From positions 80,642-144,641 of the forward strand of contig CAYZJA010000001.1 of the NCBI GenBank assembly GCA_964479005.1: DNA of 64,000 nt. Reading direction: 5' to 3'. Below are positions 1 to 64,000 of this stretch, piece after piece (position 1 is the stretch's first letter; each line of letters starts with the position of its first letter). The notes below the pieces were generated by a model. That model searched no databases. It saw only the letters and a list, made by a program, of their open reading frames with translations, and was not told the origin of the DNA. The translations under genes were made by a program, and so were the position numbers. Origin of the DNA: an uncultured Candidatus Saccharibacteria bacterium (lineage in GTDB: Bacteria; Patescibacteriota; Minisyncoccia; UBA6257).

Positions 1-1
1 G

Positions 2-844
2 GCTCCAACAGAGAGCCCAGAATTAAAAGAGCCTTCTTTTATAGTTTTATTTTCAGCTACTGAGCTTCAGCAAGGAAATACATTAATTATTATGGCAGAG
101 AATATTCCTGAGGGGGAAAAAATTACGGGAAAATTTAACGGTAAATCATTTGATTTTTTTCCAGTTAAACCAGAAGGAAAATGGAGAGCTCTTTTGGGAA
201 TTGATGCAAAAAAAGCTCCTGGAGAATATTCTTTATCAGTTTTTCTTTCTGATGAATCAGAAATCAAAGAAACAATAACAGTAAAAAAGAGCAACTTTCC
301 TGTAACCAAAATTGTAATAACGCCAGAACTGGAAGAAAAGGGTTTTACTGCATCAAATATAGCAGGAAATATTGCTACTAAAGACGGGGTTATTATTTAT
401 GGGGTTTTAGAAAAATATAGTTCTATGGCATATTTTAACCAGAGTTTTATTTATCCGTTTGAGGAAATAATAAACGTGGGCGCTTTTGGAAACATTAGAA
501 AAGACGGAAAGATTACAATTCAGCATTTGGGAGTGGATTTAGATGCTGTTGAGGGGACATCAGTTTATGCGATTAATAATGGTAGAGTAGTTTTTGTTGA
601 AGAATTAACAGTTTTTGGTAATACAATTATTATAGATCATGGCTTAGGAATTTATTCTTTATATTTACATCTTTCTGAATTTAAAGTTTTGGAAGGAGAA
701 ATACTGGAAAGGGGAGAATTAATTGGACTTTCTGGAAACACTGGTTGGTCAGTAGGGCCTCATTTACATCTTTCCATAAAAGTAAATGGAGCAAGCGTTG
801 ATCCTTTGGAGTTTATTAGAACGGTTGATGAATTTTTGAAATAG
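2..844 (+). CDS. M23/LytM-family metallopeptidase; reading frame is open back to position 2, so the 5' end is probably outside the window (first in-window ATG at 92)
   Basis: C-terminal IIDHGLGIYSLYLHLS...GNTGWSVGPHLHLSI matches the HxxxD / HxH zinc site of peptidase M23. Confidence 0.8.
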   Translation, partial: APTESPELKEPSFIVLFSATELQQGNTLIIMAENIPEGEKITGKFNGKSFDFFPVKPEGKWRALLGIDAKKAPGEYSLSVFLSDESEIKETITVKKSNFPVTKIVITPELEEKGFTASNIAGNIATKDGVIIYGVLEKYSSMAYFNQSFIYPFEEIINVGAFGNIRKDGKITIQHLGVDLDAVEGTSVYAINNGRVVFVEELTVFGNTIIIDHGLGIYSLYLHLSEFKVLEGEILERGELIGLSGNTGWSVGPHLHLSIKVNGASVDPLEFIRTVDEFLK

Positions 845-933
845 CGAAACAAAAGGTCGAAAATTAATCGAAAATGAAATCTGTTTGGAGGTTGGGCCTC
901 GCATTATTCTTTTTAAAATGATAATCTTAATAT

Positions 934-1545
934 ATGAGATTAGTTTTAAAAAATAAATACTTCTTACTAAGGCACGGAAAAACTATTCATCAAGCAGAGA
1001 AGGAGGATATTGTTTATTACCATCCTGATGATAATCCTGCTTGTGCTTTATTAGAGAAAGGAATAAAGGAAGCTCAGCTAGCTGGGGAAGCACTAAAAGA
1101 AAAAAACATCGATTTAATATTTTCATCAGATATTTTAAGAACAAAACAGACAGTTAAAATTGTTGCTGAATTAATTAACTATGATCTAGAGAAAGTAGTT
1201 TATGATGTAAGGTTAAGAGATGTTAATTGGGGAATATTTGGAGGAAAGAGTGAAGAAGAAGCTTGGTCATACTATAACAATGATATGATGAACAAGTTTG
1301 AATCAAGTGTTCCTCAAGGAGAGAGCTGGAATCAGTGCAGAGAAAGGATGGTTGAAGTTTTAAAGGAAATTGAAAATAATTTTGCAAATAAGAATATTTT
1401 AATAGTTTCTCATGGAGATCCTTTATGGCTTTTAGAAGGATATATTAAAGGAAAAAGTAATGAAGAATTGGTTTTTGGAAAGAATAGAAAAAAAGATATT
1501 AAAACCGGGGAAATAAGAGAAATTAATAATCAAACCAAAAAGTAA
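934..1545 (+). CDS. histidine phosphatase (phosphoglycerate-mutase-like) family protein
   Basis: N-terminal LLRHGKT catalytic RHG motif; SSDILRTKQT; VSHGDP near the C-terminus. Confidence 0.65.
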   Translation: MRLVLKNKYFLLRHGKTIHQAEKEDIVYYHPDDNPACALLEKGIKEAQLAGEALKEKNIDLIFSSDILRTKQTVKIVAELINYDLEKVVYDVRLRDVNWGIFGGKSEEEAWSYYNNDMMNKFESSVPQGESWNQCRERMVEVLKEIENNFANKNILIVSHGDPLWLLEGYIKGKSNEELVFGKNRKKDIKTGEIREINNQTKK

Positions 1546-1552
1546 GAATTAA

Positions 1553-1903
1553 TTGGGAAATAAAAATATGTCGAAAATGACTATAAAAGAAGCTCAAGAA
1601 ATTGTTGATAAATGGATTAACACAACCGGGGTGCGATATTTTTCTGAACTTACAAATTTAGCTCAATTGGTTGAGGAAGTAGGTGAGGTTGCTCGAGTTA
1701 TGTCCAGAACTTATGGTGATCAGAGTTTTAAGAAATCAGAAGAGGGTAAAAAATTAGCCGATGAATTGGCGGATGTACTTTTTGTACTTATATGTCTTGC
1801 CAACCAAACGGGTGTTGATTTGACAGAAGCACTTCAGGGGAATATTGAGAAAAAGACAAAAAGAGACAAAGATCGGCATCGAAATAATCCAAAATTAAAA
1901 TAA
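1553..1903 (+). CDS. MazG-like nucleoside triphosphate pyrophosphohydrolase domain protein
   Basis: EVGEVARVM...ELADVLFVLICLANQTGVDL resembles the EExxE / ExxD helices of the MazG fold. Confidence 0.55.
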   Translation: MGNKNMSKMTIKEAQEIVDKWINTTGVRYFSELTNLAQLVEEVGEVARVMSRTYGDQSFKKSEEGKKLADELADVLFVLICLANQTGVDLTEALQGNIEKKTKRDKDRHRNNPKLK

Positions 1904-1977
1904 AAAACGTCAAAAATTAATTGAAAATTAAAATGCCCAAGGATAAGCTTATCCTTGGGCGGTGATAGTGGGATTTA

Positions 1978-2214
1978 TTATTTCTTTTCATGATAAACTA
2001 CCATAAAGATTGCAAATATTGCTACGAGCAAATAAATAGTAAAATCCGAGCTCATTATACCAATATTTTTGACCGTTAATCTTTCTATTGAAGAAAACAT
2101 AATGATAATACAACAGACAAGAGATGTTACAATAGAAATTATAAGCAGAATTGTCAAAGACGCTAACACACGAGAGAAAATCTTCTCAATTTTAAAAGGA
2201 AAAAATTCTTTCAT
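1978..2214 (-). CDS. small hydrophobic membrane protein, unknown function
   Basis: 78 aa with two predicted TM helices; AAGGAGG RBS upstream on the minus strand; shares its upstream module with the gene at 2357-2560. Confidence 0.4.
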   Translation of the reverse strand: MKEFFPFKIEKIFSRVLASLTILLIISIVTSLVCCIIIMFSSIERLTVKNIGIMSSDFTIYLLVAIFAIFMVVYHEKK

Positions 2215-2356
2215 TGATCCCTTCCTCCTTCTTATTTATTAAATCTTTTATCAAAGATTTTAATATACTATTTGTACAAAATAATACCATAAACTATTGG
2301 TTAGAAAACTTAAAAGATTATGAAAGTAGGGACAAGGAGAGCTAGAGAACTGGCTA

Positions 2357-2560
2357 TTAGCCTCCTTGTCGCCCGTGAGTTATTAAAAGAATTTTTTGTT
2401 TTTCGATTTCTATTTCAATCGTATTTAGTCCACCGTGGGTACTATCTGAGTAACCCTTGCCAGATCCGCAAACTGGACACGCTCCATCTTTCCAAAGTTT
2501 ATGATGGGTTTTGTATAAGCAATGGCTGCATCTCCAGATCCTTTTAGGTACATTTTGCAT
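2357..2560 (-). CDS. small zinc-ribbon protein, unknown function
   Basis: CSHC...CPVC; two CxxC pairs about 15 aa apart. Preferred over the overlapping plus-strand ORF 2320-2547, which has no motif. Confidence 0.4.
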   Translation of the reverse strand: MQNVPKRIWRCSHCLYKTHHKLWKDGACPVCGSGKGYSDSTHGGLNTIEIEIEKQKILLITHGRQGG

Positions 2561-2781
2561 TTGCTTTCACTCCTTCTTTTTTCTCTTTTTATTAGATTTT
2601 AAGATGTCAATATGCTATTTGTATAAGATGATACCATTAATTATAATAAAGGTCAAGTTCGTAAAAGGTAAAAATTAATGGAATATAAAATAATAGTTAG
2701 ACTTTCTAATGTATTAGATTTTTGAAAAATCTGGTATAATTGAAAAGGTCGTTAACATTAATAAATAATTCTTAATAAATT

Positions 2782-3060
2782 ATGGCAGAAGTTATTAAAA
2801 AAAATGGAATGAAAGAACCATTTGATCCTGAAAAAATTAAAAAATCAATTGCTGGTGCTGCTCAACAGGCTGATGTCCCAGAAGAGAGAAAAGACGAAGT
2901 AGTATATGAAGTGGCAGGAACAGTAATCCCTATGTTTGAAGGTAAAGAGGAAATTGATACAAGTGATATTAAGAAAGCTATTCTTAGTGAGTTGGATAGG
3001 GTTGAACCGGCTGTAGCTAGTGCTTGGAGAAAATATGAGGAAGGTAAAAGGAAAGTTTAA
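2782..3060 (+). CDS. stand-alone ATP-cone domain protein
   Basis: VIKKNGMKEPFDPEKIKKSI... is the canonical start of ATP-cone domains (NrdR / RNR regulatory domain). Confidence 0.5.
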   Translation: MAEVIKKNGMKEPFDPEKIKKSIAGAAQQADVPEERKDEVVYEVAGTVIPMFEGKEEIDTSDIKKAILSELDRVEPAVASAWRKYEEGKRKV

Positions 3061-3257
3061 TAAAGAAGGATGAAAGGCGTCCCAATGGGGCGCTTTTCAA
3101 TTTAGGTAAAAAAGAAATTAAAGTAATCTTTATTATCTATTACTTTTTCTACTTTTTAATTCCTTTATTAGCTAAGATATTAATTATATTATATACTTAT
3201 ATATAATTTTAATAAACTAATCTTTATAAAAAGCTAAAAATTAAGGGAGAATTTATT

Positions 3258-3464
3258 ATGGAATGTCAAAAAGAAGAAAATTTAAAAAGTTGTCCTTGTA
3301 CTTATCCTGATTGTCCAAGAAAAGGCATTTGTTGTGAGTGTATAAAATATCATTTGGCGCGCAATGAATTGCCAGCTTGTTGTTTTTCAAAGGAAGCAGA
3401 AAAGACTTTTGATCGTTCCTTTGAAATGTTTATTAAAAATCAAAAAGGCAAATTGAAAGAATAG
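3258..3464 (+). CDS. Cys-rich small protein, putative metal-binding
   Basis: 10 Cys in 68 aa: CPCTYPDCPRKGICCECIKYH...ACC. Confidence 0.45.
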   Translation: MECQKEENLKSCPCTYPDCPRKGICCECIKYHLARNELPACCFSKEAEKTFDRSFEMFIKNQKGKLKE

Positions 3465-3533
3465 AGAAGATAATAAGCATTTTATGTTAAAATATATTAA
3501 AAGGTCGGAAATTAATTAAAGAAATTAAATACT

Positions 3534-3698
3534 ATGAAAAAAGAATTTCCTTATCAAATTCATATGGCCCTTGGACTCATTTGGCTTTTTGTTGGGGTAG
3601 TTTTTCATTCAGGAATTGAGTTAGCTATTTGGGTCGCTGGAGGATTAGTGATGGTAACAATTGGTTTTTTAAACAAAAAAGGCAAAGAAAATCATTAG
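3534..3698 (+). CDS. small membrane protein (54 aa), not in the supplied ORF track
   Basis: ATG at 3534 sits 33 nt downstream of an AAAAGGTCGG motif. Encodes MKKEFPYQIHMALGLIWLFVGVVFHSGIELAIWVAGGLVMVTIGF, two TM helices, stop TAG at 3696. Confidence 0.35.
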   Translation: MKKEFPYQIHMALGLIWLFVGVVFHSGIELAIWVAGGLVMVTIGFLNKKGKENH

Positions 3699-3721
3699 TA
3701 GGTAAAAATAGTAAAAATAAT

Positions 3722-3943
3722 ATGAATAATAAAATCTTAAAAGCCCTAAGAGAAGATTTAATTGGGGAATTAGGGGCTATTAATCAATATCAGGAGCATA
3801 TTGATGAAATTGATGATGAAGAGGCCAAAAAAGTATTAAGTCATATTAGAGATGATGAAAAAGAGCATGTCGCTGAGTTAATTAAGATAATTAGAAAATT
3901 AGATACTACACAGGAAGAAAAGTTCCAGAAAGAAGAGCTCTAA
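3722..3943 (+). CDS. ferritin-like / rubrerythrin-like four-helix-bundle small protein; start moved to internal ATG 3722
   Basis: ELGAINQYQEHID...DDEKEHVAELI gives paired E...ExxH helices typical of ferritin-like diiron folds. The upstream part of ORF 3629 overlaps the small membrane ORF. Confidence 0.35.
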   Translation: MNNKILKALREDLIGELGAINQYQEHIDEIDDEEAKKVLSHIRDDEKEHVAELIKIIRKLDTTQEEKFQKEEL

Positions 3944-3948
3944 ATCAT

Positions 3949-4239
3949 ATGGTAGGAAAATCTGAAAAATATTGGTCTAAAGAAGTTACTTTAAAGAGTC
4001 GCGCTTTAGTCTTAGAAGAGGGTGTTTTTACTTGGCAAGATCCAAAACATATTGCTCAATCGCTGAAAAAATCAGCTGAAGAAAGTACTGAGCGAAAGGG
4101 AACACCGCTTCAATCAGCGATGTCAATGCTTAATTTTTATATTAACCGCGCTGGTAAAAACCTTGATTCAAAGCAACGCAAGATTTTGGAACAAGCCAAA
4201 AAAGAATTGAGAATAGTTTTTGGAAAAAATAAAGAATAA
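3949..4239 (+). CDS. DUF3175-like small protein
   Basis: SAMSMLNFYINRAGKNLDSKQRKILEQAK resembles the conserved core of DUF3175, from memory. Confidence 0.4.
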   Translation: MVGKSEKYWSKEVTLKSRALVLEEGVFTWQDPKHIAQSLKKSAEESTERKGTPLQSAMSMLNFYINRAGKNLDSKQRKILEQAKKELRIVFGKNKE

Positions 4240-4251
4240 TTAATAAAAAAG

Positions 4252-5253
4252 ATGAAGAAAGGAAGTAATATTAATAAAGGCGAGATTGTTATTTATCGTC
4301 CCAAAAGTGGTGAAGTTGAAGTAAAAGTTAAATTGGAGAAAGAAACAATTTGGTTAACGCAAGCGCAAATTGCTTCACTTTTTGGTACAAAAAGACCAGC
4401 AATTACCAAGCACCTTAGTAATATTTTTAAAAGCGGGGAATTAGATAAAAATTCAGTATGTTCCATTTTGGAACATACTGCCGCTGATGGAAAAACGTAT
4501 AAAACCAAGTTTTATAATTTAGACATAATTATTTCTGTTGGCTATAGAGTGAATTCTAAAAGAGCGACACAGTTTAGGGTTTGGGCAACAAGAGTTTTAA
4601 AACAGCATATTCTTCAGGGTTACACCATTAATCAAAGGCGTTTATTAGAAACCAGGTCCAAGTTTAAAGAATTGCAGAATGCCATTGCTTTTTTACGGGA
4701 AAAATCAAGCAAGAAAACACTTAAAGGACAGGAAAAAGAGATATTAGATTTATTAGGTAATTATGCTAAAACACTGACTATTTTAAGGCAGTATGATAAA
4801 GGAAGAGTGCGGAAGTCAAAGGGTATGGAGGCTAAGTTTGTTTTAAGATATGATAATTGCAAGAATATTATCGTTGTATTAAAGAAAAATTTAATAGCAG
4901 AAAAAAAGGCTAGTGGTTTTTTTGGCGTTGAGACTGAAAGTAAATTTGAAGGTATAGCTAAAAATTTATACCAGACATTTGATAGAAAAATATTGTATAA
5001 AACTATTGAGGAAAAAGCAGCGCATTTACTTTACTTTACTATTAAAGATCATCCATTTGTAGATGGTAACAAGCGAATTGCTTCGTTTTTGTTTGTTTAT
5101 TTCTTAGATAAAAATGATTATCTTTATCGTAAGAATGGTGAGAAGAAAATAAATGATAATGCTTTAGTTGCTTTAGCTCTCTTGGTTGCAGTAAGTGATT
5201 CTAAAGAAAAAGATATTTTGATTAAAATAATCATAAATCTTATAAATACTTAA
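4252..5253 (+). CDS. RhuM-family virulence protein fused to a Fic/Doc domain
   Basis: N-terminus (IWLTQAQIASLFGTKRPAITKHL...YNLDIIISVGYRVNSKRATQFRVWATRVL) is RhuM-like. C-terminal HPFVDGNKRIASFL matches the Fic motif HPFx(D/E)GNGR. Confidence 0.75.
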   Translation: MKKGSNINKGEIVIYRPKSGEVEVKVKLEKETIWLTQAQIASLFGTKRPAITKHLSNIFKSGELDKNSVCSILEHTAADGKTYKTKFYNLDIIISVGYRVNSKRATQFRVWATRVLKQHILQGYTINQRRLLETRSKFKELQNAIAFLREKSSKKTLKGQEKEILDLLGNYAKTLTILRQYDKGRVRKSKGMEAKFVLRYDNCKNIIVVLKKNLIAEKKASGFFGVETESKFEGIAKNLYQTFDRKILYKTIEEKAAHLLYFTIKDHPFVDGNKRIASFLFVYFLDKNDYLYRKNGEKKINDNALVALALLVAVSDSKEKDILIKIIINLINT

Positions 5254-5285
5254 TTTTTAAATTTAAAAAGATAATTAATAAAAAT

Positions 5286-5999
5286 ATGAAATTAGATAAA
5301 AAAGTAGCTTTAGTAACAGGCGGTTCAAATGGCATTGGAAAAGCTATTGCCCAGAGATTTTTAGATGAAGGAGCAAAGGTTATAATCTTTGATATTGTAA
5401 AACCAGATTATGATGTGAATTTTTATAAAGTTGATATAAGTAAAGAGGAACAAATCAGAAAAGCGTTTGAGAAAATTGAAGAATTAGATATTGTTGTTAA
5501 TAACGCTGGAATTTATTTTCAAGCATCTGTTGAAGAAACATCAGGCGAACAATTAGACAAAATGATGGATGTAAACTTTAAAGGAGCATATTTGATTTCT
5601 AAATACGCGCTTCCTTTGGTTAGAAAAAACAAAGGAAATATTATCAATATTTCTTCTGCCATTGGAATTGCACCTGAGCCAGGATCTCCAGCTTATTGTT
5701 CATCTAAAGCAGCGATAATAATGCTTACTAAATGTATGGCTCAGGAATATGCTGCAGAAGGAATAAGAGTAAATGTGATATTACCAGGACCTATAGATAC
5801 TCCATTATTGAGAAGAGTTCTTTCTTCTGATGAAGCGATTCATAAGTATGCTGAGTTAAATCCCATGAGAAGAATTGGAAAACCTCAAGATGTTGCAAAT
5901 GTGGCAGTCTTTTTGGCTTCAGATGAAGCAGGTTATGTAACTGGTGGAATATATTCAGTGGATGGCGGAGAATCCAGTTCTAGCCGATATTCAAAATAA
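5286..5999 (+). CDS. short-chain dehydrogenase/reductase (SDR) family oxidoreductase
   Basis: TGGSNGIGKAIA Rossmann motif, NNAG, catalytic S...YCSSK. Confidence 0.85.
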   Translation: MKLDKKVALVTGGSNGIGKAIAQRFLDEGAKVIIFDIVKPDYDVNFYKVDISKEEQIRKAFEKIEELDIVVNNAGIYFQASVEETSGEQLDKMMDVNFKGAYLISKYALPLVRKNKGNIINISSAIGIAPEPGSPAYCSSKAAIIMLTKCMAQEYAAEGIRVNVILPGPIDTPLLRRVLSSDEAIHKYAELNPMRRIGKPQDVANVAVFLASDEAGYVTGGIYSVDGGESSSSRYSK

Positions 6000-6046
6000 G
6001 AACCTGCTTCGCAGAACCTTGTTTTTCATTTCATTCAAAATAACAA

Positions 6047-6424
6047 TTGAAAAATATTATGCTTAAATTAACAATTTTTGAAGCATTATTGATTACCCAC
6101 GTTCTAGTAGATTGGATATTTCAATGGAAGTGGGAGGCGATGAATAAATCTAAAAAATGGTTGCCTTTATTTTTTCATTGCGCAGTTTATACAATAGGTT
6201 TTATTCCAGTGTTTTTGATATATAAAATTAATTTAATTTGGTTAATTTTATTGTTTGTTTCTCATGTTGTTTTTGACAGACGGAAATTTGAGGTATGGTT
6301 GTTAGAAAGTTTTAAGGGAATCACCAAAAAAGACACACCCGAATCTCTTTGGAGGATATTGTTGATTGGAACTGACCAAATTTTACATATTGTAATTTTA
6401 ACATTGGTAGTTATATTTAATTAA
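6047..6424 (+). CDS. integral membrane protein (DUF3307-like)
   Basis: Four hydrophobic segments with conserved His/Asp (HVLVDWIFQ, FHCAVY, SHVVFD). Confidence 0.35.
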   Translation: MKNIMLKLTIFEALLITHVLVDWIFQWKWEAMNKSKKWLPLFFHCAVYTIGFIPVFLIYKINLIWLILLFVSHVVFDRRKFEVWLLESFKGITKKDTPESLWRILLIGTDQILHIVILTLVVIFN

Positions 6425-6577
6425 CAAAAAAATATGAAAAATGATTTTATAAAATATTTATTCTTGTTTATTATTGGAATGTTAGGAGTTTTTGTTGGTA
6501 GAAGGATGGCGATTAAAAGAATGATAAAAAAATCTTCGTCAGATAAGGAAGATATGGTATAGTAATAAAAGAAAGAT

Positions 6578-7363
6578 TTGTATATGTCCCAATATTACAA
6601 TTCACAAAGAACGCATGGATTATATGATTCTGCTTCAAAAGAGCCGTTTAAAATTTCGCGGTCAAAAATTGATTTGTTTTTGCAATGTCCGCGATGTTTT
6701 TATTTGGACAGAAAATTGGGAGTCGCGCGGCCGCCAGGATTTCCATTTGCTTTAAATAGCGCTGTTGATACTTTACTAAAACAGGAATTTGATATTTATC
6801 GCGCTAAAGGCGCAAAACATCCTTTTATGGAAACTTATAAGGTTGATGCTGTTCCTTTTAAACATGAAAAGCTTGAAGAATGGCGTGATGCAAGAACAAG
6901 GGGAATAACTTATCTCCACAAACCAACAGATTTATTAATTACTGGTGGCATTGATGATATTTGGGTAAATTCTAAAGGAGAATTAATTATTGTTGATTAC
7001 AAGGCAACATCAAAGAACGGAGAAGTGAGTTTAGACGCTGATTGGCAGATTAGCTATAAAAGACAAATGGAAATATATCAGTGGTTGTTTAGAAAAAACG
7101 GATTTAAAGTTTCTGATACTGGATATTTTGTTTATTGTAACGGTAAAACAGATGTAAAAGTTTTTGATAATAAATTGGAATTTGATGTCACTTTAATAGC
7201 ATATAAAGGTGATGATTCTTGGATAGAAAAAACTATTTCTGATATTCATAAATGTTTGAATAATGATAAAATTCCAAAAGCAGACGCTGATTGTGATTAT
7301 TGTAACTATGTTGAATCAGTAAAATCTAAAACAATAGAATCTAAAAACGGAACATTGTTTTAG
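6578..7363 (+). CDS. stand-alone Cas4/RecB-like PD-(D/E)XK nuclease with Fe-S cysteines
   Basis: N-terminal QCPRCFY plus C-terminal CDYCNY give four Cys. Motif II GGIDDIW, motif III IVDYKAT, Q-h-x-x-Y RQMEIYQW. No CRISPR array in the window. Confidence 0.6.
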   Translation: MYMSQYYNSQRTHGLYDSASKEPFKISRSKIDLFLQCPRCFYLDRKLGVARPPGFPFALNSAVDTLLKQEFDIYRAKGAKHPFMETYKVDAVPFKHEKLEEWRDARTRGITYLHKPTDLLITGGIDDIWVNSKGELIIVDYKATSKNGEVSLDADWQISYKRQMEIYQWLFRKNGFKVSDTGYFVYCNGKTDVKVFDNKLEFDVTLIAYKGDDSWIEKTISDIHKCLNNDKIPKADADCDYCNYVESVKSKTIESKNGTLF

Positions 7364-7368
7364 AAAAT

Positions 7369-7848
7369 ATGAAAAAACAAAATCTTTTAATTGGTTCAAT
7401 AGTTATTCTGATATTGGTCTTAGTAGGAGTTATTGGGTATTTTATTATTGGACAAGAAAAAACCATGACAGTAAAGATATTTTTTGGAAATATTAAAGAA
7501 GATCCAGAAGTTCTAAATTGCGAGAAAGTTTATTCTGTAGAAAGGCAGGTTCTTAAAAGCAAAGCAATAATTCAAGCATTAGAAGAACTTTTAAAAGGTC
7601 CAACTGTAGAGGAACAAGAAAAAGGATATTTAACTAATATTAATTCTGGCGTGAATATTAATAATTTGATTGTAAAAAATAATGTAGCTAGAGTTGATTT
7701 TGATGAACAATTAGAATTTCAAGTAGGAGGGTCTTGTCGGGTAATGGCTATTCGTTCTCAAATTACTGGAACTCTAGTACAATCTTCTGAAATTAATGAT
7801 GTTATAATTTCTATTAATGGTCGTATTGAAGATATTTTACAACCTTAA
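7369..7848 (+). CDS. GerMN-domain lipoprotein/membrane-anchored protein
   Basis: N-terminal TM segment then VKIFFGNIKEDPEVLNC...ALEELLKGPTVEEQEKGY, typical GerMN. Confidence 0.55.
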   Translation: MKKQNLLIGSIVILILVLVGVIGYFIIGQEKTMTVKIFFGNIKEDPEVLNCEKVYSVERQVLKSKAIIQALEELLKGPTVEEQEKGYLTNINSGVNINNLIVKNNVARVDFDEQLEFQVGGSCRVMAIRSQITGTLVQSSEINDVIISINGRIEDILQP

Positions 7849-7857
7849 ATATATCAA

Positions 7858-8085
7858 ATGCTAATTAAAGTTAAAGTTTTCTCGCATTCAAAGAAGCGAG
7901 GAATAATTAAAAAAACTGAAGATAGTTTTGAAGTAAGAGTAAAAGTAAAGCCATTGCAAGGTCAGGCAAATAAAGAAGCAATTAAAGTTCTGGCAGAATA
8001 TTTTGAAATTCCAGAATCAGATATAAGATTGATTAAAGGATTTAGGCACACAAATAAAGTTTTTACAATATCAGAAATTAAATAA
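7858..8085 (+). CDS. DUF167 / YggU-family protein
   Basis: 75 aa; VKVKPLQGQANKEAIKVLAEYF matches the UPF0235 core. Confidence 0.55.
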   Translation: MLIKVKVFSHSKKRGIIKKTEDSFEVRVKVKPLQGQANKEAIKVLAEYFEIPESDIRLIKGFRHTNKVFTISEIK

Positions 8086-8225
8086 ATTTATGAAAAAGGA
8101 GATTAAAATTAGAAGAAAAGTGCATACGCCGTTGCGCCGTCCGCCTCGTTTAAGTGGGAAAAGGCATAAATTTGGAATAAAGCCAATTAAGAAAAAAGCA
8201 AAAGGTCGGAAATAACAATTAAAAT

Positions 8226-9434
8226 ATGGATTTTGTAGATAAAAACAAGCCATTGGCTGATAGAATGAGACCAGACTCTCTGGGTGATTTTTTAGGTCAG
8301 GAAGAACTTGTTGGGGAAGGAAAACTATTAAGGCAGGCAATTGAATCTGATAAAGTCCCTTCAATGATTTTTTGGGGACCTCCAGGAAGTGGTAAAACCA
8401 CCTTGGCTTATATTATTGTCAAACAAACTAAATCTGAATTTAGACGGATGAGCGCTGTTTCCAGCGGAATAAAAGATTTAAGAGAAACTGTAAAACAGGC
8501 AGAAGAAAACAAAAAATTAGGAAAAAGGACAATTTTATTTATTGATGAAATTCATCGTTGGAATAAAGCTCAGCAGGACGCATTGCTTCCTCATATTGAA
8601 CAAGGATTGATAATACTTATTGGGGCTACAACAGAAAATCCCAGTTTTGAAGTTATAGGGGCATTACTTTCCCGTTGTAGGGTTTTTGTTTTAAAACAGC
8701 TCAATAAATCTCAGATTTCAGAGATTATTAAAAGAGCGCTGAAAGATAAGAAAAAAGGATTAGGCAAATTAGGCATAAAAATAGATAATGAAATAATTGA
8801 TACTATTTCAGAGATGAGCAATGGGGATGCTAGAATTGCTCTTAATGTTCTTGAATATGCGTCTTCTATTTCAAATGAAATCACATTAGATCTTGTAAAA
8901 GACGCTTTTCAGAAATCCAATTTGTTTTATGATAAAAATGGTGAAGAACATTATAATATAATTTCAGCATTACACAAATCAATGCGTGGATCTGATGCTA
9001 ATGCCGCTTTGTATTGGTTAGCAAGAATGTTGGAAGCAGGTGAGGACCCTTTGTATGTAGCTAGAAGAATTGTACGGTTTGCTTCAGAAGATATAGGTTT
9101 ATCTAATTCTCAGGCATTACAACAAGCTGTTACTGCTTATCAGGCTTGTCATTTTATAGGAATGCCAGAATGTAATGTTATATTAGCCCAGGCAGTTGTT
9201 TATATGGCTAAATGTAAAAAATCAAATGATTTATACGTTGCTTATAAAAAGGCCGCTGAAGATGTGAGGAAATATGGAAATTTGCCAGTGCCTTTGCATA
9301 TTCGTAATGCCCCGACAAAATTAATGGAGGATTTAAAATATGGTAAAGGATATAAATATAGCCCTGATTATGATTACAAAGAAAATCAAGAATATTTACC
9401 AAAAGAATTAAAAGATAAAAAGTATTTAAAATAA
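8226..9434 (+). CDS. rarA: replication-associated recombination protein A (AAA+ ATPase)
   Basis: MRPDSLGDFLGQEEL...MIFWGPPGSGKTTLA Walker A; DEIHRWNKAQQD; C-terminal MgsA domain. Confidence 0.9.
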   Translation: MDFVDKNKPLADRMRPDSLGDFLGQEELVGEGKLLRQAIESDKVPSMIFWGPPGSGKTTLAYIIVKQTKSEFRRMSAVSSGIKDLRETVKQAEENKKLGKRTILFIDEIHRWNKAQQDALLPHIEQGLIILIGATTENPSFEVIGALLSRCRVFVLKQLNKSQISEIIKRALKDKKKGLGKLGIKIDNEIIDTISEMSNGDARIALNVLEYASSISNEITLDLVKDAFQKSNLFYDKNGEEHYNIISALHKSMRGSDANAALYWLARMLEAGEDPLYVARRIVRFASEDIGLSNSQALQQAVTAYQACHFIGMPECNVILAQAVVYMAKCKKSNDLYVAYKKAAEDVRKYGNLPVPLHIRNAPTKLMEDLKYGKGYKYSPDYDYKENQEYLPKELKDKKYLK

Positions 9435-9472
9435 AAATCCTCTCATTCCTTTTTTGTAGAAATAAGAGGATT

Positions 9473-10189
9473 TTAAATTTTGTCTGCCATGTTTAAGAGT
9501 TCTTCAATTATGGCTTCTCTTGTTTCCTTTTTGCTTTCTTTATTATCAAGCATTTTTTCCAAATCCTCAAGAGAAATATGGTCACCAATTTTTACTTTAA
9601 TTCTTACTTTTCGGAGTAAGTAACCAATCCAATCCCCATCTGGTTTTCCATAAGGACCTTCCGCTTCAATTCTGAGAGGGAAAACAGCGATTTTTTGATT
9701 AGTTGTTTTTTCTGTTTGTTCGATAACCAGACTAACTAATCCCCCGACTCTTTTGTCTTTTGGGACTACTGTTCCCTCAGGGAAGATAACTATACTGACA
9801 CCCTGCTTTATAAGACTGATCATTTCTCTAATAGTGTCCCTTTTTGTATTTTTTTGATTGATAAAGATAATATAAGGGCTTAAACAAAGGCATTTGAAAA
9901 GCGTTCTTAAGTTATCTTTAGCAACATATCTTGTTGTGCTATACAGAAAGATATGTCGAAACTGAAGTTTCCAAAAAGCAGCTGCCAGAAAAACCGGATC
10001 CCAACAACCGAAGTGGCGAGCTACAAAAATAGAACCGAGATTATTCCGTTTTTGCCAGAGAGAGATTTTCTTTTGACCATATACCCGCACTCCGAAGAAA
10101 ATTAGAGAAAGTAAAAAGCACAATAATCCGTAGACTTGATAAATCCAAGCATAAACAATTTTCAAAGAGCTTGATTTCATTTCTATCAC
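9473..10189 (-). CDS. plsC: 1-acyl-sn-glycerol-3-phosphate acyltransferase (lysophospholipid acyltransferase)
   Basis: HFGCWD (HxxxxD) and FPEGT motifs; N-terminal TM segment. Confidence 0.75.
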   Translation of the reverse strand: MIEMKSSSLKIVYAWIYQVYGLLCFLLSLIFFGVRVYGQKKISLWQKRNNLGSIFVARHFGCWDPVFLAAAFWKLQFRHIFLYSTTRYVAKDNLRTLFKCLCLSPYIIFINQKNTKRDTIREMISLIKQGVSIVIFPEGTVVPKDKRVGGLVSLVIEQTEKTTNQKIAVFPLRIEAEGPYGKPDGDWIGYLLRKVRIKVKIGDHISLEDLEKMLDNKESKKETREAIIEELLNMADKI

Positions 10190-10344
10190 CTCCTAAAGTG
10201 ATTATTAATTATTTATAAAACTATACAATTAACCAAGATAGATGTCAACTGGCATGCTTTAGGAAAAATATCCTGAGATTCCAGTAATAACCGTTAGCCT
10301 AAAAGAAACTAAAAATTCAATAGAGAGGGGAATCTTAGAACTAC

Positions 10345-10373
10345 TTGACAAGAGCAAGGAACTATGCTAACAT
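10345..10373 (+). promoter_or_regulatory. sigma70-like promoter TTGACA-N17-TAACAT
   Basis: cttgacaagagcaaggaactatgctaacat. Confidence 0.4.
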
Positions 10374-10379
10374 AAATGT

Positions 10380-10629
10380 AGTACATTTTGAGAATAAATT
10401 GAGAATACAGAGAGTCCTTGGTTTTATTAAAAGCTCTAAGATAGAGTTTTATGAGATAATAGGGTTATCCAGATAACCTAAAGAAATATCTCAATATTGA
10501 TAAACTAGCTAGAATGTAGCAATTACCGCAACAATTAAATAAGTTGTAATTGAAGAAGCGAGGACTCTTAATTAATCGGCGGTGTCAGGTTAGTCAGGAA
10601 AAAGGAACTAATCTGATACCGCCTTTTTT
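10380..10629 (+). ncRNA. candidate ~250-nt structured non-coding RNA of unknown class, between the divergent plsC and CaCA genes
   Basis: Bounded by a promoter and a strong intrinsic terminator. No ORF. Long-range complementarity agagagtcct (10411-10420) / aggactctt (10561-10569). Internal hairpin gggttatccagataacc. Confidence 0.3.
10578..10629 (+). terminator. intrinsic terminator
   Basis: ggcggtgtcagg...cctgataccgcc followed by tttttt. Confidence 0.6.
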
Positions 10630-10676
10630 CTTTGTCAAAAAATTGATAAGATATAATAGATCTGAAAATATTAAAT

Positions 10677-11645
10677 ATGTTTATAATATATAGCTTAATT
10701 TTTATAACCTCTTGCGTTGCACTTTATTTTTCAGGCAATTGGCTCATTGATGGGTTAAAAAGAATTGGTAGATTTTTACGTTGGAGGGAATTTATCATTG
10801 CTTTTTTCGTTATGGCTTTTGCAGGGTCTTTGCCAAATCTTTTTGTAGGAATCAGTTCAGCTCTTCATAAAGTTCCGCAACTCTCTTTTGGTGATATTGT
10901 TGGAGGTAATTTAATTGATTTAACATTGGCTGTGGCTTTAGCTGTTTTAATTGGTGGCAATGCTATTCCTACCAAGGGCAAGATTTTAGAGAGAAGCGCT
11001 CTTTTTACGACTTTTGTCGCCATTTTACCCCTGCTTTTAATATGGGACGGCGTATTGGCAAGAGGTGATGGATTAATACTACTTTTCGTTTTTGTTTTTT
11101 ATATCTTTTGGCTCGTTTTAAATAAAGAAAGATTCAGAGAATTTTCCGGAGATGAAGAAAAACAAATGCCAAGTATTTTAAAAGAATTCAAGGTTTTTAT
11201 AAAAGATATTGGGTTAATTCTTTTGTCTTTTATTTTGCTTTTATTAGCAGCAGAGGGCATGGTACAAAGCGCTAAATTTTTTGCTGTGGCTTTGAATATT
11301 TCCTTGCCTATTATTGGGATTTTAATTGTAGGATTAGGTAATACTTTGCCGGAAATTCGTTTTGCTGTTGCGTCGGCTAAAGCTGGGAAAACAGAAATGA
11401 TTTTAGGAAATTTAATGGGCGCTGTTATTATGCCTGCTACTTTGGTTTTAGGCACAGTCGCTTTGATTAGTCCGATTGTAATTCCCAGTTTTACGCCTTT
11501 TGCTGTTGCAAGAGTTTTTTTGATAATTTCAGCAGTAACTTTTTATATCTTTACAAGAAGATATAGAAAGATTACAAAGAAAGAGGCGATAATTCTGCTT
11601 TTACTTTATGTTGCTTTTGTCGTAATTGAAATTTTAATAAGATAG
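10677..11645 (+). CDS. Ca2+/cation antiporter (CaCA, YrbG-like) membrane protein
   Basis: Two alpha-repeat motifs GNLIDLTL and GNTLPE; about 10 TM segments. Confidence 0.75.
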   Translation: MFIIYSLIFITSCVALYFSGNWLIDGLKRIGRFLRWREFIIAFFVMAFAGSLPNLFVGISSALHKVPQLSFGDIVGGNLIDLTLAVALAVLIGGNAIPTKGKILERSALFTTFVAILPLLLIWDGVLARGDGLILLFVFVFYIFWLVLNKERFREFSGDEEKQMPSILKEFKVFIKDIGLILLSFILLLLAAEGMVQSAKFFAVALNISLPIIGILIVGLGNTLPEIRFAVASAKAGKTEMILGNLMGAVIMPATLVLGTVALISPIVIPSFTPFAVARVFLIISAVTFYIFTRRYRKITKKEAIILLLLYVAFVVIEILIR

Positions 11646-11646
11646 C

Positions 11647-11675
11647 TTGACAAAACAAGGAAAAGGATATATAAT
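11647..11675 (+). promoter_or_regulatory. sigma70-like promoter TTGACA-N17-TATAAT
   Basis: ttgacaaaacaaggaaaaggatatataat. Confidence 0.55.
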
Positions 11676-11770
11676 CGGGGTAGTTATGGAGAAGATTGAG
11701 TTGCACCTTTACATTTTAAAAGATAAAAAAGATTAAAATATAAGAAAGATTAGAATATAAAAAGGAGGTA

Positions 11771-12361
11771 TTGAAAATGAAAAAGTTATTATTAATACTA
11801 ATGATGATTGTTTTGGTGGCTTTTGCTTTAATGATCCTTGTTTTTCCTGTAGAGAGTATGTATACTGCCCTAGATTCTGAACACGAGATACCTGAAACTA
11901 TTTTGATAAGTAAATTAGGCATAGAGGTATCATACCAATATTGGTATGATACAAAAGAGGGTATAATGAAAGTAGAATTTGTAACCTATATAGATGAGGA
12001 TGATCAAACATCGTGTGCGCAGATTGTTGATGCTGAGGTAGGAGATACCTTCACTGGGATTTCCGGAAGAACCTATGTACTACAAGAACAAACAACGCTT
12101 ACTCAGGCACAAATACAATATCTGACTCATAAGGATATTGTAGTTGTAGGTGAGTGGGTGCCGGTAGATGAAGCTAGTGATAGTGGAGGAAGTGAAGGTA
12201 CTAGTAGTATAGGTATTTCTACTCTGGGGCCATATTATTTTATAGAAGGTGGCGTCACATATAAATATTATATAGGATACATTCCGCCTCCACCTCCTAT
12301 TACTGAAGTTGATGAAGCTGTCGATGGAGGATGGATTGTAACATACTTTCAGCAGAATTAA
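11771..12361 (+). CDS. secreted or membrane-anchored hypothetical protein with PPPPP stretch
   Basis: N-terminal signal/TM segment, AAGGAGG RBS, no recognisable domain. Confidence 0.5.
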   Translation: MKMKKLLLILMMIVLVAFALMILVFPVESMYTALDSEHEIPETILISKLGIEVSYQYWYDTKEGIMKVEFVTYIDEDDQTSCAQIVDAEVGDTFTGISGRTYVLQEQTTLTQAQIQYLTHKDIVVVGEWVPVDEASDSGGSEGTSSIGISTLGPYYFIEGGVTYKYYIGYIPPPPPITEVDEAVDGGWIVTYFQQN

Positions 12362-12407
12362 AATGAAGATGAATGAAGATAAAATTGTCAACTTTTCAAT
12401 ATATAAA

Positions 12408-12440
12408 GAGGCGTTTGGTTTAGAACTGAACGTCTTTTTC
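12408..12440 (+). terminator. intrinsic terminator after 11771-12361
   Basis: ggcgtttggtttagaactgaacgtc followed by tttttc. Confidence 0.45.
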
Positions 12441-12493
12441 ATTAACAAGGACTAGCTTTACTAAATTTATGCCTTTGGCATTTGTCCTTATTT

Positions 12494-12521
12494 GGTGTGG
12501 GGGTTGACAAATTATTTTTCT
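12494..12521 (+). promoter_or_regulatory. sigma70-like promoter TTGACA-N16-TATACT (sRNA copy 1)
   Basis: ggggttgacaaattatttttctttgctatact; paralogous to the promoters at 54247 and 57847. Confidence 0.6.
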
Positions 12522-12527
12522 TTGCTA

Positions 12528-12596
12528 TACTAAAGATGCCGTTGTTTTGAGATATGTAGCTTGCTATATATCAATGGGCAGCGGCATTTTTTTTTG
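12528..12596 (+). ncRNA. small RNA / structured leader, copy 1 of a two-member family
   Basis: AAGATGCCGTTGTTTTGAGATATGTAGCTTGCTATATATCAATGGGCAGCGGCAT then U9. The 5' ATGCCG pairs with the 3' CGGCAT. Homologous to 54281-54342 with a compensatory C-G to U-A change in that stem. Confidence 0.5.
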
Positions 12597-12656
12597 CGCT
12601 TTTTGATGGTATAATAAAATATAGAAATAATTAAAAAAGATAAAGTATTAATTAAT

Positions 12657-13319
12657 ATGATTAGTTTAAATCAAGTTAAAAAGAATCCGCAGATATTAGA
12701 ATTTATCAAACAGTCAGATGAAGCTTTAGCGGCAGTAGGTTATACAGAGCATAGTTTGTCTCATGCCAAGATTGTTGCTACTCGAGCGAGAACAATTGCT
12801 AAAGAACTTGGTTTTTCAAAACAAAAGCAAGAAATAGCAGCTATTGCCGGTTTTTGTCATGATATGGGGAATTTTTTAAGCAGAAGCCATCATCATTATT
12901 TTGGAGCTTTATTATTCCATCAGACTTTTAATCAGGATTTTACTCCAGAGGAATTAGCAATAATCATGAATGCAATTTCCAATCATGATAAAGACGAAAT
13001 GAATTTTTCCAACATTATTACTGCGATACTTGTTTTAGCTGATAAAACAGATGTGCGCCGTTCAAGGGTGGTTAATAAAAAACCTAAGAAAATAAAAAAG
13101 GATATACATGATAGGGTTAATTTTGCCACAAAAATATCAAGAGTAAGAATTAACAAAAAGAAAAAATTAATTACTTTAATTCTTAAAATTGATACTGGCT
13201 TTGTACCAATAATTGAATACTTTGAAATTTTTACAGATAGAATGGTTTATTGTCGAAAAGCGGCAAAGTTTTTAGGCTATAAATTTGGTTTAATAATTAA
13301 TAACTTTAAATTACTTTAA
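12657..13319 (+). CDS. HD-domain phosphohydrolase
   Basis: H...CHDMGN (HD motif)...NHDKDE. Confidence 0.65.
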   Translation: MISLNQVKKNPQILEFIKQSDEALAAVGYTEHSLSHAKIVATRARTIAKELGFSKQKQEIAAIAGFCHDMGNFLSRSHHHYFGALLFHQTFNQDFTPEELAIIMNAISNHDKDEMNFSNIITAILVLADKTDVRRSRVVNKKPKKIKKDIHDRVNFATKISRVRINKKKKLITLILKIDTGFVPIIEYFEIFTDRMVYCRKAAKFLGYKFGLIINNFKLL

Positions 13320-13331
13320 AATTAAAACAAA

Positions 13332-14009
13332 ATGGCAAATTTATTTATTGTTGCCACGCCGATAGGGAATTTAGAAGATATTTCTTTGCGAGCGCTTCGT
13401 ATCTTGAAAGAAGTTGATATAATATTATGCGAGGATACGAGAGTAACAAGGAAGTTATTATTGCGTTATGATATCAAAACTCCAGTTTTAAGTTATCATC
13501 AACATTCGCAATTAAAAAAAGTAAATCATATAGCAGATTTATTAGAAGAAGGAAAGAACTTAGCATTAGTTTCTGATTCTGGTACTCCTGGGATTTCTGA
13601 TCCGGGAAATAAATTAATAGATTTTCTTGTTAAGAAAAATATTAATTTAACAATTATTCCAATACCTGGCTGTTCAGCTTTAATAACTGCTGCCTCTATT
13701 TCCGGTTTTCCAATGGATAGATTCACTTTTTTAGGATTTCCTCCACATAAGAAAAAAAGAAATAAATTCTTTGAAGAATTATTAAAAATAAAACACCCAG
13801 TTGTTTTCTATGAATCACCTCATAGAATTATTAAAACATTAGAAGAGATTGGTAATAAATCTCAAAAACTTAATCTTAATTTACAAGTAATCGCTTGTCG
13901 GGAATTAACTAAAAAATTTGAGACGATTTACAGAGGAACGATTAATGAAGTGATAAAAAAGGTAAAAGATGATAAAATAAAAGGAGAATTTACAGTAATA
14001 ATAAATTAA
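13332..14009 (+). CDS. rsmI: 16S rRNA (cytidine1402-2'-O)-methyltransferase
   Basis: LFIVATPIGNLEDISLRALRILKEVDIILCEDTRVTRKLL, tetrapyrrole-methylase fold typical of RsmI. Confidence 0.85.
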   Translation: MANLFIVATPIGNLEDISLRALRILKEVDIILCEDTRVTRKLLLRYDIKTPVLSYHQHSQLKKVNHIADLLEEGKNLALVSDSGTPGISDPGNKLIDFLVKKNINLTIIPIPGCSALITAASISGFPMDRFTFLGFPPHKKKRNKFFEELLKIKHPVVFYESPHRIIKTLEEIGNKSQKLNLNLQVIACRELTKKFETIYRGTINEVIKKVKDDKIKGEFTVIIN

Positions 14010-14013
14010 AATC

Positions 14014-14334
14014 ATGTATAATTTGAAGCAATTATATAAACTTAAGCAAAAAGTAAGGACATTAGAGGATGAAAAAAACAGAGTAGAAAGAGATCTGAGA
14101 AAGATAACAGTAGGCTATATTATTGCAGCCTTTGGTTTTGTGGCTGGTTTAGCTTGGAGGGATTTATCCATAGCCTTGGTAGAATATTTATTCCCGATGA
14201 GTAAAGACACTATTTTAGCTAAGTTTATTTACGCAATTTTGGTAAGCGTTGCATTAGCTTTTGCTAGTATCTATGTGCTGAGATTTATAGGTAAAACAAA
14301 GAAGAAAAAAGGCCTTGAAGATATACAACGATAG
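14014..14334 (+). CDS. small membrane protein, unknown function
   Basis: Coiled-coil N-terminus and two TM helices. Confidence 0.4.
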   Translation: MYNLKQLYKLKQKVRTLEDEKNRVERDLRKITVGYIIAAFGFVAGLAWRDLSIALVEYLFPMSKDTILAKFIYAILVSVALAFASIYVLRFIGKTKKKKGLEDIQR

Positions 14335-14359
14335 ATTATTTAAATAGAATTCTATATTT

Positions 14360-15247
14360 ATGGAAAATTTGGTAATAGGAGATGAGTTAGCTAAAAAATT
14401 AGCCAGGCAACTGAACTTAGATTTCATTTTAATAGAAGACAGGGTTTTTCCTGATGGTGAAGTACAGCCCCGTTTAGAAAAAGAGAAAAAAGCTAATAAA
14501 GCTATTTTAATTTTTCAGAAAAAACAAAACGAAGACATTAATACTTATTTAATTAAGTATTTTTTATTATTAAGAAAGCTAAAAGATCTTGCGCAAGAAA
14601 TAATATGTATCATGCCTTATTTTCCTTATGCTCGCCAAGATTCTATTTTCCAAGAAGGTGAATCTCTTTCCTCTTTGTACATTTCTGAATTAATAGAAAA
14701 AAATGCAGATGTTTTTATTACATGTAATATGCATGAACATAGAAAAAAAATTGGAGATTTATTTAAAATTTCAAGCCACAACGTCTTTCTTTTTCAGGAT
14801 TTGGCAGAAGAATTTGAAGATTTTTCCCCTTCTAATTCAGTGGTTATAGGCCCAGATAAAGAGTCTGAAGCATTTGTTAATGATTTCTGTAAAAGATTTT
14901 CCGCGCAAAAAGTGATTTTTCAGAAAACAAGAGATATTAAGACAGGAAAGATAGATTTTTCTTATGATAAAAATTGTGACTTCACAAATAAAGATGTTAT
15001 TATCGTAGACGATATTGTTTCAACTGGCAGAACTATTTTACAAGCGGCCGAGATAGCGAAAGAACTTAAAGCCAAAACAATTAGCTTTGCCTTTATTCAT
15101 TCCATATTTGGGGACAAAGCAATAGAACAATTGAGTAAAATAAATCCTAAGAAGATTGTATTTACAAATACTTTAGAAAACTCTTGTTTTTCAGTTGATA
15201 TTACCAAGCCGATAGCAAAATATATTTTAGAAAATAAATTAGTTTAA
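14360..15247 (+). CDS. prs: ribose-phosphate pyrophosphokinase (PRPP synthetase)
   Basis: FPDGEV in the N-terminal domain; PRPP-binding loop VIIVDDIVSTGRT. Confidence 0.7.
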   Translation: MENLVIGDELAKKLARQLNLDFILIEDRVFPDGEVQPRLEKEKKANKAILIFQKKQNEDINTYLIKYFLLLRKLKDLAQEIICIMPYFPYARQDSIFQEGESLSSLYISELIEKNADVFITCNMHEHRKKIGDLFKISSHNVFLFQDLAEEFEDFSPSNSVVIGPDKESEAFVNDFCKRFSAQKVIFQKTRDIKTGKIDFSYDKNCDFTNKDVIIVDDIVSTGRTILQAAEIAKELKAKTISFAFIHSIFGDKAIEQLSKINPKKIVFTNTLENSCFSVDITKPIAKYILENKLV

Positions 15248-15252
15248 AAAAG

Positions 15253-16788
15253 ATGAAAAAGAAAAACAATTCTAAAAATTCAAAAACAAACGGTATTTTT
15301 TTTCTCAAAGTTAAATATTTAGATATTAAAACAGGGCATCCTTGGATTGTTATTATTAATGAAAAAGATGGTCGGCGTTTTGGCATTAGGCCAGGCGATG
15401 AATTAGTTGTTAAATGGGAAGAAAAGCAAACAGAAATCGCAGTAGATACTACAGAATCTTTGGTAAAAAAGGGAGAAATTGGAGTTTTTCGAGATATAAC
15501 AAACAGGTACAAAATTAAACAAGGGGAATTTTTGGAATTAAAACTCGCAGGCCATGCGCCTTCTCTTAAAATTATTCACAAAAAGCTAAATAGAAAGAAA
15601 TTGTCTTATAAGGAAATGCATTCCTTGGTTTCAGATATAGCTAAGCATAGAATTAATGATTTAGAATTATCTTTTTTTATTGCTTCTGCTTTTGATGAAA
15701 AAAACTTTTCAAAAGAGGAGATTTATTATTTAACCAAAGCTATTAGTGAAACAGGGGAAATGATGAAATTTGGAAAAGTTGCGGCTGATAAACATTCTAT
15801 CGGAGGAATTCCAGGTAATCGCGTAAGCCCCATAATAGTTGCCATTGTGGCAAGTCATGGAATTACAATCCCAAAGACTTCTTCCAGAGCAATAACTTCC
15901 GCAGCAGGGACGGCAGATACAATGGAAGTGTTGGCGCCAGTGAGTTTTTCTTTAGATAAAATAAAAAAGATTGTTAAAAAAACGAATGCTTGTTTAATTT
16001 GGGGAGGGGCTTTAAAATTAGCTCCTGCTGATGATAGGTTTATTAAAATTACTCGTCGATTAGGATTAGAACCTTATTCTAAAATGGTTGCTAGTATTAT
16101 GTCTAAACAAGTAGCCACTGGAATTAATCATTTGGTTATAGATATGCCGATTGGCCCCACCGCAAAAATTTCAAGTGTAAAAGATATTCAGTTTGTTAAA
16201 AATTTATTCTTGTATTTAGCAAAAAGATTTAATATTAAAATTAAAATTGTTTCTCAAAAAACGATGGGCCCTATAGGAAAAGGTGTTGGTCCTTGTTTGG
16301 AAGCAAGAGATGTATTGAGAGTTTTGCAACAAAAAGAAAACAGGCCAAAAGATTTAGAGAAAAAGGCCATATTATTATCAGGATATTTATTAGAATTAGT
16401 TGGGAAAGCAAAAAAAAGAAATGGGAAAAAATTAGCCGAGGAGAGTTTGCGATCAAAGAATGCTTTTAAAAAAATGCAAGAGATTATAAAAGAACAGGGA
16501 GGGAATTCAAATATTGATTCTGAAGAGCTTCCTTTGGGTAAAGTCACTTATGAATTGAAATCTTCTCAAAATGGTTTAGTTAAGTCTATTCATAATAAAA
16601 ATCTGAACAAGATTTGTGGATTATTAGGTACGCCTTTGACTCAAGAGGCAGGGATTTATTTAAATAAATCTATTGGAGAAAAAGTAAAAAAGAAAGATAC
16701 TCTTTGTATTTTTTATACTGATAGCGAACAAAGGTTAATTTTAGCTAAGCACGCTTTGCAAAAATTGGAATTGTATAACATATCATAA
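15253..16788 (+). CDS. AMP phosphorylase (archaeal-type thymidine-phosphorylase-family enzyme with N-terminal extension)
   Basis: 511 aa. Glycosyltransferase family 3 core (SIGGIPGNRVSPIIVAIVASHGITIPKTSSRAITSAAGTADTMEVL) preceded by ~90-aa N-terminal domain (LKVKYLDIKTGHPWIVIINEKD...GIRPGDELVV) as in AMPpase. Confidence 0.65.
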   Translation: MKKKNNSKNSKTNGIFFLKVKYLDIKTGHPWIVIINEKDGRRFGIRPGDELVVKWEEKQTEIAVDTTESLVKKGEIGVFRDITNRYKIKQGEFLELKLAGHAPSLKIIHKKLNRKKLSYKEMHSLVSDIAKHRINDLELSFFIASAFDEKNFSKEEIYYLTKAISETGEMMKFGKVAADKHSIGGIPGNRVSPIIVAIVASHGITIPKTSSRAITSAAGTADTMEVLAPVSFSLDKIKKIVKKTNACLIWGGALKLAPADDRFIKITRRLGLEPYSKMVASIMSKQVATGINHLVIDMPIGPTAKISSVKDIQFVKNLFLYLAKRFNIKIKIVSQKTMGPIGKGVGPCLEARDVLRVLQQKENRPKDLEKKAILLSGYLLELVGKAKKRNGKKLAEESLRSKNAFKKMQEIIKEQGGNSNIDSEELPLGKVTYELKSSQNGLVKSIHNKNLNKICGLLGTPLTQEAGIYLNKSIGEKVKKKDTLCIFYTDSEQRLILAKHALQKLELYNIS

Positions 16789-16837
16789 GGTAGTATAATA
16801 ATATATAGAAGGTCGATAATTTTAAAAAAATAAAAAT

Positions 16838-17203
16838 ATGATTTGGATACTTTATTTTCTTGTGGCTGTATGGGGAATTTTTGGGATTCTTATGCTTTTT
16901 GCTCCTAGAAAAGCAATAGGTTTAGCCTTAAAGTTTACTCATAGCGGTCCTTATTGGGTATGGGGAATAATAGCTCTAATAATTGCTGTTTTGCTTTGGC
17001 AGTCTGCGAATTCACTAAGCACTCCTTTACCTATTCAGATTTTAGCAGTTTGGGCAGGTATTAAAGGATTATTTACGTTACTTTTGCCAAAAAGCAAAAT
17101 GAATCGCATGTTAAATTATTTCACTAGTATCTCAGATGTTTTTTTAAGAGTATTTGGTGTAGTTTTGTTGGTTTTAACTTACTACATCTTCATGCTGATT
17201 TAG
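16838..17203 (+). CDS. membrane protein, unknown function
   Basis: 121 aa, four TM helices; AAGGTCG motif 28 nt upstream. Confidence 0.45.
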   Translation: MIWILYFLVAVWGIFGILMLFAPRKAIGLALKFTHSGPYWVWGIIALIIAVLLWQSANSLSTPLPIQILAVWAGIKGLFTLLLPKSKMNRMLNYFTSISDVFLRVFGVVLLVLTYYIFMLI

Positions 17204-17230
17204 GAAATTAATCATTAATAGAAATAAAGA

Positions 17231-17265
17231 TAGCAGGTATGTTTATCATGCCTGCTATTGTTTTT
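17231..17265 (+). terminator. intrinsic terminator
   Basis: agcaggtatgtttatcatgcctgct followed by attgttttt. Confidence 0.55.
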
Positions 17266-17319
17266 AAAAAAGATAAAAGAATGATACAATAAAATAAGTA
17301 TATTTTAATTATTAAATTT

Positions 17320-17940
17320 ATGTTTGCAGAAGTTCCTTTGATTTTTCAGCTTATAATTCTTTTATTTTCTGTTGTTGTTCATGAAGTTTCTCATGGATTG
17401 GCTGCTTTACGTTTGGGCGACGACACAGCAGAAAAAATGGGACGTTTAACATTAAACCCATTAAAACATTTAGATCCGATTGGGTCTGTTCTTGTTCCTT
17501 TGATGCTAGTTTTAATGAAATCAGGATTTATATTTGGTTGGGCTAAACCTGTTCCTTATAATCCATTGAATCTTAAAATGCCGCGTCGTGATTCAGCTAT
17601 ATTGGCTTTTGCCGGACCAATGTCCAATTTTTGCTTGGCTCTTATTTTTGGATTGATTATTAGAATAATAATTATAACTTCTTCGTTTGTATCGCTTTTG
17701 CCGTTTTTGATAGTTATAGTAAAGATTAATTTAATTTTAGGTATATTTAATTTACTACCGATCCCTCCATTAGATGGTTCAAAAATATTATTTTATTTTT
17801 TTCCATCCCGTGAATTAGAAATCTTTCTTCACCGATATGGCATCATTGTTTTGTTTCTTTTTATTATGTTTGCAGGGGCGATTATCTTTCCCATTATTAA
17901 GTTATTATTCTTGATTTTAACTGGAATCCCATTGGGCTGA
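17320..17940 (+). CDS. site-2 protease family (M50) membrane metalloprotease
   Basis: HEVSHG (HExxH) in a TM helix; LLPIPPLDGSKI second zinc ligand motif. Confidence 0.75.
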   Translation: MFAEVPLIFQLIILLFSVVVHEVSHGLAALRLGDDTAEKMGRLTLNPLKHLDPIGSVLVPLMLVLMKSGFIFGWAKPVPYNPLNLKMPRRDSAILAFAGPMSNFCLALIFGLIIRIIIITSSFVSLLPFLIVIVKINLILGIFNLLPIPPLDGSKILFYFFPSRELEIFLHRYGIIVLFLFIMFAGAIIFPIIKLLFLILTGIPLG

Positions 17941-17969
17941 TTGACATAAAATGCCTTATTTGCTAAACT
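17941..17969 (+). promoter_or_regulatory. sigma70-like promoter TTGACA-N17-TAAACT upstream of rpsL
   Basis: ttgacataaaatgccttatttgctaaact. Confidence 0.5.
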
Positions 17970-17979
17970 ATTTTTTGTT

Positions 17980-18393
17980 ATGCCTACTTTACATCAATTA
18001 ATTAAAAAAGGGAGAAAATCAATTGTGAAGAAGAGCAAATCAGTTGCTCTGTCTTTTTCTTTTGATACTATAAAAAATAGGCCAAGCAATCATCCATCTT
18101 CTTTTAAAAAAGGTGTTTGCTTAAAAGTTTTTACAGCAACTCCAAAAAAGCCAAACTCCGCTTTACGAAAAGTAGCTAGAGTGAAATTAAGCAATGGCAT
18201 GGAAGTTACCGCATATATTCCAGGAATAGGGCATAATTTACAGGAGCACTCAATAGTCTTAGTAAGAGGTGGAAGAGTAAAAGATTTGCCAGGAGTTCGT
18301 TATCATGTAGTTCGTGGCAAACATGATATTTCTGGAGTAGATGGAAGAAAACAGCAAAGAAGTAAATATGGAACAAAAAAAGCAAAAGAATAA
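17980..18393 (+). CDS. rpsL: 30S ribosomal protein S12, with ~13-aa internal insertion
   Basis: [12 protein letters not shown]...[60 protein letters not shown]. Confidence 0.97.
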
Positions 18394-18402
18394 GCATCTA
18401 TT

Positions 18403-18870
18403 ATGAGGAGAAAACATAGACAAGAAAAAGAATATGAACCAGATTTAATTTATAAAAGCGCTTTAGCGACGCGTTTTATTAATTATTTAATGAAAGATGG
18501 AAAAAAGTCAGTGGCGCAGAGAGTTCTTTATAACACAATGGAAAATATTAAAAAACAAACTAAGCAAGATCCATTGAGTATTTTTGATTTAGCTATTAAA
18601 AATGTTTCACCAGAATTAGAAGTTAAAAGCAGAAGAATAGGAGGCGCTAATTATCAAGTTCCTCAAGCGGTTCCTGAATATAGAAAAACCACATTAGCTT
18701 GCCGTTGGATTATTAATATGGCCCGGGCTAAAAAAGGAAAAACAATGGCAGAAAGATTAGCAGAAGAATTAATTCTGGCTTCGAAAAACGAGGGAGCAGC
18801 TATAAAGAAAAAATTAGATATTCATCGTATGGCTGAGGCAAATCGCGCTTTTGCTCGTTTTCGTTTCTAA
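18403..18870 (+). CDS. rpsG: 30S ribosomal protein S7
   Basis: [27 protein letters not shown]...[17 protein letters not shown]. Confidence 0.95.
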
Positions 18871-18880
18871 ATTTAATATC

Positions 18881-20989
18881 ATGACTAAAATATATCCTAT
18901 AGATAAAATAAGGGACATTGGTTTTATAGCTCACATTGACGCTGGTAAGACTACCACTACTGAGCGCGTTTTATTTTATACTGGAATATCCCATAAAATA
19001 GGAAATATAGATGACGGAGATACTGTGATGGATTGGATGGACCAAGAGAGAGAAAGAGGCATTACCATTACTTCTGCCGCCACTACTTGTTTTTGGATTC
19101 CTTCATATAGAAATCAAGATTCTAATTATGAACATCGAATAAATATTATTGATACTCCAGGGCATATTGATTTTACTGCTGAAGTGCAGCGATCTTTAAG
19201 GGTGCTTGATGGCGCAGTAGTCATTTTTGATGGAGTAGCTGGTGTGGAATCTCAATCTGAAACAGTTTGGCATCAAGCTGATAAATATAATGTTCCGAGG
19301 ATGTGTTTTATTAATAAAATGGATAGAATAGGCGCTGATTTTTATAAAGGACTAAAATCTATTTATGAAAGATTAACTCCAAATGCCCAACCAATTAATA
19401 TACCTATTGGAGCTGAAGATAAATTTGAAGGGATTGCTGATTTAATTACAATGAAAGCTGTGTATTTTGAAGGTGAAAAAGGTGAGAATATAATCACAAA
19501 AGAAATCCCTTCAGATTTACTGGATAAAGCCAAAGAATATAGAAAATTATTGATAGAAAAAGTAGTGGAGCAGGACGAAAAATTATTAGGCGAATATTTA
19601 GAAGGCAAAGAGCCAACAGAGGAAAAGATAAGAGAGATATTGAGAAAGATTACTATTAAAGGGGATATAGTTCCTGTTCTTTGCGGCGCTTCTTTTAAAA
19701 ACAAAGGAGTGCAGCTTCTTATTGACGCGATTGTAGAATATTTGCCTTCTCCTAAAGATGTTCCAGCTGTTGAAGGAATTCATCCTAAAACCGGAGAAAA
19801 AGTCATTTGTCCTCCAGATGATAAAAAACCTTTTGCTGCTTTGGTATTTAAGGTAGCGAATGATCCTTATGTTGGTACATTAAGTTTTTTCCGGGTTTAT
19901 TCTGGAGTGTTTAAAAAAGGCAATTATGTTCTTAATGCCACTAAATCAAGCCAAGAAAGGATTGGAAGATTATTGCAAATGCATTCTAATCGCCGTGAAG
20001 AATTAGATGTGATACGAGCAGGTGACATAGCGGCTACAGTTGGATTAAAAGATACAGGAACAGGTGACACTTTGTGTGATATTAATTCACCTGTCATTTT
20101 AGAAAAGATTTTTTTCCCAGAACCTGTTATTTCAATAAAAGTAGAGCCACAGACAAAATCTGACCAGGAAAAAATGTCTTTGGTATTAAAAAAATTAGCT
20201 GAAGAAGATCCAACTTTTCAAGTAAAAACTGATGAAGAAACTTCAGAAACAATCATATCGGGAATGGGTGAACTTCATTTGGAAATCTTGGTAGATAGAA
20301 TGAAAAGAGAGTTTAATCTTAAAGTGGACACTGGAAAGCCTCAAGTGGCTTATAGAGAAACAATTAAGAAAATTGTTGAAAGTGAAGGTAAGTATATTCG
20401 GCAATCTGGGGGACGCGGCCAATATGGCCATGTTGTATTGAGATTAGAGCCATTAGAAAGAGGAAAGGGGTTTGAATTTGTTGATAGTATTAAAGGTGGA
20501 GATATTCCTAAAGAATTTATTCCTGCAGTACGAAAGGGAATAGAACAAGCTTTGGAAAAAGGTATTTTAGCGGGTTATCCAATGTCTGATGTAAGAGTTG
20601 CGCTTTATGATGGATCTTTCCATGATGTGGATTCTTCAGATTTTGCTTTCAAGATTGCTGGTTCTATGGCTTTTCAAGATGGAGCAAAAAGAGCTAATCC
20701 CGTTCTTTTAGAGCCAATAATGAAATTAGAAGTTGTGGTGCCTGAAAAATTCTTAGGTGATGTTGTGGGTGATTTGAGTTCTAAAAGAGGCCTTGTAGAA
20801 AGCATGCATGATAGAGGGGTCATGAAAGTAATTGACGCTAAAGTTCCTTTAGCTGAAATGTTTGGTTTTGCTACAAAATTACGTTCTATGACTGAAGGCA
20901 GAGGTACGTTTACCATGGAGTTCTTCTGCTATAAAGAAGTTCCTTCTAATATAACCGAGGAGATAATGGGTAAACAGTCTGCGGCTTGA
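18881..20989 (+). CDS. fusA: elongation factor G; start placed at ATG 18881 because ORF 18851 overlaps rpsG
   Basis: [26 protein letters not shown]...[12 protein letters not shown]...NKMDR. Confidence 0.97.
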
Positions 20990-21108
20990 CAATGAATTAG
21001 TTATGCCTTAATATTGTAGATACAAAGGTAATCCGCCATTTACCAGTCAGTGAAGGCGGAGAAAAATAAAAAAAACAATAAAAATAATAAAAATTAAAAT
21101 TAAAAAAC

Positions 21109-22308
21109 ATGGCAGAAAAAGAGAAATTTGTTCGTGGAAAAACACATATGAATGTAGGAACCATTGGTCATATTGATCATGGTAAAACTACCTTAACAGC
21201 AGCTATTTCACATGCGCTTCACCTGAAAGGTTTAGCGAAGAAGGCCCTTAATGTTGCTGAAATTGATAAGGCTCCTGAAGAAAAAGCCCGTGGTATTACC
21301 ATTAACGTTCATCATTCCGAGTATGAAACTGAAAAAAGGCATTATGCTCATATCGATTGTCCAGGACATATTGATTATATTAAAAATATGGTCACTGGAT
21401 CAGCGCAAATGGATGGCGCCATCCTAGTAGTTTCTGCTCCTGATGGCCCTATGCCGCAAACATTTGAGCATATTCTTTTAGCTCGTCAAGTTGGAGTTCC
21501 TGCAATGGTAGTCTTTTTGAATAAAACAGACATGGTTCAGGATAAAGAATTATTGGAATTAGTGGAAACTGAGATAAGGGAACTTTTAACTAAGAATGGT
21601 TATCCTGGAAATGATGTTCCTATAATAAAGGGATCATCTTTAAAAGCATTGGATGCTAAATCTGTTGATGATACTGAAATAAAGCCAATATTTGAATTAA
21701 TAGATGCGCTTGATTCTTATTTCCCTGATCCAGTAAGGGATACAGATAAACCATTTCTTATGCCTATTGAAGATATATTCTCTATAGAAGGACGTGGTAC
21801 TGTAGCTACTGGAAGAGTTGAAAGAGGAAGAATTAATATCAATGATGAAGTAGAAATTATAGGATATCATCCAACAGTAAAAACTGTTGTGACTGGCCTT
21901 GAAATGTTTAATAAATCTCTTGATGAAAGCCAAGCTGGAGATAACGTAGGCGTTCTATTAAGAGGAACTAAGAAAGAAGAAATAAGGAGAGGCCAAGTAT
22001 TAGCTAAGCCAGGTTCTATTACTCCTCATACAGAGTTTGAAGCAGAGGTTTATATCTTAGCCAAAGAAGAAGGCGGAAGGCATACGCCGTTCTTTAGTGG
22101 CTATAAGCCCCAATTCTTTATTCGCACAGCTGATGTTACAGGAGAAGTTACTCTTCCTGAAGGAGTAGAAATGGTTATGCCTGGCGATAATGTAAAGTTT
22201 AAAGTTAAATTAATTGCTCCAGTTGCGTTAGACGATACTTCTCGTTTTGCCATTAGAGAAGGTGGACGAACTGTAGGTGCTGGAGTTGTTACAAAAATTA
22301 TAAAGTAA
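21109..22308 (+). CDS. tuf: elongation factor Tu
   Basis: [17 protein letters not shown]...[12 protein letters not shown]...NKTDM. Confidence 0.98.
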
Positions 22309-22318
22309 AGAATTTATC

Positions 22319-22645
22319 GTGCCTACTTCTAAGACCGAGATTCAACAGAAGATTAGAATTAAAATAAAGGGCTATGATCATCGGATCCTTGACAACTCTT
22401 GTCAGCAAATTATTGAGACTGTAATGAGATATGGCAGCGAAGCTATTGGTCCAATCCCTTTGCCAACCGAAATTCATCGTTATACAGTGAATAGGGCTAC
22501 TTTTGTTAAAAAGGATGCCAGGGAGCAGTTTGAAATCAGGATTCATAAAAGATTGATAGAAATTCCTAATCCTAATCAGAAAATTATTGAAGCCCTTACA
22601 AGTTTAGATTTGCCGGCAGGAGTAGATATAGAAATAAAGATGTAA
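22319..22645 (+). CDS. rpsJ: 30S ribosomal protein S10 (GTG start)
   Basis: [73 protein letters not shown]. Confidence 0.95.
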
Positions 22646-22682
22646 AATCAGCACAGCTAGTCTATAGCGGTAACCTTGAGGA

Positions 22683-22707
22683 AAACTGGGCTAGTGCCCA
22701 GTTTTTC
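22683..22707 (+). terminator. terminator-like hairpin (possible attenuator) between rpsJ and rplC
   Basis: aaactgggc-tagt-gcccagttttt: 9-bp perfect stem running into a U-tract. Confidence 0.4.
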
Positions 22708-22719
22708 AATGTCAAATTT

Positions 22720-23319
22720 ATGAAATTTATATTAGCTAAAAAATTGAAAATGTCGCAGGTTTTTGATAGCGAAGAAAAAGTTATTCCAGTAACTATTTTA
22801 GAGGCTGGTCCTGTTAAAATTACACAAATAAAAACCGAAGATAAAGATGGTTATGAAGCTATTCAGATTGGCTATGGGCATAAAAAAAATCAAACAAAAG
22901 CTTTGGCCGGGCACTTAAAGGATTTAGGAAAGTTTTCTTGGCTAGCAGAAATTCATGGAAAGGTTTCTGATTACAAAGTTGGTGATGAAATTAAGGTAGA
23001 TATTTTTAAAGAAGGGGATAAAGTAATAGTAATAGGAAAAAGTAAGGGAAAGGGCTTTCAGGGCGTGGTTAAAAGACATGGATTTAGAGGTTCTCCTGCA
23101 AGCCACGGAACAAAAGATAGATTGAGAGCGCCTGGATCAATTGGCGCTACTGGGCTTCATCGTGTAGTAAAGGGCAAAAAAATGGCGGGCAGAATGGGCC
23201 AGGATCAGTTGACATTAAAAAAAATAGAGGTTATAAAAGTTGATTCAGAAAAAGGTCTTCTTTATTTGAAAGGAGCTATTCCCGGCAGAAGAGGTTCATT
23301 AATAAAAGTTATGGGATAA
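22720..23319 (+). CDS. rplC: 50S ribosomal protein L3
   Basis: KKLKMSQVFDSEEKVIPVTILEAGPVKITQIKT...GKGFQGVVKRHGF. Confidence 0.95.
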   Translation: MKFILAKKLKMSQVFDSEEKVIPVTILEAGPVKITQIKTEDKDGYEAIQIGYGHKKNQTKALAGHLKDLGKFSWLAEIHGKVSDYKVGDEIKVDIFKEGDKVIVIGKSKGKGFQGVVKRHGFRGSPASHGTKDRLRAPGSIGATGLHRVVKGKKMAGRMGQDQLTLKKIEVIKVDSEKGLLYLKGAIPGRRGSLIKVMG

Positions 23320-23324
23320 AAGAT

Positions 23325-23957
23325 ATGAAAGCGCCTATTTACAATTTAAAAGGAAAGACATTAAAAAAGATTGAGTTATCTGAGGATATTTTTGGTAAGA
23401 AGATTAATAATAATCTTGTTCACCAGGTTTATACAAGCCTTTTAAGCAATCGACGAAAACCATTAGCTTTTAGTAAAGACAGGTCAGAAGTGAGAGGTGG
23501 AGGAAAAAAGCCATGGAGGCAAAAAGGGACAGGAAGGGCCAGGCATGGCTCTATTCGTTCTCCTTTATGGAAAGGAGGTGGGGTGACATTTGGTCCGAGA
23601 GCAAAAGAAAGAGATTTTAAAAAGAAGATAAATAAAAAGATAAAAAAGGACGCTATTAAAATGGTTCTTTCCCAGAAGTTTAGAGATGGGGAGATTAAAA
23701 TAATTGAGGATATCGATTTAAAGGAACATAAAACCAGCCAAATGGATAAATTTTTTAGAAGCCTTTTAAAAATAGAAAAGAAATTTCCAAAAGTTTTGTT
23801 TTTAATTGACTCAAAAAATGAGGTATTACGAAAGAGTGCGAAAAATCTACCCTATATTAAAATTATGAATGCTGAGAATATTGATTTGATAGAAATATTA
23901 AATAATAAATATTTGGTGATATCAAAAAATATTTTGCCAATGATAGAGATTAAGTAA
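23325..23957 (+). CDS. rplD: 50S ribosomal protein L4
   Basis: VRGGGKKPWRQKGTGRARHGSIRSPLWKGGGVTFGP. Confidence 0.95.
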   Translation: MKAPIYNLKGKTLKKIELSEDIFGKKINNNLVHQVYTSLLSNRRKPLAFSKDRSEVRGGGKKPWRQKGTGRARHGSIRSPLWKGGGVTFGPRAKERDFKKKINKKIKKDAIKMVLSQKFRDGEIKIIEDIDLKEHKTSQMDKFFRSLLKIEKKFPKVLFLIDSKNEVLRKSAKNLPYIKIMNAENIDLIEILNNKYLVISKNILPMIEIK

Positions 23958-23965
23958 ATAAATTT

Positions 23966-24424
23966 ATGGGTATTTTGAATATTTTTAAAAATAAGAACCT
24001 TTTTCGTTCTACTCAAAAGAACCTTGTTTCTCGTGATGCTCGAAATAAGAAAATCGAAGAAAAAAAGGTTGAGAAAGAGAAAACCAAAAAGCCAGTAGCA
24101 GAAGAAAAGAAAGTTGAAATAAAAGGGAAGATTGTTTTAGAAGGATCCTCTTCGGCATTGTTGATTAATCCTTATTTGAGCGAAAAGTCTACTAGTTTAA
24201 GAGAGCAAGAAAATAAATATATTTTTAAAGTTAGCCCTAGAGCGACAAAAAACGAAATAAAAAAACTTTTAGAAAATATTTACAATGTGGAGGTAACCAA
24301 GATTAATGTAATAAATACCCCTGCTAAGCCTAAAAGATGGAGACAGAAAAAAAGATATTTTAACAGGAGTAAAAAAATGATGGTTACCATAAAGAAAGGC
24401 CAAAAAATAGAATTAGGAATATGA
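23966..24424 (+). CDS. rplW: 50S ribosomal protein L23 with ~60-aa K/E-rich N-terminal extension that contains AAGAACCTT repeat copies
   Basis: C-terminal YIFKVSPRATKNEIKKLLENIYNVEVTKINVINTP is L23. Confidence 0.85.
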   Translation: MGILNIFKNKNLFRSTQKNLVSRDARNKKIEEKKVEKEKTKKPVAEEKKVEIKGKIVLEGSSSALLINPYLSEKSTSLREQENKYIFKVSPRATKNEIKKLLENIYNVEVTKINVINTPAKPKRWRQKKRYFNRSKKMMVTIKKGQKIELGI

Positions 24425-25257
24425 TAAAAAGATATAAACCAACAACACCATCTCGTCGCCACTATACTGTTTCTGATTATTCAGTTTTAACTAGTGAAAA
24501 GCCTTTTAAAAGACTAACTTCTTCTAAAAAAAGAAGCGTTGGGAGATCTAAAGGAAGAATAACGGTTCGGCATAAAGGTGGCGGCAACAAGAAACTGCAT
24601 AGAGAGATTGTTTTTGGCGAGCAAAAAAAAGGAGTTCCGGGAATAATAAAGACCATAGAATATGATCCTTACCGCTCTGCATTTATCTCATTGGTATCTT
24701 ATAAAGACGGCGATTGGCGCTATATTTTATCTCCACATAATTTGAAAGTTGGGGATGAAATTATTTGTGATGAAAAAACGCCTTTTAAGAAAGGAAATAG
24801 ATTGCAATTAAAAAATATTCCAGTCGGAAGCTTGATACATAATATAGAAATTAGAGTAGGCGCTGGAGGAAGACTAGCTAAGTCAGCAGGATCTTCTGCG
24901 CAAGTTATAACCCAAGATGGAAAACATACCCATCTTAAAATGCCTTCATCAGAAATAAGGAAGATATTGGATGTTTGCTATGCGTCAATTGGGCAACTTT
25001 CTAATGTTGAACATGGAATGGTAAGCATTGGAAAAGCAGGAAGGGCGCGTCATATGGGAAGAAGGCCCAAAGTAAGAGGAACGGCAATGAATCCTGTAGA
25101 TCATCCATATGGTGGCGGAGAAGGAAAAACGCAAAGAGGAACAAAAAGGCCAAAAAGCATTTATGGTAAAGTTACTGGTGGCGTAAAAACAAGAAAGAAG
25201 AAAAAATATTCTAATAAGTTTATTATAAAAAAGCGAAAGAAAAAACGTAAAAAATAA
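24421..25257 (+). CDS. rplB: 50S ribosomal protein L2 with lysine-rich C-terminal tail
   Basis: [18 protein letters not shown]...[29 protein letters not shown]. Confidence 0.97.
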
Positions 25258-25261
25258 TATT

Positions 25262-25591
25262 ATGTCTCGTTCACTAAAAAAAGGCCCATACGTTCATCCA
25301 AAATTGTTAAAGAAACTCTCCAAGATAAAGATAGGAGATAAAACTCCTATTAAAACTTGGTCTAGAGATTCAATAATTACACCAGAAATGGTTGGTTTTG
25401 TTTTCGCCGTGCATAATGGTAAAGATTTTATTGAGGTAGAAACAAGAGAAGAAATGGTTGGGCATCATTTAGGGGAATTTTCTTTAACAAGAAAGTTTTT
25501 TAAACATGGTGGAAAAATGCAAAAAGAATTGGAAGCAAAAGCAAGGGTTTCAGAAAAAACATCAGCGTCTGCGCAAAGTGAAAAAAAATAA
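25262..25591 (+). CDS. rpsS: 30S ribosomal protein S19
   Basis: [18 protein letters not shown]...[26 protein letters not shown]. Confidence 0.95.
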
Positions 25592-25610
25592 ATATTTAGC
25601 AGAATAAATT

Positions 25611-26123
25611 ATGGAAGTTAAAGCCTCTTTAAAATATTTAAGAATTAGTCCTCGGAAAGTCCGATTACTCACAAATTTAATAAAAGGGCTATCTGTTAAA
25701 AGCGCAGAAGCTAATTTGCTTCATATTTCTAAGAAAAGCAGCAAGCCTTTGTTAAAATTATTAAGATCTGCTATAGCTAATGCTAAACATAATTTTGATT
25801 TAGATAAAGACAATCTTTTTATTAGGGCTATTAGAGTAGATGAAGGGCCGGCTTTTAAGAGGTTCCGTCCTAGAGCGCGTGGAGCAGCTTATCCAATAAG
25901 AAAAAGAACCTCACATATCTTTCTTACCTTAAAGGAAATAAAAGAAAAGGAAACTAAAACAAAAAAAGAAGTTAAAGATGTTAAACATGAGAAGGAGATA
26001 AAAGAGAAAAAAGCTCGAGTAAAAAGTTCCGCTTTTGTAAAAAAACCAGAGTTTAAAAAAGAAGAAAAAATAATAAAGAGATCTGCTCAAAAACAAAGAA
26101 TATTTCGTCGTAAAGCAATTTAA
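25611..26123 (+). CDS. rplV: 50S ribosomal protein L22 with K/E-rich C-terminal extension
   Basis: KASLKYLRISPRKVRLLTNLIKG...IRAIRVDEGPAFKRFRPRARGAAYPIRKRTSHI. Confidence 0.9.
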   Translation: MEVKASLKYLRISPRKVRLLTNLIKGLSVKSAEANLLHISKKSSKPLLKLLRSAIANAKHNFDLDKDNLFIRAIRVDEGPAFKRFRPRARGAAYPIRKRTSHIFLTLKEIKEKETKTKKEVKDVKHEKEIKEKKARVKSSAFVKKPEFKKEEKIIKRSAQKQRIFRRKAI

Positions 26124-26131
26124 ATATTGAT

Positions 26132-26779
26132 ATGGGTCAAAAAATTAATCCAAAATCTTTTAGGATAGGTATTAACAAGGGATGGCATTCCCGTTGGTTT
26201 AATTTAAAAGAATCCCCAAAATTATTGGAACAGGATTATAAAATTCGTGAATTTATTTATAAAAAAGCTAAAACATGCAGGATAGAAAGCGTGGATATTG
26301 AAAGAAAAGCCGGTGATATTAAAATTATTATTAAAACTGCTCGTCCCGGATTATTGATTGGCCGTCAGGGTAAAGGCATAGAAGATATTCAAAAAGGATT
26401 AGCAAAGTTATTAAAGATCAAATCGCGTATTGATATTTCAATTGAAGAAGTTAAACATCCGGAAATATCTGGGGAGATTGTAGCTCAAAGCATTGCTGAA
26501 GATATAGAAAAGAGAATGCCATACAGAAGAGTCCTAAAGCAATATATAACCAAAGTAATACAGCGTAAAGAGGTCTTGGGTGTGAAAATTATGCTTTCAG
26601 GCAGGTTAGACGGAACAGAGATTGCACGTAATGAATGGCTAAAAGAAGGAAAATTGCCCTTATCAACTATTAGGGCAGATATTGATTATGGTTTTACTGA
26701 AGCGCGTTGTACTTATGGAACAATAGGAATAAAAGTATGGATTTATAAAGGAGAAAAGTTTTCAGATATTAATAAATAG
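26132..26779 (+). CDS. rpsC: 30S ribosomal protein S3
   Basis: MGQKINPKSFRIGINKGWHSRWF...PGLLIGRQGKGIEDI (KH domain). Confidence 0.97.
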   Translation: MGQKINPKSFRIGINKGWHSRWFNLKESPKLLEQDYKIREFIYKKAKTCRIESVDIERKAGDIKIIIKTARPGLLIGRQGKGIEDIQKGLAKLLKIKSRIDISIEEVKHPEISGEIVAQSIAEDIEKRMPYRRVLKQYITKVIQRKEVLGVKIMLSGRLDGTEIARNEWLKEGKLPLSTIRADIDYGFTEARCTYGTIGIKVWIYKGEKFSDINK

Positions 26780-26787
26780 TAATTCTT

Positions 26788-27201
26788 ATGTTATTGCCAA
26801 AAAAAGTAAAACATAGAAAAATGCATAAAGGTCGGAAGAGATTTCGCCAAGTAGAAACCAGGGGAATTGAACTTTCTTTTGGTAGTTTTGGATTAAAGGC
26901 CATGGAAGAATCCTGGTTAACATCCCAACAGATTGAATCAGCTTATCGGGCAATAGCCCGTTCCTTGCGAAAAGAAGGAAAAATCTGGATGAGGGTATTT
27001 CCTGATAAACCTATTACTAAAAAAGCGGCAGAAACTAAAATGGGCAAAGGAAAGGGTTCTGTGGATCATTACGTTTTTCCAGTAAGGCCCGGAAGAATTC
27101 TTTTTGAATTAGACGGAATCTCTTATGAAAAAGTGAAAGAAGCTTTTCGTTTGGCTAATTCAAAATTACCAATTAAAACTTTAATTATTAGAAAACAATA
27201 A
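26788..27201 (+). CDS. rplP: 50S ribosomal protein L16
   Basis: MLLPKKVKHRKMHKGR...AIARSLRKEGKIWMRVFPDKPITKKAAETKMGKGKG. Confidence 0.97.
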   Translation: MLLPKKVKHRKMHKGRKRFRQVETRGIELSFGSFGLKAMEESWLTSQQIESAYRAIARSLRKEGKIWMRVFPDKPITKKAAETKMGKGKGSVDHYVFPVRPGRILFELDGISYEKVKEAFRLANSKLPIKTLIIRKQ

Positions 27202-27203
27202 TT

Positions 27204-27404
27204 ATGGTAAAAGCAAAAGAATTACGATTAAAACCCGAAGAGGAATTAAATCAATTACTGTCTGAATCCCAAAAGAAATTACGGGAATTGAGGTTTAATT
27301 TGGCTAGCGGAAAAGTTAAAAACGTACGCACCATTCGTGTTTTGAAAAAGAACATTGCGAGAATTTTAACTATTTTAAATGAAGAAAATGAAAATCAACT
27401 CTAA
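27204..27404 (+). CDS. rpmC: 50S ribosomal protein L29
   Basis: MVKAKELRLKPEEELNQLL...LRFNLASGKVKNVRTIRVLKKNIARI. Confidence 0.9.
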   Translation: MVKAKELRLKPEEELNQLLSESQKKLRELRFNLASGKVKNVRTIRVLKKNIARILTILNEENENQL

Positions 27405-27528
27405 TTATGAGCCAAAGGCGAATAACAAGGTTCTTATTATGAGCAAAGCAAATAACAAGGTTCTTATTATGAGCCAAAGGCGAATAACAAGGTTCTTATT
27501 ATGAGCAAAGCAAATAACAAGGTTCTTA
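27405..27528. repeat. 2 x 62-bp tandem repeat filling the rpmC-rpsQ spacer; member of the AAGAACCTTG repeat family in inverted orientation
   Basis: ttatgagccaaaggcgaataacaaggttctta + ttatgagcaaagcaaataacaaggttctta, duplicated. Each half carries a micro-ORF (atgagccaaaggcgaataacaaggttcttattatga = [11 protein letters not shown]). Confidence 0.9.
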
Positions 27529-27529
27529 T

Positions 27530-27838
27530 ATGGAAAAACAAATTAAAAAACAAAAAAGGATATTAAAAGGAGAAGTTATATCAGACAAGATGGATAAAAC
27601 TGTTGTAGTTAAGGTTTCCAGATTGAAAGTGCATCCGAAATATAAGAAGCGCTATAAAATTACCAAGCGTTTTAAAGCCCATGATGAGAAGAATGAGTGT
27701 CGTGTAGGCGATAAAGTAATGATTGAAGAAACAAGGCCTCTATCTAAAGGGAAAAGATGGAAAGTGAAACATAAAGAACAAATAACAAATAATAAGAAAG
27801 AAGATGATTCAACCGCAGACAATATTAAAAGTAATTGA
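27530..27838 (+). CDS. rpsQ: 30S ribosomal protein S17 with C-terminal extension overlapping rplN
   Basis: [64 protein letters not shown]. Confidence 0.9.
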
Positions 27839-28172
27839 TAATAGTGGCGCGAAAGTAATCCGTTGTTTTCGAGTATTAGGCGGAACGAAAAGAAGATATG
27901 CTGAGATTGGCGATATTGTTGTTGCTTCTGTTCAAATAGCTGAGCCTCGTAGAGAAGTGAAGAAAAAAGCGGTAGTAAAAGCCATAATCGTGCGTCAGAA
28001 AAAGGCTTTTAGGAGAAAAGACGGAAGCTATATTCGTTTTAATGAAAACGCTGCGGTTCTTGTTAATGATAAAAAAGAACCTTTGGGTAATCGTATTTTT
28101 GGTCCTGTGCCGCGCGAAATAAAAGAAAGAGGGTATAGTAAAATAGCGGGTTTAGCCCCAGAATTAGTATAA
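27804..28172 (+). CDS. rplN: 50S ribosomal protein L14
   Basis: [27 protein letters not shown]...[26 protein letters not shown]. Confidence 0.97.
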
Positions 28173-28181
28173 TTTATATTT

Positions 28182-28490
28182 ATGAATATTAAAAAAGGCG
28201 ATACAGTTTTAATGAAAAAAGGCAAAGATAAAGGAAAGACAGGTAAAGTGATAAAGGTTTTGCCAAAAGATGGCAAGGTGGTTGTTGAAGCTTTAAATTT
28301 AATAAAAAAGATTCAAAAAGCCAAAAAGGCAGGTGAAAAAGGGCAAATGATTTCAGTTCCGAGACCTGTTTATAGAGCTAATGTTATGCTAATTTGTCCT
28401 AATTGTAAGCGACCTACAAGAATTAGTTATACTAAAGATGATGGCGCTAAATACAGAGTTTGTAAAAAATGCGGTTCAAAGATTTCCTAA
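28182..28490 (+). CDS. rplX: 50S ribosomal protein L24 with C4 zinc-ribbon C-terminus
   Basis: IKKGDTVLMKKGKDKGKTGKVIKVLPKDGKVVVEALNL (KOW); C-terminal CPNCKRP...CKKCGS. Confidence 0.9.
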   Translation: MNIKKGDTVLMKKGKDKGKTGKVIKVLPKDGKVVVEALNLIKKIQKAKKAGEKGQMISVPRPVYRANVMLICPNCKRPTRISYTKDDGAKYRVCKKCGSKIS

Positions 28491-28496
28491 GTATTA

Positions 28497-29069
28497 ATGA
28501 CGTTTATGAAATTTTCTTACAAAGAACAATTTAAAAAAATAGTAATTCCAGAAATGAAAAAAGAATATCATATTGATAATGATTTGAGAGTACCAAGAAT
28601 TATAAAGGTGGTGGTTAATATAGGCATAGGTCGATTAACTACTGGTTCTAAGAATAACAAAGAATTAATTAAAAGGGTTTCAGATGCTTTGGCAATAATT
28701 ACCGGCCAAAAACCATCTGTAAGGGCGGCAAAAAAATCTATTGCAAGCTTTAAAACAAGAGAAGGAATGCCGATTGGTTTGAAAGTTACTTTAAGAGGCA
28801 AGAGGATGGAGGATTTTATTTATAAATTTGTTAGTTTGACCATTCCAAGGATTAGAGATTTTTGGGGAATCCCTTTAAAGAATATTGACGAGACTGGAAA
28901 TTTAAATTATGGTATTAAAGAATGTAATGTTTTTCCGGAGACAGAAAGCATACAAAATATTCCTTCATTTGGCTTGGAAATTACCTTTGTTACAAGCACA
29001 AAAAATAGAGAGCAGTCAATGAAATTATATAAACTATTAGGTTTTCCTTTATGGCAAAAAAATCAGTAA
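28497..29069 (+). CDS. rplE: 50S ribosomal protein L5
   Basis: [38 protein letters not shown]...[26 protein letters not shown]. Confidence 0.95.
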
Positions 29070-29236
29070 TAGCAAGATCTAAAAAGAAACCCAAGTTCTC
29101 TTCACGAATAGTGCGGCGTTGTTGGCGTTGCGGAAGAAAAAAAGGCTATATTAGAGATTTTGGCCTTTGCCGTATATGTTTTAGGGAGTTAGCTTCAGAA
29201 GGAAAAATACCTGGAATAAAAAAAGCAAGCTGGTAA
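29051..29236 (+). CDS. rpsN: 30S ribosomal protein S14, zinc-binding type Z
   Basis: 61 aa; [38 protein letters not shown]. Confidence 0.95.
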
Positions 29237-29290
29237 AAGGTAAATAACAAATAACAATAAACAATAGAACAATTTAGTAATTTATATCTT

Positions 29291-29683
29291 ATGACCGATC
29301 CTATAGCAGACATGTTAACAAGAATACGTAATGCTCAAGCAGTTAAAAAAGAAACCGTTGTTTTCCCTTATTCAAAAATAAAATGGGAGATTTTAAATGT
29401 TTTATCAAAAAGTGATTATATCAAGGGGTTAGATAAAACAAACAAAAAAAATAAAAAGTTTATTGAAATAATTCTAAAATATGATGAAGAGAAAACTCCA
29501 AAGATTTCTGAATTAAAGAGAGTTTCTAAGCCATCAAGACGCGTATATGTTCACGCAAAAGATATTTGGTTTTTTAAAAAAGGTTTAGGCATAAAAGTTT
29601 TGTCAACTCCAAAAGGAGTTCTTTCTGATAAAGAATCAAAGAAATTAAATGTCGGCGGGGAGATTTTATTAGAAATATGGTAA
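29291..29683 (+). CDS. rpsH: 30S ribosomal protein S8
   Basis: MTDPIADMLTRIRNAQAVKKETV...PSRRVYVHAKDI...GGEILLEIW. Confidence 0.95.
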   Translation: MTDPIADMLTRIRNAQAVKKETVVFPYSKIKWEILNVLSKSDYIKGLDKTNKKNKKFIEIILKYDEEKTPKISELKRVSKPSRRVYVHAKDIWFFKKGLGIKVLSTPKGVLSDKESKKLNVGGEILLEIW

Positions 29684-29693
29684 TTTATATATT

Positions 29694-30236
29694 ATGTCTC
29701 GTATAGGTAAAAAAGAAATTAATATTCCAGATTCAGTTGAAGTAGTATTGGAAGAAAACAAATTAAAAGCCAAGGGTCCTAAGGGTGAGGATTTTTTAAT
29801 TATCAAAAATGGTTTTAAAATTAATATTAAAGATAATGCCTTATTAGTTATTCCTTTAGAGCAAAAAAAAGATACTTCTGCCCAATGGGGGACTTTAAGA
29901 GCATTAATTAATAATCTTATAATAGGGGTAGATAAAGGATTTGAAAAACAATTGGAGATTAATGGAGTAGGTTATCGCGCTGATATGGATGGAGCTAATT
30001 TGAATCTTAAATTAGGATATAGTCATCCAATTATACTTTCTGTTCCCGAAGGACTGGATGTAAAAGTGGAAAAAAATATAATCACTATTAATGGTATTTC
30101 AAAAGAAAAAGTTGGACAATTTGCCGCGCTAATAAAGTTTCAAAGGCCTGTGGAACCTTATAAAGGAAAAGGTGTTCGTTATGTTGGGGAAAAAGTTTTA
30201 CGAAAAGCGGGTAAGAAGGTGGTAACCACTGCTTAA
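29694..30236 (+). CDS. rplF: 50S ribosomal protein L6
   Basis: MSRIGKKEINIPDSVEV...GVGYRADMDGANLNLKLGYSHPI...PYKGKGVRYVGEKV. Confidence 0.95.
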   Translation: MSRIGKKEINIPDSVEVVLEENKLKAKGPKGEDFLIIKNGFKINIKDNALLVIPLEQKKDTSAQWGTLRALINNLIIGVDKGFEKQLEINGVGYRADMDGANLNLKLGYSHPIILSVPEGLDVKVEKNIITINGISKEKVGQFAALIKFQRPVEPYKGKGVRYVGEKVLRKAGKKVVTTA

Positions 30237-30253
30237 ATTAATTAAAAGAGTAA

Positions 30254-30658
30254 ATGAATAAAAATAGCAAAAGAGAGCAAAGAGAAAAAAGGCATAGAAG
30301 AGTAAGGGCAAAGATCCATGGAACAAAAGATAGGCCCCGTCTTTGTATTTTTAAATCCAATAAGCATATTTACGCTCAAATTATTAATGATGATAAGGGA
30401 TTTACACTCGTTTTTGCTTCAGATTTAGAAATCAAAGATTCAAAAAAAGATAAGAACCTTGCTTCGCAAGAACCTTGTTATTCGCCTTTGGCTCATAATA
30501 AAAAAATTAATTTAGCTCAAAAAGTTGGGGAATTAATAGCTAAGAGGGCAAAAGATAAAAAAATAACGAAAATTCTTTTTGACAGAGGTGGATTTAAATA
30601 TCACGGTCAAGTGAAAACTTTAGCTGATGAAGCCAGAAAACACGGATTACAGTTTTAA
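30254..30658 (+). CDS. rplR: 50S ribosomal protein L18 carrying a ~15-aa in-frame insertion encoded by an AAGAACCTTG-family repeat copy
   Basis: [21 protein letters not shown]...[45 protein letters not shown]. The insert [14 protein letters not shown] is encoded by 30452-30497. Confidence 0.9.
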
Positions 30659-30671
30659 TTTTTAAACCATT

Positions 30672-31226
30672 ATGGCTTTTAATAGAAGATCGAAGGTAAA
30701 TAAAAGTGAATTTGAAGAGAGTCTTTTAGATATTGCGCGTGTAACTCGAGTAGTAGCAGGAGGAAAACGTTTAAGTTTTCGAGCTACGTTGGTAATTGGC
30801 AATAAATCCAAGCATCAAGTTGGTGTCGGGATAAGTAAAGGAAAAGATGTGGCTCAGGCGATTCAAAAAGCAAATAATAATGCAAAAAAGAATCTCATTA
30901 TTGTTCCAATTATTAATGAAACAATTCCACATGAAGTAAAAGCGAAATATAAAGCCTCAAGAGTAATCATAAAGCCAGCCAAAAAAGGAAGAGGAATAAG
31001 AGCTGGCGGAGCAGTGCGAACTGTATTAAAATTAGCTAATGTCCCAAATGCTAATGCTAAAATTTTAAGTTCCAGCACTAATGCTATTAATAATGCCAGA
31101 GTAACTATTCTTGCTCTTTCTAAATTAAAGAGTTTTGTCAGTAAAGAAAAATCTAATGAAGAAAAATCCATTGATAAAAAACAACAAACAAAGAATTATG
31201 CAAATTCATCAGATAAGATCAAATAA
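30672..31226 (+). CDS. rpsE: 30S ribosomal protein S5 with C-terminal extension. No rpmD (L30) gene lies between rpsE and rplO
   Basis: LLDIARVTRVVAGGKRLSFRATLVIGNKSKHQVGVGISKGKDVAQAIQKA. Confidence 0.93.
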   Translation: MAFNRRSKVNKSEFEESLLDIARVTRVVAGGKRLSFRATLVIGNKSKHQVGVGISKGKDVAQAIQKANNNAKKNLIIVPIINETIPHEVKAKYKASRVIIKPAKKGRGIRAGGAVRTVLKLANVPNANAKILSSSTNAINNARVTILALSKLKSFVSKEKSNEEKSIDKKQQTKNYANSSDKIK

Positions 31227-31641
31227 TAAATCATCAAAAAAAAGGAAAGTCGGCAGAGGCGGTAAGAGAGGGACTTATTCTGGGCGAGGAATTAAAGGTC
31301 AGAAATCCCGGGCTGGATCAAAGATAAAACCTCAAATAAGAGAGATGATATTAAGGTTTCCTAAAAGACGCGGGGTGTCTTTTAATCCTTTAAAAAAGAA
31401 ATCTTTAGCCATAAAATTGAATGATATAGTAAAAGCTTTTCCTGAAGGTGGCGTTATTAACCTTAATAAATTAAAGAAAGCAGGCTTGATAAAAAAAATA
31501 AAAGGTGAAATTCGTCCAATTAAAATTTTAGGTGCAATACCTTTATCCAAAAAATATATTATTAAAAATTGTTTAGTTTCTGAAAAAGTAAAGGAGGTAA
31601 TTATAAAAGCCGGAGGAAAAATAGATTTTAAAATTAAATAA
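31198..31641 (+). CDS. rplO: 50S ribosomal protein L15; start moved to ATG 31198 because ORF 31135 overlaps rpsE
   Basis: KRKVGRGGKRGTYSGRGIKGQKSRAGSK. Confidence 0.9.
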   Translation: MQIHQIRSNNKSSKKRKVGRGGKRGTYSGRGIKGQKSRAGSKIKPQIREMILRFPKRRGVSFNPLKKKSLAIKLNDIVKAFPEGGVINLNKLKKAGLIKKIKGEIRPIKILGAIPLSKKYIIKNCLVSEKVKEVIIKAGGKIDFKIK

Positions 31642-31648
31642 ATTTAAT

Positions 31649-32920
31649 ATGTTCAAAAATCTTTTAGCTCTATTACGAACGCCTGATTTAAGAAAAAAAG
31701 TAATTATAATTTTACTGCTCTTGGTGATTTTTCGGATAATGGCTACCATTCCATTGCCTAATGTTGACAGAGAGCAATTACAGGTTTTCCTCAGCGCTAA
31801 TCAGATATTCGGGCTTTTTAACGTTTTTACAGGAGGCGCTTTTAAAAATATTTCAATTGCTTTACTCGGTGTCGGGCCTTTTATTACAGCTTCTATTATA
31901 ATGCAGCTTCTTACCATGGTTTTTCCTGCCTTAAAAGAGATGCTTAGCCAAGGTACTGATAAAGAAAGAGCAAAATTTATGCAATATTCCCGTTTATTGA
32001 CGATTCCTTTAGCTGCTTTGCAGGGATTTGGTTTTTTAAATTTATTAAGCAGGCAGGGTGTTATTGTTTTTGCTAATCCTATTGATTTGATAAGAAGTGT
32101 TATTATAGTTACTACGGCTTCAATATTTTTGATGTGGATTGGTGAATTGATAACAGAACAAAAATTGGGAAATGGAATTTCTTTAATAATTTTTACAGGT
32201 ATTGTTATAGGTTTTCCACGTGAAATTATGCAAACAATAATAAGCACAGACCCAACAAGGCTTCCTAATATGATAGCGTTTTTTGCTATTGCGCTTTTGA
32301 TGATTGTAGGAGTGGTATTTATTTCAAGGGGAGAAAGAAGGATTCCTGTGAGTTATGCAAAGCAAGTGCGTGGAACAAAAATTTATGGGGGGGCTTCTAC
32401 ATATTTACCATTGAAAATCAATCAAGCTGGCGTAATTCCTATTATTTTTGCTCTTTCTATTTTAATGTTTCCTCAAATGATTAGTCAGTTTTTAGCAAAT
32501 TCACAAAGTCCGTTTATGCTTAAAATGGCTCTCTTTTTGCAAGGATTTAATCAACAATCATTAATTTATCTTGCTTGTTATTTTGGTTTGGTTGTTCTAT
32601 TTACGTTTTTTTATACAACCATTACTTTTAATCCTGAAACTATTGCTGAAAACTTACAAAAAAGAGGCGGTTTTGTTCCTGGTTATCGGCCTGGCAAAAT
32701 AACTTCACAATACCTTGTCAACACCAGCCATAAGGTTACTTTTTTTGGAGCTATATTCTTGGGCATGATCGCTATTCTTCCAATAATTATGCAGCAGACT
32801 ACCGGTGTTACCACTTTTGCTATTGGAGGTACTTCAATCTTAATTATGGTAAGTGTAGCTATAGAAGTCATGGATACAATAGAAGCTCAATTAATAATGC
32901 GTGAATATGAAATCTCATAA
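31649..32920 (+). CDS. secY: preprotein translocase subunit SecY
   Basis: 10-TM protein; ALLGVGPFITASIIMQLL, IFTGIVIGFP, plug/hinge regions. Confidence 0.97.
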   Translation: MFKNLLALLRTPDLRKKVIIILLLLVIFRIMATIPLPNVDREQLQVFLSANQIFGLFNVFTGGAFKNISIALLGVGPFITASIIMQLLTMVFPALKEMLSQGTDKERAKFMQYSRLLTIPLAALQGFGFLNLLSRQGVIVFANPIDLIRSVIIVTTASIFLMWIGELITEQKLGNGISLIIFTGIVIGFPREIMQTIISTDPTRLPNMIAFFAIALLMIVGVVFISRGERRIPVSYAKQVRGTKIYGGASTYLPLKINQAGVIPIIFALSILMFPQMISQFLANSQSPFMLKMALFLQGFNQQSLIYLACYFGLVVLFTFFYTTITFNPETIAENLQKRGGFVPGYRPGKITSQYLVNTSHKVTFFGAIFLGMIAILPIIMQQTTGVTTFAIGGTSILIMVSVAIEVMDTIEAQLIMREYEIS

Positions 32921-33551
32921 TATCATTTTTTTAGGACGCTCTGGTTCGGGAAAAGGCACACAGGCAGAATTATTAATGAAAAAATTCGCCTTAGTGAATA
33001 TAGATACAGGTGATATTTTAAGAAAGTTGGCAAGAAGAAAAGATAAATTTGGAAAAACGATTTTAGAAATCATGGACCAGGGGAAATTAGTTCCAATTTG
33101 GTTAGTACTTTATTGTTGGGTGGATAAACTTCTTAAAATTTCTTCCAAAAAAGGAATAATGATGGAAGGAAATCCTCGTCAGCTGGAAGAGGCAAAGATT
33201 TTAGAGGAAGTCTTTTCCTGGCTTGGGCGTGAAAATTTTAAAGTAGTTTATTTACGAACATCAGCAAAAGAAGTGATGCAGAGATTATTAATGAGGCGAA
33301 TTTGTTCTAAATGCGGCAGAGAATTTTCTTTGAATTTCACTCCAAATTTAAAAGAATGTTCTCATTGTAAAGGAAAATTGATTCGGCGATCTGATGATTA
33401 TCCAAAAGCTATCAAAAATAGAATGTTATTTTTTCAAAAAAAGATTTTACCTGTAATTAATTATTTTCGAAAGAAAAAAATTGTAATTGAGGTTAATGGA
33501 GAGGGTTCTATTGAAGAAATCCATAAAGGGATTCTTAAAAAATTATTGTGA
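32901..33551 (+). CDS. adk: adenylate kinase with Zn-binding LID (CxxC...CxxC)
   Basis: IIFLGRSGSGKGTQAELL P-loop; CSKCGREF...CSHCKGKLIRRSDD. Confidence 0.9.
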   Translation: MNMKSHNIIFLGRSGSGKGTQAELLMKKFALVNIDTGDILRKLARRKDKFGKTILEIMDQGKLVPIWLVLYCWVDKLLKISSKKGIMMEGNPRQLEEAKILEEVFSWLGRENFKVVYLRTSAKEVMQRLLMRRICSKCGREFSLNFTPNLKECSHCKGKLIRRSDDYPKAIKNRMLFFQKKILPVINYFRKKKIVIEVNGEGSIEEIHKGILKKLL

Positions 33552-34309
33552 TATATTTTAAAACTTCTCAAGATATCAGTATTCTACGTGAAGGCGGAAA
33601 AAAATTGGCATTAGTTTTAAAAAAAGTAACGCAGGCTGTTCAGCCAGGAATATCTACTGCTGATTTGGATAAATTGGCTTTTAATCTTATTTGTGAATAC
33701 GGGGGTAAACCCTCGTTTTTAAATTATCAACCAAGTTTTGCTAATAAGCCATTTCCATCAAGTTTATGTACTTCAATAAATGAAACTGTGGTTCATGGCC
33801 TTCCTTCAGAGAAAAAGATCTTAAAGCAAGGTGATGTGATTTCATTAGATTTAGGAATGGAGTATAAAGGATTATTTACTGATATGGCAGCAACAGTAGG
33901 CGTAGGAGAAATAAAGCCAATATATGAAAAATTGATAAAAATAACGAATGAGTCTTTATTACAAGCAATAAAAACGTCAAAGGTAGATAATACTTTGGGT
34001 GATATAGGTTATGCTATTCAAAAATGTGTAGAAAAAGAGGGATTTGTTGTTGTAAAAGGTTTAGTGGGGCATGGAGTTGGTTATTCTCCGCATGAAGATC
34101 CTGTTGTTTTTAATTATGGAACCCCGCATCAGGGGTTAAAATTGGAAGAGGGTATGGTTATAGCAATAGAGCCAATGGTGACTTTTGATGATGGAACTGT
34201 AAAAGAAGAAAAAGATGGCAGTTTTGTGACTCTCAATGGAAGAGTATCGGGTCATTTTGAACATACAGTGGCTATTACAAAAAAGGGACCAATAGTAATT
34301 ACGGAGTAA
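33548..34309 (+). CDS. map: type I methionine aminopeptidase
   Basis: Pita-bread fold metal ligands (D...D...HGVGYSPHEDP...E...E), typical MetAP. Confidence 0.93.
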   Translation: MIYFKTSQDISILREGGKKLALVLKKVTQAVQPGISTADLDKLAFNLICEYGGKPSFLNYQPSFANKPFPSSLCTSINETVVHGLPSEKKILKQGDVISLDLGMEYKGLFTDMAATVGVGEIKPIYEKLIKITNESLLQAIKTSKVDNTLGDIGYAIQKCVEKEGFVVVKGLVGHGVGYSPHEDPVVFNYGTPHQGLKLEEGMVIAIEPMVTFDDGTVKEEKDGSFVTLNGRVSGHFEHTVAITKKGPIVITE

Positions 34310-34330
34310 CAAAGGCGAGGAGATATATAA

Positions 34331-34525
34331 GCAAGTATTTCTCTTTCACTCCTACATTCCAGCAGAGACAAACAATACTCACTCACTCGGGAACACCTTC
34401 CGAAATTCCGCTTCGCCACGTTAAACGTGGCTTCGCTCCAGTTTCGGCTTTCCTTTTCGTTCGTTTCATTTGTTTGTATCTCTGCTTCCATTAATGTCGT
34501 TCAGGAGCAAATACTTGCTTTAATA
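34331..34525. repeat. ~195-bp imperfect palindromic element with 11-bp terminal inverted repeats (MITE-like, or a long RNA hairpin)
   Basis: agcaagtattt (34331-34341) vs aaatacttgct (34515-34525). Arms share agcagaga-caaacaa. Centre cgccacgttaaacgtggc. GC content is higher than the surrounding sequence. Confidence 0.5.
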
Positions 34526-34681
34526 TTTTTTCAACAGCCTCTTCTTGCATTAAACTTTTATACATTCACACTTTGTTAATTGTTATTTGTTTTTTGTTTA
34601 TATCCTGGAGGTTGACCTTCGAGCAATAATGTGGTAGCATATAAATGTCCAAAAATGGACATTGTTTTTTTGACAAAAGAA

Positions 34682-34808
34682 TAAAAATATAGAAAATAAA
34701 AATATAGAAATTATAGAAAAGGAGATTAAGAAATGAAAAAAAAGAAAGGAAAAAAGGAAAAAAGAATCAAAGAATCAAAGAATCAAAGAATCAAAGAAAA
34801 TGATACCG
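34682..34808. repeat. low-complexity tandem repeats
   Basis: (ataaaaatatagaaa) x2, then (gaatcaaa) x4.5 inside an A/G-rich stretch. Confidence 0.7.
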
Positions 34809-34964
34809 TCTGATGAGGAGATTGGAAAAATGCTGGATATGTCTGAGTTTGTACAAGTAATGTATATCGATTGGGGAAATCCACTGGGCACAAAGCCCAT
34901 CAAATCAAAGTCAAAATAAAAGCCAGAGGAGATAAAAAAATATAGAAAAAGGAGGTGAAATGTA

Positions 34965-35225
34965 ATGTTAAAAGTTGTAATAAAGGTTTTGTCTTTATTT
35001 GTTTTTATAGTTTTATGTTCATTATTTGCTGATAAAGCTTTATCTCAAATGATAAGTCTTTATGATAAATTTGGAACGAGATATATCATTGCAATTAATG
35101 GATTTGAATTTCTGAGTTTTATCTTTTGGACGGGGTTTATAGTCATGACTTTAATTATATTAAAGATAATTATATTGGTTGCTACAGAAAAGAAAGAAGA
35201 AAAGCAAGAAGAAGTAGAAGAATAA
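34965..35225 (+). CDS. small membrane protein, unknown function
   Basis: GGAGGTG RBS; two TM helices; K/E-rich C-terminus. Confidence 0.5.
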   Translation: MLKVVIKVLSLFVFIVLCSLFADKALSQMISLYDKFGTRYIIAINGFEFLSFIFWTGFIVMTLIILKIIILVATEKKEEKQEEVEE

Positions 35226-35230
35226 AAAAT

Positions 35231-35270
35231 GACCCTCGCATCTATGGAGAGATAGGTGTGAGGGTTTTTT
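35231..35270 (+). terminator. intrinsic terminator
   Basis: accctcgcatctatggagagataggtgtgagggt followed by tttttt. Confidence 0.55.
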
Positions 35271-35310
35271 ATTTTCTTAAATTTTTGGTATACTACAGTA
35301 TATATAGAAG

Positions 35311-35769
35311 ATGAATGAACTTTGGACTATTATTATTGCTGGTTCTCCGATAGTTGAATTGCGAGGGGCGATTCCTGTGGCTATGGGAATTTTTAATTTT
35401 GCTTGGCCTAAAGCGTTAATTTTAAGTTTAATTGGGAATATTTTACCAATTATTCCTATAATTTGGTTTTTAGACAAATTATCTGATTATTTGAGTAAAC
35501 AATTTGATATTTTTAATCGTTTTTTTAATTGGCTTTTTGAAAGAACTAGGAAAAAGACAGAAAACAGCTTTAATAAATGGGGAAAATGGGCCTTAGTGGC
35601 ATTTGTTGCGATTCCTTTGCCTTTTACAGGGGTTTGGACTGGTTCAATAGCGGCATTTTTGTTTGGTGTTAAGTACAGAAACGCTTTTTGGCTTATTAGT
35701 TTGGGAGCGCTTTTTGCCGGGATATTAGTTACGATTTTAACTCTTTTAGGCACAAATATATTTTCATGA
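35311..35769 (+). CDS. small membrane protein, COG2426 / Sm_multidrug_ex-like
   Basis: PIVELRGAIPVAMG motif and four TM helices. Confidence 0.4.
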   Translation: MNELWTIIIAGSPIVELRGAIPVAMGIFNFAWPKALILSLIGNILPIIPIIWFLDKLSDYLSKQFDIFNRFFNWLFERTRKKTENSFNKWGKWALVAFVAIPLPFTGVWTGSIAAFLFGVKYRNAFWLISLGALFAGILVTILTLLGTNIFS

Positions 35770-36542
35770 ATAAATTTATTGTTTTTAATTTTAAAATGGC
35801 CCCAGCATCTCTTGTAGAAGCAAAAGAAATTTTTCAAATTTTTAAAAAGTTTGCGCAAAAAACTAAGCCGAACAAAATAATTATAGCGCCGCCTTCTATC
35901 TATTTAGCAGAAGCGTCAGATGTTTTTCAAAAAGAATGCATCTTAGGGGCTCAAGATGTTTTTTGGTTTAATCGTAATTCTGCTACGGGAGAGATTTCAC
36001 CTAAGATGTTAAAATCATTGGGTGTAGAATATATTATTGTTGGGCATTCTGAAAGACGAGAATATTTTAATGAAACTAACGAAATAATTAATTCTAAAAT
36101 AAAAGCCTGTCTAAGTAATGATTTAACTCCGATTCTCTGTATTGGAGAAAAAGAGAGAAAAAAAGGGGATTGTTCTTTATCTTTCCGGATAAAAAAGATT
36201 CTTTTTGAACAATTAAATTATGCTCTAAGAGGCATTATTCTCGAGAAATCCACAGATTTAGTCATTACTTATGAGCCAGTTTGGGCTATTAGCGCTAATC
36301 AACCAAAAGAATTGGAAGATCCAGAAGAAATTGAAAAAACAATTAGTCTTATTCGTTTTTGGCTTGCCAGACGATTTTCAGAAAATATAGCAAAAAATAT
36401 ACATATTCTTTATGGCGGTTCAGTAGACTCACAGAATATTTCTTCTTTTTTGTCTTTGAAAGAAATTAACGGAGTTTTAGTTGGTCGAATGAGTACAAAT
36501 AAAATAGGCCTTAAAAAACTTTTTAAAAAAATAATAAAATAA
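35766..36542 (+). CDS. tpiA: triosephosphate isomerase
   Basis: IIAPPSIYL...GAQDV...GEISPKMLKSLGVEYIIVGHSERR...YEPVWAI...GGSV. Confidence 0.9.
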   Translation: MNKFIVFNFKMAPASLVEAKEIFQIFKKFAQKTKPNKIIIAPPSIYLAEASDVFQKECILGAQDVFWFNRNSATGEISPKMLKSLGVEYIIVGHSERREYFNETNEIINSKIKACLSNDLTPILCIGEKERKKGDCSLSFRIKKILFEQLNYALRGIILEKSTDLVITYEPVWAISANQPKELEDPEEIEKTISLIRFWLARRFSENIAKNIHILYGGSVDSQNISSFLSLKEINGVLVGRMSTNKIGLKKLFKKIIK

Positions 36543-36550
36543 ATAAAATT

Positions 36551-37120
36551 ATGGATAAGAAGTATATTATAATTATAGCTATCTTAATTATTGTTAGTGG
36601 AATTTTTGCTTCGCTTATGATTTATGAAAAATTGACAGGAGTAAACAAAATTGAACCATTAGGGATAGCATCGGAAAATATTATAGTGGCAGGAGATGAA
36701 GAAGAAATAGTTCAGGTTATTACGCCAGCGACTGTAGATCAGGAGATAGAATTAGCAGCTAATTGTGATGCTTTTCCTGATATGTTAACATCTTGTACAA
36801 AATATAAATGTCAATTTATTCATCCATTTACTGGCGAGGATATGAAGAGAGAAATTTTGGGAATAATTGATGGAAAATGTAATTATATTGAGCAGATGCC
36901 TAATAGTGGGCAAATGGAATGTAAATATACAGAAAGTTTTAGAAAAGTTGTCGCTCAATATTATAGGGATATTGAATATGCAGAATCTATTGGATTTGAA
37001 ATAGATATAGATTTAGGAAGTGAAGAGCAAGTAACAAAATATACTATAGACGGCAAAGAGGTAGCAAATCCTCTGCAAGAAGCGACAGACACTGGAATTT
37101 GTATTATCTCAGGCTATTAA
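36551..37120 (+). CDS. membrane-anchored extracytoplasmic hypothetical protein
   Basis: N-terminal TM anchor; Cys-containing, acidic. Confidence 0.45.
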   Translation: MDKKYIIIIAILIIVSGIFASLMIYEKLTGVNKIEPLGIASENIIVAGDEEEIVQVITPATVDQEIELAANCDAFPDMLTSCTKYKCQFIHPFTGEDMKREILGIIDGKCNYIEQMPNSGQMECKYTESFRKVVAQYYRDIEYAESIGFEIDIDLGSEEQVTKYTIDGKEVANPLQEATDTGICIISGY

Positions 37121-37222
37121 AGGATAAATTTTGACCAGATATATTTTGAGAGCAAGTGATATTAATAAAATCCATAGAAGTTAAAAATAATAAAACAAAA
37201 ATATAATAAAATAAATAAAATT

Positions 37223-38005
37223 ATGAATGAAAAAAAACAAAAACAGTTAATTGATACTTTAATAGTCTTCTTGGTAATTTTAGGTTTAGGTGTTTTGAGC
37301 TGGGGTTATTATAATTATCATCAAGCGCAAAGTATTATCAATGAAGGCGAGCATACGATTTCTTTTACTGCCGAGGGAAAAGTTTTGGCTAAACCTGATA
37401 TTGCGAAAATTACTTTTTATGTAATAAATCAAGGAGAAAAAGCTGAAACAGTGCAGAAAGAGAATAATGAAAGGATGCAAGAAGCTGTTACTTTTGTTAA
37501 AAATCAAGGAGTTGAAGATGACGATATTAGAACAGTTAGGTATAATTTAAACCCTGAATATGATTATACCTGGTGTAAAAAACCTGGTGAAAAACCTTAT
37601 CCCTCTTGTCCTCCAAAAATTATTGGTTATAAATTAGATCAGGGTGTAGAAGTTAAAATTAGAGATTTTGATAAAATTGATACAATTGTAGGAGGATTGT
37701 CTGAAAAAGGAGTGAATCAGATTTCCAATGTGAGTTTTGTTATTGATGATACTGAAAACTACAAAAATGAGGCTCGTATTTTGGCATTGGACAAGGTAGA
37801 AAAAAGAGCTAAATTATTAGCGCAAAAAAGCTCAATTAAATTAGGAAAGATTATTGATATTTCAGAAGGACAGGGCATTTACCCTGTTTATAGGGCTGCA
37901 ACAATGGAAGCAGTGCCTGGTTCTTCCGATGAAATAACAGCTCCAATTGAACCTGGCACAGAGGAAATTACTGTAACATTGACTGTTACCTACAAACTAC
38001 GTTAA
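37223..38005 (+). CDS. SIMPL-domain (DUF541, BP26/OMP28-like) protein
   Basis: TM anchor then ISFTAEGKVLAKPDIAKITFYV...KENNERMQEAVTFVKNQGVEDDDIRT. Confidence 0.55.
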   Translation: MNEKKQKQLIDTLIVFLVILGLGVLSWGYYNYHQAQSIINEGEHTISFTAEGKVLAKPDIAKITFYVINQGEKAETVQKENNERMQEAVTFVKNQGVEDDDIRTVRYNLNPEYDYTWCKKPGEKPYPSCPPKIIGYKLDQGVEVKIRDFDKIDTIVGGLSEKGVNQISNVSFVIDDTENYKNEARILALDKVEKRAKLLAQKSSIKLGKIIDISEGQGIYPVYRAATMEAVPGSSDEITAPIEPGTEEITVTLTVTYKLR

Positions 38006-38010
38006 GGGCA

Positions 38011-39195
38011 TTGAAGATATTTATGAAGTCCATTAGATCTGCAAATATTTTGGGTCAGCTTGTTTTAATGAGAGTGGATTTTAATATTCCTGTTAAAAAT
38101 GGCAAGGTTTTAGATGATTTTCGTATTCAGCGCGTTTTACCGACCATTCAATTCTTAAGAGATAAAAAAGCGAAAAAGATTATCTTAATTTCTCATTTAG
38201 GTCAGCCAGATGCTAAAGACAGAGATAAACCAGAATTTAGTTTAGCTCCAATCGCGAGTCATTTAGAAAAATTAATTGGGGAAAGTGTATATTTTACAGC
38301 AATGTTAATTGGAAAAGGTCTAAAACAAGAAATTGAAAATCTACCAGATGGTTCCATAATTCTTTTAGAGAACATTCGCTTTTATAAAGAAGAGAATCAG
38401 AATAATAAAAATTTTGCTAAACAATTAGCAAAAATAGCTGATATTTTTATTAATGAAGCTTTTTCAGTTTGTCATCGCAAGATAGCTTCTTTATGCGCAA
38501 TAACAGAGTTCCTGCCTTCTTATGCAGGAATTTTGCTTGGAGAAGAGTTGGTTAATTTAAATAAACTTATTCAAAAACCGCAACATCCTTTAGTTGTAAT
38601 TTTGGGCGGAGTTAAAATAAAAGACAAAATATCTGTTATAGAGAAATTTAAGAATAAAGCTGATTTCATTTTATTAGGCGGAGTTATGGCTAATACGTTT
38701 TTAAAGGCAAATGATTTTTCTATTGGTAAGTCACTTCATGATGAAGAATCTTTTACACAAGTGAAAGATTTAAACATTGGAAAAACAGAGTTGATTTTAC
38801 CTGGTGACTTTGTGGTTTTAGATAAAAATAATCAAAAACAAATAAGAGAATTGGGGAAAATAGCTGAAAATGATAAAATTCTTGATATTGGGCCAATAGC
38901 TTGTGATACTTTTTCTAAAATTATTTCTAAAGCAAAAACAGTATTTTTTAATGGTCCTATGGGGAAATTTGAAGATAAAAGATTTTCTGATGGAACCAAT
39001 AAGATTATTAATGCAGTTATTGAAAATAAATTAGCTTTTTCAGCAATAGGCGGAGGAGAAACTATTGCCTGTTTTAGATTTTTTAATTCCAAATTCCAAA
39101 TTCCAAATTCTATATTCTTATCAACGGGCGGTGGGGCAATGCTTAAATATCTTGCTGGCGAATCTTTACCCGGCTTAGTAGCACTAAATAAATAA
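38011..39195 (+). CDS. pgk: phosphoglycerate kinase
   Basis: LMRVDFNIPVKNGKVLDDFRIQ...LENIRFY...VMANTFL...GGGA. Confidence 0.9.
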   Translation: MKIFMKSIRSANILGQLVLMRVDFNIPVKNGKVLDDFRIQRVLPTIQFLRDKKAKKIILISHLGQPDAKDRDKPEFSLAPIASHLEKLIGESVYFTAMLIGKGLKQEIENLPDGSIILLENIRFYKEENQNNKNFAKQLAKIADIFINEAFSVCHRKIASLCAITEFLPSYAGILLGEELVNLNKLIQKPQHPLVVILGGVKIKDKISVIEKFKNKADFILLGGVMANTFLKANDFSIGKSLHDEESFTQVKDLNIGKTELILPGDFVVLDKNNQKQIRELGKIAENDKILDIGPIACDTFSKIISKAKTVFFNGPMGKFEDKRFSDGTNKIINAVIENKLAFSAIGGGETIACFRFFNSKFQIPNSIFLSTGGGAMLKYLAGESLPGLVALNK

Positions 39196-39203
39196 CAATA
39201 AAA

Positions 39204-40043
39204 ATGTCTGATATTATAGTTTTTTATCATAAAAATTGTCAAGATGGACTTGCTTCTGCTTGGGTGGCTTGGAAAAAATTTAAAAATAAAGCAGAATACA
39301 TAGCATTAAATTATCAAGATCCTTTTGATTATAATGTTAAAGGAAAAAAGATTTATTTTCTGGATGTAATTCCGAATAGAAAGATTTTAGAAAAACTGAA
39401 AAAAAGTGGTTGTGAAATTGTTATTATAGATCATCATTTAAGCGCTAAAAAGAACTTAGATTTAGCATCTCCTGGTTCGTTTATTATTAGGCTTGATATG
39501 AGGCGTTCGGCAGCGGTTTTAACTTGGAAATACTTCTTTCCAAGGAAGAAAATTCCGAAGATATTGCTTTATGTAGAAGATATGGATTTATGGAACAATA
39601 AAAAGCGATTTAGCCGTGAAATTGTAGCATCTATAAGTTTATCAGACTTTGATTCTAAAAAGTGGGATAAATTAGTTGATGATATTGAGGATAATAAAAA
39701 AAGAAAAAAATACATATTAAGAGGAAAAGAGATTGTTAAACATGAAGATGAAATGATAAAAGAGATTGTGCAAAAGGCAAAAAAGATTAAAATGGGGAAA
39801 ATAAAAACCTTAGTCGTTAATTCTTCAGTCTTAATTTCTCAGATAGGGGGTGTTTTAATAAAACAATTGCCTCCAATGGCAATAATATGGTTTGAGGCAG
39901 GAGATTTTAAAAGAATATCTTTGCGCTCTAATGGGGAGGTCGATGTTTCAAAAATAGCAGAAAAATATGGCGGCGGAGGGCATAAACGTGCAGCAGGTTT
40001 TGCTATTAAATCAAAAGATCCTTTTCCGTGGGAAAAGAATTAA
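39204..40043 (+). CDS. DHH-family phosphoesterase (NrnA-like oligoribonuclease / pAp phosphatase)
   Basis: DHH motif VIIDHH; DHHA1 GGGHKRAAGF. Confidence 0.7.
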   Translation: MSDIIVFYHKNCQDGLASAWVAWKKFKNKAEYIALNYQDPFDYNVKGKKIYFLDVIPNRKILEKLKKSGCEIVIIDHHLSAKKNLDLASPGSFIIRLDMRRSAAVLTWKYFFPRKKIPKILLYVEDMDLWNNKKRFSREIVASISLSDFDSKKWDKLVDDIEDNKKRKKYILRGKEIVKHEDEMIKEIVQKAKKIKMGKIKTLVVNSSVLISQIGGVLIKQLPPMAIIWFEAGDFKRISLRSNGEVDVSKIAEKYGGGGHKRAAGFAIKSKDPFPWEKN

Positions 40044-40047
40044 TTTT

Positions 40048-40485
40048 ATGAAAGAAAAAATAGATAATAAATTGGAAGTTTATACTGATGGAGGAGCAAG
40101 AAATAATCCCGGACCAGCAGGAATCGGGGTTGTTATTGGTGATAAAGAATACGCTGAATATATAGGCAAAGCGACTAATAATATAGCTGAGTATAAGGCG
40201 GTTATTTTTGCTTTAAAAAAAACCAAACATTTATTAGGAAAATCAAAGCTTAAAAACACCGAGGTAATTGTTAATATTGATTCGTTATTAGTAGTAAACC
40301 AACTAAATGGGGAATATAAGATTTTAGAAAAAGAACTTCAACTGCTTTTTATGGAAATATGGAATTTAAAATTTAATTTCCCCTATTTAAGATTCAATTA
40401 TATACCAAGAGAAGAAAACAAAAAGGCTGATCATTTAGTTAATCAGGCTATTGATACACGCAGCCAAAACACATTAAATTTGTAA
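40048..40485 (+). CDS. rnhA: ribonuclease HI; start moved to ATG 40048 because ORF 39967 overlaps the DHH gene
   Basis: LEVYTDGGARNNPGPAGIGVVI...E...D...HLVNQ catalytic DEDD pattern. Confidence 0.8.
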   Translation: MKEKIDNKLEVYTDGGARNNPGPAGIGVVIGDKEYAEYIGKATNNIAEYKAVIFALKKTKHLLGKSKLKNTEVIVNIDSLLVVNQLNGEYKILEKELQLLFMEIWNLKFNFPYLRFNYIPREENKKADHLVNQAIDTRSQNTLNL

Positions 40486-40489
40486 AAAA

Positions 40490-40518
40490 AATCGTCCCGT
40501 TTAGCGAGACGATTTTTA
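40490..40518 (+). terminator. intrinsic terminator after rnhA
   Basis: aatcgtcccgtttagcgagacgattttt. Confidence 0.55.
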
Positions 40519-40526
40519 TCTATTGA

Positions 40527-40943
40527 CGATTGAACCTATAAGCCGAATTCTGTATCCTGTTAAACAGGACGATAGTCATTTATCTAGCCCTGAAATTACT
40601 CTCAGGGTCAAGCGGCCACTTTCTGACAAATGTCAGAACACGAGCCTTGCACCCAGTAAGGATTTAGCCGTTTCATTCTTGAAATTGCTTTCAAGACTCA
40701 CCCTAATTAAAAAATAATTAGGGTGTTTTGAACTTTTCAGTTCAAAACGTCTCTGTTCGCACCTCTATTCCAGTTGTAAATCCGTCATTAGCGTTACCGC
40801 TAAGAGGCAAAAACTGGAGCGATAGCTGTTAGCTATTACCTTTTACCAACTTTGTTTTAGGCAAAATTGGTGGTGTTCGGACTTTCCTCCCCGCCTAAGT
40901 TTTGCGAACAAAATTTTGGCGGGGTAACTACCCAGTTCAATCG
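40527..40943 (-). ncRNA. rnpB: RNase P RNA (bacterial type A-like)
   Basis: Minus strand reads CGAUUGAAC (P1)...UUACCCCGCC-loop-GGCGGGG (P3)...AGGAAAGUCCGAACACC (P4 5' strand)...AGGGUGA...ACAGAAUUCGGCUUAUAGG (P4 3' strand)...GUUCAAUCG (P1). Confidence 0.85.
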
Positions 40944-41011
40944 AGAATTATTATACACCTTTTTTTTGATTAATTCAAGGATTTATAGTAAGATAAAAAA
41001 AACAAGGAATA

Positions 41012-42703
41012 ATGATGAAAAATAAAAAAGTTCTGTTTATTTTTATATTAAGCTTATCACTTGTAGGTTTAATTTTTTTTGCCGGGCAGAAAATAGTTAA
41101 ATATAACAATACCAGTAAACAAATTATCAGTTTTTTAAGAGAAAATAATCTAGAAAAAGCAGTTAATTTAATTAACAATAAACCAGTTCTTAATGAAAAC
41201 TTTTCTTTTTTGCCTGTAATTGGGCAGGGGATTGAATTAAGACGATGCTTAGAAAGGATTGATAATAATTTAAAAGAAATAAATAGCGGATTTTTACTTG
41301 CTTCAATGTTCCAACAAGATAAAGATTCATTGTTTTTTCTGCAAGGAATCTATAAAGATTTAGATTATTTGAATAGATACAATATAGATTATATAAACAA
41401 CCAAAAACACTATTTAGAAAATTGGCTTTTGTTTTTTGGAGATAATAAGCCAAAGAATTATCTTGTTTTATTTCAGGAAACAGCGATACCAAGGCCTACA
41501 GGTGGTTTCATTGGGGCTTATGTGATTTTATCTTTTAATGAAGGAAAGATAGAATTTTCAGGAAATAATATTTTTGCTTTGGAGGAAACTTTTTTAGAGA
41601 AGATTATTCCGCCTGACCCCTTGCAATCTATTAGTGATAAATGGTTTTTTCATGACAGCAATTGGTTTTTTGATTATCCTTCCAGCGGACAAAAAATATT
41701 AAATTTTTATTCAAATACAGGAAATAAGCCCTTATTGGACGGAGTGATAGTTGTTAATTCTTCTGTCTTAAACAATCTTTTAGAAGTTATTGGACCAATA
41801 AGAGTTGATAATTACGATTCAATTATTGATCAAAGTAATTTTTATTCTTTTTTTAAAGACCAAATTCAAGAAGGAGCTAAACCTGCTCCTATGCGCGAAC
41901 AATCGGAGTTTTTTTCAGTATTTTTTCAAGCTTTGCAAACAAAATTGAGAAAGGTTTCTCCTCAAGTGCTTTCCCAGATTCCAGATATTTTAACAAATAA
42001 TTTTACAAAAAAGGAGATTCAACTTTATGTTATTGATGACAAATTGGAATATTTTTTCGATTCTTTAAATTGGACGGGGAAAATAGAAGAAAGCAAAGAT
42101 GATTACCTGGGAGTTTCTTTTAATCTTCTTAATCAGAATTTTTCTGAGGATATAAGAGGCAAAACAATAGAGTTAAAAACCGAGTTTGTTTCTAATGGGC
42201 AAATAATAAATACTTTAATAATCGATGTTCCTTCCCATTATTCTATGGATAGAACTCAGGAAACTTATCTAAAAATTTATCTTCCTAAAGGAATAATAAT
42301 TGAAAAGGCAGAAAACGGTTATTTAAAAAATAATAAAGATATTTCCTCGTATTATAAAAAATTAGGATACAAAGAGGACGATGATTTGTTTTTAATAGAG
42401 AAAACGAAAATAAGAAATGATAGTCTCGGAATTGAAATTTATGAGGAAGGAGGAAAAACAGTGGTTGGTACTTGGACAAAATTATCAATAAAACCTTTTA
42501 GGCTGGTTTATAAATTGCCTTTTGATTGGACTGATTTTTCGTCATGGGAATTAAAAATCCAAAAACAAAGTGGGCAGAATGTAAAATTTTCTTATCAATT
42601 TGCTATGCCTGATAATGTGAAAATTATTCCCACCCTTTTCCCTTTTAATAAATTTGTTTCATTGGAAAAAGATATGGTTCTTGAATTTGAAAGAGAATAT
42701 TAA
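41012..42703 (+). CDS. membrane-anchored extracytoplasmic protein (DUF4012-like), unknown function
   Basis: N-terminal TM; 563 aa; weak recollection of the DUF4012 RPTGGF region. Confidence 0.35.
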   Translation: MMKNKKVLFIFILSLSLVGLIFFAGQKIVKYNNTSKQIISFLRENNLEKAVNLINNKPVLNENFSFLPVIGQGIELRRCLERIDNNLKEINSGFLLASMFQQDKDSLFFLQGIYKDLDYLNRYNIDYINNQKHYLENWLLFFGDNKPKNYLVLFQETAIPRPTGGFIGAYVILSFNEGKIEFSGNNIFALEETFLEKIIPPDPLQSISDKWFFHDSNWFFDYPSSGQKILNFYSNTGNKPLLDGVIVVNSSVLNNLLEVIGPIRVDNYDSIIDQSNFYSFFKDQIQEGAKPAPMREQSEFFSVFFQALQTKLRKVSPQVLSQIPDILTNNFTKKEIQLYVIDDKLEYFFDSLNWTGKIEESKDDYLGVSFNLLNQNFSEDIRGKTIELKTEFVSNGQIINTLIIDVPSHYSMDRTQETYLKIYLPKGIIIEKAENGYLKNNKDISSYYKKLGYKEDDDLFLIEKTKIRNDSLGIEIYEEGGKTVVGTWTKLSIKPFRLVYKLPFDWTDFSSWELKIQKQSGQNVKFSYQFAMPDNVKIIPTLFPFNKFVSLEKDMVLEFEREY

Positions 42704-42714
42704 TTAAATTTACA

Positions 42715-44310
42715 ATGGCTAGTTTTAGAAAAATATTAAACCATAAATCTGAAACAATTTTTGGTGCTGCAATGCTAATGAGCAGTTTGACATTGTTTGG
42801 CGCTTTTTTGGGTATTTTGAGAAACGCACTTTTGGCTAGCCGCTTTGGAGCTTCTGGAAATTTAGATATCTATTATGCTTCTTTCCGTTTGCCTGATATG
42901 ATCTATAATATTTTTATTATGGGCGCTATTTCTGCTGCTTTCATTCCTGTTTTTAGCCAGTACTGGGCAAAAGATGAAAAAAAAGCATGGCAATTTTCTA
43001 ATGCCATCCTTTTAATTATTGGTTCTTTTGTTGGGACATTAGCTCTATTAGTCGCGATATTTACAAAGCCTCTTTTATCCCGCCTTTTAGTGGGCTTTAG
43101 TCCTGATCAATTAGCAATAGCTGTTACCTTGACAAGAATTATGATGATTCAGCCTATCTTAATGGGAATTTCTTCTGTTGCTGCGAGTATTTTAAAAATA
43201 TTTAAATTATTTTTAGCCAGCGCCTTGGCGCCCTTAGTTTATAATTTAGGAATAATAATCGGCATTCTTTTTTTAGTTCCATCAATGGGCTTAAAAGGAT
43301 TAGCATGGGGAGTGGTTTTAGGGGCTTTATTGCATGTTTTAGTCCAAATTCCAGTCCTTTTTGGAACAGGTTATAAATTTACTTTTAATTTCTCTATTTT
43401 TAGGGAGTTAGATAATGGTCTAAAAAAAGTGGTTTTAATGATGGTTCCTCGTTCCTTAGGGATTATTGCTTATCAGGTTTTTCTTTTGGGTATTACTGCC
43501 ATAGCCAGTATGTTAAGAGAGGGAAGTATTGCTGTATTTAATTTTGCTAACGATATTCAGAATTTGCCTCAAACAGTTTTTGCATTGTCTTTTGCTGTTG
43601 CCGCTTTTCCAAGTTTATCAAAGTTAAACGTTGAAAAAAGATATAAAGATTTTGTTAAAACTTCTTTTGATACTCTTCTACAAATTTTCTTTTTCCTTAT
43701 CCCTATAGCTGTTTGGTTTTTCATTTTCCGCGAACCTATTATTCGATTTTTATTGGGGTATGGAAAATTTGATTGGACTTCTACGGTGAAAACGATACAA
43801 GTTTTTTCGGTTCTTTCTTTTGGAATGATTTTTCAAGGTGTTAACGCTTTTCTCTTGAGAGTATTTTTTGCAAAAGGAGATGCTTTAAAGCCATTTATTG
43901 CCAGTGTGATTTCTTATTCAACAGGATTCTTTTTGTGCTATAAATTAGGAATATCTTTTGGAGTAGTTGGTCTAGCCATTGCAGTAGCAATTACCTATCT
44001 TTTTTATTTTCTTATTCTTTTTCTTTTATTAAAAGCATATGTTCCTATTTCTTTATTGAAAAAGTTTTATTATTCTTTAGGGAAAATAACCATTGTTTCT
44101 CTATCAAGCGGAATAGTGGCTTATTTATTCTTTGCTTTTCTTAAGGGAATCTTTTCTATAGATAAAGTAATCAATTTGGCATTGTGCGCTTGCGTCGCTT
44201 TTATAATTTCTTTTGCCGTGTTTGTAGTTCTTTGTAATTGGTTTAAGATTAAAGAAATAGATGAATTAAAAAGAGTTGTTCTTCAAAAAATATATGGAGC
44301 AAAAGAATAA
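42715..44310 (+). CDS. murJ: lipid II flippase MurJ (MviN)
   Basis: LGILRNALLASRFGASGNLDIYYASFRLPDMIYNIF; 14 TM. Confidence 0.9.
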   Translation: MASFRKILNHKSETIFGAAMLMSSLTLFGAFLGILRNALLASRFGASGNLDIYYASFRLPDMIYNIFIMGAISAAFIPVFSQYWAKDEKKAWQFSNAILLIIGSFVGTLALLVAIFTKPLLSRLLVGFSPDQLAIAVTLTRIMMIQPILMGISSVAASILKIFKLFLASALAPLVYNLGIIIGILFLVPSMGLKGLAWGVVLGALLHVLVQIPVLFGTGYKFTFNFSIFRELDNGLKKVVLMMVPRSLGIIAYQVFLLGITAIASMLREGSIAVFNFANDIQNLPQTVFALSFAVAAFPSLSKLNVEKRYKDFVKTSFDTLLQIFFFLIPIAVWFFIFREPIIRFLLGYGKFDWTSTVKTIQVFSVLSFGMIFQGVNAFLLRVFFAKGDALKPFIASVISYSTGFFLCYKLGISFGVVGLAIAVAITYLFYFLILFLLLKAYVPISLLKKFYYSLGKITIVSLSSGIVAYLFFAFLKGIFSIDKVINLALCACVAFIISFAVFVVLCNWFKIKEIDELKRVVLQKIYGAKE

Positions 44311-46081
44311 GAATATTAGAAATTTTGTTATAATTGCGCATATAGATCATGGTAAGTCTACTTTGGCTGATAGATTTTTGGAAATAACAAATACTATTTC
44401 CCAGAATAAACTAACACCACAATACTTGGATGGGATGGCTTTAGAAAAAGAACACGGGATTACTATTAAAATGCATCCTGTTCAGATGAATTATAATGGT
44501 TTTATTTTAAATCTTATCGATACTCCCGGTCATGTAGATTTTACTTATGAAGTTTCCCGCGCTTTAGCTGCTGTAGAAGGGGCTATATTATTAGTTGATG
44601 GTATTCAAGGGATTCAAGCGCAGACACTTTCTAATCTCCAATTAGCTAAGGAGCAAAAATTGAAAATTATTGGCGCTATTAATAAGATTGATTTAGATAT
44701 TCATGATTTAGAAAACAGGAAAAAAGAACTAGCAGATTTATTAAATATAACAAGTGATGATATTATTCTTGTTTCTGCTAAGACAGGTGAAAATGTGGAT
44801 TTATTATTGAAAAAAATCATTTCTGAGATTCCTGAACCAGTTATTAATGAAAAATTACCTTTTCGCGCTTTAATTTTTGATTCCCATTATGATTATTATA
44901 AAGGAGTAATAGCTTATGTTCGCGTTGTAGAAGGTGAAATTAAAAAAAGGGAAAAGATTATTTTTGCTGCAAGTAAAACAAAAGGTGATATTGTAGATTT
45001 GGGTTATTTTGCTCCAGAATTAAGACCAAAGGAAAGCTTGAAATCTGGAGAAATAGGATGGATAGCCACTGGTTTAAAAAATCCAGGATTAGTGAGAGTG
45101 GGTGATACAATAACCAAAAAACTGCCAATAGAGATTTTGCCAGGATATAAAGAACCAAAACCAATGGTATTTGCCGGTTTCTATTTGGCTAAAGGTGGTC
45201 AGGATTTTGAGAATTTTCGTTATTCTTTATCCCAATTAAAATTAAATGATTCTGCTATCTATTTTATTCCCGAAAATTCGGAAGTATTGGGAAGAGGTTA
45301 TCGTTTAGGATTTTTAGGAATGTTGCACTTAAAAATTACACAAGAGCGGCTTAAAGATGAATATGGGTTAGATTTGATTATTACTCATCCCACTGTACCG
45401 TACAAAGTTTTGTTAAAAGGCGATAAGGCGCCAAAGATTATTACTAATCCAAGTAAATGGCCACTTTCAGATGAAATTCTTTATTGTGAAGAACCTTGGG
45501 CAAAAATGGAAATTATCACACCTTTAGAATATTTATCAGTAATTTTGAAACTTATTAACGACTCTCGTGGTCAGGATATAAATACGCTTAGTCTTTCAGA
45601 TAGGCTGATAATTACTTGCCAGATTCCTTTAGAAGAGGTCATCAAAGATTTTTATGATAATTTAAAATCTATCTCTTCGGGATATGCTTCTTTAAATTAT
45701 GAAATATCTGGATATAAAAAGACTCAATTAGAAAAATTGGAAGTAATTTTAGCGGGAAAAACATTCCAAAGTTTGTCTAGAATAATTTTTGAAAAAAAGG
45801 CAGAAAAGGAAGCTAGGAGTTTGGCCTTAAAACTTAAAAAGATTCTATTACGCCAGAATTATCCAGTTTCTATTCAGGTAAGAGCGTTTGGGAGAATTGT
45901 TGCCAGGGAAACTTTATCAGCGTTAAAAAAGGATGTGACGGCAGGCCTTTATGGAGGCGATAGAACAAGAAAGATAAAAGTTTTGAAAAGACAACAAAAA
46001 GGAAAAAAAAGATTGTTGGATAAAGCTAATCTTCAGGTTCCCCCAGAAGTTTTTCTTAAGATTTTTTCTAAATCCGATTAA
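44294..46081 (+). CDS. lepA: elongation factor 4 (LepA)
   Basis: IRNFVIIAHIDHGKSTLADRFLEIT...DTPGHVDFTYEV...NKIDL; LepA C-terminal domain. Confidence 0.95.
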   Translation: MEQKNKNIRNFVIIAHIDHGKSTLADRFLEITNTISQNKLTPQYLDGMALEKEHGITIKMHPVQMNYNGFILNLIDTPGHVDFTYEVSRALAAVEGAILLVDGIQGIQAQTLSNLQLAKEQKLKIIGAINKIDLDIHDLENRKKELADLLNITSDDIILVSAKTGENVDLLLKKIISEIPEPVINEKLPFRALIFDSHYDYYKGVIAYVRVVEGEIKKREKIIFAASKTKGDIVDLGYFAPELRPKESLKSGEIGWIATGLKNPGLVRVGDTITKKLPIEILPGYKEPKPMVFAGFYLAKGGQDFENFRYSLSQLKLNDSAIYFIPENSEVLGRGYRLGFLGMLHLKITQERLKDEYGLDLIITHPTVPYKVLLKGDKAPKIITNPSKWPLSDEILYCEEPWAKMEIITPLEYLSVILKLINDSRGQDINTLSLSDRLIITCQIPLEEVIKDFYDNLKSISSGYASLNYEISGYKKTQLEKLEVILAGKTFQSLSRIIFEKKAEKEARSLALKLKKILLRQNYPVSIQVRAFGRIVARETLSALKKDVTAGLYGGDRTRKIKVLKRQQKGKKRLLDKANLQVPPEVFLKIFSKSD

Positions 46082-46090
46082 AATTAAAAT

Positions 46091-46483
46091 ATGAAAAAAT
46101 TATTATTGATTATAATTAGTTTAGCTCTTATTCTTCTCTTTTCATCAAGGATTAGGGAGGATTTGCAGACATATCGATTATTAACTGATGAAGTAAAAAG
46201 CCTAGAGCAAACAAAAGGCAATATTGAAAAAGAGAGGGAAAAGACTGAGCAACTTTTGGAAAAGGAAAAGCAAGAAGAGACACTTGAGCAGGCAGCGCGT
46301 TTAATGTTAGGACTTAAAAAAAGCGGGGAAGAAGTTATAATGATTTTACCTCCTAAAAATTCTTCTGATTCCGAACTTCAAATTAGTACTTCTTCTGATG
46401 TTTTACCTGAAAAATCTTTTAATTCCTTTTTTTCCAAAATTTCTCAAATTTGGTATAATTTAATAAGAAAATTAAAAAAATAG
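46091..46483 (+). CDS. FtsB/DivIC-like septum formation initiator (TM + coiled coil)
   Basis: TM anchor, coiled coil, then EQAARLMLGLKKSGEEVIMI like the FtsB C-terminal motif. Confidence 0.4.
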   Translation: MKKLLLIIISLALILLFSSRIREDLQTYRLLTDEVKSLEQTKGNIEKEREKTEQLLEKEKQEETLEQAARLMLGLKKSGEEVIMILPPKNSSDSELQISTSSDVLPEKSFNSFFSKISQIWYNLIRKLKK

Positions 46484-46488
46484 ACGTT

Positions 46489-46695
46489 GCGGGCATCGTA
46501 TAGTGGCAGTACGTAACCTTCCCAAGCCCCCACACCAAACGAGTATCATTGCGAGATTAGTATAGTGGTAGTACATCACCTTCCCAAGGTGAAGGTGCCG
46601 GTCCGATTCCGGTATCTCGCTCCGTTTAAAATTTAAAATACTCGTTGTGGTGTGGGGGCAAGGTTAAAGTGTGGGTTCGATTCCCATTGTCCGCT
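46489..46695 (+). tRNA. tRNA-Gly(CCC) gene interrupted in the anticodon loop by a 136-nt insert (5' half 46489-46525, 3' half 46662-46695)
   Basis: GCGGGCA-TC-GTAT-AGTGGCA-GTAC-G-TAACC-TTCCCAA // GGTTA-AAGT-GTGGG-TTCGATT-CCCAT-TGTCCGC-T. All stems pair. The junction is ambiguous across a 3-nt AAG direct repeat. Confidence 0.6.
46551..46621 (+). tRNA. second tRNA-Gly(CCC)-like gene nested inside the insert; atypical T-loop TCCGATT
   Basis: GCGAGAT-TA-GTAT-AGTGGTA-GTAC-A-TCACC-TTCCCAA-GGTGA-AGGT-GCCGG-TCCGATT-CCGGT-ATCTCGC-T. Flanked by 20-bp inverted repeats at 46527-46546 and 46638-46658. Confidence 0.6.
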
Positions 46696-46778
46696 CAAAT
46701 TATTTTTTCGTTACTATCCAAAAAGATTGACGAAGTTTCAAGTGCAATATGGTTTTGTATAATCTTTTTACATTGCTC

Positions 46779-46807
46779 TTGACAAATAGTTTTACATCGC
46801 ATATACT
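46779..46807 (+). promoter_or_regulatory. sigma70-like promoter TTGACA-N17-TATACT, with a second TGTATAAT -10 at 46757-46764, for the accessory operon
   Basis: cttgacaaatagttttacatcgcatatact. Confidence 0.55.
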
Positions 46808-46848
46808 GGAGTTAGGTCGTAATAATTAACTATTTCATCACCAAAGCT

Positions 46849-47136
46849 ATGGCTACAAAAAAATTTAGTCCAACAAGAACAATAACGCAAAAAAACCTCG
46901 AAAATGTACCTGGCGACAAGCCAGGTGTCTATCGCATCAAAAACGCGTCAAATGATATTCTTTACATAGGTAAAGCAAAAGGAGGTAGATTAGATGACAG
47001 AATCGCTGAACATAAAGGACAATTCCAAGGTGGAACGAAATTCCAGTATAGATTAACTCACAGCAAAGATGCCGCCGAGCGATTAGAGCGTAAAGAAATT
47101 CGTGAATGGAAACCGCCTAGAAATAAAGATAAATAA
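46849..47136 (+). CDS. small stand-alone GIY-YIG nuclease-domain protein
   Basis: KPGVYRIKNASNDILYIGKAKGGRLDDRIAEH...ERKEIREWKPPRN has GIY/YIG, Arg and Glu positions. Confidence 0.6.
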   Translation: MATKKFSPTRTITQKNLENVPGDKPGVYRIKNASNDILYIGKAKGGRLDDRIAEHKGQFQGGTKFQYRLTHSKDAAERLERKEIREWKPPRNKDK

Positions 47137-47139
47137 TTT

Positions 47140-47625
47140 ATGCCCTCTTCGTTAAAAACATACGCGAGCATAGAAGACATCAATAGAATTTATATGAGGG
47201 CTAATGCGCATAGTCTTACCGAAAGAATTAATAAGGATAGTGGTCTTGAACAAGATGTTTTATACATAGAAGCCTTTTTATTGCAAGCAACGTTATTGGA
47301 AGGCGTTCTTGTTAATCTTGGTCTAAGATTATTAGAAAGCAAAAAAGAATTAACTGGGCTTAAAGGTAAAAGATACGTTAAATATGGTTATGATAATGCG
47401 ATCAATGATTTATATTTAATGAATGCGATAAAAACAAAAGAGTTTAATTTATTAGAGAAATATAAATCAAAAAGAAATAAGTATATTCATAATCTATTGT
47501 CAAAAAATACGGAGTGTATAGAAAATGAGGTTTTGGATATTCATAATCAGTATAAAGATTTTGTTTGGAAAATGATAAAAAAATTGGGGAGATTAGAGAA
47601 AAAAAGATTAAGTAAAAAAAAATAA
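47140..47625 (+). CDS. HEPN-like hypothetical protein (RNxxxH motif)
   Basis: KRNKYIHNLL matches Rx4H in a helical context; no other homology recognised. Confidence 0.3.
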   Translation: MPSSLKTYASIEDINRIYMRANAHSLTERINKDSGLEQDVLYIEAFLLQATLLEGVLVNLGLRLLESKKELTGLKGKRYVKYGYDNAINDLYLMNAIKTKEFNLLEKYKSKRNKYIHNLLSKNTECIENEVLDIHNQYKDFVWKMIKKLGRLEKKRLSKKK

Positions 47626-47629
47626 AACT

Positions 47630-48406
47630 GTGCTTACAAAATTTATTCAAAAATTGCGAAAAAAGAATAATATGACGCAGGAATTTTTGGCGTCCGAGTT
47701 GAATATCTCTCGTCCTACTTATGTTCAAATAGAACAAGGCGAACGGGATTTAACTATCACCGAAGCGGAAAAACTAGCTTCTATTTTTGGAATTTCTTTT
47801 GAAGATTTTAGACATGGAAAAGATTCTTCAATTACCGCAAAAATTGAAAAGAATAAAATCAAACCAAAAATAGGAAAACAAGAGATAAGAATTAACGTCC
47901 CGCAAAAAAATCTTAAAAAATTTAAGGAAGTTTTACTTTATGTTTTGTCAAAAGTCGGCGGTAAATCAAATGTCGGCGAAGCGGTATTATATAAACTGCT
48001 TTATTTTATTGATTTTGATTTTTACGAAAAATTTGAGGAACAATTGATTGGCGCGACATATATTAAAAATCATTATGGGCCAACTCCTGTTGAGTTTAAA
48101 GCTATTATTGGCAATATGATTCAAAACGATGAAGTCGTAAAAGTTGAGGGAAAATATTTTAATTATCCACAAAGAAAATATCTGCCAGTTAGACGGCCAG
48201 ATCTTAATGTTTTATCTGGACGAGAGATAGAACATATTGATGATGTTTTGGCGCGTCTTGCTGATAAAAATGCTAAAGAAATGGAAAATTACTCCCATGA
48301 AGATATTCCGTGGAAAACGGCGGAAAATGGCAAACCACTTTCCTACGAAAGTGTTTTTTATCGTGACGAACGTTATTCTGTAAGAAATTATGAAGACGAA
48401 CTTTAA
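47630..48406 (+). CDS. XRE-family HTH fused to a Panacea (DUF4065) domain; putative antitoxin
   Basis: N-terminal MTQEFLASELNISRPTYVQIEQGERDLTITEAEKLASIFG (HTH_XRE). C-terminal AVLYKLLYFIDFDFYEKFEEQLIGATYIKNHYGPTPVEF matches the Panacea core. Confidence 0.55.
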   Translation: MLTKFIQKLRKKNNMTQEFLASELNISRPTYVQIEQGERDLTITEAEKLASIFGISFEDFRHGKDSSITAKIEKNKIKPKIGKQEIRINVPQKNLKKFKEVLLYVLSKVGGKSNVGEAVLYKLLYFIDFDFYEKFEEQLIGATYIKNHYGPTPVEFKAIIGNMIQNDEVVKVEGKYFNYPQRKYLPVRRPDLNVLSGREIEHIDDVLARLADKNAKEMENYSHEDIPWKTAENGKPLSYESVFYRDERYSVRNYEDEL

Positions 48407-48725
48407 TGAACTATCTGAATTTTCTAAGGAATTTAAGCGGTTTTCAAAAAAATATAAATCGTTATATGATGACTTAGAAGAGTTTAAGCGCATCGTTGAT
48501 GTTGTACCATTAGGAAATAGCAAGCATTTTAATATTATTACACAAAACGAGCAATGCACCGTTATTAAGGCTCGTTTCTTTTGTCGTTATTTAAAACACT
48601 CTTCTTTAAGGATTATCTACGCTTTTTACAGCCAAAATTGTAAAATTGAGTTTATTGAGATATATTTTAAAGGCGAAAAAAATAATGAGGATCGCGAGAG
48701 AATCAAAGATTACTTGAAAGATTAA
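48390..48725 (+). CDS. RelE/ParE-superfamily type II toxin-like protein
   Basis: 111 aa, overlaps the upstream gene by 17 nt. ...RIIYAFYSQNCKIEFIEIYFKGEK resembles the RelE/YafQ C-terminal beta-strands. Confidence 0.45.
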   Translation: MKTNFNELSEFSKEFKRFSKKYKSLYDDLEEFKRIVDVVPLGNSKHFNIITQNEQCTVIKARFFCRYLKHSSLRIIYAFYSQNCKIEFIEIYFKGEKNNEDRERIKDYLKD

Positions 48726-48734
48726 AAATAGATT

Positions 48735-49202
48735 TTGTTATTCTCTCACAGAAAATTTATGGATAAAAGAATAATCAGGGAAAAATTGGATTTAATCAGA
48801 GGAGAAGTTATCTCATCCGCCACAAGAGTTGAGTTCGTTCTCGGCTATCGCTTAAGAAGGTATTTTTTTCCTAAAAGTAATAATAAAGCAACAATTCTTT
48901 TTTGGAATGTTATGAATACTCCTTACCTTACTTTTGATAATAAAATTAGTATTTATGAATCAATACCTTATTTTAAAAAATTGAAAGGTTATCCTACTAT
49001 TAAAAAATCTTTGAGATTTGTTCAGAGGTTGAGAAATACAATGGCTCATTGGGATTTAGATGAAAAGAAAAGCGATCTTAAAAATATTTTTATGTTCACA
49101 TTAGTTGGGAAATATAGAAAAATAACAATTAACGATAACTTGATTGAAAATTATAGAAAACAGATTACTTTTCTTCTAAAAAAATTTGGTTATAGTAGAT
49201 GA
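48735..49202 (+). CDS. short Abi_2 (AbiD/AbiF)-like HEPN protein
   Basis: VQRLRNTMAHWD matches the RNxxAH HEPN motif of Abi_2 family proteins. Confidence 0.4.
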   Translation: MLFSHRKFMDKRIIREKLDLIRGEVISSATRVEFVLGYRLRRYFFPKSNNKATILFWNVMNTPYLTFDNKISIYESIPYFKKLKGYPTIKKSLRFVQRLRNTMAHWDLDEKKSDLKNIFMFTLVGKYRKITINDNLIENYRKQITFLLKKFGYSR

Positions 49203-49276
49203 AGCTTGACGAGGGATTATCTATTTAGATGAAATCTTTTTTGTTTTCTCACTCTTATCTTAAAAAGATAATATAC

Positions 49277-50359
49277 TCAAATTATTCTTCCGCCGCCTAA
49301 GCATTTATCCTTTTGATAAAATACAGCAAATTGACCTGGGCAGGGAGCAAAGACGCCTTTTTTAAAGATAATCTTTAATTTTCTTTTTTCTGGAATTAAA
49401 CAAGCTTGCGATAGTTTTTGTTGATAGCGGGTTTTAACTTGCGCATGAATAGATTTTATCATTCTTTTTCCTGAAATCAAATGATATGGAAAAACAAACA
49501 GCTCTTTTTTATAAAGAGTTTTCTTATTTTTAGTAACAAAAAGTGTGTTTTTATTCTTATCCCAGCCTGCTACAAAATATGGACCCCCAGATAATTTTAT
49601 ACCTTTTCGTTGGCCTAAAGTAAAAAAATGTAGCCCTTGATGTTTAGTCAGTATATTTCCTTTTAAATCTAAAACTGGTCCTTGTTTTTCACCAACCTTT
49701 TCTTTAAGAAAGGGACAAACTGATTGGCCAGCAACAAAGCAGAAATCTTGGCTTTGTTTTTTCTTAATAAAAAATTTGAAACCTTGCTTTTTAGCAATTT
49801 TATATATGTCTTTTTTTATATAATTTGCTAATGGAAAAATAATATGAGCAAGATATTTTTGTGGTAATAAGCATAAATTATATGATTGGTCTTTATTTTT
49901 ATCTCGCGCTTTTAAAAGCTCATATTTTTTGGTTCTATTGTTTAATCTGAGTCGCGCATAGTGGCCAGTGGCGATATATTGAATCTTGTGTTTTCTTGCC
50001 CATTGCAATAACTGTTTAAATTTAAAATTAGGGTTACAAATAACGCAGGGGTTTGGAGTTCTTAGATTTTTCCATTCGGAAATAAAATAATCAACAACTT
50101 CTTTTTGAAAATCTTTTCTGGCATCTATAATATAGTAGGGGACATCTAGTTTTTTGCAAATGTTCTTGGCGATTTTCAAAGACTCCTTAGTGCAAAAAGG
50201 GTTTTCTTTAAAAGGATTTAATTTGTTTTGCCAGATAGGTAGTTTTAAAGAAACGCCAATTGGGTTCCACCCTTGCTTTTTTAATAATATTAAAGCCATG
50301 GAAGAATCTATTCCACCTGACATTCCAACAACAATTTTTTTACCCTTACCTAATTCCAT
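49277..50359 (-). CDS. mnmA: tRNA-specific 2-thiouridylase
   Basis: KKIVVGMSGGIDSSMA PP-loop; catalytic Cys region. Confidence 0.9.
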   Translation of the reverse strand: MELGKGKKIVVGMSGGIDSSMALILLKKQGWNPIGVSLKLPIWQNKLNPFKENPFCTKESLKIAKNICKKLDVPYYIIDARKDFQKEVVDYFISEWKNLRTPNPCVICNPNFKFKQLLQWARKHKIQYIATGHYARLRLNNRTKKYELLKARDKNKDQSYNLCLLPQKYLAHIIFPLANYIKKDIYKIAKKQGFKFFIKKKQSQDFCFVAGQSVCPFLKEKVGEKQGPVLDLKGNILTKHQGLHFFTLGQRKGIKLSGGPYFVAGWDKNKNTLFVTKNKKTLYKKELFVFPYHLISGKRMIKSIHAQVKTRYQQKLSQACLIPEKRKLKIIFKKGVFAPCPGQFAVFYQKDKCLGGGRII

Positions 50360-50829
50360 TCCTTATACTTTTCTTCAATTATCTTTTTTTCTTTTTCTAC
50401 TCTTTTATGATGTTTTTCCAATTCTTCTGATATTTCAATTTTGTTTTTTAAAAAATAATTATAAATCGCCTCTTTTAGGGAATCGGCAGCTAAAATCGAA
50501 CAATGGAGCTTAAAAGGTGGCAAAGGTTTACCCAATTTGTTTATTAAGTCTTCTTTTGCTATCTTTAATACTTTTTCAATTTTCTTGCCCTTTACTAAGG
50601 TAGTAAGTAAACTGGTATTGGCGATAGCAACAACGCAACCTAAGGTTTCGAATTTTATATCTTTGATAATCTTTCCGCCTTTTTTATTTTCTCCGATTTT
50701 CAAATAAATATTCATTATATCACCACAAAGAAAATTACCAGCACTACCTGCGCCGTCGGGATTTTTAATTTTACCCACATTCCTCGGTTTTTTAAAATGT
50801 TTAATTATTTCTTTTGAATAAATTGCCAT
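50350..50829 (-). CDS. iscU: Fe-S cluster assembly scaffold (IscU/NifU N-terminal domain)
   Basis: NPDGAGSAGNFLCGDIMNIY...ETLGCVVAIA...HCSILAADSLKEAI, three conserved Cys. Confidence 0.85.
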   Translation of the reverse strand: MAIYSKEIIKHFKKPRNVGKIKNPDGAGSAGNFLCGDIMNIYLKIGENKKGGKIIKDIKFETLGCVVAIANTSLLTTLVKGKKIEKVLKIAKEDLINKLGKPLPPFKLHCSILAADSLKEAIYNYFLKNKIEISEELEKHHKRVEKEKKIIEEKYKEWN

Positions 50830-50833
50830 GAAT

Positions 50834-52000
50834 TTATTTTTTAAATGGAGATATTTTTCTTAATTTTTTTATGGCTTTTGACAGTATTTTAAGCAGATAA
50901 TTAATATCTTGTTCTGTAGTCCATCTTCCTATTGTTAATCTCAAAGAACTATGTGCTTGTTCTGGTCGTAATCCGCATGCCAAAAGAATATGGCTAGGTT
51001 CTAATTTTTCAGAAGAACAGGCAGAACCAGTAGAAGCGGCAATTCCATAGGAGTTTAAATTCATTACAATAGATTCACCTTCAACATAAGAAAACCAAAA
51101 ATTAGCATTATTAGGCAATCGTTTTTTGCCATGGCCATTAAGATGAGAATCTGGTATTTTCTTCAAAACTTCATTAATTAGCTTATCTCTTAACTTGATT
51201 TGTCTTTTTGATTCTTTTTTCATTTCTTTTTCACAGATTTCTATTGCTTTTCCAAACCCTACAATTGCCGGAACATTAACAGTTGATGCTCTTAATCCAA
51301 ATTCATGGCCTCCGCCGTGAATTAATGGTTCTATTTTTGTTCCTTTTTTAACATATAACAAAGCCGCGCCTTTTGGCCCATAGATTTTATGTGAAGAAGC
51401 AGTTAATAAATTAACTTTCATTTTCTGTACATCAAGAGGCATTTTTCCAAAACTTTGGACTGCGTCAGTATGAAAATATACTTTTTTCTTTTCACAGATT
51501 TTTCCTATTTTTTCAATTGGTTCAATAGTTCCTATCTCATTGCTCCCATGAATAATTGATACTAATATTGTATCTTTTCTTATGGCTTTTTCTATTTCTT
51601 TTGGATCGATCATGCCATATTTATTGACTTTTATTTTTGTAAGCTCAAAACCTTGTTTTTCTAACCATTCAGCGCTGTTTAAAACGCAGCTATGTTCAAT
51701 AGAGGAAATAATAATGTGTTTGCCCTTGTTTTGGTTAGCAAAAGCTATTCCCTTAATAGCAAGATTATTACTTTCTGTTGCTGAGCTTGTAAAGATTATT
51801 TCATTTTTATTTTTCGCATTAAGGACTTTTGACATTATTGAGCGGCTTTTTTCCAGAGCTTTTTTTGCTTCTTCACCAAAACTATGCAAAGAAACAGAAT
51901 TCCCAAATTTTTCTGTAAAATAAGGAAGCATCGCCTTTAATACGCGAGAATCAACAGGAGTAGTAGCAGCATAATCCAAATATGTTTTTGTAATTTTCAT
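50834..52000 (-). CDS. iscS: cysteine desulfurase (class V aminotransferase)
   Basis: YLDYAATTP...SSHKIYGPKGAALLYV...SACSS. Confidence 0.9.
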   Translation of the reverse strand: MKITKTYLDYAATTPVDSRVLKAMLPYFTEKFGNSVSLHSFGEEAKKALEKSRSIMSKVLNAKNKNEIIFTSSATESNNLAIKGIAFANQNKGKHIIISSIEHSCVLNSAEWLEKQGFELTKIKVNKYGMIDPKEIEKAIRKDTILVSIIHGSNEIGTIEPIEKIGKICEKKKVYFHTDAVQSFGKMPLDVQKMKVNLLTASSHKIYGPKGAALLYVKKGTKIEPLIHGGGHEFGLRASTVNVPAIVGFGKAIEICEKEMKKESKRQIKLRDKLINEVLKKIPDSHLNGHGKKRLPNNANFWFSYVEGESIVMNLNSYGIAASTGSACSSEKLEPSHILLACGLRPEQAHSSLRLTIGRWTTEQDINYLLKILSKAIKKLRKISPFKK

Positions 52001-52070
52001 AATTCAATCAATTTTAGCACAAAGAAAATGAGTTTACAATTCTTATAATTTCTGTTAATTTATATAAAGA

Positions 52071-52144
52071 ACGCCGGGGTAACTCAGTGGTAGAGTAGCT
52101 GTTTCGTAAACAGCAAGTCGCGAGTTCGAATCTCGCCTCCGGCT
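52071..52144 (+). tRNA. tRNA-Thr(CGT)
   Basis: GCCGGGG-TA-ACTC-AGTGGTA-GAGT-A-GCTGT-TTCGTAA-ACAGC-AAGTC-GCGAG-TTCGAAT-CTCGC-CTCCGGC-T-CA. Confidence 0.9.
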
Positions 52145-52163
52145 CAGTAATTTTTATTCCTTG

Positions 52164-52192
52164 ACTTGATTTTACTTTGCTCTATAATTATG
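52164..52192 (+). promoter_or_regulatory. sigma70-like promoter TTGACT-N17-TATAAT
   Basis: ccttgacttgattttactttgctctataat. Confidence 0.5.
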
Positions 52193-52229
52193 CATTAGGG
52201 TAATGGCAGGAAAAAAGGAGGTGTTTGTT

Positions 52230-52571
52230 ATGAGAATTAAAAGAACAATCTCTGGACCAAAAAGAAACACCCCCTCTACTTATGGACAGGAACTTTCTAT
52301 GGCCAAAAACGTTGTGGAAAGTACATTAAGTAGTAAAAATAAGCAACTGATAGAATATATTTTATCAGTTGCTAAATTGAAAATTAGAGGCGATAATTTT
52401 TTCGCTACTAAGATAAAAAAACTTTCAGATAGGGTAATGATAAACGGGGGTGTTTTAATGAAAAAAACCAGGAGAATCAATCTTTACATTTACAACATGG
52501 ATTTAAGGTCAACGCAAGAATTGATTGATAAAGCCCGAAGTATTTTAGAGGTAAATAAAAATGCAGCTTAA
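52230..52571 (+). CDS. hypothetical protein; start moved to ATG 52230, which follows a strong AAAAGGAGGTG RBS
   Basis: Basic, no recognisable motif. Confidence 0.4.
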   Translation: MRIKRTISGPKRNTPSTYGQELSMAKNVVESTLSSKNKQLIEYILSVAKLKIRGDNFFATKIKKLSDRVMINGGVLMKKTRRINLYIYNMDLRSTQELIDKARSILEVNKNAA

Positions 52572-52626
52572 TAAATTAACAAACAAAGTAAAACAATACA
52601 TCCTGCCATTGCCTTACCCTACTTAC

Positions 52627-52654
52627 TTGACAAAAAAATTAGATTCTATATACT
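52627..52654 (+). promoter_or_regulatory. sigma70-like promoter TTGACA-N16-TATACT, followed by a ~110-nt leader upstream of rplJ (possible L10 autoregulatory leader)
   Basis: cttgacaaaaaaattagattctatatact; leader gtttcccaagacatcaggcagcgattaagcataaggcctggtaagg. Confidence 0.45.
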
Positions 52655-52769
52655 TAAGTAAAGTTTCCCAAGACATCAGGCAGCGATTAAGCATAAGGCC
52701 TGGTAAGGAATAAATTTAATGTTTTTATATTCTATCTGTGGGAAACCACAGATTTTTAATTATTTTTTT

Positions 52770-53288
52770 ATGATTTCTAAAGAAAAAAAGGAACAAATTA
52801 TTAAAGAATTATCAGAACAGATAAAAAAAGCCAAGGCAATTTATTTTGCCAAATTTTTAGGACTAAAAGTTTCTGAAATGAATGAATTACGCCAAGAATT
52901 GAAAAAAGATAATGCTAAAGCGAGAGTAGTAAAAAAGAACCTGGCTAAAATTGTTTTTTCTCAGAAAGGTTATAAAGACGAGATTTCTAATGATGAAGCA
53001 AATTCTTTTATGGTTAATTTTGCTTTTGATGATCCGATTAGCACAGCTAAAGTACTTTGGAATTTTTCCAAAAAGAATGATAAATTTCAAATTTTGGGAG
53101 GAGTAACAGACGGAGTGTTCTTAGACGCAGAAAAAGTAATAAGATTAGCAAAGATACCATCAAAAGATATACTTTTAGGTCGATTAGTTGGTTCAATAGC
53201 TTCTCCAATACAACGATTATTATATGTCTTAAATGGAAATATTCAGAAATTAGTTGTGGTATTGGAAGGCATAAAAGCAACAAAATAA
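52770..53288 (+). CDS. rplJ: 50S ribosomal protein L10; start at ATG 52770
   Basis: MISKEKKEQIIKELSEQIKKAKAIYFAKFLGLKVSEMNELRQELKKDNAKARVVKKNLAKI. Confidence 0.9.
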   Translation: MISKEKKEQIIKELSEQIKKAKAIYFAKFLGLKVSEMNELRQELKKDNAKARVVKKNLAKIVFSQKGYKDEISNDEANSFMVNFAFDDPISTAKVLWNFSKKNDKFQILGGVTDGVFLDAEKVIRLAKIPSKDILLGRLVGSIASPIQRLLYVLNGNIQKLVVVLEGIKATK

Positions 53289-53318
53289 TTCATTTAATAA
53301 TTTAGTAATATAATTATC

Positions 53319-53753
53319 ATGGCAGAAAAAAAAGAAGAAAAAAAAGAGGAAAAGAAAGAAAAAAAAGTTTCTGAAAAATTACAGGAAATAATGAAAAAAG
53401 TTGAGGAATTGACCGTTATAGAATTGGCAGATTTAGTTAAGGCATTAGAAGATAAATTCGGTGTTTCTGCTGCTCCTCAAGCAGTAGCCTCAGCTGGCGC
53501 AGCTGGCGTTGGCGAAGGTGAAGAGAGAGCTGAAGAAAAAAAAGAAACAGTTTCTGTAATTCTTAAAGATGCTGGTCAGGCAAAAGTGCAAATAATCAAG
53601 GAAATAAAGGAAATTATGGGTTTGGGGCTGAAAGAAGCAAAAGATTTAGTAGATGCTGCTCCAAAAGCGTTAAAAGAGAATATTTCTGTGTCTGAAGCAG
53701 AAGAAATTAAGAAAAAATTAGAAGAAGCTGGCGCTACAGTAGAGATAAAATAA
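53319..53753 (+). CDS. rplL: 50S ribosomal protein L7/L12 with K/E-rich N-terminal extension
   Basis: [24 protein letters not shown]...[64 protein letters not shown]. Confidence 0.95.
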
Positions 53754-53777
53754 TACGAAAGTGTAAAAGCGAAAAGT

Positions 53778-53851
53778 GCGCGTGTAGCTCAGTTGGTTAG
53801 AGCGTACGATTCACATTCGTAAGGTCTCTGGTTCGAATCCAGACACGCGCA
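53778..53851 (+). tRNA. tRNA-Val(CAC)
   Basis: GCGCGTG-TA-GCTC-AGTTGGTTA-GAGC-G-TACGA-TTCACAT-TCGTA-AGGTC-TCTGG-TTCGAAT-CCAGA-CACGCGC-A. Confidence 0.9.
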
Positions 53852-53969
53852 CTGGTAATTTCAAGTTCTTGACTAATAGTTAAAGGTTGTTATACTTTAA
53901 ATGTAGAAGAAAATTAAATAAAAAAGGTCGATAAAACTTTAAAATAATTATAATTGGAATTTTAAAAAT

Positions 53970-54170
53970 ATGAATAAAACCTGGTTAATCATAGCACTTG
54001 CAGTATTAGTAGTGGTTATTATTATGATCGTTCGTAGTGCAGGAGCGCCAACTGATGTTCCTGAAACAACAACTACTACTGAGGCAGTTGTAGATGAAGT
54101 TTTGCCTTTAGAAGGTGAAACAGTCGAAGATGAAGTTTCAGAAGATGAAGCAGTGGTTCCTGTTGAATAG
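53970..54170 (+). CDS. small membrane-anchored protein with acidic T/E/V-rich tail
   Basis: N-terminal TM helix; AAAAAAGGTCGAT motif 43 nt upstream. Confidence 0.45.
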   Translation: MNKTWLIIALAVLVVVIIMIVRSAGAPTDVPETTTTTEAVVDEVLPLEGETVEDEVSEDEAVVPVE

Positions 54171-54192
54171 ACGATTTTTAAAAAGACCTGTT

Positions 54193-54227
54193 ATATTTGA
54201 TATAGCAGGTCTTTTTCTTTATACATA
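54193..54227 (+). terminator. intrinsic terminator
   Basis: aagacctgttatatttgatatagcaggtctttttc. Confidence 0.65.
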
Positions 54228-54246
54228 AAGTTATCCACAATGGGAC

Positions 54247-54274
54247 TTGACAAGATTTAAATGTTTGCTATACT
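54247..54274 (+). promoter_or_regulatory. sigma70-like promoter TTGACA-N16-TATACT (sRNA copy 2)
   Basis: gggacttgacaagatttaaatgtttgctatact. Confidence 0.6.
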
Positions 54275-54280
54275 ACGGAT

Positions 54281-54342
54281 GCTGTCGTTTGGAAGTATTT
54301 GTTAGCTTGCTAATGGATATGGAAGAGTGGCAGCATTTTTTT
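54281..54342 (+). ncRNA. small RNA / structured leader, copy 2
   Basis: ACGGATGCTGTCGTTTGGAAGTATTTGTTAGCTTGCTAATGGATATGGAAGAGTGGCAGCAT then U7. Conserved core GTAGCTTGCTA; terminal stem ATGCTG / CAGCAT. Confidence 0.5.
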
Positions 54343-54366
54343 ATACTTACATAATAACAAAAGATA

Positions 54367-54427
54367 CGAAGAATTGTCCTTCATATTTTTGATTGACTTT
54401 ATTAATAAGACGTGATATAGTAAAAAT
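54367..54427 (+). promoter_or_regulatory. TTGACT-N17-TATAGT promoter followed immediately by a hairpin and U-tract
   Basis: ttgactttattaataagacgtgatatagt then aaaaatgctcttaattgagcattttttt. Confidence 0.3.
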
Positions 54428-54571
54428 GCTCTTAATTGAGCATTTTTTTGTACTTTGACATTTAAAATATATAGCCGTAACAGGGAAAATTCTTTGTTAT
54501 TGGAGATAAAAGATAGATTATTAAATGATTTGATTAGTAAAAAATAAATTTAAATAAAGGAGGAAAGAAAG

Positions 54572-55285
54572 ATGAAAAGGAAGTTAGTTATAGTTTTTGT
54601 TTTGTTTATTTTAGTGCTGAGTTTTACTCCAATTTTGAAACACTGGTCTTCAGAATGGGAATTGAATGCCCCAGTGTTATTGGATAGCGTTCAATTATCG
54701 AATGATTGCCGTATATTGTTGGGATCGTATTATTCAAGCGGGGTGATTTATCAGGATAATTCTTTTGAATTTATTACTCATTCATCTGATGTGTTTTCTG
54801 ATGTAAATGGTTTTAGGCCCTATCCTTGGGGAGGAGAAGTGTTTTCAGGAGAAATATCTTTTTTATGTTCCCTTGATAATTATACAGGATTCAGATCATT
54901 TATGATCCAGGGGAAACAGAAAGATGATCATGGCGCCATTGCTGTTCCTGGTTTACTGTCAAAACCAAATGTAGAATCAGGAGAATTATATTATCTATCG
55001 TTTTGGGTGAAATATGATATTCAAGAAGGAGGATTTAGGCTTACACAACAATTCTTTCGTAAGCAAGACAGCGAATATCCTCATTATGCTTGCTATGGTT
55101 CTTTGATTAAAGGTAATAGTAATAAACGCTGGGAGTATGTAGGTTTAATTGTTCAGGCACCAATTGATGCTTGGAAAGGAGATCCAGTATTAGAATTGAA
55201 AGGCAAGGGATTTGTTTTAGTTGATGATGTTTATTTCGGAAAGATAGAAATAATAAAGGAGGTGAATAAAGGTGAGATTCTTTAG
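54572..55285 (+). CDS. secreted hypothetical protein
   Basis: GGAGG RBS; signal peptide / TM anchor; aromatic-rich. Confidence 0.5.
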   Translation: MKRKLVIVFVLFILVLSFTPILKHWSSEWELNAPVLLDSVQLSNDCRILLGSYYSSGVIYQDNSFEFITHSSDVFSDVNGFRPYPWGGEVFSGEISFLCSLDNYTGFRSFMIQGKQKDDHGAIAVPGLLSKPNVESGELYYLSFWVKYDIQEGGFRLTQQFFRKQDSEYPHYACYGSLIKGNSNKRWEYVGLIVQAPIDAWKGDPVLELKGKGFVLVDDVYFGKIEIIKEVNKGEIL

Positions 55286-56555
55286 AAAATTAGGTATTTT
55301 TTCTTTTGAGGATTTTGTCTATGCCGGTTCTACTTTTGTGCTCGCGATGTATGTCATTTGTATTCTTGTAATTACTCTTTTCCAAATAACAGGGCAATCA
55401 GTAATTTTTAGCAGCCGTTTTTCACTCTGTTCTTTGGACATTCAATTTCCTTTTTTCTTAATTATTTGCATCATCCTGATGTATTTGAGTATGTTTATCT
55501 GGATTTTTATGGGATTTGCAGGTATATTTTATAGAAAAAAGGTAGATTTGAAGCAAGAAGATGATTCTACTCTAATATCAGTTCTTATCCCTGCGCATAA
55601 TGAAGAAGATGTTATAGAAGGTATTTTGGGAGATTTAGTAGCGCAAGAATATAAGAACTTAGAGATTATCGTATTAGCTCATAATTGTACTGATTCCACA
55701 ATATCCAGAGCGCAATCAGTAGATGATTCAAGGATTCAAATATTGGATATAAGAACTCGTAAGTCAGGAAAAGCATTAGCCCTTAACAGAGGATTAGAAG
55801 AAGTAAAAGGAGAAATTATTGCTCTATTTGATACTGACAACAGGATAAAAGATAAAAAATTCTTTAATCGAGCAATAGTATATTTCAGAGACGAAACCAT
55901 TGATGCTATCCAAACCGAACTTGCTACAAGTAACAGATCTGCTTCTTTGTTGACTTTTCTTCAGGAAGTAGAATATGATACTTTCTCTTCAATATCCTGG
56001 CGTGGTAGGGATGTTCTAGGTCTTCCTTGTTTTTTAGCAGGAACAGGTATTTTTATCCGAACAAAAACCTTAAGAGAGATGGGTGGATGGAAAAATTCCT
56101 TGGTGGAAGATTTTGAACTTTTTACTAGATTGACTTTGGAAAAGAAGAAGATAGTTTTTGCTGATAATCTTGTTGTTTATGATGAAAAACCGCCATCTTG
56201 GAGTGGAATAATGAAACAAAGATCACGTTGGATAAAAGGTCATTTGAAGGTTACTTGGGATAATCTAGATAAGTTTGGAAATTGGTTGGACTATATTTAT
56301 CGCTTGACTCCTTTAGCTGTTTTTGCATGGTGGGCATCAAATTTCCTATACTGGTTTTACTATCTAACTGGCCAAATTTCTATTTTTAATGTAACAGGAT
56401 GGATTTGGTTAAGTTGGACTTTTGCCTTCTTTGCTCTTCCTACTTATAATAGTATAAAAAAACGCAGTTGGAAAGGGGTTTTATTTTTGCCTGTTTATTG
56501 GTTCTTTGTTTTTCACTTGCTGTGGGCAAGTTTATACAGTTTAGGAGTGAAATGA
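55272..56555 (+). CDS. membrane-embedded family-2 glycosyltransferase (processive synthase type, PgaC/CelA-like)
   Basis: N-terminal TM region; VLIPAHNEE; FDTDN (DxD); VEDFELF; QRSRW (QxxRW); C-terminal TM helices. Confidence 0.7.
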   Translation: MRFFRKLGIFSFEDFVYAGSTFVLAMYVICILVITLFQITGQSVIFSSRFSLCSLDIQFPFFLIICIILMYLSMFIWIFMGFAGIFYRKKVDLKQEDDSTLISVLIPAHNEEDVIEGILGDLVAQEYKNLEIIVLAHNCTDSTISRAQSVDDSRIQILDIRTRKSGKALALNRGLEEVKGEIIALFDTDNRIKDKKFFNRAIVYFRDETIDAIQTELATSNRSASLLTFLQEVEYDTFSSISWRGRDVLGLPCFLAGTGIFIRTKTLREMGGWKNSLVEDFELFTRLTLEKKKIVFADNLVVYDEKPPSWSGIMKQRSRWIKGHLKVTWDNLDKFGNWLDYIYRLTPLAVFAWWASNFLYWFYYLTGQISIFNVTGWIWLSWTFAFFALPTYNSIKKRSWKGVLFLPVYWFFVFHLLWASLYSLGVK

Positions 56556-57712
56556 AACTTAGTAGGGAAATTGTAATAACGATTATAATTTTAATCTTTT
56601 TATTGGTATCTTTATCCGAATTTGGAGCAACTTTTTATTCTTCTATATCTCAAAAGCAGAAAAGTAGTAATTATATTTACGATGAGAAAATTATAGTTAT
56701 AGATGAGAAAGTTATAGAAGATGAAAGACAGGAGATAGAGAATATTCAAATCAGTTTTAGAGGAATAGATTTCTATCCTGATCCTTATCCTTATTCTACT
56801 TCAGAAGCTTTTGATGCCTTAGAACAGCTCCTTAATTTTCAGGGAATGAATTATGTCCAATTACGTTTTTTCCTAACTCAAGATTCTCTTACTTCCAACA
56901 AAGTGGTTTATGATGAAAAACAAGATATTACTCTAGAAAGCATGATTGTTATGATTCATCAAGCAGGAAAGAGAGTATCATTACTGCCTGATATTATCAT
57001 TAAAACAGGGGATTATGTAGCTAGTCTTAGTCCTGAAGATATTGAACAATGGTTTGCTTCTTATTATGATGCTTTAATGCACTATGCTATTTTGGCGCAG
57101 ACATATGATGTAGAATTATACTGTATCGGTAATGAGCTTCATTCTTTATGGATAGAGGATCAAAAATGGAGATACATTATTGATAAACTGAGAGAGCAAT
57201 ACAAAGGTTTAGTCACTACTAAACTTAACTGTTGGTGGCAGGAAAAAACATTCCAAAAAGTATTAACTTATGGTTGGCTGGAAAAACTTGATTATATTGC
57301 CATTGCTCCATATTTTGATCTAACGTGGGAAAATGATCTTTCTTTAGAAGAAATAAAGAGCAGCTGGCAGAATAGTCGTCATGGACTTAATATAGTAGCA
57401 GAATTGGAAGAAATCGCTAAAAAATATAAAAAAAAGATGATTTTTTCAGAGATTGGTTATAGAAGCATTGATGGAACTACTATTGAACCTTGGAATAGTG
57501 ATTCTATAGTACCTCGTTCAGGAGGAAGTGGTAAGATTGATTTAGAAGAACAATCCTTAGCTACTCAAGCTTTATTTGATGTTTTCAAAGATAAAGATTG
57601 GTGGGGAGGAGTATTCTGGTTCTATTGGCCGACTGTTAAACCAAATGAACAAGATAAAACATGGGCTATATGGAATAAACCAGTACAGCTGGTTATTCAA
57701 AATAATTTTTGA
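56552..57712 (+). CDS. putative clan GH-A (TIM-barrel) glycoside hydrolase; start at ATG 56552 overlapping the GT2 stop
   Basis: TM anchor; IGNELH (NE acid/base) and FSEIGY (nucleophile Glu) spaced like GH5/GH26-type enzymes. Confidence 0.4.
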   Translation: MKLSREIVITIIILIFLLVSLSEFGATFYSSISQKQKSSNYIYDEKIIVIDEKVIEDERQEIENIQISFRGIDFYPDPYPYSTSEAFDALEQLLNFQGMNYVQLRFFLTQDSLTSNKVVYDEKQDITLESMIVMIHQAGKRVSLLPDIIIKTGDYVASLSPEDIEQWFASYYDALMHYAILAQTYDVELYCIGNELHSLWIEDQKWRYIIDKLREQYKGLVTTKLNCWWQEKTFQKVLTYGWLEKLDYIAIAPYFDLTWENDLSLEEIKSSWQNSRHGLNIVAELEEIAKKYKKKMIFSEIGYRSIDGTTIEPWNSDSIVPRSGGSGKIDLEEQSLATQALFDVFKDKDWWGGVFWFYWPTVKPNEQDKTWAIWNKPVQLVIQNNF

Positions 57713-57846
57713 AACAAAGGGGAAGATTAATCTTCCCCTTTTATTTTTTATAAATATAAAATATTTTTATCATTTAATTTATAAAGCCAATGAAAGAGTT
57801 GGCAAATCATTATTAATATCATATTTTACTTAATTAAGAGTGGACT

Positions 57847-57875
57847 TGACAAGAAAAAAAAAGTTTGCTATTGTG
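57847..57875 (+). promoter_or_regulatory. sigma70-like promoter TTGACA-N17-TATTGT, paralogous to the sRNA promoters
   Basis: gtggacttgacaagaaaaaaaaagtttgctattgt vs gggacttgacaagatttaaatgtttgctatact. Confidence 0.5.
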
Positions 57876-57877
57876 TT

Positions 57878-58036
57878 TTCACGGTGGGGCTTTTATTTTA
57901 GCCCCGCAGTGGGGCTTATGAATAATATTCAAAAAAGGGGATTTCATAATTTAAACAAAATTTCTTTTCGATTTCTTGCGTTTAGTAAAATTGAAAAAGA
58001 AGTTTTTTGAGGTTGGCGTTTTTGCGCCAACTTTTT
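57878..58036 (+). ncRNA. candidate ~155-nt short transcript (sRNA, or mRNA for a 30-aa peptide) bounded by a promoter and a terminator
   Basis: Hairpin ggggcttttattttagcccc; possible micro-ORF MNNIQKRGFHNLNKISFRFLAFSKIEKEVF; terminator gttggcgtttttgcgccaac followed by ttttt at 58012-58036. Confidence 0.3.
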
Positions 58037-58094
58037 AATATTAAAATTAATAAAAAAAATAAATAAAAAAATAAAAATTAATAAAATAAAAAAA

Positions 58095-59357
58095 ATGAAA
58101 AAAATAATAACAATTTTAAGTACTTCCCTTTTGATGTTTGCTTTTGTAACTTCAGTTTCCGCAGCAGCTCCGAATTGGAATGTCAGTGGAACATGGATGG
58201 CAGAGCATGAGTTCGGGGGGAATACTTACTCTCATGTAAACAACATTGTTCAAGCACTAGACGGTTCCCTGACGGGGACCGGAGGATGGGATGGTACGCA
58301 AAACGGCATCCCCGTTGGTACTCCTAATACATGGGAGATAACCAACGGTTCGGTTTCTGGTAACAACATTCAATTTAACTACCAATACAATACCGTCGAG
58401 TTATGCGCCAAGGATGGAGGTATTGATGCAGTAATTAATGCTGACGGTTCTATGACTGGAACATGGCATGATGATTGTGGTACTGGACGAACTGGCGCAT
58501 GGACAGTCCCAGCAGGTTCCGCAGTCTATTTAAGAACTGCAGAAATTACTTCTCCAACATCAGGAGAAGAAGTTTCGGGAATGGTTTCATTTGATGCAAT
58601 ACTAACTGACAAAGATGGTGATGATAGTGTTCAATGGGCAGTTCGTCAGGGTACTTGCACTGCAGGAATAGGAACAGTGTTTGGTAATGTAGATGGTAAA
58701 TCAGATATCTACACTTGGGATCATGTCAATTTCCATGCATCAGCCGATACTTCTTCCTGGGCTCCTGGAAATTACTGTTTTGTCTTTAATCCCACAGAGA
58801 GTGCTGGAGATATAGCTATTAGAGAGACACGAGAGTTTATCCTAAAAGACACTGTAGCACCATTGGTAACGATAGAAAGTCCTAGTGAGGGTGATGTTGT
58901 TTCTGGTACAGTTGAAATTTATGGAACTGTTGTAGAATACTATATGCTAAGTCACTACAATATCTCGGTTTATCCAGGTGATGCCGACTTTAATGATTTC
59001 AGCAAAAGAATAGCTCAAGCAACTATTTATCGCACTACGGGTTTTAGTAATGAATTAATTTTCGCATGGGATTCAACTGGATTTGAAGATGGCGAGTATC
59101 TAATTAGATTAGCTGCTAGAGACGCTGCTGGTAATCGTAGTTATGATGGCGATGCATATCTAGGTGGTGATGATTCACAGCATGTGATTAGAGTAACTGT
59201 GAATAATATACCAGACCTAATTGGTCCACCGATTAATAAAGATCAATGTAAAAAAGATGGTTGGAAGATATTTGATAATCCAAGTTTTAAGAATCAGGGA
59301 GATTGTGTAAGTTATGTCCAGAGTAATGAAAATGCAAAAGGAAATAAAAATAAATAA
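58095..59357 (+). CDS. secreted hypothetical protein
   Basis: Signal peptide ...VSAAAP; G/T/D-rich; no known motif. Confidence 0.5.
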   Translation: MKKIITILSTSLLMFAFVTSVSAAAPNWNVSGTWMAEHEFGGNTYSHVNNIVQALDGSLTGTGGWDGTQNGIPVGTPNTWEITNGSVSGNNIQFNYQYNTVELCAKDGGIDAVINADGSMTGTWHDDCGTGRTGAWTVPAGSAVYLRTAEITSPTSGEEVSGMVSFDAILTDKDGDDSVQWAVRQGTCTAGIGTVFGNVDGKSDIYTWDHVNFHASADTSSWAPGNYCFVFNPTESAGDIAIRETREFILKDTVAPLVTIESPSEGDVVSGTVEIYGTVVEYYMLSHYNISVYPGDADFNDFSKRIAQATIYRTTGFSNELIFAWDSTGFEDGEYLIRLAARDAAGNRSYDGDAYLGGDDSQHVIRVTVNNIPDLIGPPINKDQCKKDGWKIFDNPSFKNQGDCVSYVQSNENAKGNKNK

Positions 59358-59382
59358 AAAATAAATAAAAAAAATAAAAAAT

Positions 59383-61131
59383 ATGAATAAACAATTATTC
59401 TCTAAAACGATTTCACTTTTCTTAGTTTTTTCTTTGGTGTTCGTAGGTGTTTCAATATTTTCACCAAATAATATTGAAGCTAAAGGACAGAAACCAAATA
59501 ACAAAATATCAATTTGTCATAGAACTAGTTCTGCTACTAATCCTTGGAATGTAATTAATGTTAGTGTTAATGCTCAAGATGCTCACTTAGCTCATGGAGA
59601 TTTTCTTTATGAAGGTAGTTATCCAGTGAATTCTAAAGAAGCAGAGGAATGGTGTGGCATGACTAGATATACTTGTAATGAAAGTACTTGGCAATGTGTA
59701 ATTGATAACCAAGGTCAATATTCAAGTTATGATGATTGTTCAACTGTTTGTCAGGAACCAATGGCAACTGTAACAATTTGTAAATATGACGAAGAAAGGA
59801 ATCCTTTAAGTGGATGGAAAATGATTTTGAAAGGGGATTTGCAAGACCAAGTAACTGTTTTTCCTGATGGGTCAGCATATTTGTCAGGAGATTTACCATT
59901 AGAAGATTATTTATTAATGGCTTCTGGTCAATATGTTTATAGGCCTGGAACTTTAGGGGCTGAATATTCTGATGCTGGCTATACTAAGAGGAATTGTCCA
60001 GGAGATGCTACTTATTTATGTAGTGGTCCCTATACCCCATGGTTTAATGTTTTTGATATTATAGGTATTCATAAAGGATGGTTGGGGATTATGGTTAATG
60101 ACGCCGCAACTAATTGGGGTTCTTACTTTAACTCTGCTCATACTTATGCTCTGGGATATCCTAATTATAGTGGTTCATTATCTTTTACAATTAAAGATGA
60201 TGTGTATAGTGATAATTCAGGACAATTAAATGTTGATATTTATAAAGGATATACTGGGGAGACAGATGAAAATGGTTGTATAACCTTTAATGATGTTCCT
60301 TTGGAAACTTATTCTCTTGAGGAAATTCTTAAAGATGGATGGCAAAATGTTAGTGGTTTAGGACAGATTGTTATTGATGAATCTCAAGAAACTTTTGATG
60401 TGATTAATAGTGAAATTAAAAGCGAAAAAGAACTAGCATGCATAAATTCAGGTGGCACAGTTGGAACAGGTATATGCTGCAAAAGTGTAGAAGGTTTTCC
60501 AAATGATTGTGCTACAGGAGCCTGCGGTTGTTCTGCAGGAGATAGCCATGAAGTTCAGGTTTGTAATTGTCCAGCAGGCAAATGTTTTGATGGAAATTCC
60601 TGCGTAACAAAATGTGAAGAAGGAATTAATCTTCTTAAAAACGGTAGTTTCGAATATCCGGAAGTAACTAATACAAGCAAATGGCAGTTATTTCCATCAG
60701 GGACAGCTCTACTTGAATGGGTAGTTGGATGGGTTAGCGCTGCTCCATCAGACCCTCCAACAATTGAAATACAGAAAGGCGTAGTAGTTTCTCCTAGTAA
60801 TGGACTTCAAAGCATTGAATTAGATTCAGAAGCTCCAACCTATATTTCTCAAGCAGTTAATACAGAATCTGGCTATGGATATAAATTAAGCTTTGATTTT
60901 GCAGCCAGGCCTAATACTTCAGAAGAAGATAATAAATTAGAGGTTTGGGCTGATAGTATTCTTAAAGATAGTATTAGCAGCAATACATCTTGGCAAACAA
61001 AAACATATAATTTTAATGCTACTTCTAACCTTACGGAAATCAAATTCGTGGATATAGGAATTCCTAATACCGATTCAATGGGTACATTATTAGATAATGT
61101 TAAATTAGAATGTGTTCCGCCGGTTCTGTAA
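59383..61131 (+). CDS. secreted Cys-rich surface protein with a C-terminal jelly-roll-like module (NGSFE...LDNV), paralogous to the next gene
   Basis: Signal peptide; 30+ Cys; segments ICKYDEERNPLSGWKMILKGD and EYSDAGYTKRNCPGDA recur in the downstream ORF. C-terminal NGSFEYPEV...IELDSE...YKLSFDFAARP...LLDNVKLECV. Confidence 0.55.
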   Translation: MNKQLFSKTISLFLVFSLVFVGVSIFSPNNIEAKGQKPNNKISICHRTSSATNPWNVINVSVNAQDAHLAHGDFLYEGSYPVNSKEAEEWCGMTRYTCNESTWQCVIDNQGQYSSYDDCSTVCQEPMATVTICKYDEERNPLSGWKMILKGDLQDQVTVFPDGSAYLSGDLPLEDYLLMASGQYVYRPGTLGAEYSDAGYTKRNCPGDATYLCSGPYTPWFNVFDIIGIHKGWLGIMVNDAATNWGSYFNSAHTYALGYPNYSGSLSFTIKDDVYSDNSGQLNVDIYKGYTGETDENGCITFNDVPLETYSLEEILKDGWQNVSGLGQIVIDESQETFDVINSEIKSEKELACINSGGTVGTGICCKSVEGFPNDCATGACGCSAGDSHEVQVCNCPAGKCFDGNSCVTKCEEGINLLKNGSFEYPEVTNTSKWQLFPSGTALLEWVVGWVSAAPSDPPTIEIQKGVVVSPSNGLQSIELDSEAPTYISQAVNTESGYGYKLSFDFAARPNTSEEDNKLEVWADSILKDSISSNTSWQTKTYNFNATSNLTEIKFVDIGIPNTDSMGTLLDNVKLECVPPVL

Positions 61132-61237
61132 GTTATAAATAATATCCGGCAATTACAAAAGAAAAAGTTGATAGGATTTAATGGCGAATTAACCGTTCAT
61201 TTTAAATAAAAGATTAAAAAGTTAAATATATAAAAAA

Positions 61238-64000
61238 ATGAAAAAACAATTTTTCTCTAAAACATTTTCAATTTTCTTGGCACTTTCTTTTGTACTTTCT
61301 AATAGCGCAATGTTAGTGCCATTACAAGCTGAAGCTTGTGAGGAAGAAATATGCGAAGACGTTATTGTGGTAAGTAATATAGAAGATAAGGTTTTTGATA
61401 TTGCAGAAACTCTTCCCGGTGAAGCAGCTGTTCTTGCTTGGGATGATCATCCGGCATGGACAGCGTATATTGAAGGCGCAAATTGGATTTGGAAGACAGA
61501 ATATGTAGAAAATCCTGATCAAGACGAAACATATATATTTAAAAAAGATTTTGATATTGTTGGCATTCCAGATTCTGCAACATTAAAAGTTGCAACTGAT
61601 AATTCGTATAGTGTTTGGGTTAACAATGTTTTGATTGGAGAAGTTATAACTGAAGATAATCACAGTTCAACAACCCAAGATCAATATAATAATATCGTTG
61701 ACTTTCATACCGGTTCAAATGAAATTAAATTTGAAGTTAAAAACTGGGCAGGAAATGCGTCACCGAAATTAAATCCTGCAGGTCTTTTGTATAGACTTGA
61801 GATTGTAAGATCTTCTTGTGAACCTCAATGTATACCTCAATCTTCTATAGAAACAGACTGTACTAATGGTTTAGATGATGACTGCGATGGTTTTATTGAT
61901 AGTGAAGATTCTGATTGTCAGATGTTAATAATGGCTTCTAAAGTAATTTGTGATAATGAATCAGATTTACCTAATTGGGGGACAGGATCTGGAGTTGACT
62001 ATCCTTCATATAACATTGATCAAAACACAGCTTCGGATTATGTAGCTGAACATTCTGGTTGTTATTTAGCTTCTAATTGGTTTTTTCAATGGGGACAACA
62101 AGGTTCTGATGATTTTGGAAAAGACTTTTATGGAGAAGCTGGCAATGGCTACACTACTTTTGGGCCAACAAATGAAAATGGAGTAGCTAGTACAACAGTG
62201 GATTCTGTTACCGGTAGTTATTTGGAATTAAGGGAAGTTCTGCAGCAAGGTTATATTCCTTTTACGTATGACCAATCACATAAATCTAATGATAATAATA
62301 TTTCTGCAGAATTTTATTGCCACAATGATATTCTCAATTATGATAACTGGGATTATATAAAAAATCCTCAATTAGGAATTACTCATTATTGCGTTGGATT
62401 TAATGCATTAATCGAACAAGAAGAACCAGAACCTGTTTGTGGAAATGAAATTATAGAAACTGGTGAACAATGTGATCCACCTTCAACCACTGCTCCTAAT
62501 TCTACTGATGAATATTTCTGTGACCAAAATTGTAATTTAGTTCCTATCTATCATTCTCTGGATGGTTGTCCAAAAAATCAAATCCTAGAATTTATTCAGT
62601 CTTATCAAATTCATTCAACTAGTACGACAGAAGTTATTATTCCTGTGAGTGGTAGCGATACATATAAGTTTGAAGTTAAAGGAACTTTTTATCCTACTCA
62701 AAATGGAAAAAATGAGAATTTCCTATCAGATGCCGCCTATACGACTGAAGATGGCTGGGTTTCAACTTCTACAAAATACGGAATTAAAGGCATACCACCT
62801 GATTATGCTGCCCATGCTTTATTAGGTGATTTAGGATTAGGGGCTGGAGTAATTAATTGGGGAGATTATGATTCTTCTCATGAATATGATTTCTCTTACA
62901 CAATTCCTTCAGGCGCTACTTCTACTCAATTTGTGATAGGTGATAGATGGGATAATTGGTTTATACCAGATGATATTAGTTGGAATAATCAAGGCGGAAT
63001 GAAAGATAATCTTGGAAATTTGACTTTAGATGTTTATGAGTGTAAGCCAATCCAAGCTAGATGTGATCCTAAGTTAGAATTAGTTATGAATGGCGATTTT
63101 GAGAGTCCTGAAGTGACTGATCTAGTAAAAAAATGGGGTATTTTTCCATCAGGGACAACCGATTTAGAATGGTTAATTAATTGGAGAGAAATTTGGCCTT
63201 CAGCACCAAAAATAGCAAATCTTGAAATTCAGAAAAGTTATTATACTCCAGTAATAGCTCCTGTAGTTCCTGGAGATCCAGATCAATATGCTGAGTTAGA
63301 TACTGATTGGCATGGTCCAGGTGGACCTTCTGGTGAACCAGCCTCAGTAGCTATTTCTCAAGATATTCCAACAATTATAGGGGAAACTTATAGATTAAGT
63401 TTTGATTTTTCACCACGACCATATACTGATTTAGAACAGAATCATTTAAAGGGTTTTGTTGATAGCGCTGAATTATTTGATATTTCTGCTGATGGTTCTG
63501 GTTTAACAGATACTTTATGGAATCAATATTCTGATAATTTTGTTGCTACAAGTTCAATAACAAACATTAAATTTACTGATTATGGTACACCAGACTCTTT
63601 AGGCACTTTCTTAGATAATGTTAGCGTAAGATGTGTTCCTCAGGACGAACCTACTATGTATCATTGTAATGAGGAATGGCAATGTATAGCAGATCCTGAA
63701 GGTGAATATAATACTGATAATTGTGACAATCAATGTATTAAACCTGGAACATCCACAGTTACTATTTGTAAATATAATGAACAAGAAGAACCTTTAAGAG
63801 GTTGGAAGATGATACTTAAAGGTGATAGGTATGATACAGTGCCTGTTTTTCCAGATGGGCAAAATTATTCTTCAAATCCTTTGCTATTAGGTGATTACTT
63901 AATTCAGGCTTCTGGTCAATATTTATATAGACCAGGAACACCTGGCGCTGAGTATTCTGATGCTGGCTATACTAAGAGGAATTGTCCAGGAGATGCTGAT
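61238..64000 (+). CDS. giant secreted Cys-rich surface protein, 3' partial (runs off the window), with at least two NG(D/S)FE...LDNV modules
   Basis: Open frame from ATG 61238 to the window end. Signal peptide. Repeats the ICKYNEQEEPLRGWKMILKGD and AEYSDAGYTKRNCPGDA blocks; the latter is nucleotide-identical to 59960-60010. Confidence 0.55.
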   Translation, partial: MKKQFFSKTFSIFLALSFVLSNSAMLVPLQAEACEEEICEDVIVVSNIEDKVFDIAETLPGEAAVLAWDDHPAWTAYIEGANWIWKTEYVENPDQDETYIFKKDFDIVGIPDSATLKVATDNSYSVWVNNVLIGEVITEDNHSSTTQDQYNNIVDFHTGSNEIKFEVKNWAGNASPKLNPAGLLYRLEIVRSSCEPQCIPQSSIETDCTNGLDDDCDGFIDSEDSDCQMLIMASKVICDNESDLPNWGTGSGVDYPSYNIDQNTASDYVAEHSGCYLASNWFFQWGQQGSDDFGKDFYGEAGNGYTTFGPTNENGVASTTVDSVTGSYLELREVLQQGYIPFTYDQSHKSNDNNISAEFYCHNDILNYDNWDYIKNPQLGITHYCVGFNALIEQEEPEPVCGNEIIETGEQCDPPSTTAPNSTDEYFCDQNCNLVPIYHSLDGCPKNQILEFIQSYQIHSTSTTEVIIPVSGSDTYKFEVKGTFYPTQNGKNENFLSDAAYTTEDGWVSTSTKYGIKGIPPDYAAHALLGDLGLGAGVINWGDYDSSHEYDFSYTIPSGATSTQFVIGDRWDNWFIPDDISWNNQGGMKDNLGNLTLDVYECKPIQARCDPKLELVMNGDFESPEVTDLVKKWGIFPSGTTDLEWLINWREIWPSAPKIANLEIQKSYYTPVIAPVVPGDPDQYAELDTDWHGPGGPSGEPASVAISQDIPTIIGETYRLSFDFSPRPYTDLEQNHLKGFVDSAELFDISADGSGLTDTLWNQYSDNFVATSSITNIKFTDYGTPDSLGTFLDNVSVRCVPQDEPTMYHCNEEWQCIADPEGEYNTDNCDNQCIKPGTSTVTICKYNEQEEPLRGWKMILKGDRYDTVPVFPDGQNYSSNPLLLGDYLIQASGQYLYRPGTPGAEYSDAGYTKRNCPGDAD

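What the first reader, a model, noticed from the sequence alone, without database searches (positions are those of the whole stretch)
54241..54345. Second copy of the sRNA family, upstream of the exopolysaccharide-like module
Copy 2 is separated from copy 1 by 42 kb.
- Promoter gggacTTGACAagatttaaatgtttgcTATACT.
- Transcript ACGGAUGCUGUCGUUUGGAAGUAUUUGUUAGCUUGCUAAUGGAUAUGGAAGAGUGGCAGCAU + U7.
- It sits between a strong terminator (54193-54227) and another promoter-hairpin unit (54367-54427), so it is insulated as an independent unit.

It is listed separately so the locus is inspected on its own. Its position before the secreted protein / GT2 synthase / hydrolase genes suggests possible regulatory coupling to surface polysaccharide production.
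Basis: seen in the sequence. Interest (0 to 1): 0.55.

Follow-up and report, generated by a model that had tools for sequence, protein, structure and literature searches.

The report
Multicopy promoter-hairpin-terminator RNA cassette
This is a real member of an undescribed repeated cassette in a group of ultra-small (CPR) bacteria, in which a near-perfect promoter fires straight into its own terminator hairpin to make a tiny stable RNA; this copy sits beside a binding site for the replication initiator DnaA, and nothing links it to the sugar-polymer genes next door.

Summary
At 54247-54342 a near-consensus promoter (TTGACA-16-TGcTATACT) is followed 3-4 nt later by a 58-nt hairpin that folds on the + strand only, with a G-CUUG-C apex and U7. 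A covariance model finds exactly two members in the window (12535-12592, 54278-54341).

The family is large. About 146 hits in ~130 public contigs (Candidatus Pacebacteria/Paceibacterota-like) were recovered. Stem length ranges from 36 to 58 nt, the apex is near-invariant, and covariation is strong (16 of 28 pairs change on both sides). No Rfam family matches.

New points:
- About 87% of hairpins not selected through their promoter still carry the same promoter at the same spacing.
- In most loci the cassette starts about 17 nt after the upstream gene's stop codon, so the hairpin is also that gene's terminator.
- 28% of units, including this copy (54231-54239), have a DnaA-box consensus exactly 6-8 nt upstream of the -35. 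That arrangement occurs only in this family.

There is no conserved single-stranded seed and no above-background complementarity to the proposed targets. The downstream genes have separate promoters and terminators. An antisense or exopolysaccharide-regulator reading is therefore not supported.

Best reading: an autonomous, very stable hairpin RNA that also punctuates transcription. Its function is untested.

The parts
54180..54220 (+). Intrinsic terminator of the upstream 66-aa membrane-protein gene. It marks the left boundary and is not part of the cassette.
   Evidence: 17-bp hairpin, -19.4 kcal/mol, z = -7.6, followed by U5. Conserved in L118, L095 and L111.
54231..54239 (+). Perfect DnaA-box consensus TTATCCACA, ending 7 nt before the -35.
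   Evidence: One of only two perfect boxes in the window; the other lies inside a CDS. 31 of 110 promoter-bearing family units carry the box (1 mismatch or fewer), always in the same orientation with a 6-8 nt gap; 26 have exactly 7 nt. All 34 unique box+6-8nt+TTGAC sites in 1.02 Mb are family units. Near-invariant at the orthologous loci. DnaA binding is inferred.
54247..54252 (+). -35 hexamer TTGACA.
   Evidence: Invariant in family alignment A2. The family logo conserves the hexamers, while the spacer is less conserved.
54266..54274 (+). Extended -10, TGcTATACT.
   Evidence: TTTGCTATA is invariant in A2.
54278..54335 (+). 58-nt hairpin RNA body (GAUGCUGUCG...GGCAGCA).
   Evidence: Fold. Covariance-model hit of 53.6 bits, E = 3.4e-10. 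Family covariation. The orthologous locus has a 42-nt version that lacks a 16-nt apical segment.
54305..54310 (+). Apex G-CUUG-C, a tetraloop with its closing pair.
   Evidence: G, C, U, U and G are invariant, and the closing C is present in 52 of 53 distinct family sequences, while 16 stem pairs show double changes.
54336..54342 (+). U7 tract. Together with the hairpin it forms an intrinsic terminator.
   Evidence: The family T-run is 5-9 nt, mostly 7-8.
54360..54390 (+). Weak second hairpin with a U5 tail downstream of the unit.
   Evidence: -6.4 kcal/mol, z = -2.2. Conserved in L130 and L118. 22 of 110 family units have a second terminator 32-103 nt downstream.
54393..54449 (+). Promoter-like site (TTGACT-17-TATAGT) fused to a 10-bp hairpin AAAAAUGCUC...GAGCAUUUUU with a U7 tract. 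It may be a degenerate relative of the family.
   Evidence: z = -4.5. The covariance model gives only 16.9 bits, E = 0.15. Present but decaying in L130 and L118.
12504..12595 (+). Copy 1 of the family. -35 at 12504-12509, TGcTATACT at 12523-12531, 52-nt hairpin at 12535-12586, U9 at 12587-12595. No DnaA box.
   Evidence: -29.4 kcal/mol, z = -5.85; 54.8 bits. Orthologous loci L014, L125, L087, L104, L121 and L066 carry a 42-nt hairpin before the same HD-domain gene.

Best explanation
Window 54231-54342 is one copy of a clade-specific, multicopy promoter-hairpin-terminator cassette of Paceibacteria-type CPR bacteria.

A near-consensus sigma-70-type promoter starts transcription 3-5 nt before a long, perfectly nested hairpin. 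The hairpin is capped by an invariant G-CUUG-C tetraloop and followed by U7. Hairpin plus U-tract form an intrinsic terminator that begins at the very 5' end of the transcript. RNA polymerase therefore makes an RNA of about 60-65 nt that is nothing but a blunt hairpin, and then stops.

Both ends of this RNA are buried in one helix, so it should be unusually stable. It has no conserved single-stranded stretch. If it acts in trans, it must act through its shape, by binding or titrating a protein that recognises the apex or the terminator-like hairpin, and not by base pairing.

The same hairpin also stops polymerases arriving from upstream. In most family members it is the only terminator of the preceding gene. 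The cassette therefore also punctuates and insulates transcription units.

In this copy, and in about 28% of the family, a DnaA box phased 7 nt upstream of the -35 most likely lets DnaA tune initiation. That would tie output to replication or nucleotide status.

Shown: the sequence elements, the strand-specific covarying structure, the copy number, the genomic contexts, and the phasing and exclusivity of the DnaA box.

Inferred: promoter activity, termination, RNA stability, DnaA binding, and any trans function.
For: Structure:
- 53 distinct sequences give 90.3% paired cells, against 37-69% when the partner is slid.
- 16 of 28 pairs change on both sides, and 0 of 500 shuffles reach the covariation score.
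- Frequent G-U pairs make the fold specific to the strand read from the promoter.

The promoter belongs to the element:
- 110 of 117 unique units have TTGAC-16/18-TAnnnT at fixed spacing.
- 26 of the 30 unique hairpins found by the RNA model alone still have it.
- The hexamers and the TG are conserved while the spacer varies.
- The same promoter type drives RNase P RNA in L075.

Transcripts are not meant to continue:
- 27 of 94 downstream genes are convergent.
- 51 of 110 units are followed by a separate consensus-like promoter, against 14 in shuffles. 22 of 110 are followed by a second terminator.
- Nothing precedes the hairpin in the transcript, so no antiterminator structure can form.

Terminator duty:
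- The upstream gene is co-oriented in 78 of 94 loci, and its stop codon lies a median of 17 nt before the -35.

Conservation:
- At the orthologous locus the DnaA box and promoter are nearly invariant, while the hairpin changes from 42 to 58 nt.
- L137, a Pacebacteria genome with 74% identical RplL, has 3 units in 20 kb.

DnaA box.

No Rfam match.
Against: - No expression data were available. Promoter use, RNA 3' ends and DnaA binding are all predictions.
- No protein partner is known.
- Paralogues within one genome differ in stem sequence and length (36-58 nt), so any recognition must be limited to the apex and the general shape.
- Copy density varies strongly between lineages, from 2 per 64 kb here to 5-6 per 11-12 kb in L091 and L129. 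That fits a cis-acting or proliferating cassette better than a dosage-tuned trans RNA.
- The context counts include near-identical contigs from related strains.
- Both window copies have separate upstream terminators, so the shared-terminator role is not needed at these two loci.
Confidence: 0.5

Rival explanations
1. Purely cis-acting punctuation or insulator cassette. What is selected is the act of strong initiation followed by immediate termination at gene boundaries. Possible roles are terminating the upstream gene, blocking read-through, occupying or recycling RNA polymerase next to the following promoter, and parking DnaA. On this reading the hairpin RNA is a by-product.
For: - The cassette sits a median of 17 nt after a co-oriented stop codon.
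- A second promoter starts a median of 36 nt after the hairpin in 51 of 110 units.
- Copy number differs about ten-fold between lineages, and paralogues differ in stem sequence.
- A promoterless relative serves as a plain terminator (L102 13682 and its orthologues).
- Published precedents exist for terminator-promoter coupling and for polymerase re-initiation after termination (bioRxiv 10.64898/2026.08.19.745784; PMC6978380).
Against: - It does not explain why a near-consensus promoter should point into the terminator, the opposite order from the published coupled elements.
- It does not explain why the tetraloop is invariant while the stems drift.
- Both window copies sit behind independent terminators.
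Confidence: 0.28
2. Proliferating selfish repeat, comparable to REP/BIME elements or promoter-bearing Correia-type miniature elements, which spreads into intergenic DNA near terminators.
For: - Multicopy and intergenic, with lineage-specific expansions in variable regions rich in small membrane or secreted protein genes.
- Identical 58-nt RNAs occur at three unrelated loci (L003, L004, L005).
- Loci gain, lose or swap versions: the window has a degenerate promoter with a different hairpin at 57838-57925, where L130 has a full unit.
- The unit is sometimes inserted between a stop codon and a pre-existing terminator.
Against: - No terminal inverted repeats, target-site duplications or associated transposase were seen.
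- The functional promoter positions are conserved while the spacer drifts.
- Compensatory stem changes and retention at orthologous loci across lineages indicate purifying selection on function.
- No family members were found in viral contigs.
Confidence: 0.1
3. One reading: the unit is a promoter plus regulated terminator (attenuator) that gates transcription into the downstream secreted-protein/GT2/GH113 genes.
For: - The downstream gene is co-oriented in 67 of 94 loci.
- DnaA-box-type units recur upstream of GT2 operons in several lineages.
- A conserved apex and basal stem could be the binding site of a common antitermination factor.
Against: - The hairpin begins at +1 to +3, so no alternative RNA structure is possible.
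- In the window two more hairpin + U-tract elements follow.
- L137 has its own promoter between the unit and the 237-aa gene.
- In L095 and L111 the same orthologous unit is followed by unrelated DNA.
- 29% of downstream genes are convergent, and 20% of units are followed by a second terminator.
Confidence: 0.07
4. Classical trans-acting base-pairing sRNA that uses the GUAGCUUGCUA core as its seed.
For: It is a discrete unit with its own promoter and terminator, and the apex sequence is conserved.
Against: - The core is the closed tip of a hairpin of -22 to -27 kcal/mol, and only 4 nt are unpaired.
- The 36-nt family members are perfect 15-16-bp hairpins with no single-stranded region.
- The three proposed targets rank in the middle or bottom of 57 genes.
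- The stems vary freely between paralogues.
Confidence: 0.04

Closest known systems
REP/BIME repetitive extragenic palindromes of Enterobacteria, including REP325-derived naRNA4 (from my own knowledge)
   Same: Multicopy intergenic imperfect palindromes placed just after genes. They fold in the transcript, protect or terminate mRNA 3' ends, and can give small hairpin RNAs.
   Different: REPs carry no promoter of their own, have a conserved GTAG end recognised by RAYT transposases, and are not linked to DnaA boxes. Here a consensus promoter is an integral part of about 90% of units.
Correia elements (CREE/NEMIS) of Neisseria (from my own knowledge)
   Same: Short multicopy intergenic elements that bring promoter hexamers and hairpin or terminator activity, and that alter expression of neighbouring genes.
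   Different: Correia elements are bounded by 26-bp terminal inverted repeats and TA duplications, and the whole element forms the hairpin. No such ends are seen here. Here the promoter lies outside the hairpin and points into it.
GraL, the short transcripts from the E. coli greA leader (PMC2836576)
   Same: Strong promoter(s) followed within about 40-60 nt by an intrinsic terminator, yielding abundant RNAs of 40-60 nt.
   Different: GraL is a single-copy leader of one gene with about one third read-through. This family is multicopy, often unconnected to the downstream gene, and the RNA is entirely a hairpin.
Promoter-coupled terminators (Fletcher et al., bioRxiv 10.64898/2026.08.19.745784)
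   Same: Promoter and terminator elements packed together in short tandem intergenic regions. Copy 1's U-tract is followed directly by a TGgTATAAT promoter for the HD-domain gene, which fits that layout.
   Different: In that work the terminator comes first and overlaps the next gene's promoter. In this cassette the promoter comes first and is terminated by its own hairpin.
3'-end sRNAs with their own promoter that share the mRNA terminator, such as DapZ and MicL (from my own knowledge)
   Same: A promoter near the end of a gene, with the sRNA and the upstream mRNA using one terminator.
   Different: Those sRNAs carry single-stranded seeds, are Hfq-dependent and are single-copy. This RNA has no seed.
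CcnA of Caulobacter (PMC8959179)
   Same: A small RNA whose transcription is tied to cell-cycle or replication regulators.
   Different: CcnA is a single-copy base-pairing RNA at the origin under CtrA control. Here the link is a phased DnaA box at many dispersed copies.

Membership tests
Any Rfam 15 family | Score at or above the family's gathering threshold | tested here: not met
   No hit over 54275-54345 or 12532-12598 at gathering threshold. At E up to 10 on 54100-54560, no listed match spans the hairpin, and all are far below their gathering scores. Related loci gave only tRNA and rRNA hits.
Intrinsic (Rho-independent) terminator | Stable stem-loop immediately followed by a U-tract on the transcribed strand | tested here: met
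   -23.5 kcal/mol hairpin followed by U7. The family has U5-9. Termination activity itself was not tested.
Sigma-70-type promoter | -35 and -10 hexamers with 16-18 nt spacing, optionally with a TG extension | tested here: met
   11 of 12 matches plus TG. One of 9 such sites in 128 kb, and one of the only two with TG. The functional positions are conserved across about 110 units.
DnaA-regulated promoter | Consensus DnaA box TTATCCACA at a fixed position relative to the promoter | tested here: met
   Perfect box 7 nt upstream of the -35. Present in 31 of 110 units, with the same orientation and a 6-8 nt gap. All 34 such sites in 1.02 Mb belong to the family.
DnaA-regulated promoter | DnaA binds the site and changes transcription | not testable with these tools
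   Needs EMSA or footprinting and in vitro transcription.
Trans-acting base-pairing sRNA | Conserved accessible single-stranded seed and complementary targets | tested here: not met
   Only the 4-nt loop is unpaired, and the minimal members are perfect hairpins. The proposed targets do not stand out.
Transcription attenuator / riboswitch-like leader | Alternative antiterminator structure and a co-oriented regulated gene downstream | tested here: not met
   The hairpin starts at +1 to +3, so there is no upstream RNA to compete. 27 of 94 downstream genes are convergent, and separate promoters or second terminators follow.
REP / RAYT-associated palindromes | Conserved GTAG-type end and an associated RAYT (TnpA-REP) gene | tested here: inconclusive
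   The hairpin base is (G/A)AUGC, not GTAG. No transposase-like ORF was seen in the loci whose ORFs were listed. Whole genomes were not available.
MITE / Correia-type element | Terminal inverted repeats and target-site duplication | tested here: not met
   The left edge is 3 nt, or the DnaA box, upstream of the -35. The right edge is the U-tract. The two ends are not inverted copies of each other and no duplication is seen.
SRP (4.5S) or 6S RNA | Domain IV loops with a GNRA tetraloop (SRP), or a hairpin of about 180 nt with a central bubble (6S) | tested here: not met
   No Rfam hit. The RNA is 36-58 nt with a CUUG loop, and no internal loop is strictly conserved.
CRISPR repeat / tracrRNA-like duplex | Repeat-spacer array or an adjacent cas gene | tested here: not met
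   The units are single, no repeat array was found, and the neighbours are unrelated genes. The resemblance of AUGCUGU..UUUUGA to a Cas9 repeat comes from memory only.
Leaderless mini-ORF / leader peptide | Conserved start codon and a conserved short reading frame | tested here: not met
   Members found independently of the 5' sequence start with AGUGC, ACUGC or CAUGC. Frames run 4 or 8 codons, or have no stop before the terminator in the 36-nt forms.

The most novel reading that the evidence does not exclude
In a clade of ultra-small, regulator-poor CPR bacteria, DnaA directly controls dozens of dispersed promoter-hairpin cassettes. These would form a previously unknown replication-coupled circuit. 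One version is that an abundant, nuclease-proof hairpin RNA titrates an RNA-binding or termination factor. Another is that the cassettes themselves act as a chromosome-wide sink for DnaA and RNA polymerase. Either would link transcription-unit boundaries and surface-gene expression to the replication state.
Probability: 0.2. Interest if true: 0.8.

Novelty: new variant of a known kind. Interest (0 to 1): 0.58.

Why it matters
CPR/Patescibacteria make up a large part of bacterial diversity. They have tiny genomes and few transcription factors, and almost nothing is known about their non-coding RNAs or how they organise transcription.

- This is a well-supported, clade-wide RNA family with about 146 instances, strong covariation and no Rfam entry.
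- Its architecture is unusual. The best promoters in the region are spent on a transcript that consists only of its own terminator, and a phased DnaA box is found only at these promoters.
- If expression is confirmed, it would give a ready covariance model for annotation.
- It would also give a natural strong promoter and terminator pair for the new genetic tools in these organisms.
- It would provide a testable link between replication control and transcription in minimal cells.

If the RNA proves to be a by-product, the cassette would still show how compact genomes punctuate their genes.

Tried and rejected
1. Rfam at gathering and permissive thresholds gave nothing over the element.
2. Mini-ORF starting at the conserved AUG (MPLF*, MLSF*, MLSFGSIC*). 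Rejected because the AUG is not conserved in members found without requiring it, and the frame length is inconsistent.
3. Antisense targeting of 54572, 55272 or 12657. No signal above the other 54 genes.
4. SRP, 6S or Y-RNA-type identity. The size, the loops and the multicopy nature do not fit.
5. CRISPR or tracrRNA-like resemblance of AUGCUGU..UUUUGA. There are no arrays or cas genes, so I treat it as chance.
6. DNA-uptake-sequence idea. The density is too low, and it would not explain the promoter.
7. Phage or mobile-element carriage. The promoter+GATGC pattern found 0 viral contigs. Two looser RNA patterns found 140 viral loci, none with family features.
8. General architecture test. A strict scan for 'strong promoter fused to a single terminator hairpin' finds only family members: 2 in the window, 3 in L137, 0 in L138-L140 and 0 in five shuffles. 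The mini-units at 34612 and 54393 fall below that bar.
9. Homogenisation test. The RNA is only slightly more conserved than the promoter spacer between paralogues (0.84 against 0.77), so this does not decide between a trans and a cis role.
10. Literature searches found no description of this element.

Ascertainment caveat: the genome scan required the loop and GATGC, and the metagenome scan required the promoter and GATGC. Conclusions about those features rest on the 36 secondary hits found with the RNA model alone.

Full report
**What is in the window**

Between the terminator of a 66-aa membrane-protein gene (54180-54220) and the 237-aa/GT2/GH113 genes, the + strand reads as follows:
- A perfect DnaA box TTATCCACA at 54231-54239.
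- TTGACA at 54247-54252.
- A 16-nt spacer.
- TGcTATACT at 54266-54274.
- Three nucleotides later, GAUGCUGUCGUUUGGAAGUAUUUGUUAGCUUGCUAAUGGAUAUGGAAGAGUGGCAGCA at 54278-54335.
- U7 at 54336-54342.

The RNA folds into one nested hairpin of -23.5 kcal/mol (z = -4.55). Its complement does not fold comparably (-5.9 kcal/mol, z = -1.3). Copy 1 has the same layout at 12504-12595 with a 52-nt hairpin (-29.4 kcal/mol, z = -5.85).

Only nine sites on both strands of the window match the promoter consensus at 11 of 12 positions. These two are the only ones that also carry the TG extension.

The start is probably G54278 or A54279 rather than directly after the -10. The next promoter-hairpin unit is at 54393-54449. 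A weak hairpin with a U5 tail lies between them at 54360-54390.

**It is a large family**

No Rfam family matches. A genome scan with a hairpin pattern found seven true relatives in Patescibacteria MAGs, all with the same promoter. About 110 of its 139 matches were hairpins of 36, 38, 40, 42, 44, 52, 54 or 58 nt, essentially all with a GCUUGC apex (one has GCUUGU).

For 53 distinct sequences:
- 90.3% of cells are paired, against 37-69% for slid controls.
- 16 of 28 pairs change on both sides.
- No shuffle in 500 reaches the covariation score.
- Of the six apex positions G-CUUG-C, five are invariant and the closing C is present in 52 of 53 sequences.

A covariance model (R1) finds exactly two members in the window and 146 in about 130 loci.

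**Lineage**

RplL relatives are named Candidatus Pacebacteria, Paceibacterota or Minisyncoccia. The window lies on a 551,616-bp contig. A Pacebacteria genome with 74% identical RplL has three units in 20 kb. Three genomes at 58-65% identity have none. The family is therefore specific to a sub-clade.

**The promoter is part of the element**

The searches were biased, so I relied on the 36 hits that the RNA model found without any promoter requirement. Of 30 unique ones, 26 carry TTGACA-16/17-TATAcT at the same spacing. Across all unique units the figure is 110 of 117. The hexamers and the TG are conserved while the spacer varies.

The first nucleotides vary (AAUGC, AGUGC, ACUGC, CAUGC), which removes the idea of a conserved leaderless AUG and mini-ORF.

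**Context**

- The upstream gene is co-oriented in 78 of 94 cases, and its stop codon lies a median of 17 nt before the -35. In most loci the hairpin must therefore also terminate that gene.
- Downstream genes are co-oriented in 67 of 94 cases and convergent in 27.
- 51 of 110 unique units are followed by another consensus-like promoter, at a median of 36 nt and against 14 in shuffles.
- 22 of 110 are followed by a second terminator.
- Neighbouring genes are diverse: pilB, Fic, MscS-like, small membrane proteins, 23S rRNA, tRNAs and GT2 synthases.
- Some contigs carry 5-6 units in 11-12 kb.

These counts include near-identical contigs from related strains.

**The DnaA box**

In 31 of 110 promoter-bearing units, TTATCCACA (1 mismatch or fewer) lies in the same orientation with a gap of 6-8 nt before the -35, and 26 have exactly 7 nt. 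In 1.02 Mb of fetched sequence, all 34 unique sites with this arrangement are family units and none is anything else. The window has only two perfect boxes, and the other is inside a gene. At the orthologous locus in L130, L118, L095 and L111 the box and promoter are almost invariant, while the hairpin is 42 nt instead of 58 nt.

**How it most likely works**

The transcript begins at the base of its own terminator, so no alternative structure can compete and the product is a blunt hairpin with a U tail. Minimal members are perfect 15-16-bp hairpins, so there is no seed for base pairing.

I therefore read the unit as an autonomous gene for a very stable hairpin RNA that also serves as a terminator and insulator. 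Initiation at this copy is probably tuned by DnaA. Any trans action would be through a protein that recognises the apex or the terminator-like shape.

The main rival is that the RNA is a by-product and the cassette works only in cis. Lineage-specific expansions and sequence differences between paralogues favour that view. The invariant loop and the otherwise pointless promoter argue against it. A selfish-repeat origin is possible, because loci gain, lose or swap versions and identical RNAs occur at unrelated loci. However, no terminal repeats, duplications, transposase or viral copies were seen.

The unit precedes the 237-aa/GT2/GH113 module in the window, L130, L118 and L137. DnaA-box units precede other GT2 operons in L129/L102 and L127. 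But L137 has a separate promoter for the module. The window has two more hairpin + U-tract elements in between. L095 and L111 have unrelated DNA after the same orthologous unit. The adjacency is best explained by synteny, and a regulatory link remains untested.

**Comparison with known systems**

The cassette resembles REP/BIME and Correia elements in being multicopy intergenic hairpins. It resembles GraL in pairing a strong promoter with an early terminator. It resembles 3'-end sRNAs that share a terminator with the upstream mRNA. It is the mirror image of the promoter-coupled terminators described in a 2026 preprint. It meets none of their defining membership features other than being a promoter and an intrinsic terminator. 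I found no description of it in the literature searches.

**Verdict**

This is a real, conserved and previously undescribed RNA/terminator cassette family. The antisense and exopolysaccharide-regulator reading is unsupported.

Noticed in passing
window 46487-46700: A tRNA-Gly(CCC)-like gene appears to be split after its anticodon loop by an insert of about 135 nt. The insert is bounded by about 20-bp inverted repeats (CCCCCACACCAAACGAGTAT ... ATACTCGTTGTGGTGTGGGGG) and itself contains the annotated tRNA-Gly(CCC) at 46551-46623. The whole region folds as a tRNA with a long helix extending the anticodon stem (-86 kcal/mol, z = -6.0).
   Followed up: partly
window 12447-12503; also L020, L060, L096: The motif TTGGTGTGGGGG abuts the -35 of copy 1. 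It is the same motif as the repeat ends of the tRNA insert. L096 has the full inverted pair enclosing a small hairpin just upstream of its unit. This may be a second repeat or processing-stem family.
   Followed up: partly
window 34303-34545: A non-coding stretch of about 240 nt between the gene ending at 34309 and the next small gene folds into one long extended hairpin (-74.4 kcal/mol, z = -7.7). It has no Rfam hit.
   Followed up: partly
window 34612-34672: A promoter-like site (TTGACC ... TAGCAT) is followed directly by an 8-bp hairpin AAUGUCCA..UGGACAUU and a U-tract (z = -3.1). The layout is the same as the family but it does not match the model.
   Followed up: partly
window 57838-57925: A degenerate family-type promoter (CTTGACAAG-N9-GTTTGCTATTGT) is followed by a different GC-rich hairpin. 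L130 carries a complete 58-nt family unit at the corresponding place, after the terminator that resembles the window's GH113-gene terminator.
   Followed up: partly
window 12587-12656: Copy 1's U9 tract is followed by GCGCTTTTTGATGGTATAAT, an extended -10 promoter for the HD-domain gene at 12657. This terminator-then-promoter layout is conserved in L014, L125, L087, L104, L121 and L066.
   Followed up: partly
L019, L021, L022, L026, L032, L037, L038, L042 and others (mostly human-gut metagenome contigs): The same promoter plus GATGC drives an unrelated, well-folded 83-nt RNA (GAUGCUUGCUCGGAGGGCAACUCAUUCAG...CCUUGUCCGGC, about -40 kcal/mol). L019 gave no Rfam hit. In L075 the same promoter drives RNase P RNA, and in L011, L080, L072, L093 and L086 it drives other short structured leaders.
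   Followed up: no
L137 15955-16010: A reversed DnaA box (TGTGGATAA) sits 4 nt upstream of the -35 of the promoter that follows a family unit.
   Followed up: no
window 27400-27523: Two tandem copies of a 62-nt unit at 98% identity.
   Followed up: no
window 40523-40943 (- strand): RNase P RNA class A scores only 110 bits against a threshold of 100, consistent with a divergent CPR lineage.
   Followed up: no
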